From an uncultured Clostridia bacterium (GTDB taxonomy: Bacteria; Bacillota; Clostridia; Lachnospirales; CAMZNU01), in contig CAMZNU010000009.1 in NCBI GenBank assembly GCA_947313885.1, forward strand, positions 396-64,395: a DNA stretch of 64,000 nucleotides, given 5' to 3'. The translations under genes were made by a program, and so were the position numbers. This document shows positions 1-64,000 of this stretch, one piece after another. A model generated the notes under the pieces. The model worked only from the letters and a program-made list of their open reading frames with translations. It had not been told where the DNA came from and ran no database searches. The number at the start of each line of letters is the position of its first letter. Position 1 is the stretch's first letter.

Positions 1-38
1 TGGTGGGCGACTGCCTGGGAGAGTAAGTGGTTGCCAGA
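1..38 (+). rRNA. rrf: 5S rRNA, 3'-terminal fragment (gene begins upstream of window)
   Basis: GCCTGGGAGAGTAAGTGGTTGCCAG matches the conserved 3' end of bacterial 5S rRNA. A tRNA cluster follows directly, as at the distal end of rrn operons. Confidence 0.55.
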
Positions 39-46
39 TTCAATGT

Positions 47-121
<75 letters not shown>

Positions 122-137
122 TATTTTTCTTTTATAT

Positions 138-211
138 GTATCTGTAGCTCAGCTGGATAGAGCAACGGCCTTCTAAGCCGTAGGTCAGGGGTTCGAATCC
201 CTTCAGGTACG
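138..211 (+). tRNA. tRNA-Arg (anticodon TCT)
   Basis: Acceptor GTATCTG/CAGGTAC (one G-U), D-arm AGCTCAGCTGGATAGAGC, anticodon loop CT-TCT-AA, T-loop GGTTCGAATCC. Confidence 0.9.
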
Positions 212-221
212 TTTTTTATAT

Positions 222-294
222 GGTGGGTGTAGTTCAGGGGTAGAGCGCCAGATTGTGGTTCTGGTTGTCGTGGGTTCAAATCCCATCATCCACC
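222..294 (+). tRNA. tRNA-His (anticodon GTG) with encoded G-1
   Basis: Extra 5' G pairs with C73, which is the His identity element. Anticodon stem CCAGA/TCTGG with loop TT-GTG-GT, T-loop GGTTCAAATCC. Confidence 0.9.
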
Positions 295-303
295 CTTTTA
301 TAA

Positions 304-376
304 GGGTCACTAGCTCAGTTGGTAGAGCACTGGACTTTTAATCCAGTTGTCCCGGGTTCGAACCCCGGGTGACTCA
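304..376 (+). tRNA. tRNA-Lys (anticodon TTT), copy 1
   Basis: Acceptor GGGTCAC/GTGACTC, anticodon stem CTGGA/TCCAG with loop CT-TTT-AA, T-arm CCGGGTTCGAACCCCGG. Confidence 0.92.
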
Positions 377-380
377 TTTA

Positions 381-402
381 AAATCTCTTTGGAGATTTTT
401 TT
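381..402 (+). terminator. rho-independent terminator after tRNA-Lys copy 1
   Basis: Hairpin AAATCTC-tttg-GAGATTT followed by a T-run. Confidence 0.6.
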
Positions 403-436
403 ATTGAATTAATTAAAAAGTAATATAAAAAAGCAA

Positions 437-509
437 GGGTCACTAGCTCAGTTGGTAGAGCACTGGACTTTTAATCCAGTTGTCCCGGGTTCGAACCCCG
501 GGTGACTCA
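437..509 (+). tRNA. tRNA-Lys (anticodon TTT), copy 2 (identical to copy 1)
   Basis: 73 nt identical to 304-376. Confidence 0.92.
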
Positions 510-512
510 TTC

Positions 513-547
513 AAAAACATTAGAATCATAATTTCTAGTGTTTTTTT
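513..547 (+). terminator. rho-independent terminator closing the rrn/tRNA cluster
   Basis: Hairpin ACATTAGAA-(7 nt)-TTCTAGTGT (one G-U) followed by T7. Confidence 0.65.
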
Positions 548-687
548 GTTATATAGAAGAAAATATTGAATATATATATTAAGTACATATATAAATAATT
601 GACCAATAAAATAAGTACATTAAATGACAAACATATAGTAATAAAACATAGGACAAGTACATAGGTATATAACACAAGGAGGTAATT

Positions 688-3153
688 ATGAAAGTAGTAA
701 TTATAAAATTAAGGATAATATTAACTATGGTTATAATTTTTATGATGGCTGGGTGTGTCAACAAAGAAGATGCTAAGAAAGAGTTAAACATACTAGATAT
801 TAAAAAGTCCAATGTAGTTAATAGTGATGAAGCAAAAAATGATAACGAAAGCATAAAAAGAGTTGAAGTAGCTAGAATGTTAGGTTTAACATTTGCAAAT
901 GATGATGAAATAAATGATATTGAAAGAGAGATAACATATAAAGATGTAGATTATAGCAAAGAAGAATCAATATATATAACATTAGTATCCAATTTAAAAA
1001 TCATGTCAGGAGATAATGAAGAATTTAGAGGAGATGATAACTTAACAACAAAAGAAGCGGTGTACTTATTAGAAAAAATAAATGAAAAAAATAAATATAA
1101 TATTTATATAGACGAAAAAAATGCAAATAATCCTATATCGAGAGAATTATGGACAGAATTATTTATAAAAACTTTAGAGGATATGTCAGAAGGGGAAAAT
1201 TTATATAAGAAGTATAACTTAGAAAAAGAAAATATAATAATATTAGCAACAAATAATAAAAATAAAAAAATACCAGAAAATTATGTGATAACGAATAAAG
1301 GTTCAAGAAAAGTAGGAGTAATTGATTTAACAAAATATATAGATAATGAATTAGAAGTAATACTTAAAAATGGTGAAATTATAGGTGTAATGAATATATT
1401 AACGGTAGAGCCTACAATAAAAAATGCTTATATAGTATCGAATACATCTACATCAATAATAATATTTTCAGGTGGAGTGGAAAGGGAATACGTATTAATA
1501 AGCGGAATTGAAGAAAATTATAGCGGGAGTATATGTGATATTAACATTAAAGAAGGAATAGTATCGCGTTTAACAATATATGAAGAAGGTTATGTAGATA
1601 AAGTTATGAAATATAATAAAAATATTATGGAATTGCAAAACAAAGGAAATATGGAATTAGAGGAAGATTATGAAGTGTACTATATAAATAATGATATGAT
1701 GAGCTATAAAGGGTTTAATGATGTAGTAGTAGGTTATGGGGATGTAAGACACTTTATTAAAGACGAGAAAATAATAGCATCGGTTGTATTTGGAGAAATA
1801 GAACCTAAAAATATAAGGGTATTAATAAAAGATACAGCATTTAAAAATGAAATTCATGAAGAAGTAGAATTAGAAGTTGATGGTGATTATAAAATCATTT
1901 ATGGAAATGAAGAAGAAAGTCATAATAAGGGACATATATTCAAAATAGGTATAGAGGATAAAAACAAATATGGTGAAAAAAGAATATATGTACTGCCAGA
2001 AGATAAAAATAGTAGAATAAAAATTAATAGTATAAAAAGAAACTATGTAGATGATAAATCACCAGAATATCGCGGAATAATAGAATTGCAATATAGAGAT
2101 AAAAGTATAGTTATTGTTAATGAGTTAGATTTAGAGGAGTATTTATATGCTATAATACCTAGTGAAATGCCTATGAGTTTTGGGTTAGAGGCATTAAAAG
2201 TACAAAGTATTACGGCAAGAAGTTATGCATATAACCAGATATTTAGAAATAGGTTTAAAGAATACGGTGCTAATGTAGATGATTCTGTAATAAGCCAAGT
2301 GTATAATAATATAGAAGAACAAACATTAGGAGTAGAAGCAGTTGATAAAACAAAAGGTATTTATTTAGAAAGTGGAGGTAAAGTTATAAGTGCGAATTTT
2401 TATTCTACATCATCAGGAAACTCAGCAAATAGTGGAGATGTATGGTTTAATAGTAAAAATAAAAAATTTCCAACGTCAACAAAAGAGTATCTAAAGTCAA
2501 ACAAATTATATGAAGGAAAAGACTATGGAGACTTAAAAGAAGAATCCAATATGAGAAATTACATATTAGATCAAAATATTGAAAGTTATGACGCTCATAG
2601 TAGATGGTTTAGATGGGACGTTACTATGACGAGTGAGGAAATAAGAGATAGTATAAATAAAAGTATAAATTCTAGATATAAAGTAAATCAACACATGTTT
2701 AAATTTACTAATAAAGAAGGTAACAAAATAGAAGTAGATGATAATATAGAAGTTAAAAGTATAATAAACATAGAAATATTAGATAGAGGTGATGGAGGAA
2801 TAATAAGAAAACTATTAATATCAGATGAAGAAAAAGATATAGAAATAAAAGGTGAATATAACATAAGATTATTATTAGCACCGAAAAAAGCAGACGATAG
2901 TAAAAAAGATATAGTACTAAATAGGAAAGGGGATACATTAAAAAATTATAGTTTATTACCTAGTGGATTTTTTATAATAGACGATGAAACAGTAGACGAT
3001 GGAAAAGTACAATTTAAAATAAGTGGTGGTGGAAATGGTCATGGAGTTGGAATGAGTCAAAATGGTGTTAAGCAAATGGCTATGGAAGGCAAGAAATATG
3101 AAGAAATATTAAAGTATTATTATAAAGGTGTTGATATAAGGACAACAATGTAG
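688..3153 (+). CDS. SpoIID/LytB domain-containing lipoprotein (821 aa, long N-terminal extension)
   Basis: The C-terminal ~350 aa carry SpoIID-family blocks (ALKVQSITARSYAY, NFYSTSSGNSANSGDVW, GHGVGMSQNGVKQMA). The N-terminus has a signal peptide with lipobox MMAGC. SD AAGGAGG lies upstream. Confidence 0.85.
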   Translation: MKVVIIKLRIILTMVIIFMMAGCVNKEDAKKELNILDIKKSNVVNSDEAKNDNESIKRVEVARMLGLTFANDDEINDIEREITYKDVDYSKEESIYITLVSNLKIMSGDNEEFRGDDNLTTKEAVYLLEKINEKNKYNIYIDEKNANNPISRELWTELFIKTLEDMSEGENLYKKYNLEKENIIILATNNKNKKIPENYVITNKGSRKVGVIDLTKYIDNELEVILKNGEIIGVMNILTVEPTIKNAYIVSNTSTSIIIFSGGVEREYVLISGIEENYSGSICDINIKEGIVSRLTIYEEGYVDKVMKYNKNIMELQNKGNMELEEDYEVYYINNDMMSYKGFNDVVVGYGDVRHFIKDEKIIASVVFGEIEPKNIRVLIKDTAFKNEIHEEVELEVDGDYKIIYGNEEESHNKGHIFKIGIEDKNKYGEKRIYVLPEDKNSRIKINSIKRNYVDDKSPEYRGIIELQYRDKSIVIVNELDLEEYLYAIIPSEMPMSFGLEALKVQSITARSYAYNQIFRNRFKEYGANVDDSVISQVYNNIEEQTLGVEAVDKTKGIYLESGGKVISANFYSTSSGNSANSGDVWFNSKNKKFPTSTKEYLKSNKLYEGKDYGDLKEESNMRNYILDQNIESYDAHSRWFRWDVTMTSEEIRDSINKSINSRYKVNQHMFKFTNKEGNKIEVDDNIEVKSIINIEILDRGDGGIIRKLLISDEEKDIEIKGEYNIRLLLAPKKADDSKKDIVLNRKGDTLKNYSLLPSGFFIIDDETVDDGKVQFKISGGGNGHGVGMSQNGVKQMAMEGKKYEEILKYYYKGVDIRTTM

Positions 3154-3179
3154 CTATATGCTATATTGTTGTCTTTTTT
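3141..3179 (+). terminator. rho-independent terminator
   Basis: GACAACAAT-(15 nt)-ATTGTTGTC followed by T6. It overlaps the stop codon. Confidence 0.7.
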
Positions 3180-3245
3180 ATTAGTTGAATAGACAAGCAT
3201 GATTAATTACAATATTAGTATAAAAGATTAAGGATGGAGGAGAAT

Positions 3246-3584
3246 ATGAGCATAAAAGTAAAAACAGAACAAAGCTTTTTAGTAGTTAATCTAGAAGGTG
3301 AAATAGATCACCATAATGCTAGTAAAATAAGATTAGAATTAGATAAAAAAATAAGTGAAACAGATAAAAAAAAATTAATATTAAATTTTGAAGATGTTAG
3401 TTTTATGGATAGTTCAGGAATAGGACTGATTATAGGACGATATAAAATAATGAAAAATTTAAAAGGTGAAATATACGCAACTAACTTATCTAAGGAATTG
3501 TATAGAATATTTGATATATCAGGATTATTTAGATTAATAAAGCATTATGATACAGTGGAACAATGCAAAAAAACAGAAAGTTAA
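3246..3584 (+). CDS. spoIIAA: anti-sigma F factor antagonist SpoIIAA (STAS domain)
   Basis: STAS-fold sequence with the phosphorylatable-Ser motif FMDSSGIG. First gene of a spoIIAA-spoIIAB-sigF triad. Start moved from ORF-track 3234 to the ATG behind GGAGGAG. Confidence 0.9.
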   Translation: MSIKVKTEQSFLVVNLEGEIDHHNASKIRLELDKKISETDKKKLILNFEDVSFMDSSGIGLIIGRYKIMKNLKGEIYATNLSKELYRIFDISGLFRLIKHYDTVEQCKKTES

Positions 3585-3594
3585 GGGGGATAAA

Positions 3595-4026
3595 ATGTAT
3601 ACAAATGAAATAACATTAATATTAAGCTGTAAGTCAGAAAATGAGGGATTAGCAAGAATGTGCATATCGGGATTTTTGATGAAATTAGATCCAACGATAG
3701 AGGAGTTAAATGATATAAAAACGGCTTTATCCGAAGGTGTAACAAATGCAATTATACATGGTTACGAGCAAAAAGAGGGAGAAGTAATTTTAAAATGTAG
3801 AATAGAAGGGAGAAAAGTATACATAGAGATAAAGGATAAAGGTGTAGGGATAGAAAATATAGAGCAAGCCACAACACCGATGTATACGAGTAAGCCACAA
3901 TTAGAACGTTCGGGAATGGGATTTACAATAATGGAAACATTTATGGATGATCTAGAAATAATATCAAATAAAGAGAGTGGTACAATTATTAGAATGCATA
4001 AAACATTATGTAACACCTCTGAATAG
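3595..4026 (+). CDS. spoIIAB: anti-sigma F factor / serine kinase SpoIIAB
   Basis: GHKL-type kinase motifs (EGVTNAIIHG, IKDKGVGI, SGMGFTIM). Start placed at the ATG behind GGGGGA (ORF track begins at 3547, inside spoIIAA). Confidence 0.9.
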   Translation: MYTNEITLILSCKSENEGLARMCISGFLMKLDPTIEELNDIKTALSEGVTNAIIHGYEQKEGEVILKCRIEGRKVYIEIKDKGVGIENIEQATTPMYTSKPQLERSGMGFTIMETFMDDLEIISNKESGTIIRMHKTLCNTSE

Positions 4027-4037
4027 GGGTTGGTATA

Positions 4038-4757
4038 ATGGAAGATATATATGAATTAATATCAAAGGCACAAGCAGGTGATAAAAGGGCGACGGAAGAG
4101 ATTGTTGAAAATAATATAGGTTTAATATGGAGTGTAGTAAAGAAATTTACAAATAGAGGTCATGATGCGGATGACTTATTTCAGATAGGGGCGATAGGAT
4201 TAATAAAGTGTATAAACAAATTTAATTTAGAATATGATGTAAAATTTTCAACCTATGCAGTACCTATGATAATAGGGGAGATAAAAAGATTTTTAAGAGA
4301 CGATGGAATGATAAAAATTTCAAGACCGCTAAAAGAATTGCATGTAAAAGTTAAATATTTACATGATACTATGTTAAAAGAGACAGGTGAAGAACCTAAA
4401 ATAAGTGAGATGGCAAAGAGACTAAATGTAAATATTGAAGAGTTATTGTTATCGATGGAGGCGTGTAAAGATATTGAGTCTTTGTATTCTGTAGTTTATC
4501 AAGGTGATGGAAATTCTATATATTTAATAGATAAAATAAGTAGTCAAGGGTCGGAGGAAGATGTAATAATTGAAAATTTAACATTAAATGAAATATTGGA
4601 CAAGCTAAAACCAAAAGAGCGTGAAATAATAAAATTAAGATATTTTCAAGATAAAACACAAACAGAGGTAGCATATGAAGTTGGGGTATCACAGGTACAA
4701 ATATCTAGAATAGAAAAAAAAGTATTGGAAACGATGCGACGACATATAAAAGTATGA
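4038..4757 (+). CDS. sigF: RNA polymerase sporulation sigma factor SigF
   Basis: Sigma-70 regions 2-4 (DLFQIGAIGLIKCINKF, TQTEVAYEVGVSQVQISRIEKK). Position directly after spoIIAA/AB. Confidence 0.9.
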   Translation: MEDIYELISKAQAGDKRATEEIVENNIGLIWSVVKKFTNRGHDADDLFQIGAIGLIKCINKFNLEYDVKFSTYAVPMIIGEIKRFLRDDGMIKISRPLKELHVKVKYLHDTMLKETGEEPKISEMAKRLNVNIEELLLSMEACKDIESLYSVVYQGDGNSIYLIDKISSQGSEEDVIIENLTLNEILDKLKPKEREIIKLRYFQDKTQTEVAYEVGVSQVQISRIEKKVLETMRRHIKV

Positions 4758-4781
4758 TAATTTTATTATCATACTTTTTTT
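4751..4781 (+). terminator. rho-independent terminator of the spoIIA operon
   Basis: AGTATGATAA-tttta-TTATCATACT followed by T7. Confidence 0.75.
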
Positions 4782-4826
4782 ATTTGGGAATAGAATAAAT
4801 TATAATGAAAAATGGAGGATAATAAG

Positions 4827-5225
4827 ATGGGTGCAAAAATAATAGTAATATCGTTAAAAAGTGTAATAAAAGTTGGTGTGATAGGATTATGTATATTAAT
4901 AGGTTTAATTTTATTGGGGAAGGGACTTAGTAAAAATGTAGATGAACAGTATAAGTTTAAGGCAGGAGAATATGTGAAAGAGTTTTACATAGATGATGAA
5001 ATTGTGTATATAAAAGTAGAGTTAGGAAAAGATTACATAGACAACATTACATTTGAAGGTATTAAAAATGAAGAGGTAAGAGAATTATTAAGAGAATTAG
5101 CAAAACAAATATTAGAAATTCAAAGTACGGAGATAGAACTAGGTGATGAAGGAAGTGAAAATATAAAACAAATATTAGATATTATAAATAGTGCTATAAA
5201 AGATGGGACAAAAAATATTGAATAA
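4827..5225 (+). CDS. hypothetical membrane-anchored protein (single N-terminal TM helix)
   Basis: ORF with SD GGAGGA before the ATG at 4827. Hydrophobic segment VGVIGLCILIGLILLG. No recognisable domain. Confidence 0.55.
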   Translation: MGAKIIVISLKSVIKVGVIGLCILIGLILLGKGLSKNVDEQYKFKAGEYVKEFYIDDEIVYIKVELGKDYIDNITFEGIKNEEVRELLRELAKQILEIQSTEIELGDEGSENIKQILDIINSAIKDGTKNIE

Positions 5226-5246
5226 CGGAATAAAAAGTGATATACT
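5218..5246 (+). promoter_or_regulatory. sigma-A-type promoter (TTGAAT-17 nt-TATACT) for the CoADR-RHD/YeeE unit
   Basis: Hexamers and 17-nt spacer read directly, about 70 nt upstream of the 5315 start. Confidence 0.5.
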
Positions 5247-5250
5247 AAAT

Positions 5251-5284
5251 TATTCGAATTTGGTTATTATTCGAATTTGGTTAT
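5251..5284 (+). repeat. perfect tandem duplication of a 17-bp unit TATTCGAATTTGGTTAT (candidate operator)
   Basis: 5251-5267 and 5268-5284 are identical. Each unit contains the palindrome ATTCGAAT. The repeat starts 5 nt after the putative -10. Confidence 0.8.
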
Positions 5285-5314
5285 AAATGTAATAAGTATA
5301 GAATAGGAGGAAAT

Positions 5315-7024
5315 ATGAAAAAAAGAATATTAATTGTAGGTGGAGTAGCAGGTGGAGCATCAGCAGCGGCGCGATGTAGAAGATTAGACGAAGATGCAGA
5401 AATAATAATGTTTGAAAGAGGACCAGTAGTATCATTTTCAAATTGTTGTTTACCATACCATATCTCTGGCGTAGTAGAAAAAGAAGAAACATTAATTTTA
5501 ATGACACCAGAAAAGTTTAAAGGTCAGTACAACATAGATGCAAAGGTAAATAGCAATGTGGTAGCTGTAAATACAGATGCTAAAACAATAGATGTAGAAA
5601 ATACATTAACTAAAGAGGTAGTTACAGAAAAATATGATTCTTTAGTAATCTCGCCAGGGGCGGACGCAATAGTTCCACCTTTTAAAGGGTTAGATAAAAT
5701 AGATTCATTTGTATTAAAAACAGTACCAGATGTTTCTAAAATAATGAAATTTATAAGTGAAAAAGATCCTAAACATATTACAGTTGTAGGTGGTGGATTT
5801 ATAGGATTAGAAGCAGCAGAAAATTTAAGAGAAAGAGGAATAGAAGTTACTTTAGTAGAAGGTACTAATCAAATAATACCGTTTGTAGATAGAGAAATAT
5901 CATATTTTGGTCAAAAAGAAATGATAAATCACGGTGTAGAAATAATATTAGAAGATTTAGTAGAAGGATTTGATACAGGAAAAGTATTATTAAAATCAGG
6001 AAAAGAAATAAATACTGATGGTGTAATATTAGGAATAGGAGTAAGACCATCAACAGGATTTTTAAAAGACTCTGGAATAGAGTTAACAGATAGAGGTTTT
6101 ATAGTTACTAATGATAATTATGAAACTACAGCTAAAGATGTTTATGCTGTAGGTGATGCAATTTTAATTAAAAATAAAATAACAGGTAAATTAATGCCAT
6201 TATCAATGGCAGGACCAGCTAACAAACAAGGAAGACTTGTAGCAGATAAAATTAATGGTAGAAAAATAGTTAATAAAGGTTACATTGGTTCAGGAGTAGT
6301 TAAATTATTTGATCTTCATATAGGCACAACAGGAGTATCAGAAAAACTATTATTAGGTACGGGAATTGATTATAGAGTAGCATATGCAGCACCTCCAGGA
6401 ATTGTAGGTATTATGCCAAAGGCACATTTAGTTTTTTCTAAATTAATATTTGAAAAGAAAACAGGTAAAGTATTAGGTGCACAGTTTGCAACTACAGGTT
6501 CAGCGGACAAAAGAGCAGATGTTATAGCTACAGCAATTAAAGCAGGTATGACAGTTGAAGATTTATCAGATTTAGAATTAACGTATGCACCATCATTTGG
6601 AACAGGTAAAGACGTAGTTAATAAAATAGGTTATATAGCATCAAATTTAAAAGAAGATAGTTATAAACAAGTAACATTTATGAAAGTATATGACTTACTA
6701 AAAGAAAAAGCACAAGTAATAGACGTAAGAGAAGTGAATGAATATGAATCAGGACATATAAAAGGTACGGTAAATATACCTATGAGTGTAATGAGAAATA
6801 GATTAGATGAAATAGATAAATCAAAACCTGTTTATGTTCACTGTAGAACAGGTGAGAGATCATACAATATGACATTAATGCTTCAATCTAAAGGTTTCGA
6901 TGTTAAAAATATAGCAGGTAGTTATGAATTTATTAAAACTTATGAAGAAGTATCATGTTACAACAATCCAGAAAGAGAAAATATTATGGTAGGGGATTGT
7001 TCTGTAGGTTGTTGCAAAAACTAA
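5315..7024 (+). CDS. CoA-disulfide/persulfide reductase with C-terminal rhodanese domain (CoADR-RHD type FAD oxidoreductase)
   Basis: FAD fold GGVAGGASAA, redox Cys motif SFSNCCLPY, second NAD(P)-binding GGGFIGLE, C-terminal rhodanese active-site loop HCRTGERS, Cys-rich tail CSVGCCKN. Confidence 0.85.
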   Translation: MKKRILIVGGVAGGASAAARCRRLDEDAEIIMFERGPVVSFSNCCLPYHISGVVEKEETLILMTPEKFKGQYNIDAKVNSNVVAVNTDAKTIDVENTLTKEVVTEKYDSLVISPGADAIVPPFKGLDKIDSFVLKTVPDVSKIMKFISEKDPKHITVVGGGFIGLEAAENLRERGIEVTLVEGTNQIIPFVDREISYFGQKEMINHGVEIILEDLVEGFDTGKVLLKSGKEINTDGVILGIGVRPSTGFLKDSGIELTDRGFIVTNDNYETTAKDVYAVGDAILIKNKITGKLMPLSMAGPANKQGRLVADKINGRKIVNKGYIGSGVVKLFDLHIGTTGVSEKLLLGTGIDYRVAYAAPPGIVGIMPKAHLVFSKLIFEKKTGKVLGAQFATTGSADKRADVIATAIKAGMTVEDLSDLELTYAPSFGTGKDVVNKIGYIASNLKEDSYKQVTFMKVYDLLKEKAQVIDVREVNEYESGHIKGTVNIPMSVMRNRLDEIDKSKPVYVHCRTGERSYNMTLMLQSKGFDVKNIAGSYEFIKTYEEVSCYNNPERENIMVGDCSVGCCKN

Positions 7025-7092
7025 AAAACTAGGTGTGAAACCACCCGTTTTTACATATAACAATAGGTATACAAATATAAACGGAGGTAATT

Positions 7093-8409
7093 ATGGAAGT
7101 AGGTCAAGTTGGTTTAAAGATGGAAAAAAATGAAGCTATAATAGGGATAATATTAGGACTACTTGTTCTTGTTACAGGTGAAAAATTATTAGGAAGTTCA
7201 ATGTTGTTTTTTAGATTATTAATAGGTATGGGATTTGGATATGCATTAACAAGAGCATTTATGGGATTTGCAGGTTCTATAAATAGAGCATATGATGCAG
7301 GCTCTACAAAATTGATGCAAATATTAGCATATATGTTTTTAATAACATCAATATTAATGGTGTCATTTTTATATAATGCAGATATATCTACATACGGTTT
7401 ATGGGTTAATCCTATAAATACAGGATTAATTATAGGTGGTATATTATTTGGATTTGGTATGACATTTTCAGTTTGTTGTGCATCTGGTGTTTTAACAGAT
7501 TTAGTAACGGGTGTTTCAAGAGGACTAATAACTTTATTATTTTTTGGCATGGGTGTATTTTTAGGATTCCCATTCCAAAGAGGGGCACAGTGGACGAAAG
7601 ATGCAGGGATATCAAATGATTGGATAAAAAAATCATGGTTTTCAACGGAAAGTTTTGAAAATGGTGTATATTTTCCAGACTTATTTAAAAATGATGGGCT
7701 ACAAGGATATTTAGGTGCAGTATTATTAACTACATTATTATGTGGAGTTGTAATATACTTATCAAAAAAATATGAAAAAGGTAGAAGAAACAAAGGTACT
7801 TTTATAGGTGTTCCTTCAGAAATAGCACAATGTGTAGTACTATCAGATTGTGATAAAAATGTTGAAGAGTTTAAACTTTTTAGCGAAGAAACATATGTTA
7901 GACTTTTTGTTAAACCATGGTCAATGACTATAGGTGCAAGTGTAATATCAGTATTATTTATAATTTTAACAGGTGTAACTAAAAGTGGATGGGGAGCATC
8001 TACACCATATGGTTGGTGGTTTGGAAAATTATTAATGGTATTTGGAGTATCAGCAGAATCATTAGGATCATTTACTAATTTTCCAGCAGAATCTTACTCA
8101 AATCCATTTTTCTCTAATCCTGTAAATACTCAAAACTTTGGTATTTTATTAGGAACAATTATTTGTTTATTATTAGCAGGTACTTTTAAAAGTACAGTTA
8201 CAACAGAAATTAAAATAACACCAAAGCAAGGATTATTATATGCAATGGGTGGATTATTAATGGGATTCGGAACAAGATTATCTAATGGTTGTAATGTAGG
8301 AGCTTTATATACACCAATAGCTAACTTTTCTTTAGCAGGTTGGGTATTCTTTGTTGTATTAGTTGCAGGTGGAATACTTGGTAATATAGTGGCAAAAAAA
8401 ATTAGATAG
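7093..8409 (+). CDS. YeeE/YedE family sulfur-compound (thiosulfate-type) transporter
   Basis: Polytopic membrane protein with the two family Cys motifs (FSVCCASGVL and LSNGCNVGALY). SD GGAGG. Confidence 0.85.
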   Translation: MEVGQVGLKMEKNEAIIGIILGLLVLVTGEKLLGSSMLFFRLLIGMGFGYALTRAFMGFAGSINRAYDAGSTKLMQILAYMFLITSILMVSFLYNADISTYGLWVNPINTGLIIGGILFGFGMTFSVCCASGVLTDLVTGVSRGLITLLFFGMGVFLGFPFQRGAQWTKDAGISNDWIKKSWFSTESFENGVYFPDLFKNDGLQGYLGAVLLTTLLCGVVIYLSKKYEKGRRNKGTFIGVPSEIAQCVVLSDCDKNVEEFKLFSEETYVRLFVKPWSMTIGASVISVLFIILTGVTKSGWGASTPYGWWFGKLLMVFGVSAESLGSFTNFPAESYSNPFFSNPVNTQNFGILLGTIICLLLAGTFKSTVTTEIKITPKQGLLYAMGGLLMGFGTRLSNGCNVGALYTPIANFSLAGWVFFVVLVAGGILGNIVAKKIR

Positions 8410-8425
8410 TAAAAAAAGTACAAAT

Positions 8426-8479
8426 AAAAAACCATGAAATTAAACACTTGAGAATAGTGTATTAGTTTCATGGTTTTTA
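8426..8479. terminator. bidirectional terminator between convergent genes
   Basis: ACCATGAAA ... TTTCATGGT with an inner ACACT/AGTGT stem, flanked by an A-run and a T-run. Confidence 0.65.
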
Positions 8480-8503
8480 TTATGTTTTAAAAATAGCATA
8501 ACG

Positions 8504-9388
8504 TTACATATTTCCAGTTATATATATTGTTAGTATCATTAATCCGAACATGAACGTAATAGTGACAAAAAATAATTTTGTAAATATTGTAGATAATTTA
8601 AAATCATCAATGACAATTGGTTTATAATTATTTTCTAATTTAAGTTTATTTAAAAAATATAATATAGGTTTAATACATATAAGAGATATTAAAAATAATA
8701 TAGCTAGTTCATTGATTATTTCCGATAAATCTGGAACATCTAGTAAAGTGCTATATTCTTTATCGAAAAATATGGTCAATACACCAATTGAATTAAAAAC
8801 TAGGTGAAATAAAATAGATGAAAAAATAGATCCTGTGTAAATAACTAAATATGTAAGTATAATACCTATAAAAAAAGAATAAATAAATTGATGTAAGTTG
8901 CCGTGTAGTAGTGCAAAGAAGAAACCATTAATTATAGCTTTAGTTTTAACAGGTACTTTTTCAAAGTTAGATAAAAAGAAACAACGCATTAAAAACTCTT
9001 CGAAAACAGCTGGCAAAAGAGCTATTGCTATAAAAATAGTAAAAAATGAATCTATTTTAAAATCGTCTATAACGTCTGGTATAGGATTATGAAAAAATGC
9101 AGATGCCAAAGTACTTGAAAAATAAATAGAAGGCAAAAACAAAAATACTAAAATAAAAATAAAAAAATAAGATTTTAGTGATAGATTTTTTACAATTGGA
9201 AAAGAATTTAAATTAGTTTTGTTTTTTCTATAATAGAAATAAAATACAATAAAATAAGTTGTAATAGTTTCTGGAATAGAAAAATATGTACCGTTAATTT
9301 TTAAAATTACAAATATAACAGGTATTAGTATTGCATAAAAATAATATGAAAAAATAAGTTCATAACTTTTGTTAATAGTAGATCTCAT
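8504..9388 (-). CDS. CPBP family intramembrane glutamic endopeptidase (CAAX protease/Abi family)
   Basis: Multi-TM protein with motifs PAVFEEFLMRCF, FFALLHG and ILFHLVFN. Confidence 0.8.
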   Translation of the reverse strand: MRSTINKSYELIFSYYFYAILIPVIFVILKINGTYFSIPETITTYFIVFYFYYRKNKTNLNSFPIVKNLSLKSYFFIFILVFLFLPSIYFSSTLASAFFHNPIPDVIDDFKIDSFFTIFIAIALLPAVFEEFLMRCFFLSNFEKVPVKTKAIINGFFFALLHGNLHQFIYSFFIGIILTYLVIYTGSIFSSILFHLVFNSIGVLTIFFDKEYSTLLDVPDLSEIINELAILFLISLICIKPILYFLNKLKLENNYKPIVIDDFKLSTIFTKLFFVTITFMFGLMILTIYITGNM

Positions 9389-9529
9389 GATTTCCCCCTA
9401 AGTAATACAATATGTACAATTAATTATATACATGTATTGCATTACGTGCAATAGATACACTATAAACAATAAAAAAATTTTACAATATTATATATAATTT
9501 GTTATAATAGAAGTAATATGGAGGTAATT

Positions 9530-11257
9530 ATGAGAGTTATAAAAAATCATGAAAAGGAAAAATGTTTAAAGGAACTAAATTTACCAATGGCAACGATGAT
9601 AATAAATAAAGGTAAAATATATTATAATGACATGTTTAAGATGTGTTTTAATATTGTAAATAATGAATCTGTAGATGAAATAATAAAAAAATTAGATTTA
9701 AAGTCAAGCAGAAACATAATAGAAACTACTAATAATACGTATGATGTGTATATATCAAAAAAAACAAATGACGTAATAACAGCGGTATTTATAGATGCAA
9801 CAAGAAATATAGAGTTAAAAGATATTAATAAAAACATGATAGGCTATGTAATTATAGATAATTATGAAGAAACTATTGCTAAACTAGAAATGTCTAAAAA
9901 AGGAATAGTGGAAGCATTAGTAGATAGAAAAATAAATGAAATGGCAAATAAGCCATCGTATATAATTGAAAAAATAGAAGTTGATAGGTATTTAATTATT
10001 TTAAGGTATGAGGAATATTTAAAACTTAAAAGTGATAATTTTTCTATTTTAGAAAGTATAAAAAAAATAAAGATAAATGATGATATGCAAATAACTATAA
10101 GTATAGGGTTTGGTATGAGTAAAACAAATTTATATAGTAATAAAGAATATGCAAAAACAGCATTAGAACTTGCATTAGGTAGAGGTGGAGATCAAGTAGT
10201 ATTAAAAAATGGAGATAAATACGAAATTTTTGGCGGTGAAACAGAAGAAACAGTATCGAGAAGTGCAGTACGAGGAAGAGTAAAAGCCCAAATATTAAAA
10301 AAATTAATGGTAAGAGCAGATAAAATTATAGTTATGGGACATAAAAACCCAGATTTAGATTCATTAGGTGCATCAATAGGTGTAAACAAACTAGCTGTAG
10401 CATTAGGTAAGCAATGCAACATAATAATAGGAGAAGTAACAAGTAGTATAAAATTATTGCATGATAGGTTAGTAGAAGATGATAAATTTGATAATGATGT
10501 ATTTATAACGGGCGAAAAGGCATTAAAAGAAATAACAAAAAATACATTGCTAATAATAGTAGATGTAAATAAAGGTGTATTAGTTGAATACCCTAAATTA
10601 TTAGAGGCAAGTGAAAAAACGGTATTAATAGATCATCATAGAAAAGACATAGAAAGTATAAAGGATACTATATTGTCATATCACGTATCATCAGCATCAT
10701 CAACATCGGAACTAGTAATAGATTTAATAAAATATTACAAAGAAAATATAAAGCTTGAAAAAGTAGAAGCCGATGCATTGTTAGCAGGAATGGTAGTAGA
10801 TACGAAAAATTTTAGTTTTAAGACATCGTCAAAAACCTTTGAAAATGCTAGTTATGTAAATGTAGCTGGTGCAGAAACGTCAAGAGTACAAAATTTATTA
10901 CAAAGTGGTATTAAGGAATATAAAATTAAAACAGATATAGTTAATACGGCAGTGCTATATGGAGACATAGCAATAAGTACTTATGTTGGGGAGATGGAAA
11001 ATCCAAAGTTATTAATAGCACAAGCCGCAGATGAGTTATTAAATTTAGCAGAAATAAATGTATCATTTGTATTGACGAAAACCTCAAAAGGTGTATTAGT
11101 AAGCGCAAGAAGTTTAGGTAAAACAAATGTACAAAAAATATTAGAGAACTTAGGCGGTGGCGGTCATAGAACTATGGCGGCAGGAATCGTTTTAGATAAA
11201 ACGTTAGAGGAAGTTAAGCAAATGATATTATCTTATTTAAAAATAATGGAGGGATAG
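9530..11257 (+). CDS. gdpP: GdpP-like DHH/DHHA1 phosphodiesterase (c-di-AMP phosphodiesterase type) lacking N-terminal TM helices
   Basis: Degenerate GGDEF block ALGRGGDQVV, DHH motifs GHKNPDLDSLGA / IDHHR, DHHA1 GGGGH. Conserved yybT-rplI-dnaB synteny. Start placed at the ATG behind GGAGG (track 9518). Confidence 0.8.
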   Translation: MRVIKNHEKEKCLKELNLPMATMIINKGKIYYNDMFKMCFNIVNNESVDEIIKKLDLKSSRNIIETTNNTYDVYISKKTNDVITAVFIDATRNIELKDINKNMIGYVIIDNYEETIAKLEMSKKGIVEALVDRKINEMANKPSYIIEKIEVDRYLIILRYEEYLKLKSDNFSILESIKKIKINDDMQITISIGFGMSKTNLYSNKEYAKTALELALGRGGDQVVLKNGDKYEIFGGETEETVSRSAVRGRVKAQILKKLMVRADKIIVMGHKNPDLDSLGASIGVNKLAVALGKQCNIIIGEVTSSIKLLHDRLVEDDKFDNDVFITGEKALKEITKNTLLIIVDVNKGVLVEYPKLLEASEKTVLIDHHRKDIESIKDTILSYHVSSASSTSELVIDLIKYYKENIKLEKVEADALLAGMVVDTKNFSFKTSSKTFENASYVNVAGAETSRVQNLLQSGIKEYKIKTDIVNTAVLYGDIAISTYVGEMENPKLLIAQAADELLNLAEINVSFVLTKTSKGVLVSARSLGKTNVQKILENLGGGGHRTMAAGIVLDKTLEEVKQMILSYLKIMEG

Positions 11258-11260
11258 CAA

Positions 11261-11710
11261 ATGAAAGTTATATTAACAAAGGATATAAAAACATTAGGAA
11301 AAAAAGGCGATATAATAACAGCATCAGATGGATATGCAAGAAATTATTTACTACCAAAAGGCATTGCTATAGAAGCGACAGATGGAAATGTAAAAGTTCA
11401 AAGTAAAAAAACAGAAAAAATAGAAAGAGATAAAGAAGAAATATTAAATAATGCAAGAGAATTAAAAAATAAATTAGAAGAAAAAAAATTAAGCTTTAAG
11501 ATGAAAATAGGAAGTAATGGTAAAGCATTTAGTAGTTTAACAAATAAAGAAATATCAAAAGGTATAAAAGAACAATTAAAATTAGAAGTAGATAAGAAAA
11601 AAATAACTGTTAAAAACCCGATAAAAGCAATAGGAAATTTTTCAGTAGAATTAAAATTACACCCAAAAGTAATAGCAACATTAGAAATAAGAGTGGATGA
11701 AGCTAAATAA
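11261..11710 (+). CDS. rplI: 50S ribosomal protein L9
   Basis: [34 protein letters not shown] is the canonical L9 N-terminus. Confidence 0.95.
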
Positions 11711-13039
11711 ATGGAAGAAAAAGAGATTTTAAAAGTTCCTCCACGCGATATAAATGCAGAAGAAGCAATACTTGGGTGTATGCTATTTGATAAAGAGGGT
11801 CTAGCAAAAGGTATAGAGAACATAAATGCAGAAGAGTTTTACAAGCCAAATAGCAAAGTATTATTTGAAGCTATGAAAGCTTTGTATAATAGTAACAGCC
11901 CCGTAGATGCAATAACTATAGGTGATAAATTAAATCAAATGGGCGTAATAGAAAAAATAGGCGGTATAGAATATTTAGCAAAAATATCTAATACGGTATT
12001 TACATCATCAAAAATAGAATCTTATATAGAAATAGTAAAAAATGCATATATAAGAAGAAGATTAATAAAAATATCAAATGAAATAGAGCAAGCAAGTTTT
12101 AGAGGTGAGGCTAGTGTAAACCAGTTAATAGAATTAGCAGAGAAGTCTATATTTTCCGTAGTGGAAAATATAAGAAGTACAGAGTTTGCAGATATATCAG
12201 ATATTTTAGTAAGTGCAATATCTAAAATAGAACTTTTAGCAAATAGCAAAGGTGCAATAACAGGAGTTCCGACAGGGTTTATGGATTTAGATAAAGAAAC
12301 ATCAGGGTTTCAAAAAGCAGATTTAATATTATTAGCGGCAAGACCATCTATGGGTAAAACGGCATTAGCGTTAAATATAGCTCAAAATATGGCAATTAAG
12401 TATGATAAGAAAGTTGCGATATTTAGTTTAGAGATGTCAAAGGAACAATTAATAAATAGAATGATATGTAGTGAGGCGTTAATAGATTCGAATAAATTAA
12501 GAACAGGGGATTTAAACAGTGGGGACTGGAAAAAGTTAATAGAATCAGTTCCAATATTATCAAAAGCCAGTATATATATAGATGATACAGCGAGCATTTC
12601 AGTAACAGAACTTAGATCAAAATGTAGAAAATTGAAAATAGAAAAAGGTTTAGATATAATTTTTATAGATTACCTACAACTTATGGTATCAGGAAGTAGG
12701 AGCGAGAATAGACAACAAGAAGTATCAGAAATTTCAAGAACATTAAAGGCGATAGCTAGAGAATTAAATGTGCCAGTTGTAGCGCTTAGCCAACTTAGTC
12801 GTGGTGTTGAAAGTAGACAAGATAAAAGACCTATGTTATCAGATTTAAGAGAGTCTGGAGCGATAGAGCAAGATGCAGACATAGTATCATTTTTATATAG
12901 AGACGAATATTATAATAATGATACGGAGCATAAAAACATAGCAGAATTAATAATAGCCAAACAAAGAAATGGACCAACTGGGACAGTAAAATTAACATGG
13001 TTAAGTAAATATACAAAGTTTGGCGACACAGAAATTTAA
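11711..13039 (+). CDS. dnaB: replicative DNA helicase DnaB (DnaC in B. subtilis nomenclature)
   Basis: N-terminal PPRDINAEEAILGCML, Walker A ARPSMGKTA, Walker B IIFIDYLQL, QLSRGVESRQDKRPMLSDLRESGAIEQDAD. Confidence 0.95.
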   Translation: MEEKEILKVPPRDINAEEAILGCMLFDKEGLAKGIENINAEEFYKPNSKVLFEAMKALYNSNSPVDAITIGDKLNQMGVIEKIGGIEYLAKISNTVFTSSKIESYIEIVKNAYIRRRLIKISNEIEQASFRGEASVNQLIELAEKSIFSVVENIRSTEFADISDILVSAISKIELLANSKGAITGVPTGFMDLDKETSGFQKADLILLAARPSMGKTALALNIAQNMAIKYDKKVAIFSLEMSKEQLINRMICSEALIDSNKLRTGDLNSGDWKKLIESVPILSKASIYIDDTASISVTELRSKCRKLKIEKGLDIIFIDYLQLMVSGSRSENRQQEVSEISRTLKAIARELNVPVVALSQLSRGVESRQDKRPMLSDLRESGAIEQDADIVSFLYRDEYYNNDTEHKNIAELIIAKQRNGPTGTVKLTWLSKYTKFGDTEI

Positions 13040-13044
13040 ATATT

Positions 13045-13081
13045 AAAAAACGTATAATCTATAATAGATTATACGTTTTTT
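13045..13081. terminator. bidirectional terminator (dnaB / convergent minus-strand operon)
   Basis: CGTATAATCTA-taa-TAGATTATACG flanked by A6 and T6. Confidence 0.75.
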
Positions 13082-13310
13082 AATATTTAAATTCTAAAAC
13101 CCCACTATCAATGTATTTATTAATTTTAGCGAGGGGTATACCTGTATCAGAGACAAGATCACTTATTGTAATGCCGTAGTTATCTCGAACATAAGTACGA
13201 ATAAAATTTATTTCATCCAACTCTTTCTTTTTGCAAATATCGCAAATAGTATCATCCATAGTAGTAAAATTAAAAAAATTATTACATTTTTTGCAACGTA
13301 TTCTTTTCAT
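13080..13310 (-). CDS. small zinc-ribbon plus HTH protein, YvyF/TIGR03826-like
   Basis: CKKCNN...CDICKKKE Cys pairs, then EINFIRTYVRDN and an HTH-like ITISDLVSDTGIPLAKINKYI. Start set at the ATG 6 nt after GAGGTG (the track ORF extends to 13382 into the ABC-F gene). Confidence 0.5.
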   Translation of the reverse strand: MKRIRCKKCNNFFNFTTMDDTICDICKKKELDEINFIRTYVRDNYGITISDLVSDTGIPLAKINKYIDSGVLEFKY

Positions 13311-13329
13311 ATGCATCACCTCATTATAG

Positions 13330-15216
13330 TTATTCCGATAATTGTTCCCATTTATCAAAAAGAGTAGTAAGTTCTGTTTCAAAAATTTCTTTTTGGTTAA
13401 AAAGTTTTAATAATTTCTCTTGATCTCTAGAATTAGAGGGATCATTAAGTTGTTTATCAATATTTGAAATTTCGAGTTCAATGTTTGAAATTCGAATTTC
13501 AATTTTATCAATAGCATTTTTCTTTTTACGTTTTTCGCGTTCGATGTTTTTTTGTGCTTCACGACTAACTTTAGAAGTAGATGATATATTAGTTTCATTA
13601 AAAGAAACGTTAGAAGTATCTCTTTTTTCCATGTAGTAATCGTAGTCACCTAAGTAAGTTATGAATCCTTTATTTTTAAGTTCAATAACTTTATCGGCAG
13701 TTGAGTTTATAAAATACCTGTCATGGGAAATGTAAAGAACAGTTCCTTCATAATTTTTTATAGCATTTTCTAAAACTTCACGAGAATAAACATCAAGATG
13801 GTTAGTAGGTTCATCAAGGAGTAGGAAATTGGCTTTACTGTACATAATTTTAGCTAAGCTAAGACGTCCTTTTTCACCACCAGATAGAGAAGATATTTTT
13901 TTAGTAAGATCTTCATCATAAAACATAAATCTAGCTAAGTAGCTTCTAACTTCATAATTAGTGATAGAAGAATTCAAACTATCAAAAGTTTGAAATACGG
14001 TGAAGTCATCATTAAGTAAACTTTGACTTTGGTCATAGTAAGAGATATTTACGTTACTACCGAGTTTTATAGAACCTTCATTAGATTGTAACTCGTTTAA
14101 AATCAATTTAAATAAAGTAGTTTTACCAGCACCGTTTTGCCCAACTAAAGCGATTTTTTCGCCTCTAATAATGTCAAGGTCAACGTTTTCAAATAAAGTA
14201 TCTTCAAATTTCATAGAAAGACCACGAATTTTCAGAACTTCACGCCCGCTAAGGATGGGGGAGCTAAAAGTAAGTTTCATAGTAGAATTTAAATCTATAG
14301 GTTTGTCAATAATATCTAGTTTATCTAAAAGTTTTTGTTTACTGCGAGCGCGTTTTACAGATTTTTCGCGGTTAAAAGAAAGTAGTTTATCAATAGCTTT
14401 TTTACGTTTTTCCACATCTTTTTGTTGGCTTAAATATGCATGGAGTTCAATTTCTCTGTTAATTTCTTTTTGCATTAAATAGTCTGTAAAATTACCGTTG
14501 TAGCAATTAGCTATTCCGTGTTCAATTTCATAAACTTTAGACACTATAGCATCTAAAAAATATCTATCATGAGAAATTATAATTAAGGCCGTATTAGAAT
14601 TTTTCAAATAATTTTCTAGCCATTCAATAGATGGTAAATCCAGATGGTTAGTAGGTTCATCAAGAAGTAAAACATCAGGACTTTCTAATAAAGTTTTAGC
14701 AAGAGAAAGACGAGTTTGTTGACCACCTGATAAAGAAGATATATTTTTAGTGAAATCAGACTCTAAAAATCCAAGTCCTTTAAGAATACCAGTAATTTTA
14801 CTTTTATATTCATAACCGTTTAGAGCTTCAAAATCCGCTGTCAAATTAGAAAGATTTAAAATAGCTTTTTCTAATTCTAGATCACATAAGTTATCAAGAC
14901 TTTTTGTTATGTCATCAATATGCTTTTCTAAATCAACAAGATGATTAAAAGCAAGTTTAACGTAATCGTAAATAGTGTAATTAAAATCGGGGTTAAATAC
15001 TTGCGATAAATATCCTATAGTAGCGCCTTTTTTTAAAAACACATCGCCAGAATCTTTAGAAAGAGTATTTGTTAATATTTTAAATAGTGTAGTTTTTCCA
15101 GCACCATTTATGCCGACGAGGGCAATTTTTTCTTTATTTTTTAAGGGGATAGAAATATTGTTCAGAACATTTTTATCACCAAAGTTTTTATAAACGTTAT
15201 TAATAGATAAAATCAC
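13330..15216 (-). CDS. ABC-F family ATPase (two ABC cassettes, no TM domain; ribosome-associated type)
   Basis: Two Walker A motifs (GINGAGKTT, GQNGAGKTT), two signatures (LSGGQQTR, LSGGEKGR), two Walker B motifs (LLLDEPTNHLD twice) and a C-terminal coiled coil. Start set at the GTG 6 nt after AAGGAGG (track 15252). Confidence 0.9.
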   Translation of the reverse strand: MILSINNVYKNFGDKNVLNNISIPLKNKEKIALVGINGAGKTTLFKILTNTLSKDSGDVFLKKGATIGYLSQVFNPDFNYTIYDYVKLAFNHLVDLEKHIDDITKSLDNLCDLELEKAILNLSNLTADFEALNGYEYKSKITGILKGLGFLESDFTKNISSLSGGQQTRLSLAKTLLESPDVLLLDEPTNHLDLPSIEWLENYLKNSNTALIIISHDRYFLDAIVSKVYEIEHGIANCYNGNFTDYLMQKEINREIELHAYLSQQKDVEKRKKAIDKLLSFNREKSVKRARSKQKLLDKLDIIDKPIDLNSTMKLTFSSPILSGREVLKIRGLSMKFEDTLFENVDLDIIRGEKIALVGQNGAGKTTLFKLILNELQSNEGSIKLGSNVNISYYDQSQSLLNDDFTVFQTFDSLNSSITNYEVRSYLARFMFYDEDLTKKISSLSGGEKGRLSLAKIMYSKANFLLLDEPTNHLDVYSREVLENAIKNYEGTVLYISHDRYFINSTADKVIELKNKGFITYLGDYDYYMEKRDTSNVSFNETNISSTSKVSREAQKNIEREKRKKKNAIDKIEIRISNIELEISNIDKQLNDPSNSRDQEKLLKLFNQKEIFETELTTLFDKWEQLSE

Positions 15217-15348
15217 GATGTGCCTCCTTAAATAATATAAACATTTTACCAAAAAAAATAAAAATTTTCAAACTAGTTAATATAAAATATAAATATGTTT
15301 ACATAGATAAATATAGATAGTAAAATAAAAAAAAGGTGGGAGGATATT

Positions 15349-15984
15349 ATGAAAAAAGATAAAGTGAAAAAAAAGGTTTCTAATGCTGTAATAAAGAGGT
15401 TACCTAAGTATTATAAATGTATAAGTAAATTAATAGATTGTGGGATAGAAAAAATATCTTCAAATGATTTAAGTGATAGAATGAAAATAACGCCATCACA
15501 AATAAGACAAGATTTAAATAACTTTGGATGTTTTGGAACTCAAGGATATGGATATGAGTTAAAATTTTTGTTATATGAAATAGAAAAGATTTTAGGGTTA
15601 GATAGAAAATACAATATGATTTTAGTAGGATATGGTAATTTAGGGAAGGCACTTATAGATTATAAAGAATTTAAAAGAAAAGGGTTTGAATTTAAAGGTA
15701 TATTTGACATAAATAAGGAAATTATAAATAGTGAAGTGAATGGGATTAAAATATATGATATGAGTGAAATGGAAAGTTTTATGGAAGAAAATAAAATAGA
15801 TATAGTAGTATTAACAGTACCAAAAGAAGTTGTAAATAAAATATACCTTGAAGTATTAAAGTATGAGATTAAAGGTGTATGGAATTATACCCAAGAAGAA
15901 TTAGAGCCATTAAATGGAATAAAAGTAGAGCAAGTGCATTTAATGGAAAGTTTAATGATGTTATCGTATAAAGTGAATGAGTAG
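15349..15984 (+). CDS. rex: redox-sensing transcriptional repressor Rex
   Basis: N-terminal winged helix (AVIKRLPKYYKCI, SSNDLSDRMKITPSQIRQDL) followed by a Rossmann GYGNLGKAL. Confidence 0.9.
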   Translation: MKKDKVKKKVSNAVIKRLPKYYKCISKLIDCGIEKISSNDLSDRMKITPSQIRQDLNNFGCFGTQGYGYELKFLLYEIEKILGLDRKYNMILVGYGNLGKALIDYKEFKRKGFEFKGIFDINKEIINSEVNGIKIYDMSEMESFMEENKIDIVVLTVPKEVVNKIYLEVLKYEIKGVWNYTQEELEPLNGIKVEQVHLMESLMMLSYKVNE

Positions 15985-16001
15985 AAGAAGGTGGAATAAA
16001 A

Positions 16002-17453
16002 ATGGATAAATATGCAATTATATTACCTATAAGTGGTGGAATAATAGGATATTGCACGAATTGGTTAGCGATAAAGATGGTTTTCAAACCACATAATGAA
16101 AAAAGAATATTAGGGATAAAAATACCATTCACGCCAGGATTAATAGCAAGAGAAAGAAAAAGGTTAGTAAATGAGTTAAGCAAAACTATAGAAGAAGAAG
16201 TAGTAACAAAAGAGTCAATAGCGGAATTTGTAAAAAAACTACAATTAGAAAATGAAATAGATAAATTTTTGGAAAAAGGTAAAGAAGAGTTAAAAAATAA
16301 CAAGTATTTAGTAAAAGATATAATAATAAAATATTATGATGGTGATGAAGTAGAGTTAATAGAAGTTATAAAAAATAGCAGTAGTGATAAAATAGCCAAA
16401 TATGTTGATAGTGAAAAATTTAATATTGTATTAGATGAAATAAGTAAATATGTGGTTAAGCTGCTACAAGAAGAAATAACAGAAATATATTATGATAAGG
16501 GGATAAAATATTTAGTAAATCGAATGATTGAGATGGATGTAGATGAAGAAAAAAAGAAAGATATCATAAAAAAAATAGTTAATGAGGTATACGAAAGTAT
16601 AAAAAATAGTGAAAATAAAGTAGGAGATTATTTAGGAGGTAGTGAGGAACATATAGAAAACGGGATAAAAGAAAATATAAAACCGATTTTAAATTATGTT
16701 AATAACTATGTTAAAAGTGAAAATTCAGAAGAATTGCATGTAGAGTTAAAAAAAATAATTAAAAAAATAATAGAAAGTAATTTAGGGAGTTTAGCAAGTG
16801 CATTTATCAATGTAGAAACTATATACCCAACTATGGTAGTAAAATTTACAGAGTATGTAGAAAATCCAAGCAATGAAGAGGAGATAATTGGGTATATTAA
16901 TAAAGTGGTAGGAAAAGGTTTAGAGAGCAAAATAAAAGATGTAGGAAGATTAGTGCCAAAAAAAGTGTATGAAAATGTTATAAATAGTGGCATAGATAAT
17001 ATGTTAATTAAGTTAAAAAAAGGCAATAATAATGAAGAGATAGAAATGATTTTAAAAGAAATAATAAATATTGAAAATATAATAAATGAAAACGAAGAAA
17101 TCATTTTAAAAGAAATAAAAAATATAATACATGTAAACACAAAGGGTAATAGTAGTAAAATAATAAGAGAAGTAATTAATAAGATATTAAAGCTTGAGTG
17201 TTATGATATAGTGAAATATGTACCTATTAAAGTTTCAAAAATAAAAAATATTAACAATATAATATGCATAGCTGTTAATAAAGTGGTTAATAAATTAGAT
17301 ATTAAAAAAATCGTTGACACAAAGTTAGAAAAAACTAGCATGATAGAGTTAGAAAGTTTAATAATGCGAGTAGTAAAGAAAGAATTAAAAGCGATAACAA
17401 ATTTAGGAGCTGTGTTAGGATTTGTATTAGGAATAATTATGTTGTTTATTTAA
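16002..17453 (+). CDS. DUF445 family membrane-associated protein (YheB-like)
   Basis: N-terminus GGIIGYCTNWLAIKMVFKPH...IPFTPGLIARERKR and C-terminal TM LGAVLGFVLGIIMLFI, typical of DUF445. Confidence 0.7.
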   Translation: MDKYAIILPISGGIIGYCTNWLAIKMVFKPHNEKRILGIKIPFTPGLIARERKRLVNELSKTIEEEVVTKESIAEFVKKLQLENEIDKFLEKGKEELKNNKYLVKDIIIKYYDGDEVELIEVIKNSSSDKIAKYVDSEKFNIVLDEISKYVVKLLQEEITEIYYDKGIKYLVNRMIEMDVDEEKKKDIIKKIVNEVYESIKNSENKVGDYLGGSEEHIENGIKENIKPILNYVNNYVKSENSEELHVELKKIIKKIIESNLGSLASAFINVETIYPTMVVKFTEYVENPSNEEEIIGYINKVVGKGLESKIKDVGRLVPKKVYENVINSGIDNMLIKLKKGNNNEEIEMILKEIINIENIINENEEIILKEIKNIIHVNTKGNSSKIIREVINKILKLECYDIVKYVPIKVSKIKNINNIICIAVNKVVNKLDIKKIVDTKLEKTSMIELESLIMRVVKKELKAITNLGAVLGFVLGIIMLFI

Positions 17454-17470
17454 AAAAGGCAACAGATTAA

Positions 17471-17517
17471 AAAAAGACAAAAAAAAACTAATTCTAGTTT
17501 TTTTTTTGTCTTTTTTT
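17471..17517. terminator. bidirectional terminator
   Basis: AGACAAAAAAAAACTA-attc-TAGTTTTTTTTTGTCT flanked by A/T runs. Confidence 0.7.
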
Positions 17518-17779
17518 AATCTACTATTGTTAAGTTAGCAAGTTTAGCCAATTCTCTAATAGAATCTACTGAAACTTTTTTGCCGTGAAATTCGACTAAA
17601 TCATCAAATGAGCCACTAAAAATATCTGTAGGTAAATATTTTTGCAATACTATTGCATTATCATCTACAAAAATTTCCACAGCATCCTTTTCGTTCAAGT
17701 CAAAATTTCTACGTAATTCAATAGGTATTACTATACGTCCTAATTCATCTATACGTCGTACCATTCCCGTCGCTTTCAT
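17516..17779 (-). CDS. abrB: transition-state regulator AbrB (SpoVT/AbrB swapped-hairpin domain), intact copy
   Basis: MKATGMVRRIDELGRIVIPIELRRNFDLNEKDAVEIFVDDNAIVLQKY closely parallels B. subtilis AbrB residues 1-50. Normal-length C-terminal domain. Confidence 0.9.
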   Translation of the reverse strand: MKATGMVRRIDELGRIVIPIELRRNFDLNEKDAVEIFVDDNAIVLQKYLPTDIFSGSFDDLVEFHGKKVSVDSIRELAKLANLTIVD

Positions 17780-17809
17780 ATAACACTCCTTTTTAATTTT
17801 AACAACTAA

Positions 17810-17839
17810 ATTATAACATTATATGTCATGTTATGTCAA
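17810..17839 (-). promoter_or_regulatory. promoter of abrB copy 1 (TTGACA-18 nt-TATAAT on minus strand)
   Basis: Hexamers read on the reverse complement, about 30 nt upstream of the start. Confidence 0.5.
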
Positions 17840-18114
17840 ATATATTGTAAAAAAACAAAAAAAAGTACAGTAAATAAAATAAAGGCTATTTCTAATACTC
17901 TAATACAATCCTTAGTTCTATGAAATCTAAGTAAATCATCAAACGATCCACTAAAAATATCTGTAGGTGAATATTTTTGCAATACTATTACATTATCATC
18001 TACAAAAATTTCCACAGCATCCTTTTCGTTCATGTCAAAATTTCTACGTAATTCAATAGGTATTACTCTACGTCCCAATGTACCTATGTGTCTTGTAGTT
18101 TCTGTTTCTTTCAT
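17836..18114 (-). pseudogene. AbrB-like paralogue with diverged N-terminal 12 residues and replaced C-terminus (possibly degenerate)
   Basis: Residues 13-61 are nearly identical to the abrB copy at 17516-17779. The tail (LRFHRTKDCIRVLEIAFILFTVLFFVFLQYI) reads through T-rich intergenic-type DNA. It could equally be a functional truncated paralogue. Confidence 0.5.
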
Positions 18115-18154
18115 ATAAAACTCCTTTTTAATTTTAATAATAAGTTACAACTAA

Positions 18155-18183
18155 GTTATAACGTATATGTCATATTATGTCAA
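18155..18183 (-). promoter_or_regulatory. promoter of the abrB-like copy 2 (TTGACA-17 nt-TATAAC on minus strand)
   Basis: Duplicated version of the copy-1 promoter region. Confidence 0.45.
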
Positions 18184-18263
18184 ACATATCATAAAATTAA
18201 CAAAAAAAAGTGTAGTAAAAAAAACAAAAAAAACATAACATATTAAAATAAAAGGAGGTAGTT

Positions 18264-18842
18264 ATGTTAAATTACATATGGGGCGGAATGATATTAATAG
18301 GAATATTAGTATCAGCATTTACAGGTAATATGGAAGCAGTTACAAATACAACGATACAATCAAGTAGAGATGCTATAACATTATGTATTACGATATTAGG
18401 TGTTATATCTATGTGGTCTGGGATGATGAACATAGCAGAAAAATCAGGATTAATAGATACGTTATCAAATAAAATGTTACCTCTTTTAAAAATTATTTTT
18501 AATGAATTAGATGAGGATAGTAAAGCGTTTAAATATATAGCGACGAACATTATAGCAAATATGTTTGGGTTAGGATATGCGGCGACACCCGCGGGAATAA
18601 AAGCTATGGTTGAAATGCAAAAAGATAATAAGCATAAAGAAGTAGCTACAAATTCTATGTGTATATTTATGATAATAAATATGTCGAGTTTACAAATTGT
18701 ATCTATGAACATAATAGCGTATCGTGCTCAATATGGTTCAATAAATCCATCAGAAATAATAGGACCAGGTTTAATAACAACAGTAGTATCAACAATAGTT
18801 GGCGTAGGTTGTGCTAAATTTTTTGCATATAGGAGTAGATAA
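18264..18842 (+). CDS. spmA: spore maturation protein A (nucleoside-recognition/Gate domain membrane protein)
   Basis: MLNYIWGGMILIGILV N-terminus and IANMFGLGYAATPAGIKAM block typical of SpmA. Adjacent spmB. Confidence 0.85.
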   Translation: MLNYIWGGMILIGILVSAFTGNMEAVTNTTIQSSRDAITLCITILGVISMWSGMMNIAEKSGLIDTLSNKMLPLLKIIFNELDEDSKAFKYIATNIIANMFGLGYAATPAGIKAMVEMQKDNKHKEVATNSMCIFMIINMSSLQIVSMNIIAYRAQYGSINPSEIIGPGLITTVVSTIVGVGCAKFFAYRSR

Positions 18843-19376
18843 ATGGAATTTATTAGTTTGTTTTCAAATATGATAATACCTGTTGTATTTATAGTTATTC
18901 TGTATAATGGGTATAGTAAAAAAATTGATTTGTATGAAGCATTTAAAGATGGTGCCGTAGATGGGATGAAAGTAGTATTTGAGATTATGCCGACAATAAT
19001 AGGGCTTATGTTAGCAGTTGGAGTATTACGAGCAAGTGGGGCGTTACAAATACTTACAAATATGTTAAGTGGGTTATCGGATTTAATCGGATTTCCAAAT
19101 GAGGCATTACCCCTTACGTTTATGAGGCTAGTATCTAGTTCAGCATCTGTTGGATTGCTATTAGATATATTTGAGACGTATGGACCGGATTCGTATCTTG
19201 GAAGATTTGTATCGATAATGATGAGTTCAACAGAGACAATAATGTACACAATGAGTGTATATTTTATGAGTATAAAAGTTACAAAAACAAGATTTACATT
19301 AGCGGGAGCATTATTAGCAAATTTATCAGGAGTAATATTTTCGTTGTACATAACAAAAGTAGTATATGGTTATTAA
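18843..19376 (+). CDS. spmB: spore maturation protein B
   Basis: Start abuts the spmA stop. SpmB-type membrane protein (MPTIIGLMLAVGVLRASGA, PLTFMRLVSSSAS). Confidence 0.85.
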   Translation: MEFISLFSNMIIPVVFIVILYNGYSKKIDLYEAFKDGAVDGMKVVFEIMPTIIGLMLAVGVLRASGALQILTNMLSGLSDLIGFPNEALPLTFMRLVSSSASVGLLLDIFETYGPDSYLGRFVSIMMSSTETIMYTMSVYFMSIKVTKTRFTLAGALLANLSGVIFSLYITKVVYGY

Positions 19377-19425
19377 ATTTTATGGTATAATAACTATATA
19401 TGATTATACATAAGGAGGAGTAATA

Positions 19426-20607
19426 ATGAAGAGAATACTAGCAAGTGAAAGATATAATAAATTTAAATGTACAGGAAGTGAATGTATAGATAATTGTTGC
19501 CATAGCTGGGGAATAATTATTGATGATAAGACTATAGATAAATACAAAGGGTTAGAAAATGAACATGGGGAAAAAATTATAGATGCAATAGATATGGAAC
19601 ATAAAATGCTTAAGCTTGAAAAAAATGGAAAATGTTCCTTATTAGACGAGAAAGGACTTTGTTATATACATAGTAATTTAGGCTCAGAATATTTAAGCGT
19701 GACTTGTGCAAAGTACCCGCGAAAAATTTTAGAAGCTGGTAAAACTACATATGCTTCTATAGAGTTATCATGTCCTGTAAGTGTAGAAGATGCACTTTTT
19801 TCAAAAGATGAAAATACATTTTATGTAAAAGATATAGATAATAAACCCGAAAAAAATGTAAATCCATTAGATGATGCAGAAGAGGAGTTAATAACAAATA
19901 TAGCTATTATGACTATTACTATTTTAGAAAGAAGAGAAGTAAGCATAAAAAATAGATATACGTATTTAGCGATGTTGTTTGATACTTTACAAAAAACGGC
20001 TAATGAAGGTAAAGGTATTAAAGAATATTATGGAGTATTAAATAGTTATAAACTTGCTATTGATAGAAATATGCTAGAAGGATTATTTTTAGGAATTCCA
20101 ACAGAAAATAAGGAAGTTAAATGGACAATAGGTATACCAATATGTGATTTAATATATAAAGTTGCAGGTTATGGGGAGACATATAATGGCAGTAAAGAAA
20201 ATATAGAGTTTAAGGAACAATTAATAAAAAATGGCGAGAAGTTAAAAGAAGAAGGATTTGAAACGGTAAAAGAAAGATATGAAACGGTGTTACAAAAATA
20301 TATAGATGAAAATGAAGAAGTATTCGAAAACTATTTAAAAGAAATAATATTACTAGATATTTTTGGAACTAAAAAAGAAAAAATATTTAATAACATTATA
20401 TCTTCATATATTACGTTAGAAGGATTAAAATATTTTATAATATTAGCAACGTTGCATAAAGATGAAATAGAACATAGTGACATAGTTAATTCAATATATT
20501 TATTAGATAGAATAACGTCACATAAAAAAATTTACATTGATTTTAAAAAAGAAATGCTAAATAAAAAAAGAATGCTAAATATAGAAACAATGACGCAAAT
20601 AATATAA
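19426..20607 (+). CDS. FliB/YkgJ-type Cys-cluster protein (annotated in databases as flagellin lysine-N-methylase family)
   Basis: N-terminal FKCTGSECIDNCCHSWGIIID and a second GKCSLLDEKGLCYIH motif, as in the FliB family. Function here is uncertain. Confidence 0.5.
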   Translation: MKRILASERYNKFKCTGSECIDNCCHSWGIIIDDKTIDKYKGLENEHGEKIIDAIDMEHKMLKLEKNGKCSLLDEKGLCYIHSNLGSEYLSVTCAKYPRKILEAGKTTYASIELSCPVSVEDALFSKDENTFYVKDIDNKPEKNVNPLDDAEEELITNIAIMTITILERREVSIKNRYTYLAMLFDTLQKTANEGKGIKEYYGVLNSYKLAIDRNMLEGLFLGIPTENKEVKWTIGIPICDLIYKVAGYGETYNGSKENIEFKEQLIKNGEKLKEEGFETVKERYETVLQKYIDENEEVFENYLKEIILLDIFGTKKEKIFNNIISSYITLEGLKYFIILATLHKDEIEHSDIVNSIYLLDRITSHKKIYIDFKKEMLNKKRMLNIETMTQII

Positions 20608-20618
20608 AAATTAAAAGA

Positions 20619-20664
20619 AGCTTTACAATGCTAAAAGTATTTAGTGTTGTAAGGCTGTTTTTTT
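20619..20664 (+). terminator. rho-independent terminator
   Basis: AGCTTTACAA ... TTGTAAGGCT (one G-U) followed by T7. Confidence 0.6.
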
Positions 20665-20772
20665 AAAAAAATATGTATATTTAATAGAGAAAAGCAAATA
20701 AATAAACTTGATAAAAATATTTAAATTATGTAGTATAAAGAGTAATATGGTTTTTACATTGAGGAGGGACTT

Positions 20773-22167
20773 ATGAAATATGATGTAATAATAGTAGGTG
20801 GAGGTCCATCGGGAATATTCACAGCATACGAGCTAACGAGAATAGCACCGAATAAAAAAGTATTATTAGTAGATAAAGGGCGAGATATTTACAAAAGAAG
20901 TTGCCCTATTTTAAATGGAAAAATAAAAACTTGTCCAGAAAATGGATGTTTGCCAGCATGTTCAATAACGGCAGGATTTGGGGGAGCTGGGGCATATAGT
21001 GATGGTAAATTTAATATAACGACAGAGTTTGGTGGTTGGTTATCGGACTATATGACAAAAGATAAATTAATGGAACTAATCGATTATGTAGATAAAATAA
21101 ATTTAGAACACGGTGCGACGAAAAAAATAACAGATCCGTCAACAGATGAAGTAAGATTAATAGAGCAAAAAGCATCAGGAGCAGGATTAAAATTATTACG
21201 TTCAAAAGTTAGACATTTAGGAACGGAAGAAAATTTAGAAATATTAAAAAAAATATCAAAATACTTAGAAGATAAAATAGAAATGAAATTTGGAGAGAAA
21301 GTAAAAGATATAATAACAGAAGGAAATAAAGCAGTAGGAATAGAGTTAGAAAATGGCGAAAAAATTTTAGGCGAAAAAATAGTAGTGGCACCAGGACGAG
21401 ACGGAGCAAGTTGGCTTAGTGAAATATTAATAAAAAGAGGGTTAAAAGTTGCATCAAATCAAGTAGATGTAGGAGTTAGATTAGAAACATCAGACGTTAT
21501 AATGCAAGATATAAATAAACATTTATATGAAGGTAAATTTATATTTAACACGTCATTAGGAACTACAGTTAGAACATTTTGTTCAAATCCGTCGGGACAT
21601 GTAGTAGTAGAGAACCATAGCGGTATAGTAGCGGCAAATGGACATGCATATAGTGATCCTAAGTTAGGGTCAGAAAATACAAATTTTGCACTATTAGTAT
21701 CACATACATTTGATGAACCGTTTACAAAGCCTACAGAATATGCAAAAGCGGTATGTAAATTAGCAAATGATTTAACGTCTGGAAGTGTAATAGTACAAAA
21801 ATATGGAGACATAATAAGGGGAAGACGTTCTACAAAAAAGAGAATTAAAGAAGGATTTTTAGAACCTACGTTAAAAGAAGCTGTTCCAGGAGATATAGGG
21901 TTAGTGCTACCATATATTACTATGAAAAGTTTAATAGAAATGATGGATGCATTAAATGTAGTGACTCCAGGAATATCAGCAGAGCATACGTTGTTTTATG
22001 GAGTAGAGGCAAAATTTTATTCAGCAAGACCAAAATTAGATAATGATTTAAGAAGTGAGATAGAAAATTTATACTGTGCAGGGGATGGTGCAGGTATAAC
22101 AAGAGGGCTAGCACAAGCAGGAGCGGCAGGAGTACACGTTGCAAGAAGCATAATAAAAAACATATAA
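20773..22167 (+). CDS. FAD-dependent oxidoreductase (COG2509-type uncharacterised dehydrogenase)
   Basis: N-terminal dinucleotide fold YDVIIVGGGPSGIFTA and C-terminal LYCAGDGAGITRGLAQA. Confidence 0.75.
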   Translation: MKYDVIIVGGGPSGIFTAYELTRIAPNKKVLLVDKGRDIYKRSCPILNGKIKTCPENGCLPACSITAGFGGAGAYSDGKFNITTEFGGWLSDYMTKDKLMELIDYVDKINLEHGATKKITDPSTDEVRLIEQKASGAGLKLLRSKVRHLGTEENLEILKKISKYLEDKIEMKFGEKVKDIITEGNKAVGIELENGEKILGEKIVVAPGRDGASWLSEILIKRGLKVASNQVDVGVRLETSDVIMQDINKHLYEGKFIFNTSLGTTVRTFCSNPSGHVVVENHSGIVAANGHAYSDPKLGSENTNFALLVSHTFDEPFTKPTEYAKAVCKLANDLTSGSVIVQKYGDIIRGRRSTKKRIKEGFLEPTLKEAVPGDIGLVLPYITMKSLIEMMDALNVVTPGISAEHTLFYGVEAKFYSARPKLDNDLRSEIENLYCAGDGAGITRGLAQAGAAGVHVARSIIKNI

Positions 22168-22185
22168 GTATAAAGGAGTTAGATT

Positions 22186-23616
22186 ATGGAATATAAATAC
22201 GAATCACCTTTAAATGAAAGATATGCAAGTAAAGAGATGAAAAAAATATTTTCAAAAGAAAAGAAGTTTACAACGTGGAGAAAGTTGTGGGTAGCTCTTG
22301 CAAAAAGTGAAAAGGAATTAGGGTTAAACATAACGAGTGAGCAAATAAAAGAATTAGAGAGTTATGAAAACATATTAAATTTAGAAGTAGCTGTTGAAAG
22401 AGAGAAAGTAGTAAGACATGACGTTATGAGTCACGTATATGCATATGGAGTACAATGCCCTAAAGCTAAAGGTATAATTCATTTAGGAGCTACGTCGTGT
22501 TACGTAGGAGACAATACAGATTTAATAATAATGCGTGAAGGACTTATATTAATTAGAAGTAAAGTAGTGTCTGTTATGAATCAGTTAATGAAGTTTGCAG
22601 ATCAATATAAAAGTTTGCCAACGTTAGGGTTTACCCATTTTCAGTCAGCCCAGTTAACGACAGTAGGTAAAAGAGCGACACTTTGGATAAACGAATTATT
22701 ATTAGATTATGAAGAACTAAATTTTATAATAGATAGTTTAAAATTATTAGGGTCTAAAGGTACGACGGGGACACAAGCAAGTTTTTTAGAACTGTTTGAT
22801 GGAGACCATGAAAAAGTTAAAAAGTTAGATGAGTTAATAGCAAAAGAAGTAGGGTTTAAAGAAGTGTACCCAGTAAGTGGACAAACTTATTCAAGAAAAA
22901 TAGATTCAAGAATATTAAATGTATTAAGTGGAATAGCACAAAGTGCGAGTAAATTTAGTAATGATATGAGATTGTTACAACATTTAAAAGAAATAGAAGA
23001 ACCATTTGGTAAAAATCAAATAGGATCATCAGCAATGGCATATAAAAGAAACCCAATGAGATCAGAAAGAATATCAGCACTATCAAGGTTTGTAATGGTA
23101 AACACGTTAAATCCAGCATTTACGGCAAGTGTGCAGTGGTTTGAAAGAACGTTAGATGATAGTGCAAATAAAAGACTAGCAGTACCAGAAAGTTTTTTAG
23201 CAGTAGATGGAATGTTAGATATATATTTAAACGTATCGACATCGCTAGTTGTGTATGAAAAAATTATAGATAAAAGAATCCAAGAGGAATTACCGTTTAT
23301 GGCAACGGAAAACATAATAATGATGTCAGTAAAAAAAGGATTAGATAGACAAGAAGTACATGAAATAATTAGAGAACATTCAATGGAAGCGGGGAAAGTG
23401 GTAAAAGAAAAAGGACTTAAAAATGATTTAATAGAGAGAATAGTAAAAGATAAAAGATTAGATATAAATGAAGAAGATTTAAAAGATACGTTAAAAAGTA
23501 AAAATTATATAGGAAGAAGTAAAGAGCAAGTAGAAGAATTTTTAGACGGATATATAAGACCTATAATAAAAAAACACGAGAATGAAATAATAGAAGATGT
23601 AAAGATGAAAGTATAA
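22186..23616 (+). CDS. purB: adenylosuccinate lyase
   Basis: YESPLNERYASKEM N-terminus and fumarate-lyase signature GSSAMAYKRNP. Confidence 0.95.
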   Translation: MEYKYESPLNERYASKEMKKIFSKEKKFTTWRKLWVALAKSEKELGLNITSEQIKELESYENILNLEVAVEREKVVRHDVMSHVYAYGVQCPKAKGIIHLGATSCYVGDNTDLIIMREGLILIRSKVVSVMNQLMKFADQYKSLPTLGFTHFQSAQLTTVGKRATLWINELLLDYEELNFIIDSLKLLGSKGTTGTQASFLELFDGDHEKVKKLDELIAKEVGFKEVYPVSGQTYSRKIDSRILNVLSGIAQSASKFSNDMRLLQHLKEIEEPFGKNQIGSSAMAYKRNPMRSERISALSRFVMVNTLNPAFTASVQWFERTLDDSANKRLAVPESFLAVDGMLDIYLNVSTSLVVYEKIIDKRIQEELPFMATENIIMMSVKKGLDRQEVHEIIREHSMEAGKVVKEKGLKNDLIERIVKDKRLDINEEDLKDTLKSKNYIGRSKEQVEEFLDGYIRPIIKKHENEIIEDVKMKV

Positions 23617-23632
23617 TAGGAGGAATAAAAGA

Positions 23633-24910
23633 ATGGTTAAAGCAATAGTAGGAGCAAATTGGGGCGATGAAGGTAAAGGGAAAATAACAGATTTACTAGC
23701 AGAAAAAGCGGATTACGTAGTAAGATTTCAAGGTGGAAGTAATGCAGGACATACTATAATTAACGAATATGGAAAATTTGCACTTCATCAATTACCATCA
23801 GGAATATTTACAGACGGCGTAGTAAATGTAATAGGTAACGGAGTAGCAGTAAACGTTGAGTACTTAATAGAAGAAATGAAATCAGTAGAATCAGCTAAAA
23901 AAGAATTAAATTTATTAATTTCAAATAGAGCACAAATTTTATTGCCACACCATATATTATTAGACGTATATGAAGAAGAAAGATTAGGGGATAAAAAATT
24001 TGGATCAACTAAATCAGGAATAGCACCTTTTTATTCAGATAAGTATGCAAAAGTAGGATTACAAGTAGGAGAGCTTTTTGATAATGATGGATTAGAAGAA
24101 AAAATAAAAGGTATTTATGAAAAAGTAAACGTTATATTAAAACACTTATATAATAAGGAAGAAATAAATTATAAAGACGTTTTAAAAACATTAGAGGAAA
24201 ATAAAAAATTCTTAACAAAATACGTAGCAGATACGTCACTAATTTTAAGAAAAGCGATAAAAGAAAATAAAACTATTTTATTAGAAGGACAGTTAGGAGC
24301 ATTAAAAGATACAGATCACGGAATATATCCATATGTAACGTCATCATCAACGTTAGCAGGATATAGTACAGTAGGTGCAGGAATACCACCATATGCAATT
24401 CAAAATATAGTAGCTGTTACAAAAGCATACTCTACAGCAGTAGGAGAAGGACCATTTGTAGGAGAATTATTTGGAGAAGCTGGAGAATTATTAAGAGAAA
24501 AAGGTGGAGATAAAGGAGAGTATGGTGCTACAACAGGTAGAGCAAGACGAGTAGCATATTTTGATGTTGTAGCTACTAGATACGGCTTACAATGTCAAGG
24601 AGCTACAGAAGTAGCGCTTACAGCAATTGACGTATTAGCATATTTAGAAGAAATTCCAGTGTGTGTAGCATATGAAATTGATGGGGAAAGAGTTGAGGAT
24701 TTTGGAACTACACCAGAACTTTACAAAGCAAAACCTATATATGAAATGTTAAAAGGTTGGAAATGTGACATAAGAGGAATAACAAATTATGACGACTTAC
24801 CAAAAGAAGCTAAAGAATATGTTAAATATATTGAAGAAAAAATAGGTGTACCAATTAAAACAGTATCAACAGGACCAAAGAGACATGAAATAATAACAGA
24901 AGTGAAATAA
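23633..24910 (+). CDS. purA: adenylosuccinate synthetase
   Basis: GANWGDEGKGKITD P-loop, QGGSNAGHT, GTTGRARR. Confidence 0.95.
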   Translation: MVKAIVGANWGDEGKGKITDLLAEKADYVVRFQGGSNAGHTIINEYGKFALHQLPSGIFTDGVVNVIGNGVAVNVEYLIEEMKSVESAKKELNLLISNRAQILLPHHILLDVYEEERLGDKKFGSTKSGIAPFYSDKYAKVGLQVGELFDNDGLEEKIKGIYEKVNVILKHLYNKEEINYKDVLKTLEENKKFLTKYVADTSLILRKAIKENKTILLEGQLGALKDTDHGIYPYVTSSSTLAGYSTVGAGIPPYAIQNIVAVTKAYSTAVGEGPFVGELFGEAGELLREKGGDKGEYGATTGRARRVAYFDVVATRYGLQCQGATEVALTAIDVLAYLEEIPVCVAYEIDGERVEDFGTTPELYKAKPIYEMLKGWKCDIRGITNYDDLPKEAKEYVKYIEEKIGVPIKTVSTGPKRHEIITEVK

Positions 24911-24923
24911 AAATTAATATTTA

Positions 24924-24951
24924 AAAATGACCTGTAAAGGTCATTTTTTTT
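24924..24951 (+). terminator. rho-independent terminator of purBA
   Basis: ATGACCT-gta-AAGGTCAT followed by T8. Confidence 0.75.
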
Positions 24952-24990
24952 GTTTAAAGAATAAGTATTACTACATAATTATAAAATATA

Positions 24991-25019
24991 TTGACATATT
25001 CACCCATATATAGTGTAAT
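24991..25019 (+). promoter_or_regulatory. sigma-A-type promoter of the three-gene island (TTGACA-17 nt-TGTAAT)
   Basis: Perfect -35, 17-nt spacer, 5/6 match at -10, about 40 nt upstream of the ORF1 start. Confidence 0.55.
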
Positions 25020-25057
25020 TATACAATAAATACAAAATATATAGGAGGTTTAATTGT

Positions 25058-26359
25058 ATGGAAAGTAATTTTAAAGAGAAAATTGAAAATCATAAAGATT
25101 TAAAAGGTAAAATCAAAGATAGTACCTATGAAAAACTTGCTAATTTATATGAAGAAATAATTTCATTTACATCAGCAGAGGAAATGATGGAAAAGAGTAT
25201 TGAATATAGAAAAAAAATATTAATCATTAGAAGTCTCTTAGAGGAATATAAAGATGGTGATGATGAAAAAAGAAAAGAAATAATAGATTATTATATTAAT
25301 AATAATAAGTTGAAAGAGTTAAATAGTATTGGTCTTTGTTGGTATTACGATATGAAGTTTAAAAGAAGTAAGGCAACTTTATATAGTAGTAACTACGAGG
25401 GTGCTAGTAATTGGGAAGAGAAATTTAAAGAAAAAGAATTTGAAAAAAAAGAAAAATTAGTACAATTCATATTTAAAACATGTAATATGCATATAAATAA
25501 AGGGAATAAGCATGTAAAATTAAAATCATTATCAACATCATTTTTTACTGTCCTTTATAAATACATGGAAATTGATAAAGATAATAATGCAAATTTATAT
25601 ATTATAAAAAATGCAGAAATAAATTTTATTGAAACTCATAAAAGAGAATCATTGCAACAATACATAGTATCGGAAAATAGAGTAGAAAACACAAAATTTT
25701 GCATAGCATTTGGTGACGCTAGAGATAAGAACCTAGATAATTATAATAAATGGGGAAGGAATTATAATAAAGAACATATAGAAATAGTAGAAAGAAACAA
25801 TGGAGATGAAGAAAATAAAACAGGTCTTGGTAGTCGCATCTCACCAATTAAAGATGAAGAAGTTATAGTGAGTCATGAGTTTTGGGATATTGAAAAGTAT
25901 GAATCAAGCTCAGAAATAGAACCAGAATCAAAAAAATGCTATCATTTTACGTTTAATTTACCAGAATATGGTCATTTGCTTTATTGTTTCTTTAGACTTT
26001 ATAACGATGATAGTGAAATAAATAATAATGAAATAAAAATAGATGACGATGCTAAAAAAGAAATGAAAGATTACATTAAAAAAATTATAGAGTTAATAAA
26101 AAAACAGATAGAAGAACTAGAAGAGCTAGAAGAAGTAGAAAAGATAAAAGATAGAAAAGAGATATTTAAAAGTATACAAGAGGAACTAGAAAATAAAATA
26201 GATGATGTTTCATATGAAAAAATAGAAACAGTTTTATCGCTTATAGATTGGAAAATAGAAAAGAAAGAAAAGAAAAAGATGAAAATACGTAAAAGAGATA
26301 ACCAAAATACATTAAATCTAATAGCCAATTTATTTAAAGAAGGTCTAAAAAATGTATAA
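25058..26359 (+). CDS. hypothetical protein, island gene 1 (433 aa, no recognisable domain, E/K-rich coiled-coil C-terminus)
   Basis: Long ORF with SD AGGAGG 9 nt upstream. Same strand as, and overlapping or abutting, the next gene. No motif I can assign. Confidence 0.75.
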   Translation: MESNFKEKIENHKDLKGKIKDSTYEKLANLYEEIISFTSAEEMMEKSIEYRKKILIIRSLLEEYKDGDDEKRKEIIDYYINNNKLKELNSIGLCWYYDMKFKRSKATLYSSNYEGASNWEEKFKEKEFEKKEKLVQFIFKTCNMHINKGNKHVKLKSLSTSFFTVLYKYMEIDKDNNANLYIIKNAEINFIETHKRESLQQYIVSENRVENTKFCIAFGDARDKNLDNYNKWGRNYNKEHIEIVERNNGDEENKTGLGSRISPIKDEEVIVSHEFWDIEKYESSSEIEPESKKCYHFTFNLPEYGHLLYCFFRLYNDDSEINNNEIKIDDDAKKEMKDYIKKIIELIKKQIEELEELEEVEKIKDRKEIFKSIQEELENKIDDVSYEKIETVLSLIDWKIEKKEKKKMKIRKRDNQNTLNLIANLFKEGLKNV

Positions 26360-26375
26360 AGAAAAGGAGGTAATA

Positions 26376-27677
26376 ATGAATAATAGTGATAACAATAAAA
26401 TGTTTACCTTTGAATATATTGTAAACAATTATTTTAATAAATATGAAGTATACATACCAATAATTCAGAGAAATTATAAGTGGGACAAAGAAACAGCGGC
26501 AAAATTAGTAACAGATCTATGGGATGCATTTGATAATAAAAGGGGAAAATATACAGCAGGAATGATTACAACATACAAAGAAGAAGAAAAAGAAAATGGA
26601 AAAACAAAAATGCAACTAGTAGATGGTCAGCAACGAATAATAACATTATATATGTTACTTAAAATAATAGATCCATCTAAAGAGTACTTCACATTTAAAT
26701 TTGAAAGAGATGATGGACTAGAAGAAAAAAAGACTAGAGAATATTATTTAAAAAATATTAATAATCATAAAGAATATTCTATTGTAGATACAGATAGATT
26801 TAAAGAAAATTATTACGAGATGGACAGAAGGTTAAAGGAAGCAAAAAACTATTCTAAAGAGAGACATAATGAATTTTGTGAATACATAATGAAAAATTTA
26901 TATATGTTAATGCACATAAGTGAAATAGAGCCTTTTGATGAATTTATGAATATAAATAAAAACAAAACAAGATTTGTTATTTCGGATAGAATAAAAACTA
27001 ATTTACTTTTAGATTCAAAAAAAGAAAATAAAGAAGAAGTTTTAGAACTTTTTGAACAATTATCAAAATCGATGTTTACAGATAAGGTATGGGATTTAGT
27101 ATCACGAGGATATACGGGAGAAGAAATCATAGAAGGTAAACGTAAAAGAACGTATCATTATAAAGATGAAAACAGATTGAAACTATTATGCTGTGAACGT
27201 CATGGAGATAGTGAATATGATGTTACTAGTATATCAAAGTACGATTTTAAAGAAGAGCTACAGTATTTAAAACATTATAATGAACTTTTAAAAACAATAA
27301 AAGAAGATATGAATGCACAAAAATGGAAATCTTATAATGCATTTAATTGTATGTATGAAATAAATTATTCAGAAGAAAAAAGGTTCTTTTCAATAATAAA
27401 GGAAAAAAAGGAAAACTATAAAATAGAGAACTACTTTTTAGACGAGTACAAAAAATTAGGATATTTAGATAAAAATATTTTTATTGAAGCACAGTCATTA
27501 AGGGAAGAACGAGAAAATAAAGAGAAAGAAGAGAAAAAGAAAGAAGAGAAAGAGGAAGAAAATCTTTTAAAAAGCATTGAATCGAAAAACGATGAATGGA
27601 TAAACCATGATGAAGATGATATTAAAATATTTGAAGAAATATATAAACAATATATATACCTAAAATACAAAAAATAG
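26376..27677 (+). CDS. DUF262 (ParB/Srx-like, GmrSD N-terminal type) domain protein, island gene 2; no DUF1524/HNH detected
   Basis: Motifs IPIIQRNYKW, VDGQQRIITLYML, FMNINKNKTRFVISDRIKTNL. Start set at the ATG 5 nt after AAGGAGG. An alternative ATG at 26352 overlaps the ORF1 stop. Confidence 0.8.
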   Translation: MNNSDNNKMFTFEYIVNNYFNKYEVYIPIIQRNYKWDKETAAKLVTDLWDAFDNKRGKYTAGMITTYKEEEKENGKTKMQLVDGQQRIITLYMLLKIIDPSKEYFTFKFERDDGLEEKKTREYYLKNINNHKEYSIVDTDRFKENYYEMDRRLKEAKNYSKERHNEFCEYIMKNLYMLMHISEIEPFDEFMNINKNKTRFVISDRIKTNLLLDSKKENKEEVLELFEQLSKSMFTDKVWDLVSRGYTGEEIIEGKRKRTYHYKDENRLKLLCCERHGDSEYDVTSISKYDFKEELQYLKHYNELLKTIKEDMNAQKWKSYNAFNCMYEINYSEEKRFFSIIKEKKENYKIENYFLDEYKKLGYLDKNIFIEAQSLREERENKEKEEKKKEEKEEENLLKSIESKNDEWINHDEDDIKIFEEIYKQYIYLKYKK

Positions 27678-27685
27678 GAGGGAAT

Positions 27686-29842
27686 ATGAATAATACGGAA
27701 CAGAAAAAAATGAACTTAAAAGAAATATTAGAAATGTACAGTGGAATAATTATTCCAGATATTCAAAGAGATTATGTTATGGGGTCAGGTGGCAAGAAAC
27801 TTAAAAGTCTTTTAGATGCAATTAAAGAAAGTGAAAAAGAAAATAAAAAAGAAAATAAAAATTTTAACTTTAGTTGTATAATTGGTCATAGAGATGAAGA
27901 AAATAAATTTCATATTTATGATGGACAACAACGTCTAGCAACGCTAATTGCTCTGTGTTCATATGGAAATAATGATGAAGAGATAAAAAAGCTGTTGAAT
28001 AAATTTTCTTTTACTAAAAGAGAGAAAGCTAATGAAATGTTAGAAGACACGTCAAAAATTAACGAAGAAGAGATAGTAGATTTTTCTACATATTCATTAA
28101 ATGAGTTAATAAAAAATAAGGAGGAAATATCAGTAGAGTATATTTTAAATAACATATACTTTACTATAATTACAATTGATAAAATAAGTGATGCAGAGCA
28201 ATTTTTTCTAGATATAAATGATGGTTTAGATCTTAAATCACATGAAATGTATAAGGCAGAACTTTATAATCACATAAAAAAATTCGAAGGTTTTAAAGAA
28301 TTTGCTTTAAAGATGGAAAATGAGTGGCTTGAAATTTTCCGTAAACATAATAAAGCCAACGAACCAGAAAAGAGCTTAGTATACTTTTTACAATATTGCT
28401 TTAGAATGATGTGGATAGAAGATAAAGGATGCGATGATGAATTTAAACCATCAGATATAAAATTTATACAATATAGTCATATAGAACGTATAGAAAAAAT
28501 AATAGATGGGATAAAAGCTGTTATTGAAAATTCAGGGGAGTTTAGTTATAAAGAAAAAGGATTAATTTTTAACCCTAGGAGTTACAGATATAAAGGAACA
28601 CATTGGGACTTAACTCATAATAATTATGCTAATATGTTGAAAATATTTTTAGAAAATATAGAAAATATAGAAGAAATAAATAAAGATGTTGTAATGTGGT
28701 GTTACATATCAGCATCACCCGATAGTAGTGTTGACATATTAAATAAACATCTTAGGTTTATAAAAAAACTGTTAAATAATAATAGAGTTAAAAATAGTAA
28801 AGGCATTTTAGCCTATAACTTTGAGATACCAATATACTCAAGGTACTATGTAGATACTATACCAAAATATTATATTCTAAATTATAGTAGCGAAGAGATA
28901 GAAAATTACGATAAAAAGGAAGCAGATAATAAATCATTATTATTTTGTAATGACGTTATAAAGATTAATAAAGAGTTTATAAAAAATAATAATATAAATA
29001 TAGATCTTATAGATAAATATATATTACAAGTAGAAGAAGGAAGTGAAATAAAAGTAATATTAGAAAAAGAAAAAAATAAATTAAAGTCATCTAAAATAAA
29101 AGAGATAGAAGAATATGAAGACTTACCATTTATTAATGGATTAATAGACAATTTATATACCGATGATAAATATGAGGAAATAAAGGAAGATAGCATATAT
29201 AAAAAAATATTAGATAAAAGTAAAGAACTAGATCTAGATTTAGAAGGGGCAGAAGTTTTTAAACTTTTAATTAGAGAAAATATAGATGTAGAAAAAGTAA
29301 GTTTTAAAGGAGTTACGTTGAAATCTAAAAATTGTAACGGAACTGGACAAAACTTATGTGGCAAAGTTATACCAACTAATTGGTGCGATCTATTTACTAT
29401 GGATAAAGATGATAGAGCAAATATGTACGAAAGAGAAAAAGGGGAAGAATATTGGATTGCGAAGATTACAGAAAATGAATTAGATAATTTAGTTAAAGAA
29501 CTTAAATTAGGATGGATAGTAGATGGTGAAATTATTAGGTACACAGAAACGGACCCAAATAATGATAAGGTCCGTAATTCGGGTTTTTCTCCATATAAGC
29601 AAAAATATGTTGTTGTAGATATAATTAATTTTCATGAGAATTATAAAATGGTAACAAAGCACCCAAGCGCGGAGAATAGTCCTTGGCAAGATACTGAATA
29701 TGGATATAATAATAAAGTAAAAAGATTTGCCTCAATATATAAGAAATATGTTAATGAACAAGACAATAATGAACAATATAAGGAAGAAATTGAAAAGGCT
29801 AACGAGTACATAGAAGAAGCGAGAAAACATTATAATCAATAA
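27686..29842 (+). CDS. DUF262 domain protein with ~480-aa uncharacterised C-terminal region, island gene 3; no DUF1524/HNH detected
   Basis: Motifs IPDIQRDYVMG, YDGQQRLATLIAL, FFLDINDGLDLKSHEMYKAEL. SD AGGAGG. Starts 8 nt after the gene 2 stop. Confidence 0.8.
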   Translation: MNNTEQKKMNLKEILEMYSGIIIPDIQRDYVMGSGGKKLKSLLDAIKESEKENKKENKNFNFSCIIGHRDEENKFHIYDGQQRLATLIALCSYGNNDEEIKKLLNKFSFTKREKANEMLEDTSKINEEEIVDFSTYSLNELIKNKEEISVEYILNNIYFTIITIDKISDAEQFFLDINDGLDLKSHEMYKAELYNHIKKFEGFKEFALKMENEWLEIFRKHNKANEPEKSLVYFLQYCFRMMWIEDKGCDDEFKPSDIKFIQYSHIERIEKIIDGIKAVIENSGEFSYKEKGLIFNPRSYRYKGTHWDLTHNNYANMLKIFLENIENIEEINKDVVMWCYISASPDSSVDILNKHLRFIKKLLNNNRVKNSKGILAYNFEIPIYSRYYVDTIPKYYILNYSSEEIENYDKKEADNKSLLFCNDVIKINKEFIKNNNINIDLIDKYILQVEEGSEIKVILEKEKNKLKSSKIKEIEEYEDLPFINGLIDNLYTDDKYEEIKEDSIYKKILDKSKELDLDLEGAEVFKLLIRENIDVEKVSFKGVTLKSKNCNGTGQNLCGKVIPTNWCDLFTMDKDDRANMYEREKGEEYWIAKITENELDNLVKELKLGWIVDGEIIRYTETDPNNDKVRNSGFSPYKQKYVVVDIINFHENYKMVTKHPSAENSPWQDTEYGYNNKVKRFASIYKKYVNEQDNNEQYKEEIEKANEYIEEARKHYNQ

Positions 29843-29862
29843 ATTAAAATAAAATAAAAACC

Positions 29863-29905
29863 CCTTCAAGTGAAACTTAATTGTTTCCACTTGAAGGATT
29901 TTTTT
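29863..29905 (+). terminator. rho-independent terminator of the island operon
   Basis: CCTTCAAGTGAAAC-ttaatt-GTTTCCACTTGAAGG (one bulge) followed by ATTTTTTTATTTT. Confidence 0.8.
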
Positions 29906-30067
29906 ATTTTAAAATAGTTTTATTTCACCTAGATAAAATAAAACTATTAAATAATCTATAACAATTAAAAATGTAAAAATAAATATAGTTGACAAACTCC
30001 TATTATCTTGTACCTAAGAAATTAATGTGTTATAATTTTGTATTAATAGAGTACATTGGAGGTAACT

Positions 30068-31876
30068 ATGCTTAATGATAAACAAAAAAATATAAGAAAC
30101 TTTTGTATAATAGCACATATTGATCACGGTAAGTCAACGTTAGCAGATAGATTAATTCAAAAATCAGGATTATTAACAGAACGTGAGATGCAATCACAAG
30201 TGTTAGATAATATGGATTTAGAGCGTGAAAGAGGGATAACGATAAAAGCACAGGCTGTGCGACTTGTATATAACAGAGACGGCGAAGAATATATATTAAA
30301 TTTAATAGATACACCAGGACATGTAGATTTCACTTATGAAGTATCAAGAAGTTTAGCAGGGTGTGACGGTGCAATATTAGTAGTAGATGCAGCGCAAGGG
30401 GTAGAAGCACAAACATTAGCTAATGTATATTTAGCATTAGAAAATGATTTAGAAATAATACCAGTAATAAATAAAATAGATTTACCAAGTGCAGACGTAG
30501 AAAACGTAAAAAATCAAATAGAGGAAATAATAGGATTAGATACAGAGGGAATACCGCTTATTTCAGCTAAAAATGATTTGAATATTGATGATGTGTTTAC
30601 AGCGATAATAAAAGATATACCAGCACCAGTTGGAGAAATTGATAAACCATTAAAAGCGTTAATCTTCGATTGTTTTTTTGATGCATATAAAGGTGTAATA
30701 GTATTTATGCGTATTTTTGATGGGGAATTAAAAAAAGGCGACGTTGTAAAATTAATAGCTACGAATAAAGAATTTGAAGTAGTTGAAGTAGGATTTTTTG
30801 GTCCAGGAAAATTTATGCCAACAGATAAATTAGTTGCAGGAAACGTTGGATATTTTACAGCGAGTATAAAAAATGTAAAAGATACACAAATAGGAGATAC
30901 GGTTACATTAGTAAGTAACCCGACGACAGAACCGTTAGAAGGATATAAAACAGTAAACCCTATGGTATATTGTGGACTGTTCCCTGTAGATGGTGCTAAG
31001 TATCAAGATTTAAGAGATGCGTTAGAAAAATTACAATTAAATGATGCGGCGTTATCTTTTGAGGCAGAGGCATCAGCGGCGTTAGGATTTGGGTTTAGAT
31101 GTGGATTTTTAGGATTATTACATCTTGAAATAATACAAGAAAGATTAGAAAGAGAATTCAATTTAGATTTAGTAACTACAGCGCCATCAGTTATATATAA
31201 AATATATATGTCAGATGGTACAAAAATGGATTTATCAAATCCTAGTGATTTACCAGATGTAACGACTATAAGCTATATGGAAGAGCCGATGGTAAAAGCA
31301 GAAATATTATTACCAAGTGATTATATAGGAACGATAATGGATTTATGCCAGACGAGACGAGGGGAATATATTTCAATGGAGTACGTAGAGGAGACGAGAG
31401 CGAAACTTACGTATATATTGCCATTGAACGAAATTATTTATGATTTTTTTGATGTATTAAAATCAAGAAGTAAAGGATATGCATCATTTGATTATGAATT
31501 AACAGGATATACAGAATCAGATTTAGTTAAATTAGATATGCAAGTAAATAAAGAAGTTGTAGATGCGTTATCGTTTATAGTGCATAAATCAACGGCGTAT
31601 AACCGTGGTAAAAGAATGACAGAAAAATTAAAAGAAGAAATACCAAGACATATGTTTGAAATACCGATACAAGCTAGTATAGGAAATAAAATAGTAGCTA
31701 GAGAAACGGTAAGAGCTATGAGAAAAGATGTATTAGCAAAATGTTACGGTGGAGATATTTCGCGTAAGAAGAAACTTTTAGAAAAGCAGAAAAAAGGTAA
31801 AAAACGTATGCGTCAAATCGGAAATGTAGAAGTGCCACAAGAGGCATTTATGAGTGTACTAAAATTAGAAGATTAG
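30068..31876 (+). CDS. lepA: translation elongation factor 4 (LepA)
   Basis: [21 protein letters not shown]1 motif, [13 protein letters not shown] and LepA-specific C-terminal domain. The ORF-track start at 30056 is a TTG inside the SD GGAGG. ATG at 30068 chosen. Confidence 0.95.
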
Positions 31877-31884
31877 GAATAAAT

Positions 31885-33003
31885 ATGATAAGAGATATAA
31901 GTGTGTACGTGCATATCCCCTTTTGTGTAAAAAAATGTTATTACTGTGATTTTGTATCATATGTAGGGGAAGAAAATAAATATGACGAATATATTAATCA
32001 ATTAAAAAAAGAAATCGATGAATTTGATTTTAGTGATTATAAAATAGTAAGTGTATTTGTAGGTGGTGGAACGCCGACGGTATTAAAAGCGGAGCAAATA
32101 AACAATATAATAGAAGAAATAATAAAAAATAGATGTGATGACCGTGTAGAAATAACGGTAGAATGCAACCCAAACACATTAAATGAAAAATATTTAAAGG
32201 GATTAAAAAAAGGGAAAATAAATAGACTAAGCATAGGACTACAAAGTACAAACAATAAAGTGTTAAAAAGTATAGGAAGAGTGCACACATATGAAGAGTT
32301 TTTAAAAAACTATAAGTTAGCAAGGGTAGTAGGATTTAAAAATATAAATATAGATTTAATGTTTAGTGTGCCAGACCAAAGTGTGGAAACATTAGAAAAA
32401 ACATTAGATGAAATAATTAAATTAGATCCAGAACATATATCTTTATATAGCTTAATAATAGAAGAAGGAACAAAATTTCAAAGTATGTATGATAAAGGTG
32501 AATTAAAAATACCAACAGAAGATGTAGATAGAGAGATGTATGAGAAATCTAACATTAAGTTAGAAAATAGTAGCTATATTAAATATGAAATTTCGAATTA
32601 TAGTAAAAAAGGTTATGAATGTAATCATAATATAGGTTATTGGAAATTACGAGACTATATAGGATTTGGAGTATCGTCACATTCCTTTGTAGGAAATGAG
32701 CGTTTTAGTAATAGTAAAAATTTAGAGGATTATAAGTTACCTAATAAAGTAGTTGAAAAAATATGTGTTACGGAAAAAGATTTAATAGAGGAATTTATGT
32801 TTTTAGGTTTAAGACTAACAAAAGGGATAGAAATAAAAGAGTTTGAAAATAAATTTAAAACAGGGATAGAAGTAATATATGGGGATGTATTAACAAAATT
32901 AAAAAAAGATAAATTAATAGAAGAAGAAAATGGATATATAAGACTAACAAAGTTAGGTGTAGATTTATCAAATGTAGCATTAGCAGACTTCTTAATAGAT
33001 TAG
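31885..33003 (+). CDS. hemW: radical SAM heme chaperone HemW (HemN-like, oxygen-independent coproporphyrinogen oxidase family)
   Basis: Radical-SAM motif CVKKCYYCDF, GGGTP. Conserved lepA-hemN/hemW synteny. Confidence 0.9.
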   Translation: MIRDISVYVHIPFCVKKCYYCDFVSYVGEENKYDEYINQLKKEIDEFDFSDYKIVSVFVGGGTPTVLKAEQINNIIEEIIKNRCDDRVEITVECNPNTLNEKYLKGLKKGKINRLSIGLQSTNNKVLKSIGRVHTYEEFLKNYKLARVVGFKNINIDLMFSVPDQSVETLEKTLDEIIKLDPEHISLYSLIIEEGTKFQSMYDKGELKIPTEDVDREMYEKSNIKLENSSYIKYEISNYSKKGYECNHNIGYWKLRDYIGFGVSSHSFVGNERFSNSKNLEDYKLPNKVVEKICVTEKDLIEEFMFLGLRLTKGIEIKEFENKFKTGIEVIYGDVLTKLKKDKLIEEENGYIRLTKLGVDLSNVALADFLID

Positions 33004-33012
33004 GTGAAAAAT

Positions 33013-33669
33013 ATGGAAATAGTATATGAAAATAAAGATGTAATAGTAGTAAATAAAAAATCTGGTATTGCTACCCAAAGTGAAAAAAGTGGTGAAAAAT
33101 GTTTGCTAGACGAAGTACGTGAATATGCACCTGACGAAGAAATAGGATTAGTGCATAGGCTAGATAAACCAGTAGGTGGATTAGTAATATTTACGAAAAA
33201 TAAAAATGCATTAAAAAATTTAAATGAGCAAGTGCAAAAAAGAAAAATTAAAAAAGAGTATGTAGCAGTAGTAAATGGTGAAGATGAAAACAAAGTGTTA
33301 ACAGATTATTTATTTAAAAACCAAAGATTGAACGTATCTAAAGTAGTACATAAAAATTCAATGAGTGCAAAAGAAGCTATTTTAGAATATGAGAACGTTG
33401 ATAAAGTGGAAGTAGACGGCAAAATTTTAAGTAAAATAAAAATAAAGTTGCATACGGGAAGACATCACCAAATAAGAGTACAGTTATCAAATAATGAAAC
33501 GGCTATATATGGGGATAGAAAATATAACAAGCAGTTCATAAGAAAAAGAGGGGATTATAAATTAGGATTATTTGCCTATAAATTAGAGTTTAAACATCCT
33601 AGTAAAAAAACGATAATATCATTAGAAATAGACTTACCAGATGAAGAACCATTTAATTTTTTTAAATAG
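33013..33669 (+). CDS. RluA family pseudouridine synthase
   Basis: Catalytic motif HRLDKPVGGL and TGRHHQIRVQL. Start at the ATG behind AGGTGA (track starts at GTG 33004). Confidence 0.85.
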   Translation: MEIVYENKDVIVVNKKSGIATQSEKSGEKCLLDEVREYAPDEEIGLVHRLDKPVGGLVIFTKNKNALKNLNEQVQKRKIKKEYVAVVNGEDENKVLTDYLFKNQRLNVSKVVHKNSMSAKEAILEYENVDKVEVDGKILSKIKIKLHTGRHHQIRVQLSNNETAIYGDRKYNKQFIRKRGDYKLGLFAYKLEFKHPSKKTIISLEIDLPDEEPFNFFK

Positions 33670-33679
33670 AGGTGATGAA

Positions 33680-34441
33680 ATGACTTTTAAGGAAATAAAT
33701 GAACAATTTAAAAAATGCCCTAAAAAAGAAATTACAAAGCTTATGGAAAGCTATAAAGATGATAGTAGAAAAAACGTACAAAATTTAATAAAAACCTATG
33801 AAAATAAATTAAAAAAATATAATGAAGAGTTAATAAGAATTCATAATATGATGAGCTTTGAAAGAGAGTTGTATGAAAAAGGGATAGAATTTATAGGCGG
33901 TATAGATGAAGTAGGAAGAGGACCGCTAGCAGGACCTGTAGTATCGGCAGTAGTAGTAATGCCAAAAAACGTAAAAATTTTATACGTTAATGATTCAAAA
34001 AAATTAAGTATAAGTAAAAGAAATGAGCTATATGAGGAAATAAAAGAAAAAGCATTGTGCATAAGTGTAGGAATAGTAGACTCTAAAAAAATAGATGAGA
34101 TAAATATTTTAAATGCGACGAAGAAGTCGATGGAGGAAGCTGTAAGAAATGCGGATATAAAAATAGAATATTTATTAATAGATGCTTTAAAACTAGAAAA
34201 CATTAATATAAAGCAGATGGCAATAATAAAAGGCGATGAAAGAAGTCATAGTATAGCATGTGCTAGTATAATAGCAAAAGTAACGAGAGATAAAATGATG
34301 GTAGACTATGATAAACAATATGAAGGATATAAATTTGCATCAAATAAAGGTTATGGAACACAAGAACATTTAGATGGAATAAAAGAAAAAGGAATGTGTG
34401 AAATTCATAGAAGAAGTTTTTTAAAAAACTTTAGAGGTTAA
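33680..34441 (+). CDS. rnhB: ribonuclease HII
   Basis: GIDEVGRGPLAGPVV catalytic block, DSKKLS, KGYGT..H. Start at the ATG behind GAGGTG (track 33641 overlaps rluA). Confidence 0.9.
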   Translation: MTFKEINEQFKKCPKKEITKLMESYKDDSRKNVQNLIKTYENKLKKYNEELIRIHNMMSFERELYEKGIEFIGGIDEVGRGPLAGPVVSAVVVMPKNVKILYVNDSKKLSISKRNELYEEIKEKALCISVGIVDSKKIDEINILNATKKSMEEAVRNADIKIEYLLIDALKLENINIKQMAIIKGDERSHSIACASIIAKVTRDKMMVDYDKQYEGYKFASNKGYGTQEHLDGIKEKGMCEIHRRSFLKNFRG

Positions 34442-34442
34442 T

Positions 34443-34712
34443 ATGAAAAGAGATAAAAAAGCAGTAGTAGTAAAATATGACTCATCCAAAAGAGCACCAG
34501 AAGTAATAGGAAAAGGTGTAGGGCATGTAGGATATAAGTTAATAGAAAAAGGAAATGATAATAACATACCGATATATAAAGATGAAAAATTAGTAGAAGA
34601 GTTATTAAAAGTAGATGTAGGGGATAACATTCCAGAAGAATTATATGAAATAGTAGCACAAGTGTTAGTGTTTATAAATGATTTAGATGAGGGATATAAA
34701 AGTGAACAATAG
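34443..34712 (+). CDS. FlhB C-terminal-like (EscU/YscU family) small protein, YlqH-type
   Basis: AVVVKYDSSKRAPEVIGKG...IPIYKDEKLVEELL resembles the FlhB C-domain homologue found next to rnhB in Bacilli. Confidence 0.7.
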   Translation: MKRDKKAVVVKYDSSKRAPEVIGKGVGHVGYKLIEKGNDNNIPIYKDEKLVEELLKVDVGDNIPEELYEIVAQVLVFINDLDEGYKSEQ

Positions 34713-35052
34713 GAAAAAAGGGTATGACTATGAATTAAAAGCTATAGACTATTTAAAAAATAGAGGATATAAAATATTAGAACATCAATATAGAAATGGA
34801 ATAGGGGAAATAGATGTAATAATAGAAAAAGATGAAAAAATTACATTTGTAGAAGTTAAATATAGAGCAAATATATCAAATGGTTTACCGCGGGAAAGTG
34901 TAACATTAAAAAAACAAAATAATATAAAAAAAGTAGCTCAAAGTTATATTATGTCAGAGGAAGTTAAAAATAAAGATTTTACATTTGACGTAATAGAAAT
35001 TATAGGAGTGAATGAAATTACGATAGAGCATATAAAAGATGCTTTCATGTAA
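34702..35052 (+). CDS. YraN family (UPF0102) endonuclease-like protein
   Basis: KGYDYELKAIDYLKNRGYKILEHQYRNGIGEIDVI...FVEVKYR is the family core. GTG start 8 nt after GAGGGA (track 34687). Confidence 0.8.
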   Translation: MNNRKKGYDYELKAIDYLKNRGYKILEHQYRNGIGEIDVIIEKDEKITFVEVKYRANISNGLPRESVTLKKQNNIKKVAQSYIMSEEVKNKDFTFDVIEIIGVNEITIEHIKDAFM

Positions 35053-35066
35053 GAGGAGGAAATAAA

Positions 35067-36389
35067 ATGTCAAAACCAATAGTAGCGATAGTAGGACGAC
35101 CGAATGTAGGAAAGTCATCATTATTTAATAAAATAGTAGGTGAAAAAATATCAATAGTAGATGACATGCCAGGGGTAACAAGAGATAGAATATATGGAGA
35201 TGCAGATTGGTTGGGACGAAATTTCACGTTAATAGACACAGGTGGATTAGAGCCAAATACAGAAGATTTAATAATGAAAAAAATGTTTAACCAAGCGGAA
35301 ATAGCTATAGATATAGCAGATGTGATAATGTTTGTAGTAGATGGTATAACAGGATTTTTAGATGCGGATATGCAAGTTGCCAATTTACTTAGAAAGCACC
35401 AAAAAGAAGTAGTGTTAGTAGTAAACAAAATAGATAACATGCGCTCAGAAAACTTAGATATTTATGAATTTTATTCATTAGGATTAGGAGATCCTATAGC
35501 AATATCGGCAGGTCAAGGATTAGGACTAGGGGATATGTTAGATGTGGTGATTGAAAAAATGCCATTAGATAATACAGAGCCAGAAGATGAGGATATAATA
35601 AAAGTAGCTGTAGTTGGAAAACCAAACGCAGGTAAATCATCATTAATAAATAAAATATTAGGTGAAGAAAGATTAATAGTAAGTGAAATAGCAGGAACGA
35701 CAAGAGATGCAATAGATACATACTTTGAAAAAGACGGCAAAAAATATATGTTAATAGATACGGCGGGGTTACGTAAGAAAAATAAAATAAAAGAGAACAT
35801 AGAGAAATATAGTATAGTAAGGGCGATATCGGCAGTGGAAAAAGCAGATGTTGTAATTTTGTTAATAGATGCAAAAGAAGGTATATCGGACCAAGATACA
35901 AAAATAGCGGGAATAGCCCATGATAGAGGAAAAGCGGCAATTATAGCAGTTAACAAATGGGATTTAATTGAGAAAAATGATAAAACGATGCGAGAGTTTA
36001 CGGAGAAAGTAGAGACAGAACTTGCATATATGCCATATGCACCGAAGTTATTTATATCGGCGCTTACAGGACAAAGAGTAAGTAGATTATTTGAATTAAT
36101 TGATGGTGTAAATGAGAATGCGACATTAAGAATTAGCACAGGGTTGTTAAATGATGTGTTAATAGAAGCTATGACAATGAACCAACCACCGTCGGATAAA
36201 GGTAAGTTATTAAGAATTTACTATATAACACAAGTATCAGTTAAACCACCAACGTTTATACTGTTTGTAAATGATACGAAGTTGTTACATTTTTCGTATA
36301 GAAGATATATAGAAAATCAATTAAGACTAGCATTTGGATTTAAAGGAACGCCAATACACTTTATAGCAAGAAATAAAAACGAGGGTTAA
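35067..36389 (+). CDS. der: ribosome biogenesis GTPase Der (EngA), tandem GTPase domains
   Basis: Two G1 motifs (GRPNVGKSS, GKPNAGKSS), DTGG/DTAG, NKID/NKWD and a KH-like C-terminus. Confidence 0.95.
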   Translation: MSKPIVAIVGRPNVGKSSLFNKIVGEKISIVDDMPGVTRDRIYGDADWLGRNFTLIDTGGLEPNTEDLIMKKMFNQAEIAIDIADVIMFVVDGITGFLDADMQVANLLRKHQKEVVLVVNKIDNMRSENLDIYEFYSLGLGDPIAISAGQGLGLGDMLDVVIEKMPLDNTEPEDEDIIKVAVVGKPNAGKSSLINKILGEERLIVSEIAGTTRDAIDTYFEKDGKKYMLIDTAGLRKKNKIKENIEKYSIVRAISAVEKADVVILLIDAKEGISDQDTKIAGIAHDRGKAAIIAVNKWDLIEKNDKTMREFTEKVETELAYMPYAPKLFISALTGQRVSRLFELIDGVNENATLRISTGLLNDVLIEAMTMNQPPSDKGKLLRIYYITQVSVKPPTFILFVNDTKLLHFSYRRYIENQLRLAFGFKGTPIHFIARNKNEG

Positions 36390-36392
36390 ATA

Positions 36393-37016
36393 ATGGAGAA
36401 AATATATTTAGTTTTATTTGGATATTTAATAGGTTGTGCGCAAGTGCCGTACTTAGTAAGTAAGTATATATATAAAGTAGATTTAAGAAAAGAGGGAAGT
36501 GGGAATTTAGGTTCAACGAATGTTTTAAGAACGTTAGGAAAAAAAGTAGGGATTACAGTTTTGATATTGGATATACTAAAAGTAATAATTGCATGTTATA
36601 TAGCAACAAAAATATTTACAGGATTAGAAGATGTTAAAAGTGTCGCGGTATATACAGGATTAGGTGCAATAATAGGACATGATTTTCCATTTTATTTAAA
36701 ATTTAAAGGTGGAAAAGGTGCGGCAAGTACGTTAGGAATGGTCATATATATTAATTGGATAGTTGGTATATCTGTATTTATTTTAGGGTTAATAATTACA
36801 AAAATAAAAGGATATGTATCGGTAGCATCAATGGTATCCCTAACGTTATCAACAGTAATATTTTATTTACTGGGATATAGCGGAGAAGTGGTAATAGTAA
36901 GTTTTATATTGTCAATGCTTACGGTAATACAACATAAAGAAAATATAAAAAGACTTATAAAGGGTACGGAAAGTAAATTAGGAAAAAAAAAGGGTGAAAA
37001 ATGTCAAAAAAAATAG
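36393..37016 (+). CDS. plsY: glycerol-3-phosphate acyltransferase PlsY
   Basis: GSGNLGSTNVLRTLG and GGKGAAS motifs in a small polytopic membrane protein. Confidence 0.9.
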   Translation: MEKIYLVLFGYLIGCAQVPYLVSKYIYKVDLRKEGSGNLGSTNVLRTLGKKVGITVLILDILKVIIACYIATKIFTGLEDVKSVAVYTGLGAIIGHDFPFYLKFKGGKGAASTLGMVIYINWIVGISVFILGLIITKIKGYVSVASMVSLTLSTVIFYLLGYSGEVVIVSFILSMLTVIQHKENIKRLIKGTESKLGKKKGEKCQKK

Positions 37017-37993
37017 GAATAATAGGTTCTGGAAGTTGGGGTTTAGCACTTGGTAAAATGCTAGATGAAAATGGTCACGACGTAATTTTATGGAACAGAA
37101 ATGAAAAATCCGTAAAAGATTTTGAAAAAACAAAAATCCGTGAAAATTATTTAAAAGGTGTTAAGTTTAGCGAAACTATAAAGATGAGTAGTAATAAAGA
37201 AGAGGTAGTAAAAAATAAAGATATTATAATAATGGCAGTTCCATCATCGGCAACAAGAGATGTAATGGAAGAAATTAAAATCTATATAGAAGATAAACAA
37301 CAAATAATTAATGTATCAAAAGGATTTGATGGAAAAACTAAACAATCTTTATATGATGTAATAAAGTCAATAGTTCCTAAAAATGATGTATTTGTATTAT
37401 CAGGACCTAGCCATGCAGAAGAAGTAGCAAAAAAAATGATAACGACAGTAGTTATAGCAGGAGAAGATGAGAATAAATTACAAAATTTGATAGATGTATT
37501 TTCAAATGATTATTTTAGAGTATATAAAACAGTAGACATAGTGGGTGTAGAAATAGGAAGTGCATTAAAAAACATAGTGGCTATAGCAGTTGGATTAATA
37601 GATGGATATGGATTAGGTGATAATGCAATAGCGGGACTCATGACAAGAAGCATGGTAGAAATTATGAATATAGGAAAGCAATTAGGAGCTAATCCAAAAA
37701 CGTTTATAGGGTTATCGGGTTTTGGTGATTTAATAGTAACGTGTAGTAGTAAGCATAGTAGAAATAGACGTTGCGGATATTTATTAGGAAAAGGAATGAA
37801 GTTAGAAGAGATTCAAAAAGAAATAGGCATGGTAATAGAAGGGTTAGATGCTTTGAGTATAGCGAAAAAGATTTCAGACGAAAAAAATATAGAAGTGCCA
37901 ATTATTACAGAGCTTCACAATATAATTTATAATGACGTAGATGTGAAAGAAGCATTAAAAAAATTATTAAGCCGAAGACAAGGTGAAGAATAA
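37001..37993 (+). CDS. gpsA: NAD(P)H-dependent glycerol-3-phosphate dehydrogenase
   Basis: IGIIGSGSWGLAL, SGPSHAEEV, ALKNIVAIAVG. der-plsY-gpsA synteny. Confidence 0.95.
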   Translation: MSKKIGIIGSGSWGLALGKMLDENGHDVILWNRNEKSVKDFEKTKIRENYLKGVKFSETIKMSSNKEEVVKNKDIIIMAVPSSATRDVMEEIKIYIEDKQQIINVSKGFDGKTKQSLYDVIKSIVPKNDVFVLSGPSHAEEVAKKMITTVVIAGEDENKLQNLIDVFSNDYFRVYKTVDIVGVEIGSALKNIVAIAVGLIDGYGLGDNAIAGLMTRSMVEIMNIGKQLGANPKTFIGLSGFGDLIVTCSSKHSRNRRCGYLLGKGMKLEEIQKEIGMVIEGLDALSIAKKISDEKNIEVPIITELHNIIYNDVDVKEALKKLLSRRQGEE

Positions 37994-38033
37994 AAAAAAT
38001 GTATAAATATTTTATAAATTTTTATAAAATATG

Positions 38034-38062
38034 TTGAAATAGAAAAAGAAATGTTGTATACT
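38034..38062 (+). promoter_or_regulatory. promoter for the riboswitch-permease unit (TTGAAA-17 nt-TATACT)
   Basis: Hexamers read directly, about 15 nt upstream of the aptamer. Confidence 0.45.
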
Positions 38063-38075
38063 TTGGATAAGTAAA

Positions 38076-38201
38076 TAAACCCGTATATTCTCATAATTGG
38101 TTGAGAGTTTCTACTAGTCACCGTAAATGACTAACTATGGGGTTATTAATATACGCATTATTTTTGTATATTAAAAACCTCATTTTAAATGGGGTTTTTT
38201 T
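38076..38201 (+). promoter_or_regulatory. purine riboswitch (guanine/hypoxanthine class, C at the specificity position) with intrinsic terminator
   Basis: Aptamer core UAUAUU-CUCA-UAAUUGG-UUGAG-AGUUUCUAC-UAGUCA-CCGUAAA-UGACUA-ACUAUGG parallels the xpt guanine riboswitch (UAUAAU..GAUAUGG..AGUUUCUACC..CCGUAAAU..GACUAUG). Terminator ACCTCAT-ttta-ATGGGGT plus T7 at 38176-38201. Confidence 0.85.
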
Positions 38202-38235
38202 ATTTATTATTATATTTTGTGTATAGGAGGATATT

Positions 38236-39519
38236 ATGTTTTCTTTTAAATTAAAAGAAAAAGGAACAACAGTTAAAACAGAATTGATGGCAGGACTTAC
38301 AACTTTTTTAGCAATATCGTATATTATATTTGTTAATCCAGATATTTTATCACAAACGGGAATGGACAAAGGTGCATTGATAACAGTAACTTGTTTATCA
38401 GCTTTTATAGGAACTATATTAGTTGGATTGTGGACTAATTCACCTTTAGCCATGGCACCAGGTATGGGATTAAATGCATTTTTCACATATACATTAGTTA
38501 TGGGAATGGATGTTACGTGGAACGTGGCACTAGGAGTTGTATTTATATCAGGTATTGCATTTTTAATATTAACGTTAACAGGATTTAGAGAAAAAATAGT
38601 AGAGGCAATACCATTAGAATTAAGACTTGCAATACCGGCAGGGATAGGATTATTTATAGCATTTATAGGAATGCAAAACTTAGGATTGATAGTAGGGAAT
38701 GAAGCTACACTTGTAGGATTAGGAGAAATGACACCGACAGTTTTATTAGGATTGTTAGGATTAATTGTAATTGGGATTTTAGAAGTTAAAAAAGTAAAAG
38801 GTGCAATAATAATAGGTATTATATTTATAACAATGTTAGGAATGGTATTAGGATATGTAGAATTACCAAGTGAAATAGTATCAATGCCACCATCGATTAA
38901 GCCGATAGCATTTAAATTAGATATAATGGGTGCATTAAAAGTAGCTATGATAGGACCGATATTTTCGTTTATGTTTGTTGATTTATTTGATTCAGTTGCT
39001 ACTATAATAGCCTGTGCTAAAGAAGCGGATATGGTTGATGAAGATGGTAAAATAGAAGGTATAAATAAAATATTAACAGCAGATGCAGTAGCTAGTGTTG
39101 CAGGATCTGTATTAGGGACGAGTACGACAACAACAGTATTAGAGGCAGCGACAGGAATAACAGCAGGTGGGAGAACAGGGTTAACAGCAGTAACTACAGC
39201 GAGTTTATTTTTAGTAGCGATGTTTTTCACGCCGATAATATCAATAATACCAGCTTTTGCAATAGCACCAGCTTTAATAATAGTAGGTGTTTATATGTTT
39301 AAAAGTTTAATAGAAATAAAATTAGACAATATAGAAATTGGTATACCAGTATTTTTAACGGTATCGTTGATGCCATTAACATATAGTATAAGTACAGGTA
39401 TAACATTTGGATTTTTATCATTTGGATTAATACAATTAATATTAGGGAAAAGTAAAAATATTAAACCAGCATTATGGTTAATAATAATTTTATCAGCAGT
39501 AGAATTGTTATTAGTTTAA
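38236..39519 (+). CDS. NCS2 family purine permease (hypoxanthine/guanine/adenine, PbuG/AzgA type)
   Basis: N-terminus FKLKEKGTTVKTELMAGLTTFLAISYIIFVNP, polytopic, downstream of a purine riboswitch. Confidence 0.9.
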   Translation: MFSFKLKEKGTTVKTELMAGLTTFLAISYIIFVNPDILSQTGMDKGALITVTCLSAFIGTILVGLWTNSPLAMAPGMGLNAFFTYTLVMGMDVTWNVALGVVFISGIAFLILTLTGFREKIVEAIPLELRLAIPAGIGLFIAFIGMQNLGLIVGNEATLVGLGEMTPTVLLGLLGLIVIGILEVKKVKGAIIIGIIFITMLGMVLGYVELPSEIVSMPPSIKPIAFKLDIMGALKVAMIGPIFSFMFVDLFDSVATIIACAKEADMVDEDGKIEGINKILTADAVASVAGSVLGTSTTTTVLEAATGITAGGRTGLTAVTTASLFLVAMFFTPIISIIPAFAIAPALIIVGVYMFKSLIEIKLDNIEIGIPVFLTVSLMPLTYSISTGITFGFLSFGLIQLILGKSKNIKPALWLIIILSAVELLLV

Positions 39520-39532
39520 AAATTATAAGTTA

Positions 39533-39568
39533 AAAAAGCGTAGCTACTTTGTAGCTACGCTTTTTTTT
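39533..39568 (+). terminator. rho-independent terminator
   Basis: AGCGTAGCTAC-tttg-TAGCTACGCT followed by T8. Confidence 0.8.
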
Positions 39569-39716
39569 GTAAAAGAAAAGAGTGAAAAAAAGCATTAAAA
39601 ATAAAATGTTAAAAAATGTATAAATTTTGTATTAAAAAAGGGAGAACTATTAAAATAAGTGTGATAAAATAAGAAAAGAAAAGAAAAGAAAAATGTATAA
39701 AAATATAATTATAAGA

Positions 39717-39745
39717 TTGACAATAAAAAAATAAAATGTTATATT
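39717..39745 (+). promoter_or_regulatory. rpoB promoter candidate (TTGACA-17 nt-TATATT with TGn extension)
   Basis: Hexamers read directly. Leaves a leader of about 170 nt before rpoB. Confidence 0.5.
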
Positions 39746-39918
39746 ATTATAATGCAATAAATTTATAATTATGCTTAAAAAGAGGTAGAATATTGCTTGA
39801 TTTATATAAAAAAAATTATTAATTAGCTAAAAATGGTCAGAATATCCATGACTATTATAGACTTATTTTTAGAGAAGAGTTTTTAATTTAACGAGTTACT
39901 TAATAAGGGAGTGTTAAA

Positions 39919-42900
39919 ATGGAGAAAAATAACATGAAGTTGAAAAAACTAGGACCAGCAACGCGTGTAAGTTATTCTAAAATAGAAGATGTTTTAGAAA
40001 TGCCAAACCTAATCGAAATCCAAAAGAAAAGTTATAAATGGTTTTTAGAAGAAGGTTTAAAGGAAGTATTTAAAGATGTTTCTCCTATAACAGATTTTAA
40101 TGGAAATTTAACGTTAGAATTTTTAGACTTTACATTAAATGAAGAAGAAAAGCCTAAGTATTCAATAGAAGAATGTAAAATACGTGACGCAACATATGCG
40201 GCGCCATTACGTGTAAACACAAGGCTTCATAATGAAACAACAGGAGAGAAAAAAGAACAAAAAATATTTATGGGCGATTTTCCAATAATGACGGATACGG
40301 GAACGTTTATAATAAACGGTGCGGAAAGGGTAATAGTAAGTCAACTAGTTAGATCTCCAAGTATTTATTACGCAATGGCAAGAGATAAGCATGGTAAAAA
40401 ATTAATAACAACGACAGTAATACCTAATAGAGGTTCATGGATAGAATATGAAACAGACTCAAATAACATTTTTCACGTACGAGTAGATAGAACGAGAAAG
40501 TTACCAGTTACGGCATTTATACGAGCGTTGGGAATAGGCACTAATGAAGAGATACTTGATTTATTTGGAGAAGATCCAAAAATTTTAGCGACATTAGATA
40601 AAGATATAAGTACAAGTTACGAAGAAGGACTTCTTGAAGTATATAAAAAACTAAGACCAGGTGAACCAGCAAATGTAGAAAATGCTGAAAGTTTGTTAAT
40701 TAACATGTTTTACGACCCAAAAAGATACGATCTTGCAAAAGTTGGAAGATATAAATTCAATAAAAAATTATCATTTGCAAATCGTATTGTTGATAGAACA
40801 TTACATGAAGCAGTAATAGATCATTTTACAGGTGAGATAATAGCAGAGGCAGGTGAAATTGTAACAAGAGACCTTGCAGAGCAAATACAAAATGCAGGAA
40901 TACCATCGGTACAAATCCACACAGAAGAATACCCTGTAAAAGTATTAAGTAACTTAAGTGTAGACCCTAAAGTATATTTAGATAATATTGGTATTAATTT
41001 AAAAGATTTTGGGATAACAGGTAAAGTGTATTTTCCAGTATTAATGGAAATATTAGAAACTTATGAAAATGAAGAAGAGTTAAAAGAATTAATAAATAAT
41101 AATTACTCTAGGTTGTCACCAAAAAGCATAACACTAGAGGATATTTTAAGTTCAATAAATTATGTTATAAATTTAGAATACGAGATAGGGAACATAGATG
41201 ATATAGATCATTTAGGTAACAGAAGAATAAGAACAGTTGGAGAGTTATTACAAAACCAATTTAGAATAGGATTTTCAAGATTAGAAAGAGTGGTAAAAGA
41301 ACGTATGGGTACACAAGATACGTCAGTTATCACACCACAAGCATTAATAAATATAAGACCAGTAACAGCATCGATTAAAGAATTTTTTGGAAGTTCACAG
41401 TTATCACAATTTATGGATCAGACGAATCCGCTAGGTGAACTTACACATAAAAGACGTTTATCAGCATTAGGACCAGGAGGATTATCAAGAGATAGAGCAG
41501 GGTTTGAAGTACGTGATGTTCATAGTTCACATTATGGAAGAATGTGCCCAATAGAAACACCAGAAGGACCAAACATAGGATTAATAAATTCATTAGCAAC
41601 ATATGCAAGTATAAATGAATATGGTTTTATAATATCACCATATCGAAAAATCAAACTTATAGATGGAGTAGCAACAGTTACAGATGAGATAGAATATATA
41701 ACAGCGGATGAAGAGGAAAATCTCATAGTTACACAGGCAAATGAGCCGTTAACAGAAGACGGTAGATTTATAAATGATAAAATAATATGTAGAAAAAAAG
41801 ACACATTCGTTTTAGTGGATTCATCAAAAATAGATTTAATGGACGTATCTACAAAACAAATGGTGTCAGTGGCGACAGCATTAATACCGTTTATAGAAAA
41901 CGATGACGTTACTAGAGCTTTAATGGGTTCAAACATGCAACGTCAAGCAGTGCCACTATTAAGAACAGATTCACCGATAGTAGGAACTGGAATGGAATAT
42001 ACTATAGCAAAAGATACAGGAGTAACAGTAATAGCAAAAGAAGATGGTGTTGTATGTAAATCAACAGCAAGAGAAATTGTTATACAAGGAGAAAATGGGG
42101 CAAAAACACATTATAAATTAATTAAGTTTACAAGGAGTAACCAAGGAACTTGTATAAACCAAACATCAATAGTAAGTGTTGGGGATGAAGTAAAAAAAGG
42201 CGACATAATAGCAGATGGACCATCGACGGATAAAGGTGAATTGGCATTAGGTAAAAATCCATTAATAGCATTTATGACATGGGAAGGATATAACTATGAA
42301 GATGCGATTTTACTAAGTGAAAAATTAGTAGAAGATGATGTATATACATCAGTTCATATAGAAGAATACGAAACAGATTCAAGAGATACAAAACTAGGAC
42401 CAGAAGAAATAACAAGAGACATTCCAAATATAGGAGATGCACCATTAACGAATTTAGATATAAGAGGGATAATATCAATAGGTTCAGAAGTTAAGCCTAA
42501 TGATATATTAGTGGGTAAAGTAACACCAAAAGGCGAGACGGAGCTTACGGCCGAAGAAAGATTATTAAGAGCAATATTTGGGGAAAAAGCAAGGGAAGTA
42601 AGAGATACGTCATTAAGAGCACCACATGGGGCTAGTGGAGTAGTAGTAGATGTTAAAGTGTTTAATAAAGAACAAAGTGATGAATTAGCACCAGGAGTAA
42701 ATGAAAAAGTTTGTGTTTATATAGCGCAAAAAAGAAAAATTTCAGTAGGGGATAAAATGGCAGGACGTCATGGTAATAAAGGTGTTATATCAAGAATATT
42801 ACCAGCCGAGGATATGCCATTTTTACCAAATGGAAGAGCTGTAGATATAGTACTAAATCCATTAGGAGTACCTTCACGTATGAATATTGGTCAAGTACTA

Positions 42901-43788
42901 GAAGTGCATTTAGGATTAGCGGCAAAAGCATTAAATTGGAAAGTAAGCACCCCAGTGTTTTCAGGAGCAGTAGAGGGTGACATAAGTAATACATTAAATT
43001 TAGCAGATGAATTTGTAAATCTTGATTGGGAAGAATTTTCAGATAAATGGAAAGATATTTTAGATCCAAATATATTTGCACAATTAGAAAGAGATAAAGA
43101 TCATAGAGAAGAATGGAGAGGTGTATCATTAAATAGTGATGGTAAAATACATTTAAGAGATGGAAGATCGGGAGAGTTGTTTGATAATCCAGTAACTGTA
43201 GGATATATGCACTATTTAAAACTACATCATTTAGTAGATGATAAAATGCATGCACGTTCAACAGGACCATACTCTCTAGTAACGCAACAACCGCTAGGAG
43301 GAAAAGCACAGTTTGGAGGTCAAAGATTTGGAGAAATGGAAGTGTGGGCATTAGAGGCATATGGTGCGGCATATACATTACAAGAAATTTTAACAGTTAA
43401 ATCGGATGATGTTATAGGACGTGTAAAAACTTATGAAGCAATAGTAAAAGGTGAGAACATACCTAAACCAGGCATACCAGAGTCATTCAAAGTTTTAAGA
43501 AAAGAGTTACAAGCATTAAGTTTAGACGTTAGATTATTAAATGAATTTAACAATGAAATAGAATTAGGTGAACCAGATGATGCGTCAGGAGAAGTAACAT
43601 CATTAATAAATACAGGTGATGACATTACTACGTCGTTTATTAGAAAAGAAGAAGATGAAGTACTAGAAAAGGACATGGTATTAGAAGAAAATATGAGTAT
43701 AGGAAATGAAGAGGCAAATGACATGCCAGAAGATATAGACATAGATATAAATATAGATATAAAAGATGATAGTATAGAATTAGACTAA
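39919..43788 (+). CDS. rpoB: DNA-directed RNA polymerase subunit beta
   Basis: Full-length RpoB with conserved blocks ([61 protein letters not shown]) and an acidic C-terminal tail. Confidence 0.98.
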
Positions 43789-43799
43789 GGGAGGCAAAT

Positions 43800-46700
43800 A
43801 TGTCAGATGAAATAGAAAAGGCACTAGTTTTTGACTCTATAAAAATAGGATTAGCATCACCAGAACAAATAAGAAGTTGGTCAAAAGGAGAAGTTAAAAA
43901 ACCAGAAACTATAAACTATAGAACGTTAAAGCCAGAGTTTGGTGGTTTGTTTTGTGAAAGAATATTTGGACCTAGTAAAGATGGTGAATGTAGTTGTGGT
44001 AAATATAAAAGAATTAGATATAAAGGTGTAATATGTGATAGATGTGGAGTTGAAGTTAACAAAGCAAAAGTAAGACGTGAAAGAATGGGGCATATAGAAT
44101 TAGCAGCACCAGTATCACATATTTGGTATTTTAGAGGAATACCGAGTAGAATGGGATTAATTTTAGGATTATCACCAAAAGAGTTAGAACAAGTTTTATA
44201 TTTTGCGAGTTATATCGTATTGAAGCCAGGAAATCAAAAAGAGACAGGATTATTATATAAGCAAATATTAAATGAGCAACAATATAGAGATGCATATGAA
44301 AAGCACGGTAAATCTTTTACAGTTGGAATGGGTGCGGAAGCAGTAAATGAATTATTATCAAATATAGATTTAGAAAAAGAATCTATAAGAATAAAAAGAG
44401 AATTGGCAGGTGTAGAAGCTACAGAAGATGTATCAAAAATAAAAGCAGCTACAGGACAAAAGAAAACAAAGCTAATAAAACAATTAGAAGTAATAGAATC
44501 ATTTAAATCATCAGGAAATAAACCAGAATGGATGATCCTTAAAAATTTACCAGTAATGCCACCAGATTTAAGACCGATGGTGCAGTTAGATGGTGGAAGA
44601 TTTGCGACATCAGATCTTAATGATTTGTATAGAAGAGTAATAAATAGAAATAATCGCCTTGTAAAATTATTATCATTAGGAGCACCAGACATAATAGTAC
44701 GAAATGAAAAGAGAATGTTACAAGAAGCGGTAGATTCACTAATAGATAATGGAAGAAGAAGTAGACCAGTTACAGGACCAGGAAACAGACAATTAAAATC
44801 ATTATCAGAATTATTAAAAGGTAAGCAAGGTAGATTTAGACAAAACTTACTTGGCAAACGTGTAGATTATTCAGGACGTTCAGTAATAGTAGTAGGACCA
44901 GAGCTTAAATTACATCAATGTGGATTACCGAAAGAAATGGCATTAGAATTATTCAAACCATTTGTTATGAAAGAGTTGGTAGGAAGAGGTATATCACATA
45001 ATATTAAATCAGCTAAAAAAATGATAGAAAATCTAGACGAAGGTGTATGGGACGTATTGGAAGAAGTAATAAAAGAGCATCCGGTGATGTTAAACAGAGC
45101 TCCTACATTGCATAGACTTAGTATACAAGCCTTTGAACCATTGTTAATAGAAGGTAAATCTATAAAATTACATCCATTAGTATGTTCAGCATACAATGCG
45201 GATTTTGATGGTGATCAAATGGCGGTACATGTTCCATTATCAGTAGAAGCACAAGCAGAATGTAGGTTCTTATTGTTAGCGCCAAACAACTTATTAAAAC
45301 CTTCAGATGGTGAGCCAGTAGCAGTACCATCACAAGATATGGTTTTAGGTATATATTACCTAACTATTCAAAAAGAAGGGGAGAAAGGTGAAAACAAAAC
45401 ATTCTGTAATGAAAATGAGGCTATTTTAGCCTATGAAAATGATGTAATATCATTACATTCTAAAATAAAGGTTAGAAGAACATTAGAATTTAACGGGAAA
45501 AAAGAAACAAAAATAATAACTACGACAGTAGGTAGAATTATATTTAACGAGGCGATACCACAAGATTTAGGATTTATAGATAGAACGATAGAAGAAAATA
45601 AATTTAGATATGAAATAGGTTTTTTATGTGATAAAAAATTGTTAGGAAGTATAATAAGTAAATGTATAAATAAATTTGGATCAAAAGATACATCATATAT
45701 GTTAGATGAAATAAAAAGACTTGGATTTAAATTTGCTACAAAAGGAGCATTTACAGTTGCGGTATCGGATATGGACATACCAGGTGTAAAATACAAATTG
45801 TTACAAGAAGCGGAAATTGACGTTGAGAAGACAGGCAAAGCGTACAGACGTGGATTATTAACAGAGGAAGAGAGATATATAAAAGTAATAAAAACTTGGA
45901 ATGAAGTTACAGATAAAATAACAGCAGAGTTAGTTAAAGGGTTAGGACAATATAATAATATTTATATGATGGCGGATTCAGGAGCACGTGGTACTATAAA
46001 TCAAATTAAGCAATTATCAGGGATGCGTGGACTTATGAATACACCAACAGGAGAAATTATAGAATTACCAATAAAGAGTAATTTCCGTGAAGGTCTTACA
46101 GTTATTGATTACTTTATATCAGCATCAGGTGCGAGAAAAGGTTTAGCAGATACAGCATTACGTACAGCGGATTCTGGTTATTTAACAAGAAGATTGGTAG
46201 ATATAGCACAAGATATAACGATAAGAGAAACAGACTGTATAAGTGATGGTGAAGAAGTTCCAGGAATGGTAGTAAGTGCATTTATGGATGGTGATGAAAA
46301 ATTAGAGCCGTTAGAAGATAGGCTAAGAGGGCGATGGTCAGTAGAGGACATAATACATCCAAAAACAAAAGAAGTATTAGTAAAAGCAGACACATTGATA
46401 TCGCCTAGTCAAGCAATAGCGGTAGAAGAAAGTGGAATTAGAGATGTTAAAATAAGAACAATATTAACGTGTAAATCTAAGACAGGATTGTGTTCAAAAT
46501 GTTACGGTGTAAATATGGCATCAGGCAGAACGGTAGGTATGGGAGAAGCTGTAGGAATAATAGCAGCACAATCTATAGGTGAGCCAGGAACACAGCTTAC
46601 GATGCGAACGTTCCATACAGGAGGTATAGTTTCAAATAGAGATATAACACAAGGGTTACCACGTATAGAGGAAATATTTGAAGCTAGAAAACCAAAAGGT

Positions 46701-47444
46701 GTGGCAATAGTAGCAGAGGAGTCAGGAATAATACAGGTAGTAAACACAGGTAAAAAGAAAGAAGTAGTAATTAAAAATAATGAATCTGATAATATAGAAA
46801 CATATCTAATACCATACGGTTCACGTTTAATAGTAGAGGACGGCGAATCTATAGAGGCTGGAGAGTGTATAACAGAAGGTAGTATATACCCACAAGATAT
46901 TTTAAGAATCAAAGGTAGTGATGGAGTACAATTCTATATGTTAAGGGAAGTACAAAGGGTTTATAGATTGCAAGGTGTTGATATAAATGATAAGCATGTT
47001 GAGGTAATCGTTAGACAAATGTTACGACGTATAAGAGTTGAAGATAATGGGGATACTATGTTCTTACAAGGTTCATTAGTAGATTGGTTAGATTTTGAGG
47101 AAGGAAATAGAGAAGTAGTAAAAAATGGTGGAGAACCAGCAAAAGGTGAAAGAGTGCTATTAGGAATTACAAAAGCGTCACTTACGACAGATTCATTTTT
47201 ATCAGCGGCATCATTCCAAGAAACTACAAGAGTGTTAACGGAGGCGGCAACAAAAGGTAAAGTTGACAAACTAATAGGATTAAAAGAAAATGTTATTATA
47301 GGTAAATTAATACCAGCAGGAACGGGTATGGATGCTTATAAAAAAATAAATGTTGAAGTTAAAGATGAGTTTAAAAAAGTTAAAGAAGTAGAAATAATAG
47401 AAGATGGAACAGAAATAGAACCAGAAAAAATAATAAAAGCATAA
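43800..47444 (+). CDS. rpoC: DNA-directed RNA polymerase subunit beta'
   Basis: Zn-finger [23 protein letters not shown], catalytic [12 protein letters not shown], trigger-loop and bridge-helix blocks. Confidence 0.98.
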
Positions 47445-47485
47445 AAATAGTAAAAGCATAAAAATAATAAAAGCATAAAAATAAT
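47435..47485 (+). repeat. 3 x 17-bp tandem repeat AAAAGCATAAAAATA(G/A)T spanning the rpoC stop codon
   Basis: Units at 47435-47451, 47452-47468 and 47469-47485. The first contains the last codons and the TAA of rpoC. Confidence 0.8.
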
Positions 47486-47492
47486 AAGGAAT

Positions 47493-47527
47493 AAAAAAAG
47501 AGATTACATTATGTAATCTCTTTTTTT
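47493..47527. terminator. bidirectional terminator (rpoC / abgT convergent)
   Basis: GAGATTACAT-t-ATGTAATCTC palindrome flanked by A7 and T7. Confidence 0.8.
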
Positions 47528-47552
47528 ATTCCATTTAGTTAGTTTAAAATTT

Positions 47553-49094
47553 TTAATAAGATAAAGGTATTCCAGGACCAATCGGAAGACCAATTGTGAA
47601 CCAGATAACAAGTAATATACTCCAACCTATCATAAATAACATTGAGTATGGAAGCATTAAAGATATAATAGTTCCGACTCCTGATTTCTTATCGTACTTT
47701 TGGAAGAAGACAACGATAAGAGCAAAGTATGACATAAGAGGTGAAATAATATTAGTTGTTGAATCACCTATTCTGTAAGCTAATTGACTAACTTCTGGTG
47801 AATAACCAAGTTGCATAAACATTGGTATAAATACAGGAGCCATAATAGCCCATTTAGCACTAGCAGAACCCATAAATAAATTGATAAACCCAGAAATTAT
47901 TATAAATGCAATTAATAAAGGAATACCAGTAAAGTTAATAGATTCTAAGAAATTAGCACCACCAACGGCAACGATAGTACCGATATTAGTGTAATTAAAA
48001 TATGCAATAAATTGAGCAGCGGCAAATACTAATACTAAATATCCACCCATACTAGCCATAGAATCCGACATAAATTTAACTACATCTTTATCATTTTTAA
48101 TTGTTTTAGCTCCAATACCAAATGCAAGACCAGAAAAGAAGAAAAATAAAGCTATAACAAGAACGATACCACTCATAAATGCAGAACCGCTAAGTAAAGA
48201 TCCTGTTTCTTGATTACGTAAAATTGCATTTTGTGGAACTGTAAGATAAAGCATTACTCCAATGAATATAGCAGTTGCTATATTAGAATATAAAAGCCCA
48301 CGTTTTTCGTCTTCTGTAATATCGTGAGTAGTACCTACTTCATCACCTTCATAAGGACCAAGTTTAGGAATAACAATTTTTTCAGTTACGAACCATCCAA
48401 TGAAAGTAATTACAAAAGTTGAAGCTACCATGAAGTAGTAGTTAGCAATTGCAGATACTTCATACGACGGATCAATAATTCTAGCGGCTTCTGTTGATAT
48501 ACCACCTAAAAGAGGATCTAAAGTACCGACTAAAAGGTTAGCACTAAACCCACCAGAAACACCAGCGAAGGCCGCCGCCATACCAGCAAGAGGGTGTTTT
48601 CCAAAACTTAAGAAAACAACAGCACCAAGAGGTATAAGAACAACGTATCCAGCATCAGATGCAACGTTTGACATAATACCGGCAAAAACAACAACAATTG
48701 TAATAAGTGGTGCAGGTGTTACAGAAACCACTTTTTTAAGTGCCGTTGATATTAATCCAGAACTGTCAGCAACTCCAACTCCAAGTAATGCAACAAGTAC
48801 AGTACCAAGAGGAGCGAATCCAGTAAAGTTTTTGATGGCACTTGAGAAAATATATCTAAGTCCATCAGGTGTTAACATTGAAACGGCATGTTTAGTAGTT
48901 TCACCGATTTCAAAAGTTTTTCGGTCAATTGCTTGATATGTAACAGATACGTCGAAATGTGCCATAATAGCAGATATAACCATAATTACTCCGGATAATG
49001 CAAGAAAAATTGTTGCCGGGTGTGGTAATTTATTACCATTTTTCTCTACAAAATCTAGAAATTTAGTAAAAAAACTTTTCTTTTGTTGTACCAT
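47553..49094 (-). CDS. AbgT family transporter (p-aminobenzoyl-glutamate/antimetabolite transporter family)
   Basis: N-terminus FLDFVEKNGNKLPHPATIF and a polytopic body typical of AbgT/MtrF. Confidence 0.85.
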   Translation of the reverse strand: MVQQKKSFFTKFLDFVEKNGNKLPHPATIFLALSGVIMVISAIMAHFDVSVTYQAIDRKTFEIGETTKHAVSMLTPDGLRYIFSSAIKNFTGFAPLGTVLVALLGVGVADSSGLISTALKKVVSVTPAPLITIVVVFAGIMSNVASDAGYVVLIPLGAVVFLSFGKHPLAGMAAAFAGVSGGFSANLLVGTLDPLLGGISTEAARIIDPSYEVSAIANYYFMVASTFVITFIGWFVTEKIVIPKLGPYEGDEVGTTHDITEDEKRGLLYSNIATAIFIGVMLYLTVPQNAILRNQETGSLLSGSAFMSGIVLVIALFFFFSGLAFGIGAKTIKNDKDVVKFMSDSMASMGGYLVLVFAAAQFIAYFNYTNIGTIVAVGGANFLESINFTGIPLLIAFIIISGFINLFMGSASAKWAIMAPVFIPMFMQLGYSPEVSQLAYRIGDSTTNIISPLMSYFALIVVFFQKYDKKSGVGTIISLMLPYSMLFMIGWSILLVIWFTIGLPIGPGIPLSY

Positions 49095-49309
49095 AAAAGT
49101 ACCTCCTATAATTTTAAGTTTTAGCTAATAAATATTATATTGACTACAAATATAATTAAAAGTAGTCAATATAATGATTATTATAATGCAAAATAAGGAT
49201 ATAGTCAATAAATTGACAAATGTACATAGGAAAAACACAAAAAAATATATGTGTAAATATATAAAAATATGATACAATTAAAAAAATATTTTGTGAATAA
49301 GGAGGAAAT

Positions 49310-50692
49310 ATGTTAAATAAAAAAATATTAAATAATGTGTTAGAAATATGTTTATCAACAGGTGGAGAGTTCGCAGAAATTTTCGTAGAAAATAAAGAAG
49401 TGCAAAATGTATCGTTAATTAGTGGTGTAGTAGAAGGAACATTAGGCGGTATAAATGAAGGTGTTGGTATACGAGTATTTGATAAGGGAACAGTATTATA
49501 TGGATATACAAATGATTTAACACCTAATAATTTATTAAAGGTTGCTAGTGAAATAGCATTAGCTGTAAAAGAAAAAACGGGTAGTAAAATAATATTACCG
49601 TTTATAGATAAAGAAATTGAAAATAAGCATATTATAAAAAAAGTGCCAAACACAGGACATAAAAAATTGGCAGTAGAATTTTTAAAAAATGCACATAGTG
49701 AAAGTATAAAATTTTCAAATTTAATAACAGAAACAAAAGGATCGTATTTATCGTGGGTTCAAAATGTATTAATTGTAAATAGTGAAGGGTTGTATGTAGA
49801 AGACAAACGAGTAAATACGCGAGTAGTAATAAATTCAGTAGCAACTAAAAATTCAGATAAGCAAATGGGATATGAAGCACCAGGAAGTATGGAAGGATTT
49901 GAATTTATTGAAAGATTAGATGGTGGTAAATTAGGACGAGACACAGCAGACGTTGCAACAAGAATGGTAAATGCAGATTTTTGCCCAAGTGGTAAAATGG
50001 ACGTTATAATTGATAACGGGTTTGGTGGTGTAATATTTCATGAAGCTTGTGGACATAGTTTAGAGGCAACAGGTGTAGCAAAAGGGGCATCGGTATTTAC
50101 AGGAAAGCTAGGTGAAAAAATAGCTAGTAGTAAAGTAACGGCAATAGATGATGGTACATTAGCAAATAAATGGGGTTCAATAAATGTAGATGATGAAGGT
50201 AAAATGGCACAAAGAAACGTATTAATTGAAAACGGCATATTAAAATCATATTTAGTAGATAAATTTAATGGTCAAAGTATGAAAATGGAAAGTACAGGTT
50301 CAGGCAGACGTGAGTCGTATAAATATGCACCAACCTCAAGAATGACAAATACATTTATAGACAATGGAACAGATAAAATAGAAGAAGTAATAAAAGATAC
50401 GAAAGATGGATTATATGCAAAAAAATTAGGTGGTGGTTCAGTGCAACCAGCTACAGGAGAATTTAATTTTGCAGTATTAGAAGGGTACATAGTTAAAAAC
50501 GGTAAAATACAATACCCAGTAAAAGGAGCGACATTAATAGGAAAAGGGCAAGAAGTATTATTAAATATAGATAAAGTATGTGATAATTTATTATTAGCAG
50601 AAGGAATGTGCGGTTCTGTTAGTGGTTCTATTCCAACGACAGTAGGTCAACCAACAATAAGAGTAAAAGACTTAACAGTAGGAGGTAGATAA
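49310..50692 (+). CDS. tldD: TldD family metalloprotease
   Basis: HEACGHSLE zinc motif. Paired with a pmbA/tldE gene. Confidence 0.9.
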   Translation: MLNKKILNNVLEICLSTGGEFAEIFVENKEVQNVSLISGVVEGTLGGINEGVGIRVFDKGTVLYGYTNDLTPNNLLKVASEIALAVKEKTGSKIILPFIDKEIENKHIIKKVPNTGHKKLAVEFLKNAHSESIKFSNLITETKGSYLSWVQNVLIVNSEGLYVEDKRVNTRVVINSVATKNSDKQMGYEAPGSMEGFEFIERLDGGKLGRDTADVATRMVNADFCPSGKMDVIIDNGFGGVIFHEACGHSLEATGVAKGASVFTGKLGEKIASSKVTAIDDGTLANKWGSINVDDEGKMAQRNVLIENGILKSYLVDKFNGQSMKMESTGSGRRESYKYAPTSRMTNTFIDNGTDKIEEVIKDTKDGLYAKKLGGGSVQPATGEFNFAVLEGYIVKNGKIQYPVKGATLIGKGQEVLLNIDKVCDNLLLAEGMCGSVSGSIPTTVGQPTIRVKDLTVGGR

Positions 50693-50693
50693 T

Positions 50694-52043
50694 ATGAATG
50701 TATTAATAGAAGAAATAAAAAACAAAATATTTAAATTAGCGAAAGAAATGGGGTTTACAGATTATGAAATATATATACAAAAGGATAATCAATTTTCAGT
50801 CAATATATTAAATGGAGATGTAAGAGAATTTAAAAATTCAAAATTACAAGGAATTGGATTTAGAGGAATATATGACGGTAAGATGGGCTATTCTTTTAGT
50901 GAAAAAGTAGATACAGATATAATAAACTTGTTGTTAACCAATGCTAAAGATAATAGTGAAATAATAGAAAGTGTTGAAGAAGAAATATTATTTGATGGAA
51001 AAGTAAAATATGATCTATATAATGGAATGAATGAGAAATTAGAGGAAGTAGAAGTATCGACGAAAATAGAAATGGCAAAAAAAATAGAAGCTATGTGCCT
51101 AGAAAAAGATAAAAGAGTTAAGATGTTACCACACTGCCTATTATGTAATGGATTATTAGAAATAATAATACTAAACTCTAAAGGGCTAGACGTTAGTAGT
51201 AAAACTAATTATTGCTATGCTGTTGCATATGTAAATGTAGAAGAAAATGGTGAAAACAAAGTAAACGGGGATGTATGGATAGGTAATGACTTTGATGATT
51301 TAGATATAAGTAAATTTACAAAAGATATAGTTGAAAAAGCAGTGGCACAATTAGGAGCAAAAAAAGTAAAATCGGGAAATTACGAAGTAATTTTTGAAAA
51401 TAAAGTAATGGCAGATTTTTTAGAAACGTTTAAATCAAATTTCTATGGTTACAATGTAGATAAGGGATTAAGTAAGTTAAAAAATAAAATAGATGAAAAA
51501 ATAAGTAGTGAATTAATAACGTTAGTAGATACGGGTATATATAAAACTAACATGTCGAATAGAACATTTGATGATGAGGGTGTTAAAACAGAAAAAACAA
51601 CATTAATTGAAAATGGAGTATTAAAAAATTATTTATATACATTAAAAATGGCAAATAAAAAAGGCGTTAAGCCAACAGGTAATGGATTTAAGTCAAACTT
51701 TAAAAGTATGGTATCTACATCTAATACAAACTTGTATATAGAAGAAAGTAAAAACTCTAAAGAAGATTTATTAAATAACGTAGGAGATGGGATATATATA
51801 ACGAGCTTAAGTGGTTTACATTCAGGTGCAAATAGTATATCAGGGGATTTTTCATTAATAGCAAGTGGATTTATGATAAATAAAGGCAAAATAACTAACC
51901 CTATAGAACAGTTTACAGTAGCGGGTAATTTTTATGACGTGTTAAAAAATGTAAAAATGATAGGATCGGATATGAAATTTACTACAGGAGCAGTAGGAAC
52001 ACCGTCTATACATATAGGCAAATTATCAGTAGCAGGAGAATAA
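50694..52043 (+). CDS. pmbA: TldE/PmbA family metalloprotease partner
   Basis: PmbA/TldD fold paralogue without HExxxH. C-terminal GDFSLIASGFMINKGK block. Start 1 nt after the tldD stop. Confidence 0.85.
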   Translation: MNVLIEEIKNKIFKLAKEMGFTDYEIYIQKDNQFSVNILNGDVREFKNSKLQGIGFRGIYDGKMGYSFSEKVDTDIINLLLTNAKDNSEIIESVEEEILFDGKVKYDLYNGMNEKLEEVEVSTKIEMAKKIEAMCLEKDKRVKMLPHCLLCNGLLEIIILNSKGLDVSSKTNYCYAVAYVNVEENGENKVNGDVWIGNDFDDLDISKFTKDIVEKAVAQLGAKKVKSGNYEVIFENKVMADFLETFKSNFYGYNVDKGLSKLKNKIDEKISSELITLVDTGIYKTNMSNRTFDDEGVKTEKTTLIENGVLKNYLYTLKMANKKGVKPTGNGFKSNFKSMVSTSNTNLYIEESKNSKEDLLNNVGDGIYITSLSGLHSGANSISGDFSLIASGFMINKGKITNPIEQFTVAGNFYDVLKNVKMIGSDMKFTTGAVGTPSIHIGKLSVAGE

Positions 52044-52044
52044 A

Positions 52045-52647
52045 ATGATATCATATGTAAAAGGAACATTAGAAATTATAGGGGGAAATGAAGTAATAAT
52101 AGAAAACAATGGATTAGGATATAAAATAAAGATATCAGAAAGTACGTTAAGTAAATTGCCAAACTTAGAAGAAGAGGTAAAGATATTTACACATATGAAT
52201 GTAAGAGAAGATGATATATCTTTATATGGTTTTTTAAGTTTGGAAGAAATAAGTATGTTTAATTTATTAACGTCAGTATCAGGAATAGGTGCAAAGGCTG
52301 GATTATCAATATTAAATACGTTTACACCTGTAGAGCTTATGATGTTTATAATTGCAGAGGACGTTGTAAATATAAGTAAAGCAAAAGGTGTAGGTAAAAA
52401 GACGGCGAGTAGATTGATATTAGAACTTAAAGACAAAATAAATAGTAAAGCAGAATATGTAGAACAGTTAAAAAAGGAAAACAATGGAAAAGATGTAAGT
52501 AGTGTAAAAGAAGATGCAATTAATGCATTAATTGCATTAGGGTACGATAAAGATAAAGCGTTTAAATGTGTATTAGAAGTTGCATTGATTGAAATGGAAG
52601 TAGAAGAAATTATAAAACTTAGTTTAAAAAAATTATCGAGTAGGTAA
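52045..52647 (+). CDS. ruvA: Holliday junction DNA helicase RuvA
   Basis: MISYVKGTL N-terminus, HhH motifs LLTSVSGIGAKAGLSIL / KAKGVGKKTASRLILELK. Confidence 0.9.
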   Translation: MISYVKGTLEIIGGNEVIIENNGLGYKIKISESTLSKLPNLEEEVKIFTHMNVREDDISLYGFLSLEEISMFNLLTSVSGIGAKAGLSILNTFTPVELMMFIIAEDVVNISKAKGVGKKTASRLILELKDKINSKAEYVEQLKKENNGKDVSSVKEDAINALIALGYDKDKAFKCVLEVALIEMEVEEIIKLSLKKLSSR

Positions 52648-52650
52648 AAT

Positions 52651-53679
52651 ATGAAACATAGAATAGTAACGTCAATAAGTAAAAAAGAAGATGTAAAAAT
52701 AGAAACAGAGTTAAGACCTAGTAGTTTCGATAGCTATATTGGACAAAGTAAAGTTAAAGAAAATATGGAAGTGTATATAGAGGCGTCAAAAATAAGAGGT
52801 GATCAGTTAGATCATGTATTATTGTATGGACCGCCAGGGTTAGGAAAAACGACGTTATCAAATATAATAGCAAAAGAATTAGGAGTTAATATAAAAATAA
52901 CGTCAGGACCAGCTATAGAAAAAGCGGGAGATATGGCGGCTATACTAAATGAATTAAATGAAGGTGATATATTATTTGTAGACGAGATACATAGATTAAA
53001 TAGGGTTATTGAAGAATTATTATATCCAGCGTTAGAAGATTTTGCATTAGATATAGTAATAGGAAAAGGAGCAGGGGCAAAAAGTATAAGAATAGATTTA
53101 CCAAAGTTTACGTTAGTAGGAGCGACTACAAGGATTGGAATGTTATCAGCACCATTGAGAGATAGGTTTGGAGTAATACAGAGGTTAGAGTTATACAATT
53201 TAGAAGATTTAGAAAAAATAATAGTAAGATCGGCAGGAGTTTTAGAAGTTGATATAGATGAGTTAGGTGCAAGAGAAATAGCGATGCGTTCAAGGGGTAC
53301 ACCAAGAATAGCGAATAGGTTATTAAAAAGGGTAAGAGATTTTGCACAAGTGAAACATAATGGAAAAATAACGTTACAAGTAGCTAAAGAATCTTTAGAC
53401 TTATTAGAAGTTGATAAGCGAGGATTAGATATGATAGATAGAAAAATGTTAATGACTATGATAGAGAAGTTTGATGGTGGACCTGTTGGCGTTGACACAT
53501 TAGCGGTATCTATAGGTGAGGACAGTACGACATTAGAAGATGTATATGAACCATATTTAATCCAGTTAGGGTATATAAAAAGAACACAAAGAGGACGAGT
53601 AGTAACAAAGCTTGGATATGAGCATTTTGGGATGCAAAAGATAATTAAAGAACAATATATTAATGAGAAATTATTTTAA
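52651..53679 (+). CDS. ruvB: Holliday junction DNA helicase RuvB
   Basis: Walker [10 protein letters not shown], Walker [10 protein letters not shown], sensor [21 protein letters not shown]. Confidence 0.95.
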
Positions 53680-53692
53680 GGAGCAAATAGAA

Positions 53693-54616
53693 ATGGAAAC
53701 GATAAAAATTTTTGGTCATAAAGTGCCAGATACAGATTCTACATGTAGTGCAATAGCGTATGCAAAATTAAAAAATGAGTTAGGAATAAAAGCGACGGCA
53801 CATGTGTTAGGTGAAATAAATAATGAAACAAAATTTGTATTAAAACATTTTAATGTGGAAACACCAGAATTATTAGAAGAAGTAGGCGAAGGGGAAAAAG
53901 TTATTTTAGTAGATCATAATGAAGCAAAGCAATCGATTGAAGGTAGAGAAAAATGTGAAATACTAGAAGTAATAGACCATCATAGAGTATCAGATTTTCA
54001 TACGACATTACCGTTATATTTCAGGTCGGAGCCTGTAGGGTGTACGTGTACGATAGTAGCAAAAATGTATATGGAAAATAAAGTAGAGATAAAAAAAGAT
54101 ATAGCAGGAATATTATTAAGTGCAATATTATCAGATACGTTAATGTATAAATCACCGATATCAACAGAAGAAGATAAAAAAATAGGGTCAATGTTAGAAA
54201 AAATAGCAGAAATAAATCATGAAACATATGGAAGAGAAATGATAGAAGCAGGTTCTAAATTTAACGTGATGACAGAAAAAGAAATATTAGAAATCGATGC
54301 TAAAACATTTGAAATAGAAGGTATAGAAATAAGAATAGGACAACTTATAGCATTAGATATAGGTAAAATAATGGAAAGAAAAGATAAGTTAATAATAGAA
54401 ATGGAAAAAGTGTGCGAAGAAAATAAATATAATTTATTTGTTTTGGTAATGACGGACATTATGAAAAATGGAAGTGAGGTTATAATAGTAGGTAAAGATA
54501 AAAGTATAGGGGAGAAATCTTTTTCGATACCAAAAAATGAAAATAGTAAATTTATGGACGGTGTAGTATCAAGAAAAAAACAAGTAGTACCGTTAATATA
54601 TGATAGTTTTAAATAA
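53693..54616 (+). CDS. ppaC: manganese-dependent inorganic pyrophosphatase (family II, DHH)
   Basis: FGHKVPDTDSTCSAIAYA, VDHNE, IDHHR, SDTLMYKSP. Start at the ATG behind AAGGAG (track 53663 overlaps ruvB). Confidence 0.9.
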   Translation: METIKIFGHKVPDTDSTCSAIAYAKLKNELGIKATAHVLGEINNETKFVLKHFNVETPELLEEVGEGEKVILVDHNEAKQSIEGREKCEILEVIDHHRVSDFHTTLPLYFRSEPVGCTCTIVAKMYMENKVEIKKDIAGILLSAILSDTLMYKSPISTEEDKKIGSMLEKIAEINHETYGREMIEAGSKFNVMTEKEILEIDAKTFEIEGIEIRIGQLIALDIGKIMERKDKLIIEMEKVCEENKYNLFVLVMTDIMKNGSEVIIVGKDKSIGEKSFSIPKNENSKFMDGVVSRKKQVVPLIYDSFK

Positions 54617-55166
54617 AATAAGTTACAATTCTCCCGTAATATTAAGTTTTACCGTAATATCAGGACTTGTATTAATATTATCTATTTTAACAGATGGAAA
54701 TGTAAATAAATTATTTTTTAGCGTGTACCCCTTTGACCTTAAAAACATGCTAGGTTATGTAAGAATGTTCACTCATATATTAGGGCATAGTTCTATAGAG
54801 CATTATGTAGGTAACTTTATGTTTATATTATTATTAGGTCCAATCTTAGAGGAAAAATATGGTTCAAAAAACATATTTAAAATGATAGTAATAACGGCAT
54901 TCATAACAGGATTATTTAGCATAGCATTTTTCGATGTAAGGTTACAAGGTGCTAGTGGAATAGTATTTATGTTTATATTGTTAGTATCTGTAGTTAACAT
55001 AGAAAGAGGTAAAATACCATTAACATTTATTCTAGTAGTCGTATTTTATTTAGGTGAAGAAATATTTAATGGACTAGTAAAAGTAGATGATATCGCACAA
55101 TATACACATATAGTAGGTGGGATATGCGGTGCATATTTTGGTTATTTATTAGGGAGGAGAAAGTAG
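54600..55166 (+). CDS. rhomboid family intramembrane serine protease
   Basis: Six-TM-like protein with HxxxN-type block LGHSSIEHYVGNF, catalytic GASGIVF and HIVGGICGAYFG. Confidence 0.7.
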   Translation: MIVLNKISYNSPVILSFTVISGLVLILSILTDGNVNKLFFSVYPFDLKNMLGYVRMFTHILGHSSIEHYVGNFMFILLLGPILEEKYGSKNIFKMIVITAFITGLFSIAFFDVRLQGASGIVFMFILLVSVVNIERGKIPLTFILVVVFYLGEEIFNGLVKVDDIAQYTHIVGGICGAYFGYLLGRRK

Positions 55167-55438
55167 TGAGTGTAAAGACAGAATTAAATGAATTTAAAAA
55201 ATTGATAAAAGAAGAATTAATGGCATATGAAGACGGTGAAAAATTATTTTCGGATTGGGAAAAAGGATTTAATTTATTGTTAAAAGAGAAGAGAATAAGT
55301 AATAAAAATTTAAAAGAGAGTAAAGGAGTACAATATTTTGAAGTCAATGATGAAATGGAAATATTCTCTATAGCAGATGACTTCGTAATAGCGTACGATG
55401 ATAATGATTTAAAAAGTTATTATAAAACGTTTGAATAA
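55166..55438 (+). CDS. hypothetical small protein (90 aa)
   Basis: GTG start overlapping the rhomboid stop (TAGTG), preceded by GGAGGAG. No recognisable domain. Confidence 0.45.
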   Translation: MSVKTELNEFKKLIKEELMAYEDGEKLFSDWEKGFNLLLKEKRISNKNLKESKGVQYFEVNDEMEIFSIADDFVIAYDDNDLKSYYKTFE

Positions 55439-55449
55439 GAGGTGTTGTA

Positions 55450-56280
55450 GTGGAAAAAAACGAGAAAATATCTATGACAAAAGGAAGTTTAAGGTATGCA
55501 AGCACTAATAAGATGTTAACTAGTAAAATAAAAGCAAAGCTTACGGAGTCGATAGAAGATTTGTATTGGTATTTAAAATTTAATTTAAAACTAGATCCTG
55601 ATAGTGTGAATAATGACACTATGTATGTAACGGATTTAGGTGGATTTATAATGGATACATTAATAGTATATAATAGGGAAAAAAACATAATTAAAATATC
55701 ACCGCGTGACACATATGAAAAAAATTTTTATTATATACTAAATATAACAACAGGTGTTAAGTCAGAAAGTGGTAAAAATTTAAAAAAGCAAATAAATATT
55801 TTATTTAAGTTATTGGATTCTAAAATAGTCAATATAGAAATATTAGGAAACGAAAGCTATGTTCCAGAGCCTAAAAGAAGGCATAAGGGATATGAGGCTA
55901 CAAATGTAGTAACAAGAGTAACATCGTTACCGAGTGGTGTTACTAAAAAAAGTAAGCAGTATAAATTAAATTATTCACCTATCCGTGTAAATTTGGTATT
56001 ACCGATAGTATCATTAGCAATATTGCCAATAACATTAAGAAGTGACATTAACAATTATTTAGTAGGAAACTTAATCTTAATATTAATAGGAGTAATAACG
56101 TTAATAGGTCAAATTTCGAAAAATGATAAAAGTTCATGTATAAAATATAATATAGGGGTATTATATTTTAACTTTGGGAGATATAGGAAGGCAGAAAAAT
56201 ATTTCAAAAAGGCTATTGAAAAAGATGAGTATAATGAAAGAGCAGAGTTGGCACTTGGAAAAATTAAATATTATATATAA
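55450..56280 (+). CDS. hypothetical membrane protein (two TM helices, TPR-like C-terminus)
   Basis: ORF with GTG start. Hydrophobic helices LVLPIVSLAILPITL and LVGNLILILIGVITLIG. C-terminal YFNFGRYRKAEKYFKKAIEKDEYNERA is TPR-like. Confidence 0.55.
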   Translation: MEKNEKISMTKGSLRYASTNKMLTSKIKAKLTESIEDLYWYLKFNLKLDPDSVNNDTMYVTDLGGFIMDTLIVYNREKNIIKISPRDTYEKNFYYILNITTGVKSESGKNLKKQINILFKLLDSKIVNIEILGNESYVPEPKRRHKGYEATNVVTRVTSLPSGVTKKSKQYKLNYSPIRVNLVLPIVSLAILPITLRSDINNYLVGNLILILIGVITLIGQISKNDKSSCIKYNIGVLYFNFGRYRKAEKYFKKAIEKDEYNERAELALGKIKYYI

Positions 56281-56284
56281 ATAA

Positions 56285-56313
56285 AAAGATATCTAAAAAT
56301 AGATGTCTTTTTA
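56285..56313 (+). terminator. rho-independent terminator
   Basis: AAAGATATCT-aaaaat-AGATGTCTTT followed by Ts. Confidence 0.65.
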
Positions 56314-56441
56314 TTTGCGTATTTATGAGTATAGTTTAATATATATGTATTGAAAGATTGAAAGGTAAAAAAAATAGAAGTATAATGAATAAAGAATATA
56401 AAAATATAAAAATATAAAAACAAACTAAAATTTGGAGGTTT

Positions 56442-59084
56442 ATGTTGAAAAAATACGTATATGAATTTAATGAGGGTAATAGTTCTATGAATAAATTGTT
56501 AGGTAATAAAGGAGCTAATTTAGCAGAGATGTTAAGTTTAGGGCTACCGATACCAGAGGGTTTTATAATTACGACAGAAGCGTGTAAAAAATACGAAGAA
56601 TATAAAAACACGCCAGAAAACATAGTAGATGAAATTTTTAATCATGTTGAAAAATTAGAAAAAAAAATAAAAGGTAAAAATAGTGAAATGCCTATGCTGG
56701 TATCTGTACGTTCTGGTAGTTCTGTATCTATGCCAGGAATGATGGATACTATTTTAAATTTGGGGTTGAATGATGAGACAGTTGAGCAATTAGGAAGAGC
56801 TACAAATAATAGAACATTTGCTCTTGATTGTTATAAAAGATTTATAATGATGTTTGGGGAAGTTGTTAAAGAGATTGATAAGAAAAAATTTAAAAAGGCA
56901 TTAAAGAAATATAGAGAAGATAAAGGGTATGAAAAAAACGCTTATTTTTCAGAAAGTGAAAATGAAGAAATAGTAGAAATATTAAAAAAAGTGTATTTAG
57001 AAGAGACGGGAGAGATGTTTATAACAGATCCGCGAGAACAGTTGCGTGAATCTATAAATGCAATTTTTAAATCATGGAACAATAGCCGTGCAAGAGCCTA
57101 TAGAAGAATGAATAAAATATCTAACAAATTAGGAACGGCAGTAGTAGTGCAAAGAATGGTATTTGGAAATATGGACAATAAATCAGGTACAGCAGTATTG
57201 TTTTCAAGAAACCCAGTGACGGGAGAAAATAAAATATACGGGGAGTATTTACGAAATGCACAAGGGGAAGATGTTGTAGCGGGGACAAGAACGCCAAAAA
57301 AATTCGCGGATATGGAAAATGATTTTCCGAGTATATATGAAAAAATAATAGAATATGCCCAAATATTAGAAAACCATTATAAGGAAGTACAAGATATAGA
57401 AATAACGATAGAGCAAGACGAAATATATTTTTTACAAACAAGAAGAGGAAAAAGAACGGCTACAGCGGCGATGAAAATAGCAGTCGATTTAGTTGAAGAA
57501 AATATATTAACAAAAGAAGAAGGACTACTTAGTATAAGTTGTGAGGATATAGAAAGATTATTACACCCAACGTTTAAAAATAATGAAGAAATGAGAAAAA
57601 ATATAATAGGGAAAGGGCTACCAGCATCACCAGGGGCAGGAGCAGGTAAAATATATTTCACAGTAGAGAAAGCGGAAGAGGCATATAATAAGGGAGAGGA
57701 TGTAATATTAGTAAGACCAGAAACATCACCAGATGACATAATAGGCATGGAAATAGCAAAAGGTATATTAACTGTATATGGGGGACTTACATCACATGCA
57801 TCGGTAGTTGCAAGAGGTATGGGTAAATGCTGTGTATGCGGTTGTGAAGAAATAGAAATCTCGGAAGATGAGACATATTTTATATTAAACGGGACAAAAT
57901 ATATAGAAGGTCAATATATTTCATTAGATGGAAGTACAGGAGAAATATATGATTGTAAATTAGAAACGGAGCAAGGAAAAATAACAGGATATTTCCATAA
58001 AATTATGGAGTGGTCAGATGAAATAAAAAATTTAAAAATAAAAGTGAATGCAGATACACCAAAAGATGTTAAAAAAGCTATTGAATTTGGAGCAGAAGGT
58101 GTAGGAGTAGTAAGAAGTGAGCATATGTTTTTTGAGGAAAGTAAAATAATAAAAATACATCAAATGATAATGGCAGATACAAAAAGTAGTAGAAACGATG
58201 CAATAGCGGGATTAATGCCATATCAAAAAGAAGATTTCAAGGGTATATTTGAAGAAGTGAAAGAAAAAGGAAGCGTAACAGTAAGACTATTAGACCCACC
58301 GTTACACGAATTTTTACCAACTAGCGATATTGAGTTTAATAAATTAAGTGATGAAATAGGAATAAGTGCAAAAACACTAAAGAATAAGGCAGAAGAGTTA
58401 AAAGAAACAAATCCAATGATGGGACATAGAGGTTGTAGATTAGCATCAACGTACCCAGAAATACCAAGAATGCAAACAAGAGCAATAATAGAGTCGGCAA
58501 TAGAAGTTGCGGAAGAGCAAAGAATAAAAATAGTTCCAGAGATATTAGTGCCGCTAATAGTGGGCATTAAGGAGTTTATAGCAATAAAGAAAATAATAAG
58601 AGAAGAGGCAGAAAATGTAATAGAAGAGAAGGGTGTTAAATTAGAATATAAAATAGGTGCTATGATAGAAACACCAAGATCAGCATTAATTGCGGAAAAT
58701 TTAGCGAAGGAATCAGACTTTTTTTCAATAGGTACAAATGATTTAACCCAGTTAACATTTTCGCTATCAAGAGATGACGGTACAAAAATATTAAGAGGAT
58801 ATTTAGAAGATGGAACATTTCATTTTGACCCGACAGCAACTATAGATGTAGATGGTGTAGGGAAGTTAATAGAGATGTCAAAAGATGGCGGTAAAAAAAT
58901 CAAACCTAATATGGAAATAGGAATATGCGGTGAGCATGGTAGTGATTTAGCATCTATATTATATTTTGATAAAATAGGTATAGACTATGTATCATGTACG
59001 ACGTATAAAATTCCAGTGGCAAGGTTAGGGACAGCCCAGGCAGCAATTATAAATAAAATGAATAATAAAGCTAACAGGAAGTAA
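56442..59084 (+). CDS. ppdK: pyruvate, phosphate dikinase
   Basis: N-terminal LLGNKGANLAEM, phospho-His loop GGLTSHASVVARGMG, C-terminal PEP-utilising FFSIGTNDLTQ and CGEHG. Confidence 0.95.
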   Translation: MLKKYVYEFNEGNSSMNKLLGNKGANLAEMLSLGLPIPEGFIITTEACKKYEEYKNTPENIVDEIFNHVEKLEKKIKGKNSEMPMLVSVRSGSSVSMPGMMDTILNLGLNDETVEQLGRATNNRTFALDCYKRFIMMFGEVVKEIDKKKFKKALKKYREDKGYEKNAYFSESENEEIVEILKKVYLEETGEMFITDPREQLRESINAIFKSWNNSRARAYRRMNKISNKLGTAVVVQRMVFGNMDNKSGTAVLFSRNPVTGENKIYGEYLRNAQGEDVVAGTRTPKKFADMENDFPSIYEKIIEYAQILENHYKEVQDIEITIEQDEIYFLQTRRGKRTATAAMKIAVDLVEENILTKEEGLLSISCEDIERLLHPTFKNNEEMRKNIIGKGLPASPGAGAGKIYFTVEKAEEAYNKGEDVILVRPETSPDDIIGMEIAKGILTVYGGLTSHASVVARGMGKCCVCGCEEIEISEDETYFILNGTKYIEGQYISLDGSTGEIYDCKLETEQGKITGYFHKIMEWSDEIKNLKIKVNADTPKDVKKAIEFGAEGVGVVRSEHMFFEESKIIKIHQMIMADTKSSRNDAIAGLMPYQKEDFKGIFEEVKEKGSVTVRLLDPPLHEFLPTSDIEFNKLSDEIGISAKTLKNKAEELKETNPMMGHRGCRLASTYPEIPRMQTRAIIESAIEVAEEQRIKIVPEILVPLIVGIKEFIAIKKIIREEAENVIEEKGVKLEYKIGAMIETPRSALIAENLAKESDFFSIGTNDLTQLTFSLSRDDGTKILRGYLEDGTFHFDPTATIDVDGVGKLIEMSKDGGKKIKPNMEIGICGEHGSDLASILYFDKIGIDYVSCTTYKIPVARLGTAQAAIINKMNNKANRK

Positions 59085-59094
59085 AGGTGAATAG

Positions 59095-60858
59095 ATGAGA
59101 AGAAAAAACAAAATAATTTTATATCTTATGTTAGTTGTATTGATATTAGTAAGTGGATTATTAGTAGTTATAAAATATAAAGCAATCCAAATAGAAAAAA
59201 GGGTAGTAGATGTTAGAATATATTATAAGGATAAATATAATAAAAAATTAGGTAAAGAAACAGTAGTAACAATAGATGGTGAAGTTGTAGAAGAAAAAAA
59301 TGCAATAATAGAAATGGAAGATGGAAAATACATTTCAGTACAATTTATTAAGAAGTATGTTGATAAGTATATATATGAAGATAAAGAAAGAAATAAAGTA
59401 ATAATAACAGATTCAAACACGGTATCAATATATGATATAGGAGAAGAGGTTTATAAAGTGAATGATTCTACTCTTAATTTAAATATACCGTTAAGAGTAG
59501 AAAATGATAAAGCATATTTACCATATAGTTTAGTAAAAAACTTATACAATGTTAAATTAGAGGAACTAAATAAATACGGAATAATAGAAGTTATATTAAA
59601 TGGCAAAGAAAAAACAGTAGGTGAAATAGCAGGCAAGAAAACTTATTTAACATATAATCCAGATAAAAAAGGTAAAATAGCTATATTATTAAAAAAGGGT
59701 GAAAAAATAAAAGTGTTATCAACGATAGAAGATGTAGATAGAATACAATATAGAAAAGTAATGAATAAAGATGGAATATTAGGATACGTACGAGAAAAAG
59801 ATATAATAAATAAAAAGATTATAAAAAATGAAAAGAAAAAAAGGGAAGAGAAAAATATCGAACAAAGAAAAATTGAAGGTAAAATAGTTTTATTATGGGA
59901 TCAAGTATTTAATACAACGGCAAATAATTTAAAAAGTAGAAGAAAAACCCATGAGGGAGTTACAGTATTATCACCTACATGGTTTACATTTAATGAAAAC
60001 ACTTTAGACGGTGAGTTAGTAAATATATCGGGAAAAGAATATGTAGACTTTGCCCATGCAAACGGTTACGAAGTATGGCCTTTACTAACAGATATTCCAT
60101 CGGGTAAAGTTGATGGAGTTGGGAACATAGCTAGTAAGATTTTGCCATACACAGAAAAAAGGGAATATATAATTGAACAAATTATGAGATATATAGAAAT
60201 ATATGACTTAGATGGAATAAACATGGATTTAGAGTTTGTAAATGAAGATATTATAGATGATTACATTCAATTTTTAAGAGAGTTGTACCCAAAGATGAAA
60301 GAGAAAGGTAAAATATTATCAGTAGATGTATATACACCGAGTCCGTGGTCTATGTATTACAAAAGAGATGAAATAGCAGAGACAGCAGATTATATAGCGG
60401 TAATGACTTATGACGAGTATACAGGAGGTTCAACAAATTCAGGACCTGTAGCGTCAAGGGGATTCGTAGAAAAAGGTGTATTAGATATGTTAGATGAAGT
60501 TCCAAAAGAAAAAATATTAATGGGTATACCGTTCTATACGAGAGTGTGGCGTTTTGAACAACTTAAAAATGAAACTAAAAGAACTATAACAAATTTTGGT
60601 ATGAATTCTGGAAAAGATTTTTTTACTAGTAGAGGCGGAGAACTTGTTTGGGACGAAGAAACAGGATATTTTTATTCAGAAGTTGCAGACGTCGAATATG
60701 GAAATATAGTAAGATATGAGGCGTGGCTGGAAACTATAAGGTCAATAAATATTAAACTTGGAATATTTAAAGAAAATGATTTAGGTGGAATTGCACTTTG
60801 GAAACGTGGTTTAGAAGATGAAGATGTGTGGGAAACAATTAGAAGTGCAGTGGATTAG
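59095..60858 (+). CDS. glycoside hydrolase family 18 protein (YaaH/YdhD-like cortex/peptidoglycan-type hydrolase) with N-terminal TM anchor
   Basis: GH18 catalytic motif LDGINMDLEF, TYDEY. N-terminal TM ILYLMLVVLILVSGLLVVI. Confidence 0.8.
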   Translation: MRRKNKIILYLMLVVLILVSGLLVVIKYKAIQIEKRVVDVRIYYKDKYNKKLGKETVVTIDGEVVEEKNAIIEMEDGKYISVQFIKKYVDKYIYEDKERNKVIITDSNTVSIYDIGEEVYKVNDSTLNLNIPLRVENDKAYLPYSLVKNLYNVKLEELNKYGIIEVILNGKEKTVGEIAGKKTYLTYNPDKKGKIAILLKKGEKIKVLSTIEDVDRIQYRKVMNKDGILGYVREKDIINKKIIKNEKKKREEKNIEQRKIEGKIVLLWDQVFNTTANNLKSRRKTHEGVTVLSPTWFTFNENTLDGELVNISGKEYVDFAHANGYEVWPLLTDIPSGKVDGVGNIASKILPYTEKREYIIEQIMRYIEIYDLDGINMDLEFVNEDIIDDYIQFLRELYPKMKEKGKILSVDVYTPSPWSMYYKRDEIAETADYIAVMTYDEYTGGSTNSGPVASRGFVEKGVLDMLDEVPKEKILMGIPFYTRVWRFEQLKNETKRTITNFGMNSGKDFFTSRGGELVWDEETGYFYSEVADVEYGNIVRYEAWLETIRSINIKLGIFKENDLGGIALWKRGLEDEDVWETIRSAVD

Positions 60859-60893
60859 TACAGAATAAAATAGTAAAGCATGGAGGGGATAAT

Positions 60894-62120
60894 ATGAATA
60901 CAGAAGAAAATAGTGTTGAAAATAAAAAAAATGGATTTATGATAAATAAAATAACACTAAAAAATTATAAAATGTATGAAAATAAACAATTAGAATTTAA
61001 ATCTAACTTTACTATTTTAGTTGGAGAAAATGCTAGCGGTAAAACTACAATTTTAGATGGTGTTGCTACAGGCATCGGTTGTTTTTTATTAGGATTTAAA
61101 AATATAAATAATAGACAAACCCATACAATTAAAAATAGAGATATTAGAACTATTTATAAAAGAAAAGAAGATAGCAATATTGAAGTATCGATTAAAACTC
61201 CTGTAGAAATTATTATGGACGTAGAAATAGATAATAAAAAATGTACTATTAAAAGAAAGAAGAACGATGAAAATGGTCAATCTAATTTTTTAAAAAAAGA
61301 AAATAAAGATATATTAAAAGAAATAAAAAAATTAGAGGAAGATATAGATTCAGATGATGATGAAAGTAAATTATTACTACCTGTATTTTCATACCATGGT
61401 ACAGGAAGATTGTGGGAACAAGATTATAAAAAAACATCTAAGATGGAACTATTAAAACGATTAGATGGATATAATAATTCATTAGAAGCAAAATCTAATT
61501 ATAGAAATTTTGTTACTTGGTTTGAAAAACTTGCAAGAGCAGAATTTAGCCAAAGAAAACCAAATAAAACATTAAAAAGTGTAAAAGACACTATAATCTA
61601 CACATTGGAATATTTAAATAAAGATAAAAAAATTGAAAATATAGATTATAGAGAGGGTGATTTAGAAATTTACTATGAAAATGGTGATGTAGATAGAATA
61701 GGTCAAATGAGTGATGGATATAGAAATATAATAGGAATAGTAAGCGATATAGCATATAGAATATGTATATTAAATTTAGGTATGGAAAACAATATAAAAA
61801 ATACATCTGGCATAGTTTTAATAGATGAAATAGATTTACACTTACATCCTTTATGGCAAAAGAAAATAGTTGGCGTATTGAAAAATGTATTTCCAAATGT
61901 ACAGTTTATAGCTACGACACATTCACCATTTATAATACAATGTATGGAAAGAAACGAAATAATAAGATTATCAGAAGAAGAACGTAAAGAAGAATTATCA
62001 GTTGATGGGACAGAAATGAGCATAGAAGAGATAGCAGAAAATGTTATGAACGTTGAAACTCCTCAAAGGCACCAAAGAGAAAAAAAAATGTTAGATATGG
62101 CTACAGAGAAATTAAAGTAA
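60894..62120 (+). CDS. ABC/SMC-like AAA ATPase (AAA_15/AAA_21, COG3950-type) of the kind found in defence systems
   Basis: Walker A GENASGKTT, signature-like QMSDGYRN, Walker B VLIDEIDLHLHP, H-loop ATTHSP. As written the frame ends just after an A9 tract. Confidence 0.8.
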   Translation: MNTEENSVENKKNGFMINKITLKNYKMYENKQLEFKSNFTILVGENASGKTTILDGVATGIGCFLLGFKNINNRQTHTIKNRDIRTIYKRKEDSNIEVSIKTPVEIIMDVEIDNKKCTIKRKKNDENGQSNFLKKENKDILKEIKKLEEDIDSDDDESKLLLPVFSYHGTGRLWEQDYKKTSKMELLKRLDGYNNSLEAKSNYRNFVTWFEKLARAEFSQRKPNKTLKSVKDTIIYTLEYLNKDKKIENIDYREGDLEIYYENGDVDRIGQMSDGYRNIIGIVSDIAYRICILNLGMENNIKNTSGIVLIDEIDLHLHPLWQKKIVGVLKNVFPNVQFIATTHSPFIIQCMERNEIIRLSEEERKEELSVDGTEMSIEEIAENVMNVETPQRHQREKKMLDMATEKLK

Positions 62121-62482
62121 TCAAAGGGACAAAAAAAGGTAAAAAAGCAAAAGAAGAGGTTAGAGAAATATTAAAGTTTTATAATAAAAAAGATTCAGAT
62201 AATAGAGCTAATGATATATGCAGTGAAAGGAGAGATTCCTTTGAAAAAGCAAAAGAAGTATTAAAAGATTATATAAAAATGAAAAATTGTACATCACAAA
62301 AAGAAACCGTAATAAATATGACAGCAAATAATTGCAATCAATTTATTTCAGTATGGTTAGAAGTTTTCAAAGATCACCCAGAGGTGAAAAGAGAAATGAT
62401 AAAGAACATAAAAGGAACAGCAATAGAATGTTATGATGAAAATATAAACCCGATACAATCAATACATAGAGATAAAAAATAA
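62057..62482 (+). other. start-less open frame (-1 relative to the ATPase) overlapping its 3' end: frameshifted or -1 PRF C-terminal extension, or an indel artefact
   Basis: Open from 62057 to TAA 62480-62482, with no ATG/GTG/TTG before 62279. Reachable from the ATPase frame by a -1 slip on A AAA AAA (62081-62087). Followed by a strong terminator. Confidence 0.35.
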
Positions 62483-62486
62483 AAAT

Positions 62487-62529
62487 AAAAAAGGTCGTAC
62501 AATCAAATTTGATTGTACGACCTTTTTTA
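62487..62529 (+). terminator. rho-independent terminator
   Basis: AAGGTCGTACAATC-aaattt-GATTGTACGACCTT followed by T6. Confidence 0.85.
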
Positions 62530-62595
62530 TTGAAATAATGCAAAAACAATTATATTAGTATATAATGTAATAAAAACACGAAAAGGAGTATAAAG

Positions 62596-64000
62596 ATGAG
62601 TGAAGATGATGAAAAGGAGAAAAAATATAAGTTTCAAAAATTAGCACCAATAAGCAGTGAAGAGGAATGCGATATAGAAGCATATGAAGATATATTAGAT
62701 TTTATTTTTGAAAAGGGTAATGAAGATTTAAGAAATATAGCAATAACAGGAACTTACGGTTCTGGTAAAAGTAGCGTTATAAAAACTTATGAAAGAAAAC
62801 GAAATAAAAAAAAGAAAACAAATTTTGTATATGTATCTCTTGCCCAATTTGATGTTAATGATGAAGAAAAAAGAAGTAAAGATAATGATGAAGAAAAAAG
62901 AAGTGAAGATTACGATGAAGAAAAAAGAAGTGAAGATAATGATGAAGAAAAAAGAAGTGCAGAAATAGAAAGAAAGTTAATAAACCAGTTAATACACCAA
63001 ATAGAACCCAATAAAATTAGTCAGGCACATTTTAAAATACATGAAAATGTGCCTAAAGTTAAAATGTGCGCAAATGCATTAGTTGTAACTTTATTTATAA
63101 GTTTTATACTATACATACTAAATTATAATAAGATTGTAGAGATGATTAAAACCTCTAAATTACTTGAGGGATCTACCCTATTAGAAAATGATAGTTATTT
63201 AATATGTACAGAAAGAGCTTTTATTACTTCGATAATTGTAAGCATAATAATAGTAAACTTATTTATATTCAAACTAATAAAAGCTCAAAAAGAAAATAAT
63301 ATTTTAAGAAGAATATCAGTAGGTAATGGTGAAATAGAAATGTCCGACAACAAACCAGAAGACTATTTTGATAAATATTTAAATGAAGTAATTTATATAT
63401 TTAAAAATTCAAGTATAGACGTTGTAGTGTATGAAGATATAGATAGGTTTGATAATAAAAAAATATTTAATAGACTTATGGAAATAAATAAATTGATAAA
63501 TGTAAGAATAGATATACCAATAAGATTTTTTTATTTAGTGAGAGAAGAATTATTTTCAGTAGATGATAAAACAAAGTTTTTTGACTACGTAATACCAATA
63601 GTGCCAGTAGTACACAGCTCTAACTCTTATGCTAAGTTTAAAGAAATTTTAGAAGAAGATGAAGTAGATGAAATACTTTTGAGAAATGTATCAATGTATA
63701 TAAACAATATGAGAATTATAAAAAATATTTGTAATGAATATATAATATATAAAAAGAAATTATTTAAAATAGGAGAAGGATACCCAGACTTAGATGAAAG
63801 AAAAATGTTTGCAATGATAGTGTATAAAAATATGTTTCCAGATGATTTTGAAAAACTACAAAATAGAGATGGAATATTATTTGAAATAATAGAAAAGCAA
63901 GATAAAAATGTGTATAAACCTGAAAAGTATATAGTGTTAGATATAATGATAAATCATGGATATATTGTAGGAGATTACTACCAATACATAGCACCGTTTT
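62596..64000 (+). CDS. YobI/KAP-like P-loop NTPase with two TM helices inserted after Walker A (5' part; continues beyond window)
   Basis: My own translation (absent from the ORF track because no stop is reached): MSEDDEKEKKYKFQKLAPI...IAITGTYGSGKSSVIKTYE (Walker A), TM helices ANALVVTLFISFILYIL and AFITSIIVSIIIVNLFIF, Walker B VVVYEDIDRFD. SD AAGGAG 7 nt upstream. Confidence 0.7.
   Translation, partial: MSEDDEKEKKYKFQKLAPISSEEECDIEAYEDILDFIFEKGNEDLRNIAITGTYGSGKSSVIKTYERKRNKKKKTNFVYVSLAQFDVNDEEKRSKDNDEEKRSEDYDEEKRSEDNDEEKRSAEIERKLINQLIHQIEPNKISQAHFKIHENVPKVKMCANALVVTLFISFILYILNYNKIVEMIKTSKLLEGSTLLENDSYLICTERAFITSIIVSIIIVNLFIFKLIKAQKENNILRRISVGNGEIEMSDNKPEDYFDKYLNEVIYIFKNSSIDVVVYEDIDRFDNKKIFNRLMEINKLINVRIDIPIRFFYLVREELFSVDDKTKFFDYVIPIVPVVHSSNSYAKFKEILEEDEVDEILLRNVSMYINNMRIIKNICNEYIIYKKKLFKIGEGYPDLDERKMFAMIVYKNMFPDDFEKLQNRDGILFEIIEKQDKNVYKPEKYIVLDIMINHGYIVGDYYQYIAPF
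62857..62964 (+). repeat. 4 x 27-bp in-frame tandem repeat inside the YobI/KAP-like gene
   Basis: AATGATGAAGAAAAAAGAAGT(A/G)AAGAT-type units at 62857, 62884, 62911 and 62938, encoding NDEEKRSKD/NDEEKRSED/YDEEKRSED/NDEEKRSAE. Confidence 0.9.

Follow-up and report, generated by a model that had tools for sequence, protein, structure and literature searches.

The three-gene operon A-B-C, found in a 64,000-nucleotide stretch of DNA from an uncultured Clostridia bacterium (here called the window), most likely constitutes an anti-phage system that has not been named and is related to the GmrSD-type restriction enzymes, judging from sequence comparison and genomic context. Genes B and C encode two different DUF262 proteins, and gene A encodes a third protein that accompanies them.

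An intact operon between housekeeping genes

The unit lies between purB/purA upstream and lepA/hemN downstream. Translation of the window confirmed the three plus-strand ORFs described in the initial annotation. The elements of the operon are as follows.

24923-24948, + strand: purA intrinsic terminator (11-bp stem plus T-run, dG -12.7 kcal/mol), the upstream boundary of the unit
24991-25019, + strand: putative promoter, TTGACA-17 nt-TGTAAT, read directly from the sequence
25058-26359, + strand: ORF1 (gene A), 433 aa, intact, Shine-Dalgarno sequence present
26376-27677, + strand: ORF2 (gene B), 433 aa, intact, Shine-Dalgarno sequence present
27686-29842, + strand: ORF3 (gene C), 718 aa, intact, Shine-Dalgarno sequence present
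29863-29905, + strand: operon-closing intrinsic terminator (14-bp stem with a single bulge, followed by AUUUUUUUAUUUU; dG -18.9 kcal/mol by ViennaRNA)

The strong Shine-Dalgarno sequences attributed to each ORF are there: AGGAGG stands 5' of all three ATGs, at a spacing of 8 nt for ORF1, 6 nt for ORF2 (start at 26376), and 4 nt for ORF3 (start at 27686). An alternative ORF2 start had been noted at 26352, and its overlap with the ORF1 stop (ATGTATAA) is present, but the N termini of homologues favor 26376. Both terminators said to flank the unit are real by their computed folding energies; a consensus scanner overlooked the closing one because of its bulge. The promoter claimed for the unit is present as a sequence and matches the consensus at 11 of 12 positions, missing the conserved second-position A of the -10 element. 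However, such matches are not in excess in this AT-rich stretch (36 seen versus 42.6 +/- 7.8 in shuffles). It is plausible from its sequence that this putative promoter is functional.

A windowed calculation bore out the impression that the unit is AT rich. The G+C content of 24991-29905 is 0.250, versus 0.288 for the whole window, and this is the window's lowest-G+C 4.9-kb stretch (1.2nd percentile). The dip arises at codon positions 1 and 2 and thus reflects a protein composition rich in K, E, N, and I rather than foreign codon usage; the GC3 values of the three genes (0.16 to 0.19) are on par with those of the flanking genes (0.12 to 0.20). Neither att-like repeats nor repeat arrays were found in or around the operon. 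In a relative that is ~95% identical, the same unit occupies the same site in a decayed form, with 56 indel events and 2.7 to 6.3% mismatches, while purB and purA of that relative have zero indels. The suggestion that the unit looks inserted therefore did not hold, as the GC3 match to the flanks, the lack of att-like repeats, and the shared site in the related strain give no sign of a recent insertion. An indel-ridden copy beside indel-free flanks would be in keeping with the behavior of accessory genes.

The relative's decayed copy also raises the question of whether the window operon is an inactive remnant that is being lost, irrespective of what the family does elsewhere. In addition to the indels that the flanking genes lack, the window's gene A product is the shortest among its close relatives (433 versus ~480 to 505 aa), and that of gene C has a divergent, shortened C terminus without the family's terminal FFIKL-type segment. 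Nonetheless, the three ORFs are intact across 4.8 kb with strong Shine-Dalgarno sequences and a terminator, the window's A, B, and C proteins carry every family-invariant residue, and the segments absent from A are likewise absent from other distant, intact members. We consider loss of function in this copy rather improbable.

Two diverged DUF262 proteins without a canonical nuclease

The domains of genes B and C were delimited as follows.

26424-27062, + strand: DUF262 (ParB-like NTPase) domain of gene B, from Pfam GmrSD_N
27716-28264, + strand: DUF262 domain of gene C, from Pfam, with the motifs QRDY, YDGQQR, and FFLDIN
28284-29125, + strand: predominantly helical middle domain of gene C (aa ~200 to 480), from the AF2 model and conservation
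29126-29839, + strand: C-terminal domain of gene C (aa ~481 to 718), a beta-hairpin plus helices, at low model confidence

Pfam GmrSD_N matched gene B at aa 17 to 229 (E 3e-19) and gene C at aa 11 to 193 (E 5e-17), and the two genes have 87 and 85 homologue clusters, respectively. All of the DUF262 motif strings quoted for ORF2 and ORF3 were found in the translations. The QR, DGQQR (VDGQQR in ORF2), and FxxxN motifs, which serve NTP binding and hydrolysis, are intact in both proteins and invariant in both families, as Q39/R40, D91-R95, and F198/N202 in gene B (numbered from the 26352 start) and as Q27/R28, D79-R83, and F174/N178 in 37 gene C sequences. When the gene B family was compared with the gene C family by hhalign, the DUF262 region alone aligned; by these alignments, B and C are separate DUF262 proteins that diverged long ago. 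Gene B aligned with GmrSD-type proteins at a probability of 98.7%, again over the DUF262 region only, and the ORF2 profile matched 9jfl and SspE across the N-terminal domain. The AF2 model of gene C (mean pLDDT 75.5) had SspE (6jiv, 7drr, and 7drs) and DndI (9jfl) as its sole Foldseek matches, at an E of about 4e-5.

The regions that follow the DUF262 domains had been called unassignable, and this proved wrong. Across each family they are conserved and have invariant residues of their own (in gene B, for example, N274/R275/L276, numbered from 26352), and aa 200 to 480 of ORF3 fold confidently, with block-mean pLDDT values mostly of 80 to 96 and one dip at ~aa 285 to 305. This middle domain of gene C has E228, E245, W307, K360, N364, Y395/Y396, and E478 as invariant residues. 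The C-terminal domain of gene C is modeled at a pLDDT of 40 to 75 as two strands (540-549 and 554-561) followed by helices; N484, G485, and D568 are invariant, and there are zero conserved histidines among 37 sequences. It is absent or shortened at three loci (L025, L026, and L037) and may be an effector or specificity module.

By their published descriptions, the closest validated relatives of A-B-C would be TgvAB of Vibrio cholerae VPI-2 (PMC11411939) and GrwAB of V. cholerae WASA VSP-II (PMC12137116). Both are two-gene GmrSD-like type IV restriction systems whose DUF262 proteins act as heteromeric pairs and depend on both DGQQR motifs. A-B-C likewise has two adjacent DUF262 paralogues with both DGQQR motifs intact. 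Unlike these systems, in which one partner bears the killing DUF1524 His-Me nuclease, A-B-C has such a domain in neither B nor C, and it adds a third, strictly co-occurring gene, A. The reported absence of a DUF1524 or HNH domain was upheld by two approaches. Pfam (E <= 1) detected neither DUF1524 (PF07510) nor HNH in 37 gene B and 37 gene C members (74 in total), and hhalign against genuine DUF262-DUF1524 proteins (EH..P / GN..N..N) aligned only aa ~1 to 215, the DUF262 part. Furthermore, the C-terminal halves of the B and C families contain no conserved histidine.

It is still conceivable, if unlikely, that C is a GmrSD/SspE-type enzyme with a highly diverged His-Me-like or other nuclease, B being a TgvA/GrwB-like helper and A an accessory. 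The predicted strands and helices of the C-terminal domain would give a beta-beta-alpha-like topology with the invariant D568 just after it, and the HNH motifs of SspE and DndI are themselves atypical, being built from two strands plus a loop (PMC11662687). At a relaxed threshold, hhalign rendered the family colinear with a GmrSD-type protein and placed EH..P opposite the gene C hairpin, but this extension added no score and had zero per-column confidence. Similarly, Foldseek gave a weak match to the C-terminal domain of SspE (7dri_B; E 1.6, probability 0.23) in a part of the model that is unreliable, whereas a PDB profile search met SspE at the DGQQR motif only. Across 37 sequences, neither a histidine nor an asparagine is conserved at or around the hairpin, and operon variants lack the domain or have a shortened form of it.

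Gene A belongs to a small family tied to the DUF262 pair

ORF1 had no match in Pfam, PADLOC, NCBIfam, or PHROG. It had been regarded as an orphan, but it has a small, real family of 63 cluster representatives among 1.84 billion proteins. E87, G92, S157, S159, K168, N189, D266, E268, and L307 are invariant across 36 members, and the AF2 model (pLDDT 41.6) offers no usable fold prediction. Even in distant relatives of ORF1, the DUF262 pair is always downstream.

The three genes are kept together as a unit, in an order that holds across Bacillota. About 20 independent loci from Clostridia, Paenibacillus, Lysinibacillus, and metagenomes share the A-B-C order; HMM scans found them via ORF3 (L004 to L018), via ORF1 (L001 to L003 and L040 to L045), and on a viral contig (L035). 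Every complete locus retains gene A in the upstream position. At five loci (L022, L023, L025, L027, and L039), B and C are fused into single proteins of 1,020 to 1,372 aa that keep the gene C middle domain, whole or in part. Each fusion scanned with Pfam (L023, L025, and L027) has two GmrSD_N stretches, L039 has two DGQQR motifs, and L022 and L039 have tandem ORF2-like and ORF3-like HMM matches. This joining of an ORF2-like to an ORF3-like protein in five loci argues for a heteromer.

Other variants attach further modules to A. A NADAR domain accompanies distant ORF1 relatives in four operons: L026 has a NADAR-A fusion and a free NADAR, L037/L038 have the gene order A-NADAR-B-C, and L027 has a NADAR near the operon. 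L039 combines an 800-aa A fusion with B::C, and L025 combines B::C with an A fused to a TIM-barrel-like domain. This barrel is xylose-isomerase/AP-endonuclease-like at best (E 8.7e-6 and 26 bits, under the 31.1-bit Pfam cutoff), and a PDB profile search did not confirm the assignment.

Known NADARs undo the ADP-ribosylation of guanine or cytidine in DNA and serve as antitoxins beside the ADP-ribosyltransferase (ART) toxins DarT1 and YarT (PMC11543638, PMC11125620, and PMC12945103). This likeness to DarT-NADAR and YbiA-YarT systems suggests that A could itself be a nucleic-acid-modifying toxin, ADP-ribosyltransferase or glycosidase like, with B-C as a phage-sensing switch and NADAR, where present, as the antidote. 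The strictly conserved polar residues of A (E87, S157, S159, K168, N189, D266, and E268) are enzyme-like and would fit such an activity. Nevertheless, no ART, DarT, or glycosylase match was returned for 36 A-family members by Pfam (E <= 1) or for ORF1 by PADLOC. NADAR is absent from the window operon and from most triads, where an unguarded toxin would need some other restraint, and DarT systems have no DUF262 partners. We therefore regard a toxic A as doubtful.

The triad elsewhere lies among defense genes and mobile elements

A survey of 134 neighbors of 14 loci placed the triad among known defense genes in other genomes, and mobile elements also lie beside it. The defense neighbors include Drt1a (E = 0), OloA with OloB, mad2/mad3, DrmD, QatA, PifA, DzbA, GajA, and AriA, corresponding by name to DRT1, Olokun, MADS, and Gabija-, Qat-, and PARIS-like genes. 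The mobile-element neighbors include integrases, IS66/IS21/IS200, and Tn7-like genes, and in one prophage copy, a holin, an endolysin, and two serine integrases precede the triad. The window copy itself lies between housekeeping genes and not in a defense island. As the family is rare, the link to defense suggested by this association draws on a modest set of loci.

Since the ParB/Srx superfamily, to which DUF262 belongs, also contains partition proteins and the DndB regulator (PMC12065111), we also weighed a nondefensive function, in which A-B-C would act for a mobile element or the chromosome as a ParB-like, NTP-dependent module for DNA handling, such as maintenance, partition, sister-element exclusion, or DndB-like regulation of modification. 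The frequent proximity of integrases, transposons, and a prophage end would suit such a module, as would the housekeeping flanks in the window. Yet no ParA, parS-like array, or helix-turn-helix domain and no dnd/ssp/dpd modification gene occurs in the operon or consistently beside it. GmrSD_N is the only Pfam domain in the B and C families, there are no repeat arrays at the operon, Dnd/Ssp models are not among the top families of the 134 neighbors, and dnd/ssp genes are absent from the window flanks. Bona fide defense genes dominate the neighborhoods, and the characterized DUF262 proteins of this architecture class are all defense enzymes. A purely nondefensive module is accordingly very unlikely.

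Relation to named systems

The statement that the operon matches no named system is in line with our searches. NCBIfam gave nothing, and PADLOC matched ORF2 only to HEC-06, Orf5, and SspE, confined to the first ~100 to 220 residues, and had no match for ORF3. The Menshen (Nsn), Dazbog (DzbA/DzbB), and PD-T4-2 models (PADLOC v2.0.0, E <= 1) did not match ORF1 to ORF3; the DzbA match is only in a neighboring gene of another locus. The papers found from 2025 onward that mention DUF262 all describe other architectures, and none presents the A-B-C system.

The operon could not be assigned to GmrSD, BrxU, or SspE, as had been claimed, because it shares their DUF262 but not their DUF1524 domain (Pfam and hhalign). 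Like GmrSD, BrxU, SspE, DndI, and HEC-06, it has its DUF262 NTPase domain at the N terminus, leading into a helical region. Unlike these single-chain enzymes, it lacks a DUF1524 domain, has two different subunits in place of a homodimer, and has no associated PT or BREX module. Menshen (NsnABC) is also a three-gene system with a DUF262 protein, no DUF1524, and polymorphic accessory/effector domains (PMC12065111). However, Menshen has a single DUF262 protein, the ABC ATPase NsnB (ABC/AAA_15), and the inPIN-nuclease effector NsnC, whereas A-B-C has a pair of DUF262 proteins, and Pfam detected neither an ATPase nor a PIN or BECR domain in ORF1 to ORF3 or in their families.

Proposed mode of action

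Overall, we put it at somewhat better than even that A-B-C is an anti-phage or anti-mobile-element operon of the GmrSD/DUF262 lineage without the canonical DUF1524 His-Me nuclease. By analogy with TgvAB and GrwAB, B and C would pair through their ParB-like domains as an NTP-gated heteromer, which would scan DNA and recognize some property of the invading DNA. Since the operon is not accompanied by a modification gene, this property would most likely be a base or backbone modification, and the system would be type IV-like. Recognition would then license an effector, for which the candidates are protein A and C's variable C-terminal domain. We favor A as the effector-bearing or effector-recruiting subunit because it is the partner tied to extra enzymatic modules in the operon variants (NADAR with good support, the TIM barrel with weak support) and because C loses its long C-terminal domain in those same variants. 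If A is itself a toxin, the system would be abortive-infection or toxin-antitoxin-like and not a restriction enzyme.

A three-gene operon between purA and lepA

Three open reading frames lie on the + strand between purA and lepA, as the initial annotation had read, and each is preceded at 4 to 8 nt by the Shine-Dalgarno sequence AGGAGG. The triad (genes A, B, and C) and its borders are as follows.

23633-24910: purA, the upstream neighbor of the triad
24923-24948: hairpin terminator of purA, dG -12.7
25058-26359, + strand: ORF1 (gene A), 433 aa
26376-27677, + strand: ORF2 (gene B), 433 aa
27686-29842, + strand: ORF3 (gene C), 718 aa
29863-29905: terminator closing the unit, a 14-bp bulged hairpin and T-run, dG -18.9

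Both terminators were confirmed where they had been placed. For ORF2, an overlapping ATG at 26352 had been offered as an alternative start; the alignment of homologs favors 26376 instead. The proposed promoter, TTGACA-17-TGTAAT, is present as sequence, but position 2 of its -10 element, a conserved A in the consensus, has another base, and shuffled versions of this AT-rich DNA yield promoter-like matches no less often. We regard it as a plausible putative promoter.

The suspected AT-richness stood up to a windowed calculation, in which the 4.9-kb unit had a G+C content of 0.250 against 0.288 for the window and ranked lowest, at the 1.2nd percentile. The GC3 of the triad genes is the same as that of the flanking genes. 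The dip therefore reflects a protein composition rich in K, E, N, and I and does not speak for recent transfer; we rejected low G+C as a mark of horizontal transfer. No att-like direct or inverted repeats bound the triad beyond AT-rich chance matches. Between the ORF3 terminator and the lepA promoter region lies an AT-rich palindrome (29906-29955) of two abutting 25-nt arms that are 80% complementary. A mechanical open reading frame list starts lepA at TTG 30056, which sits inside TTGGAGGT, the Shine-Dalgarno sequence for the likely start, ATG 30068; the TTG-start product is absent from the protein collection. Elsewhere in the window are five tandem tRNA genes at its start (47-509; Rfam tRNA, 61 to 71 bits) and a purine riboswitch aptamer at 38061-38157 on the + strand (RF00167; score 62.6 bits, gathering score 37), which presumably controls the gene downstream.

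B and C carry DUF262 domains and no recognizable nuclease

Pfam places a GmrSD_N (DUF262, ParB-like NTPase) domain at the N terminus of both ORF2 (aa 17 to 229, E 3e-19) and ORF3 (aa 11 to 193, E 5e-17), with no other domain in either protein and no match at all in ORF1. NCBIfam and PHROGs gave no domain beyond these for the three proteins, the sole NCBIfam match of ORF3 being a sub-threshold DGQHR-domain. With PADLOC, ORF2 matched through its N-terminal DUF262 only (HEC-06, Orf5, and SspE), and ORF1 and ORF3 had no match. The earlier reading of ORF2 and ORF3 as nuclease-less extends to their families: DUF1524, the usual His-Me nuclease of GmrSD-type enzymes, or HNH was found at an E value of <=1 in 0 of 37 ORF3-family and 0 of 37 ORF2-family members. 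Additionally, when we compared profiles with four genuine DUF262+DUF1524 proteins, all of which show the EH..P / GN..N..N motif, only the DUF262 region aligned (probabilities of 98.2% and 98.7%). At the level of sequence, the absence of a nuclease from both families is robust.

The ORF2 and ORF3 families are related to each other solely through DUF262. The regions that follow this domain had been called unassignable, a description that does not hold: both C-terminal parts are kept family-wide with invariant residues. These include N274, R275, and L276 in ORF2, and in ORF3 they are E228, E245, W307, K360, N364, Y395/Y396, E478, N484, G485, and D568.

An AlphaFold2 model of ORF3 from a 37-sequence alignment had a mean pLDDT of 75.5, good over aa 1 to 490 and poor over aa 490 to 718. 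The only PDB structures that Foldseek matched to the model were SspE (6jiv, 7drr, and 7drs) and DndI (9jfl), with E values of ~4e-5 and TM-scores of ~0.2; these matches amount essentially to the DUF262 domain with some helices. Within the poorly modeled region, the C-terminal domain is predicted to form a beta-hairpin (540-549 and 554-561) followed by helices. At a relaxed hhalign threshold, the GmrSD His-Me motif falls opposite this hairpin, with no added score and zero column confidence, and no His or Asn is conserved in the hairpin. It is possibly a vestigial, inactive His-Me remnant and is unlikely to be an active His-Me nuclease.

Protein A belongs to a family of its own

A word-based search found 3 relatives of ORF1, and an exhaustive profile search among 1.84 billion proteins extended the family to 63 cluster representatives. 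Its invariant polar residues are E87, S157, S159, K168, N189, D266, and E268. The AlphaFold2 model, made from a four-sequence alignment, was unusable (pLDDT 41.6). We considered the nucleoid protein YejK/NdpA as a relative, given that the family profile matched PDB 9be2 (YejK) with an E value of 0.007 over 37 residues. The hhalign probability was 50% with the E. coli sequence but dropped to 4.3% with a seven-member YejK family profile, and we therefore put the match down to a short motif shared by chance and rejected the relationship. Likewise, hhalign showed no relationship of A to B, C, or GmrSD-type proteins, and homology with DUF1524 or with the C-terminal part of either DUF262 protein was rejected at probabilities of <=0.3%. 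In the A-fusion proteins P0236, P0228, and P0229, an AP-endonuclease identity for the N-terminal domain fused to A was also set aside, the Pfam match being sub-threshold and the PDB profile search empty; an AP-endonuclease/xylose-isomerase TIM-barrel assignment is a weak lead.

The triad is conserved as a unit and behaves as accessory DNA

Homologs of ORF3 and ORF2 fell into 85 and 87 clusters, respectively, mostly 35 to 50% identical, from Lysinibacillus, Paenibacillus, Clostridium, and many metagenomes. We built HMMs of the A, B, and C families and scanned every retrieved locus. Conservation of the triad as a unit was borne out: the A-B-C order recurs in about 20 independent loci (type I), whether the entry point was ORF3 (L004 to L018), ORF1 (L001 to L003 and L040 to L045), or a viral contig (L035). 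The genes are tightly packed, and overlaps of a few bases are common. In deposited plasmids and phage genomes, tblastn found no ORF3 copy at an E value of <=1e-10.

Pseudogenized copies occur in Paenibacillus hexagrammi (L007), in Catonella (L019/L045), and in L024, behavior typical of accessory genes. The last of these is a metagenome-assembled genome ~95% identical to the window (GCA_947313815.1, CAMZNI010000007.1, 8655-12714), with the triad at the same purA-adjacent site. There the triad has decayed through 56 indel events (38 in ORF1, 7 in ORF2, and 11 in the available part of ORF3) and has 2.7 to 6.3% mismatches, against 0.5 to 1.2% in purB and purA; purB, purA, and the gene for an FAD protein have zero indels.

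Two further loci were seen along the way. A 5.7-kb contig (L010, JAEYSH010000199.1) with a complete triad is binned as a Methanobacteriota archaeon, all other copies being from Bacillota; the archaeal assignment is probably due to misbinning or, possibly, to inter-domain transfer. In L020 (1-8954), an ORF2-like gene of 581 aa is accompanied by an incomplete ORF3-like gene, and the 6.5 kb upstream has no ORF1-family match; this locus is possibly a variant with a different first gene.

Fusions link B to C and enzymatic domains to A

In L022, L023, L025, L027, and L039, B-like and C-like proteins are joined in one chain of 1020 to 1372 aa, the B-like part first (B::C). Pfam finds two GmrSD_N stretches in each scanned fusion (L023, L025, and L027), and L022 and L039 have tandem ORF2-like and ORF3-like HMM matches, with both QRNY...DGQQR and QRDY...DGQQR in L039. 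By the classical Rosetta-stone argument, these fusions are evidence that B and C form a heteromer. Upstream of the fusion in L023 and L027, 705-aa and 840-aa proteins match neither the ORF1 family nor Pfam. Distant members of the A family occur in five further contexts, and in each of them either a B::C fusion or a pair of DUF262 proteins comes next. The operon variants are listed here.

Operon variants of the triad
L026, 539-6387: NADAR-A fusion, NADAR, B, and C
L037/L038 (L037, 3713-9262): A, NADAR, B, and C; serine recombinases adjoin
L025: fusion of a TIM-barrel-like domain with A, and B::C
L039: 800-aa A fusion, and B::C
L027, 1444-1992: NADAR near the fused variant

Across these variants, C has a reduced length (642 to 666 aa) or, in the fusions, its counterpart ends near HMM position 300 to 460. 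Thus, an operon tends to have either the long C-terminal domain in C or additional enzymatic domains on A.

Triads elsewhere lie among defense genes and mobile elements

In the window, the triad is alone between housekeeping operons. We scanned 134 neighbor proteins from 14 loci with PADLOC and Pfam, and the company of defense genes that the initial annotation had proposed to look for was found, with multiple known families beside the triads. PADLOC identified DRT type 1 (Drt1a, E = 0), a complete Olokun pair (OloA, 1e-85; OloB, 9e-166), MADS mad2/mad3, DrmD, QatA, PifA, DzbA, GajA, and AriA, along with several PADLOC candidate (PDC) families. Pfam identified phage-type integrases and IS66, IS21, and IS200 transposases. 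Single loci adjoin a Tn7-like element (L007), Mrr and a Y1 transposase (L008), or a KAP NTPase and HipA (L025). On a prophage-like IMG/VR contig (L035), genes for a holin, an endolysin, an HNH/HTH protein, and two large serine integrases are followed by the triad at the contig end; such an end position after integrases is the usual site of prophage-borne defense cargo.

In Lysinibacillus capsici (L004), the Drt1a match is a 1283-aa reverse transcriptase-nitrilase (233-4081, E = 0) 3 kb upstream of the triad, and two tyrosine recombinase genes lie directly downstream.

Relation to known systems and a proposed mechanism

DUF262/GmrSD enzymes are the main known bacterial attack on phages with base-modified DNA, and to our knowledge, every characterized member kills via a His-Me nuclease. 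In its likely way of working, the triad comes closest to TgvAB and GrwAB, both of them heteromeric pairs of DUF262 proteins. Unlike these and GmrSD generally, A-B-C has no DUF1524 nuclease and has a third conserved gene, and it therefore falls outside them. In GmrSD, BrxU, SspE, and DndI, DUF262 binds and hydrolyzes NTP through DGQQR, senses DNA modification, and controls the C-terminal His-Me nuclease, and in TgvAB and GrwAB, both DUF262 paralogs are needed (PMC12065111, PMC11411939, PMC12137116, PMC11662687). Nor is A-B-C Menshen, because it has no ABC ATPase and no inPIN-nuclease; the Menshen study states, without description, that further DUF262-centered systems exist (PMC12065111). The PADLOC models of Menshen, Dazbog, and PD-T4-2 hit none of ORF1 to ORF3, in line with the original view that the architecture maps to no named system, and the DUF262-mentioning literature that we found (2025 onward and earlier) describes it nowhere. 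We class A-B-C as a probable defense of the DUF262/GmrSD lineage with a new partner family, A, and an effector that would be something other than a recognizable nuclease.

That the triad is a defense system is, in our judgment, quite probable; the specific mechanism outlined here has at best an even chance of being correct. The B-C heteromer would act as an NTP-gated DNA sensor. It would probably detect some feature that the invading DNA itself carries, since the operon is not accompanied by any modification gene, and it would be coupled to an effector other than a recognizable nuclease. We favor A as the subunit that bears or recruits this effector because it is strictly associated with the DUF262 pair, has invariant polar residues, and is the site of enzymatic fusions. 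Alternatively, the variable C-terminal domain of C may be the effector.

NADARs undo the ADP-ribosylation of guanine and cytidine in nucleic acids and are antitoxins beside ART toxins (PMC11543638, PMC11125620, PMC12945103). Their recurrence in the variant operons points to base chemistry on nucleic acids, in place of simple cleavage, as a possible output; since A showed no ART signature, this output stays conjectural. In its most specific form, B-C would sense foreign, probably modified DNA and activate A as a new family of base-attacking enzymes (ADP-ribosylation-like or base excision) with no conventional nuclease, and sister operons would draw on NADAR, which is both a de-ADP-ribosylase and an N-glycosidase, and on the AP-endonuclease-like TIM barrel as exchangeable accessory modules. 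We consider this version improbable.

With the three HMMs, defense-annotation tools could put a name to about 20 loci or more whose present annotation is merely hypothetical or DUF262. Two DUF262 NTPases with a new partner and no recognizable nuclease offer a clonable case of the ParB-like NTP switch with a different output. If the base-chemistry version is true, it would represent a DUF262-gated base-chemistry arm of bacterial immunity, and if the ADP-ribosylation or base-excision chemistry hinted at by NADAR is confirmed, it would join two hitherto separate branches of that immunity.

Follow-up and report, generated by a model that had tools for sequence, protein, structure and literature searches.

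The gene examined here, ORF1, lies in a 64,000-nt stretch of DNA from an uncultured Clostridia bacterium (the whole of this stretch is referred to below as the window). It belongs to a three-gene operon, ORF1–ORF2–ORF3, that is placed between purA and lepA, with its three genes on the same strand and almost no spacing between them. The features of the locus are as follows.

24923–24948, forward strand: intrinsic terminator of purA, the upstream boundary of the inserted cassette (terminator scan and sequence)
24991–25019, forward strand: putative cassette promoter, TTGACA (24991–24996), 17-nt spacer, TGTAAT (25014–25019), read from the sequence
25043–25048, forward strand: ORF1 Shine–Dalgarno sequence AGGAGG, 9 nt 5′ of the ATG at 25058
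25058–26359, forward strand: ORF1, an ATG-initiated ORF of 433 aa, from the ORF listing
26376–27677, forward strand: ORF2, DUF262/GmrSD_N protein of 433 aa (441 aa if the ATG at 26352 is used)
27686–29842, forward strand: ORF3, 718 aa, with a DUF262/GmrSD_N N-terminus, a conserved helical middle part and a fast-evolving C-terminal third (501–718)

The 433-aa ORF that the first-pass annotation placed at 25058–26359 is real, and all four of the peptide strings quoted there are present in its translation. ORF1 had also been described as the first gene of the operon, and this position is upheld by the purA terminator upstream and by the promoter-like boxes and AGGAGG that precede its ATG. When positions 24800–30150 were scanned for terminator-like hairpins, none was found besides the purA terminator at 24923–24948, so that the unit begins with ORF1. 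The TTGACA–17 nt–TGTAAT arrangement is a putative promoter of the cassette; a promoter consensus scan missed it because the rule applied demands an A at position 2 of the −10 box. The GC content of the cassette genes (0.24–0.26) is lower than that of the purB/purA and lepA flanks in the window (0.30–0.32), which fits an inserted cassette.

The junction between ORF1 and ORF2 had been interpreted as a stop/start overlap that links the two genes translationally, and this part of the earlier description does not hold up well. The ATG at 26352, which overlaps the ORF1 stop codon, is probably not used; a strong AAGGAGG sequence (26364–26370) precedes the ATG at 26376, which is the probable start of ORF2, and the N-terminus predicted from it (MNNSDNNKMF) agrees with the homologue consensus MxNNKMxSF. 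With this start, ORF1 and ORF2 are separated by 16 nt, a tight packing without overlap. ORF2 and ORF3 are 8 nt apart, and the ribosome-binding site of ORF3 spans the stop codon of ORF2.

Fold and conservation of the ORF1 protein

The AlphaFold model of ORF1 is confident (pLDDT 84, pTM 0.85) and contains helices in residues 2–82, a mixed α/β core at 88–316 and long helices at 330–383 and 386–431. We divide the protein into an N-terminal helical bundle (1–82), a conserved α/β core (84–320) and a C-terminal helical hairpin (330–431), and the three-part layout proposed in the first-pass annotation agrees with the model. Searches of Pfam, NCBIfam, PADLOC and PHROGs with ORF1 gave nothing at E = 0.01, the best Pfam hit being TPR_10 (E = 0.055), and there was still no meaningful match when 25 or 32 members of the family were scanned singly against the HMM libraries. 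Among the members that are longer or match more weakly (P0029–P0031, L013 and L020), Pfam likewise revealed no informative fusion, and DUF262 is absent from ORF1 by Pfam scan. A structure prediction and fold search had been suggested as a check on ORF1; Foldseek with the model returned no match in the PDB or in BFVD. The nuclease and effector folds considered (PD-(D/E)xK, HNH/His-Me, GIY-YIG, PLD, HEPN, TIR and Sir2) had no HMM match in ORF1 and none by Foldseek against these two databases. The earlier statement that ORF1 carries no convincing catalytic signature thus agrees with the blank results from all four HMM libraries. Two strings that had been regarded as faintly nuclease-like are indeed no stronger than that: KEHIEIV sits in a non-conserved loop (240–259) with pLDDT < 50, and GDARDK overlaps the conserved R222, but the family residue D217 is Ala in the window copy.

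Conservation was assessed in a 32-sequence alignment that spans the family. Two levels can be distinguished: (i) G92, S157, L166, N189, D266 and L307 are invariant and (ii) Y78, Y79, E87, H145, S159, K168, Y169, D217, R222, W232, P263, E268, S272 and several C-terminal residues are kept in at least 90% of the sequences. The core segment 84–237 has a mean identity of 42%, as compared with 29–33% for the terminal helical parts; this value exceeds that of the ORF3 C-terminal third (23%) and is about that of the non-DUF262 parts of the partners. The conserved polar residues (E87, H145, S157, S159, K168, N189, R222, D266 and E268) form no known catalytic motif, and their density in the core would fit an active site or a nucleic-acid-binding surface. 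Some of these positions vary. Two of the 32 sequences lack H145, L009 having Gly there and P0024 Gln; the Clostridium botulinum homologue, L009, also has His in place of E268; and the window copy deviates at three further conserved positions in addition to the D217 to Ala change. Overall, ORF1 evolves fastest of the three genes, with a mean identity of 0.36 versus 0.47 and 0.39 for its partners.

Several more specific assignments of ORF1 were considered and rejected. The only PDB sequence match was to YejK (9be2), over 36 residues at ORF1 positions 129–160 and with E values of 0.096–0.49; YejK-like nucleoid proteins have been reported to be infection sensors in PANGU systems (10.64898/2026.04.06.716658). 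An hhalign comparison of the ORF1 family with Escherichia coli YejK alone gave a probability of 58%, and the profile–profile comparison with an eight-member NA37 profile, built from the E. coli gene together with seven diverse NA37 genes of plasmids, gave only 2.4%, so that the YejK hit is taken to be a chance local match. The YejK motif matched by ORF1 is not conserved within the family of YejK itself, and Foldseek with the ORF1 model did not return 9be2. The string EHIN is not DUF1524-like: H145 is at a helix end in the model, outside any β-β-α arrangement, the Glu is replaced by Met in the window, and the His is the residue lost in 2 of 32 sequences. A PD-(D/E)xK reading of D217…D266-x-E268 and a GIY-YIG reading of WYY (95–97) with LYS (108–110) are both without HMM or structural support and would be speculative, and D217 is Ala in the window. 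A zinc site formed by C142, H145, C294 and H296 was discarded as C294 and H296 are not kept beyond close relatives.

DUF262 partners and the three-gene cassette

ORF2 and ORF3 each match GmrSD_N/DUF262 in Pfam (PF03235; E values of 3e-19 and 5e-17, respectively) and contain no further domain. ORF2 has the motifs QRNYKW, DGQQR and FxxxN, followed by a helical C-terminal half with a conserved ENRLK…RY, and the DGQQR NTPase motif is invariant in both the ORF2 and ORF3 families. The best PADLOC matches of ORF2 are HEC-06, Orf5 and SspE, and the DUF262 domains score best against GmrSD-like defense models (HEC-06 and SspE). The ORF3 model (pLDDT 74) finds SspE as its best Foldseek match (6jiv, E = 1.5e-6; 7drr, E = 7e-5) and BrxU weakly (E = 0.28), and these structural matches place ORF3 in the GmrSD structural family.

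The first-pass annotation had noted that neither partner carries an effector domain, and we find none that is recognizable. DUF1524 (PF07510) is not matched by Pfam in ORF1, ORF2 or ORF3 and is not recorded for any of 85 ORF3-family clusters; those clusters have no Pfam domain besides PF03235, and 5 of the 85 lack even this one. No His is invariant in the ORF2 or ORF3 family alignments, and no P-loop or ABC protein was found in the cassette by Pfam. ORF3 does have a C-terminal β-β-α unit (PHTWCDFFT) with an invariant D568, which may be what is left of a His-Me finger; its His is kept by 19 of 32 members and is Thr in the window. At 23% mean identity, the C-terminal third of ORF3 is conserved less well than any other part of the system. 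Outside DUF262, the invariant charged and polar residues of ORF3 are E228, E245, D334, K360, N364, E478, N484 and D568.

Gene order was determined by an HMM screen of all ORFs in loci whose contigs were long enough, starting either from ORF1 (L001–L007 and L015–L018) or from ORF3 (L008–L014 and L020–L023, with L008, L009, L011, L013 and L020–L023 entering the cassette count). All 19 distinct cassettes, the window included, have the order ORF1-like, ORF2-like DUF262, ORF3-like DUF262, and for every ORF3 homologue examined, the second gene upstream is a homologue of ORF1. The upstream genes at L008, L009 and L011, which are blank in Pfam, are ORF1 homologues by hhalign (99.5–100%; L009 99.5%, L011 100%), and those at L020–L023 are ORF1 homologues by hmmsearch (E values from 1e-41 to 1e-105). 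The proposed tie between ORF1 and the DUF262 pair is therefore well founded: homologues with enough flanking DNA all precede an ORF2-like and then an ORF3-like gene, and an ORF1 homologue lacking DUF262 neighbors, which had been named as the case that would speak against it, does not occur among the 19 cassettes. Across 12 complete cassettes, pairwise identities among the ORF1 proteins are correlated with those among the ORF2 (r = 0.95) and ORF3 (r = 0.82) proteins; the three genes are inherited as a unit. The cassette is thus of the GmrSD family but without a recognizable nuclease, and ORF1 is its obligate third subunit, co-evolving with the other two.

A variant of this arrangement is seen at L013 and L014, where one 1112-aa protein comprises the whole ORF2 profile (residues 16–493) and the ORF3 profile (residues 527–1035). 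The L013 fusion covers the ORF3 profile up to position 454, lacks the C-terminal third of ORF3 and has two DGQQR motifs. The occurrence of ORF2 and ORF3 in a single chain is good evidence that they form a physical pair. The L013 lineage retains an ORF1-like domain at residues 448–669 of an 846-aa upstream protein (hhalign 96%). The N-terminal extension of that protein does not correspond to the missing ORF3 C-terminus (hhalign 0.7%), nor is ORF1 a diverged paralogue of ORF3 (hhalign 0.2%).

The uncharacterized ORF1 family is rare and its distribution patchy, with flanks that differ in every genome and are in many cases mobile or defense-related. An exhaustive phmmer search of 1.84 billion cluster representatives yielded 29 ORF1-family proteins at E ≤ 1e-3, and a word-indexed search of 5.8 billion proteins with ORF1 gave 3–4 matches. 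The window ORF1 is itself in the protein collection, where a 54-aa fragment represents its cluster. Searches of 72,556 plasmids and 50,697 phage genomes turned up no homologue of ORF1; IMG/VR contains one copy, located at a prophage border. The ORF3 family is larger, with its 85 clusters including C. botulinum, C. butyricum, Paenibacillus and Lysinibacillus. The window copy, flanked by the housekeeping genes purA and lepA, has no other defense gene adjacent to it. Elsewhere, one cassette lies at the end of a prophage, with two serine integrases next to it (L015), and the neighbors include Mrr_cat and a Y1 transposase (L009), a Schlafen/AlbA_2 protein (L007) and IS elements or recombinases (L005, L011, L021 and L022). 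Decayed copies occur at L008, beside a Tn7-like tnsABC, and at L012. Reading defense from family and context, we consider the cassette to be probably a horizontally moving, anti-phage unit.

A possible output role for ORF1

Among the known sensors of phage DNA that is hypermodified or phosphorothioated, the DUF262/GmrSD enzymes are the principal ones, and to our knowledge every characterized member signals to a DUF1524 nuclease. In the model that we put forward, ORF2 and ORF3, two paralogous NTPases of the DUF262 (ParB/Srx-like) type whose nucleotide-binding motifs are intact, would form a heterodimeric, NTP-driven sensor of foreign and probably modified DNA, as has been proposed for TgvAB and GrwAB. 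ORF1 would dock on this heterodimer and provide the output that DUF1524 gives elsewhere. The output would most likely come from the α/β core (84–320), with the conserved polar set as its active or DNA-contacting site, and the fold of the core may be one not yet represented in the PDB. That ORF1, as the first gene of a GmrSD-family three-gene cassette, supplies the output function is the best supported of the readings considered, though it falls somewhat short of an even chance in our judgment. The more specific proposal, that it acts as a nuclease, or as a toxic effector of another kind, with a fold unseen in solved structures and is switched on in trans by the DUF262 heterodimer, is made tentatively, as a credible reading rather than a probable one.

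The first-pass annotation had suggested ORF1 as the missing effector or adaptor of the DUF262 pair. The constant partnership and the lack of a recognizable effector in the partners bear out the general idea; a preference for an effector over an adaptor, sensor or regulator is not borne out, given that ORF1 shows neither a catalytic motif nor a match to a known structure. The following observations speak against the proposed output role: (i) there is no catalytic signature (nuclease, NTPase, TIR, PLD or other) in the four HMM libraries and no Foldseek match for a confident model; (ii) H145 and E268 are replaced in some members and D217 is Ala in the window and (iii) the fast evolution of ORF1 is no less compatible with a sensor or adaptor than with an enzyme.

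The strongest alternative, which we regard as rather unlikely, is that ORF1 has no catalytic role and serves as an adaptor, scaffold or specificity (sensor) subunit, and that the output resides within the DUF262 proteins, either in the conserved middle or the C-terminal parts of ORF3 as a nuclease of unrecognized type or in the ParB/Srx-like domains. Both the place of ORF1 as the fastest evolving of the three and the loss of conserved positions in some members, the window copy among them, would be in keeping with such a subunit, as would the missing catalytic motif, and its long helical N- and C-terminal parts suit protein–protein contacts. As seats for the output, ORF3 offers many invariant charged residues outside DUF262 and the β-β-α unit with its invariant D568, and ParB/Srx members with DNase activity have been reported, as cited in PMC10853773. 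However, the C-terminal third of ORF3 is the least conserved stretch of the system and is absent from the fused L013 protein, 13 of 32 members, among them the window copy, lack the candidate His, and the dense invariant polar set in the ORF1 core would be unusual for a pure scaffold.

A second alternative dispenses with a nuclease: ORF1 would sense infection and free the DUF262 NTPases, leading to NTP/dNTP depletion or DNA clamping and thus to abortive infection. The invariance of DGQQR in both partners and the lack of a recognizable nuclease anywhere in the cassette are consistent with such a mechanism, nucleotide degradation by ParB-superfamily proteins has been proposed (PMC10853773), and Dazbog, in which DUF262 occurs without DUF1524, acts by abortive infection (10.1101/2022.08.27.505566). 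We nevertheless think it distinctly improbable, as the NTPase regulates a nuclease, and is not itself the effector, in SspE, BrxU, GmrSD, TgvAB and GrwAB (PMC10952713, PMC11411939, PMC12137116). Least probable of all, and in our estimation very unlikely, is a non-defensive cassette engaged in housekeeping or mobile-element maintenance (for example, partition-like DNA handling or addiction): the purA–lepA location without an adjacent defense gene, the role of ParB-superfamily proteins in partition and the lack of matches among the plasmids and phage genomes are compatible with it, but the patchy, rare occurrence in varied flanks (recombinases, transposons, a prophage end and restriction genes), the decayed copies and the best scores of the DUF262 domains against the defense models HEC-06 and SspE argue the other way.

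If ORF1 is indeed the effector, the cassette would be a new three-component, GmrSD-type and probably modification-sensing restriction system in which the His-Me nuclease has been replaced. The cassette would show a ParB-like NTPase switch re-wired to a different output, and would bring a new protein family, perhaps with an effector fold that is also new, into the defense repertoire of the Bacillota (Clostridium, Paenibacillus, Lysinibacillus and gut anaerobes). With three genes in ∼4.8 kb, the cassette is small and open to direct testing.

Relationship to known DUF262 systems

All characterized GmrSD-type proteins have as their output a His-Me nuclease of the DUF1524 type, marked by a (D/E)H-x-x-P motif (PMC10952713). 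The single-chain enzymes GmrSD, BrxU, SspE and HEC-06 resemble the partners described here in combining a DUF262 NTPase with a helical DNA-binding middle domain, but they are homodimers with a C-terminal DUF1524, the domain that is absent from ORF1–ORF3. In GmrSD, BrxU and SspE, cleavage is dependent on DNA modification (glc-hmC, 5mC or phosphorothioate). In terms of motifs, the QR, DGQQR and FxxxN elements of GmrSD-family DUF262 are found in ORF2/ORF3, whereas the (D/E)H-x-x-P, N and N elements of DUF1524 are not.

Dazbog (DzbAB), Menshen (NsnABC) and PD-T4-2 are similar in having DUF262 without DUF1524 and partners acting in trans (PMC10952713, PMC12065111). Dazbog pairs DUF262 with a second protein of unknown function, and DNA methylation triggers the toxicity of the system (10.1101/2022.08.27.505566). 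Each of these three systems has one DUF262 protein, in contrast to the two found here, and Menshen requires an ABC ATPase that has no counterpart in the cassette. The PADLOC models for DzbA/B, NsnA/B/C and PD-T4-2 had no match in 32 ORF1-family members, in 32 ORF3-family members or in ORF2, and the ORF2/ORF3 proteins gave only generic GmrSD-like DUF262 matches (HEC-06, Orf5 and SspE). For the three-gene McrBC variants LlaI and BsuMI, the likeness is one of functional analogy alone, a split NTP-driven DNA-sensing module with a separate nuclease (10.64898/2026.08.31.748284); they use an AAA+ GTPase and a PD-(D/E)xK McrC, as opposed to ParB-like DUF262 and an unclassified fold. A search of the literature for an ORF1–DUF262–DUF262 trio found no description, and the three genes probably make up an anti-phage system that has yet to be described.

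TgvAB, encoded on VPI-2 of Vibrio cholerae, consists of two adjacent genes whose products each have an N-terminal DUF262 with QR, DGQQR and FxxxN (PMC11411939), and TgvA is, like ORF2, a DUF262 protein alone. GrwAB of the V. cholerae WASA lineage is also a pair of DUF262 proteins, predicted to form a complex (PMC12137116), and GrwB resembles ORF3 in that its DUF262 is followed by several domains of unknown function. Both NTPase sites are needed in TgvAB and in GrwAB (PMC11411939, PMC12137116), which for TgvAB implies a hetero-complex (PMC11411939). The differences lie in the output: TgvAB and GrwAB each carry a DUF1524, required for defense, in one partner (PMC11411939, PMC12137116). In TgvB this is an essential His-Me nuclease (H571 and N602) that ORF2 and ORF3 lack, and in GrwA it is a canonical DUF1524 nuclease. 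TgvAB is complete with two genes and GrwAB has no ORF1-like component, whereas the cassette described here always has an ORF1-family gene upstream. Thus, of the features of TgvAB and GrwAB, the adjacent DUF262 pair with intact NTPase motifs is present, and DUF1524 and two-gene completeness are not. By analogy, the cassette would work most like TgvAB and GrwAB, with two DUF262 NTPases acting jointly.

Start of ORF2 and the window copy of ORF1

To judge from the sequence, the most likely start codon of ORF2 is ATG 26376 rather than ATG 26352 (window 26352–26378), and the protein would accordingly have 433 aa. An AAGGAGG ribosome-binding site lies ahead of ATG 26376 at positions 26364–26370, and the N-terminus read from this codon agrees with those of homologues. 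The first-pass annotation had linked ORF1 to ORF2 through a stop/start overlap, and ATG 26352 does overlap the stop codon of ORF1, but both the ribosome-binding site and the homologue N-termini favor the downstream codon and the overlap is probably unused.

The window ORF1 is the shortest in its family (433 aa, compared with ~470–500 aa). It is missing a family N-terminal insert of ~22 aa as well as a helical insert of ~40 aa at loop 240–259, and it departs from the family at four positions (D217A, F236Y, Y311F and Y411R) where at least 90% of members agree.

ORF3 C-terminal unit, a promoter-like match and GC skew

Near the C-terminus of ORF3, residues ~540–571 (window 29300–29400) form a beta-beta-alpha unit with the family consensus PHTWCDFFT. 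Residue D568 of this unit is invariant, whereas the histidine of the consensus is found in just 19 of 32 members and is replaced by threonine in the window copy. The unit may be the relic of a degenerate His-Me finger.

The top sigma-70-like match of the region (TTGGCA-16-TATAAT, 11/12; window 29683–29710) falls in the 3′-terminal part of ORF3, ahead of lepA, and no terminator-like site was found between these two genes. GC skew is strongly positive over the window except at 13000–15000 and 48000–49000, where values near zero or below probably reflect minus-strand genes.

Fused and decaying cassettes

Homologous cassettes in other genomes (loci designated by L-numbers) include fused and decaying forms:

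L013:8001–11339 (L014 likewise), ORF2+ORF3 fusion, a single 1112-aa protein with two DGQQR motifs
L013:5471–8011 (L014 likewise), ORF1 homologue of the fused variant, 846 aa with an N-terminal extension of ~440 aa
L008:5135–8013, Paenibacillus hexagrammi CP090978.1, decaying cassette, ORF1 and ORF2 homologues each broken into two ORFs
L012:6715–7999, a C. butyricum genome, decaying cassette, ORF2 split

The fused protein lacks the variable C-terminal third of ORF3; the extension of the L013 ORF1 homologue gave no match in a Pfam scan and has no likeness to ORF3. A Tn7-like tnsABC adjoins the decayed Paenibacillus cassette. In C. butyricum, the ORF2 that is split at L012 is intact in a second genome (L011).

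Hosts and neighboring genes

A complete cassette (L006) occupies a short contig of 5.7 kb, JAEYSH010000199.1, that is binned to a Methanobacteriota archaeon MAG. Because every other host belongs to the Bacillota, this assignment reflects either binning contamination or inter-domain transfer.

Directly after the L020 cassette (L020:6142–8887) come two closely spaced genes. The first, for a Metallophos phosphoesterase, begins before the ORF3-like gene has ended; the second, 19 nt beyond it, is an ADP-ribosylglycohydrolase+NADAR gene. Upstream of the L013 cassette (L013:114–3987) are an RNA ligase and two Metallophos proteins, together with a weak HD-domain match (E 0.0014) that falls short of the Pfam cut-off. 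These neighbors may be coincidental, or they may point faintly to nucleic acid that is damaged or ADP-ribosylated.
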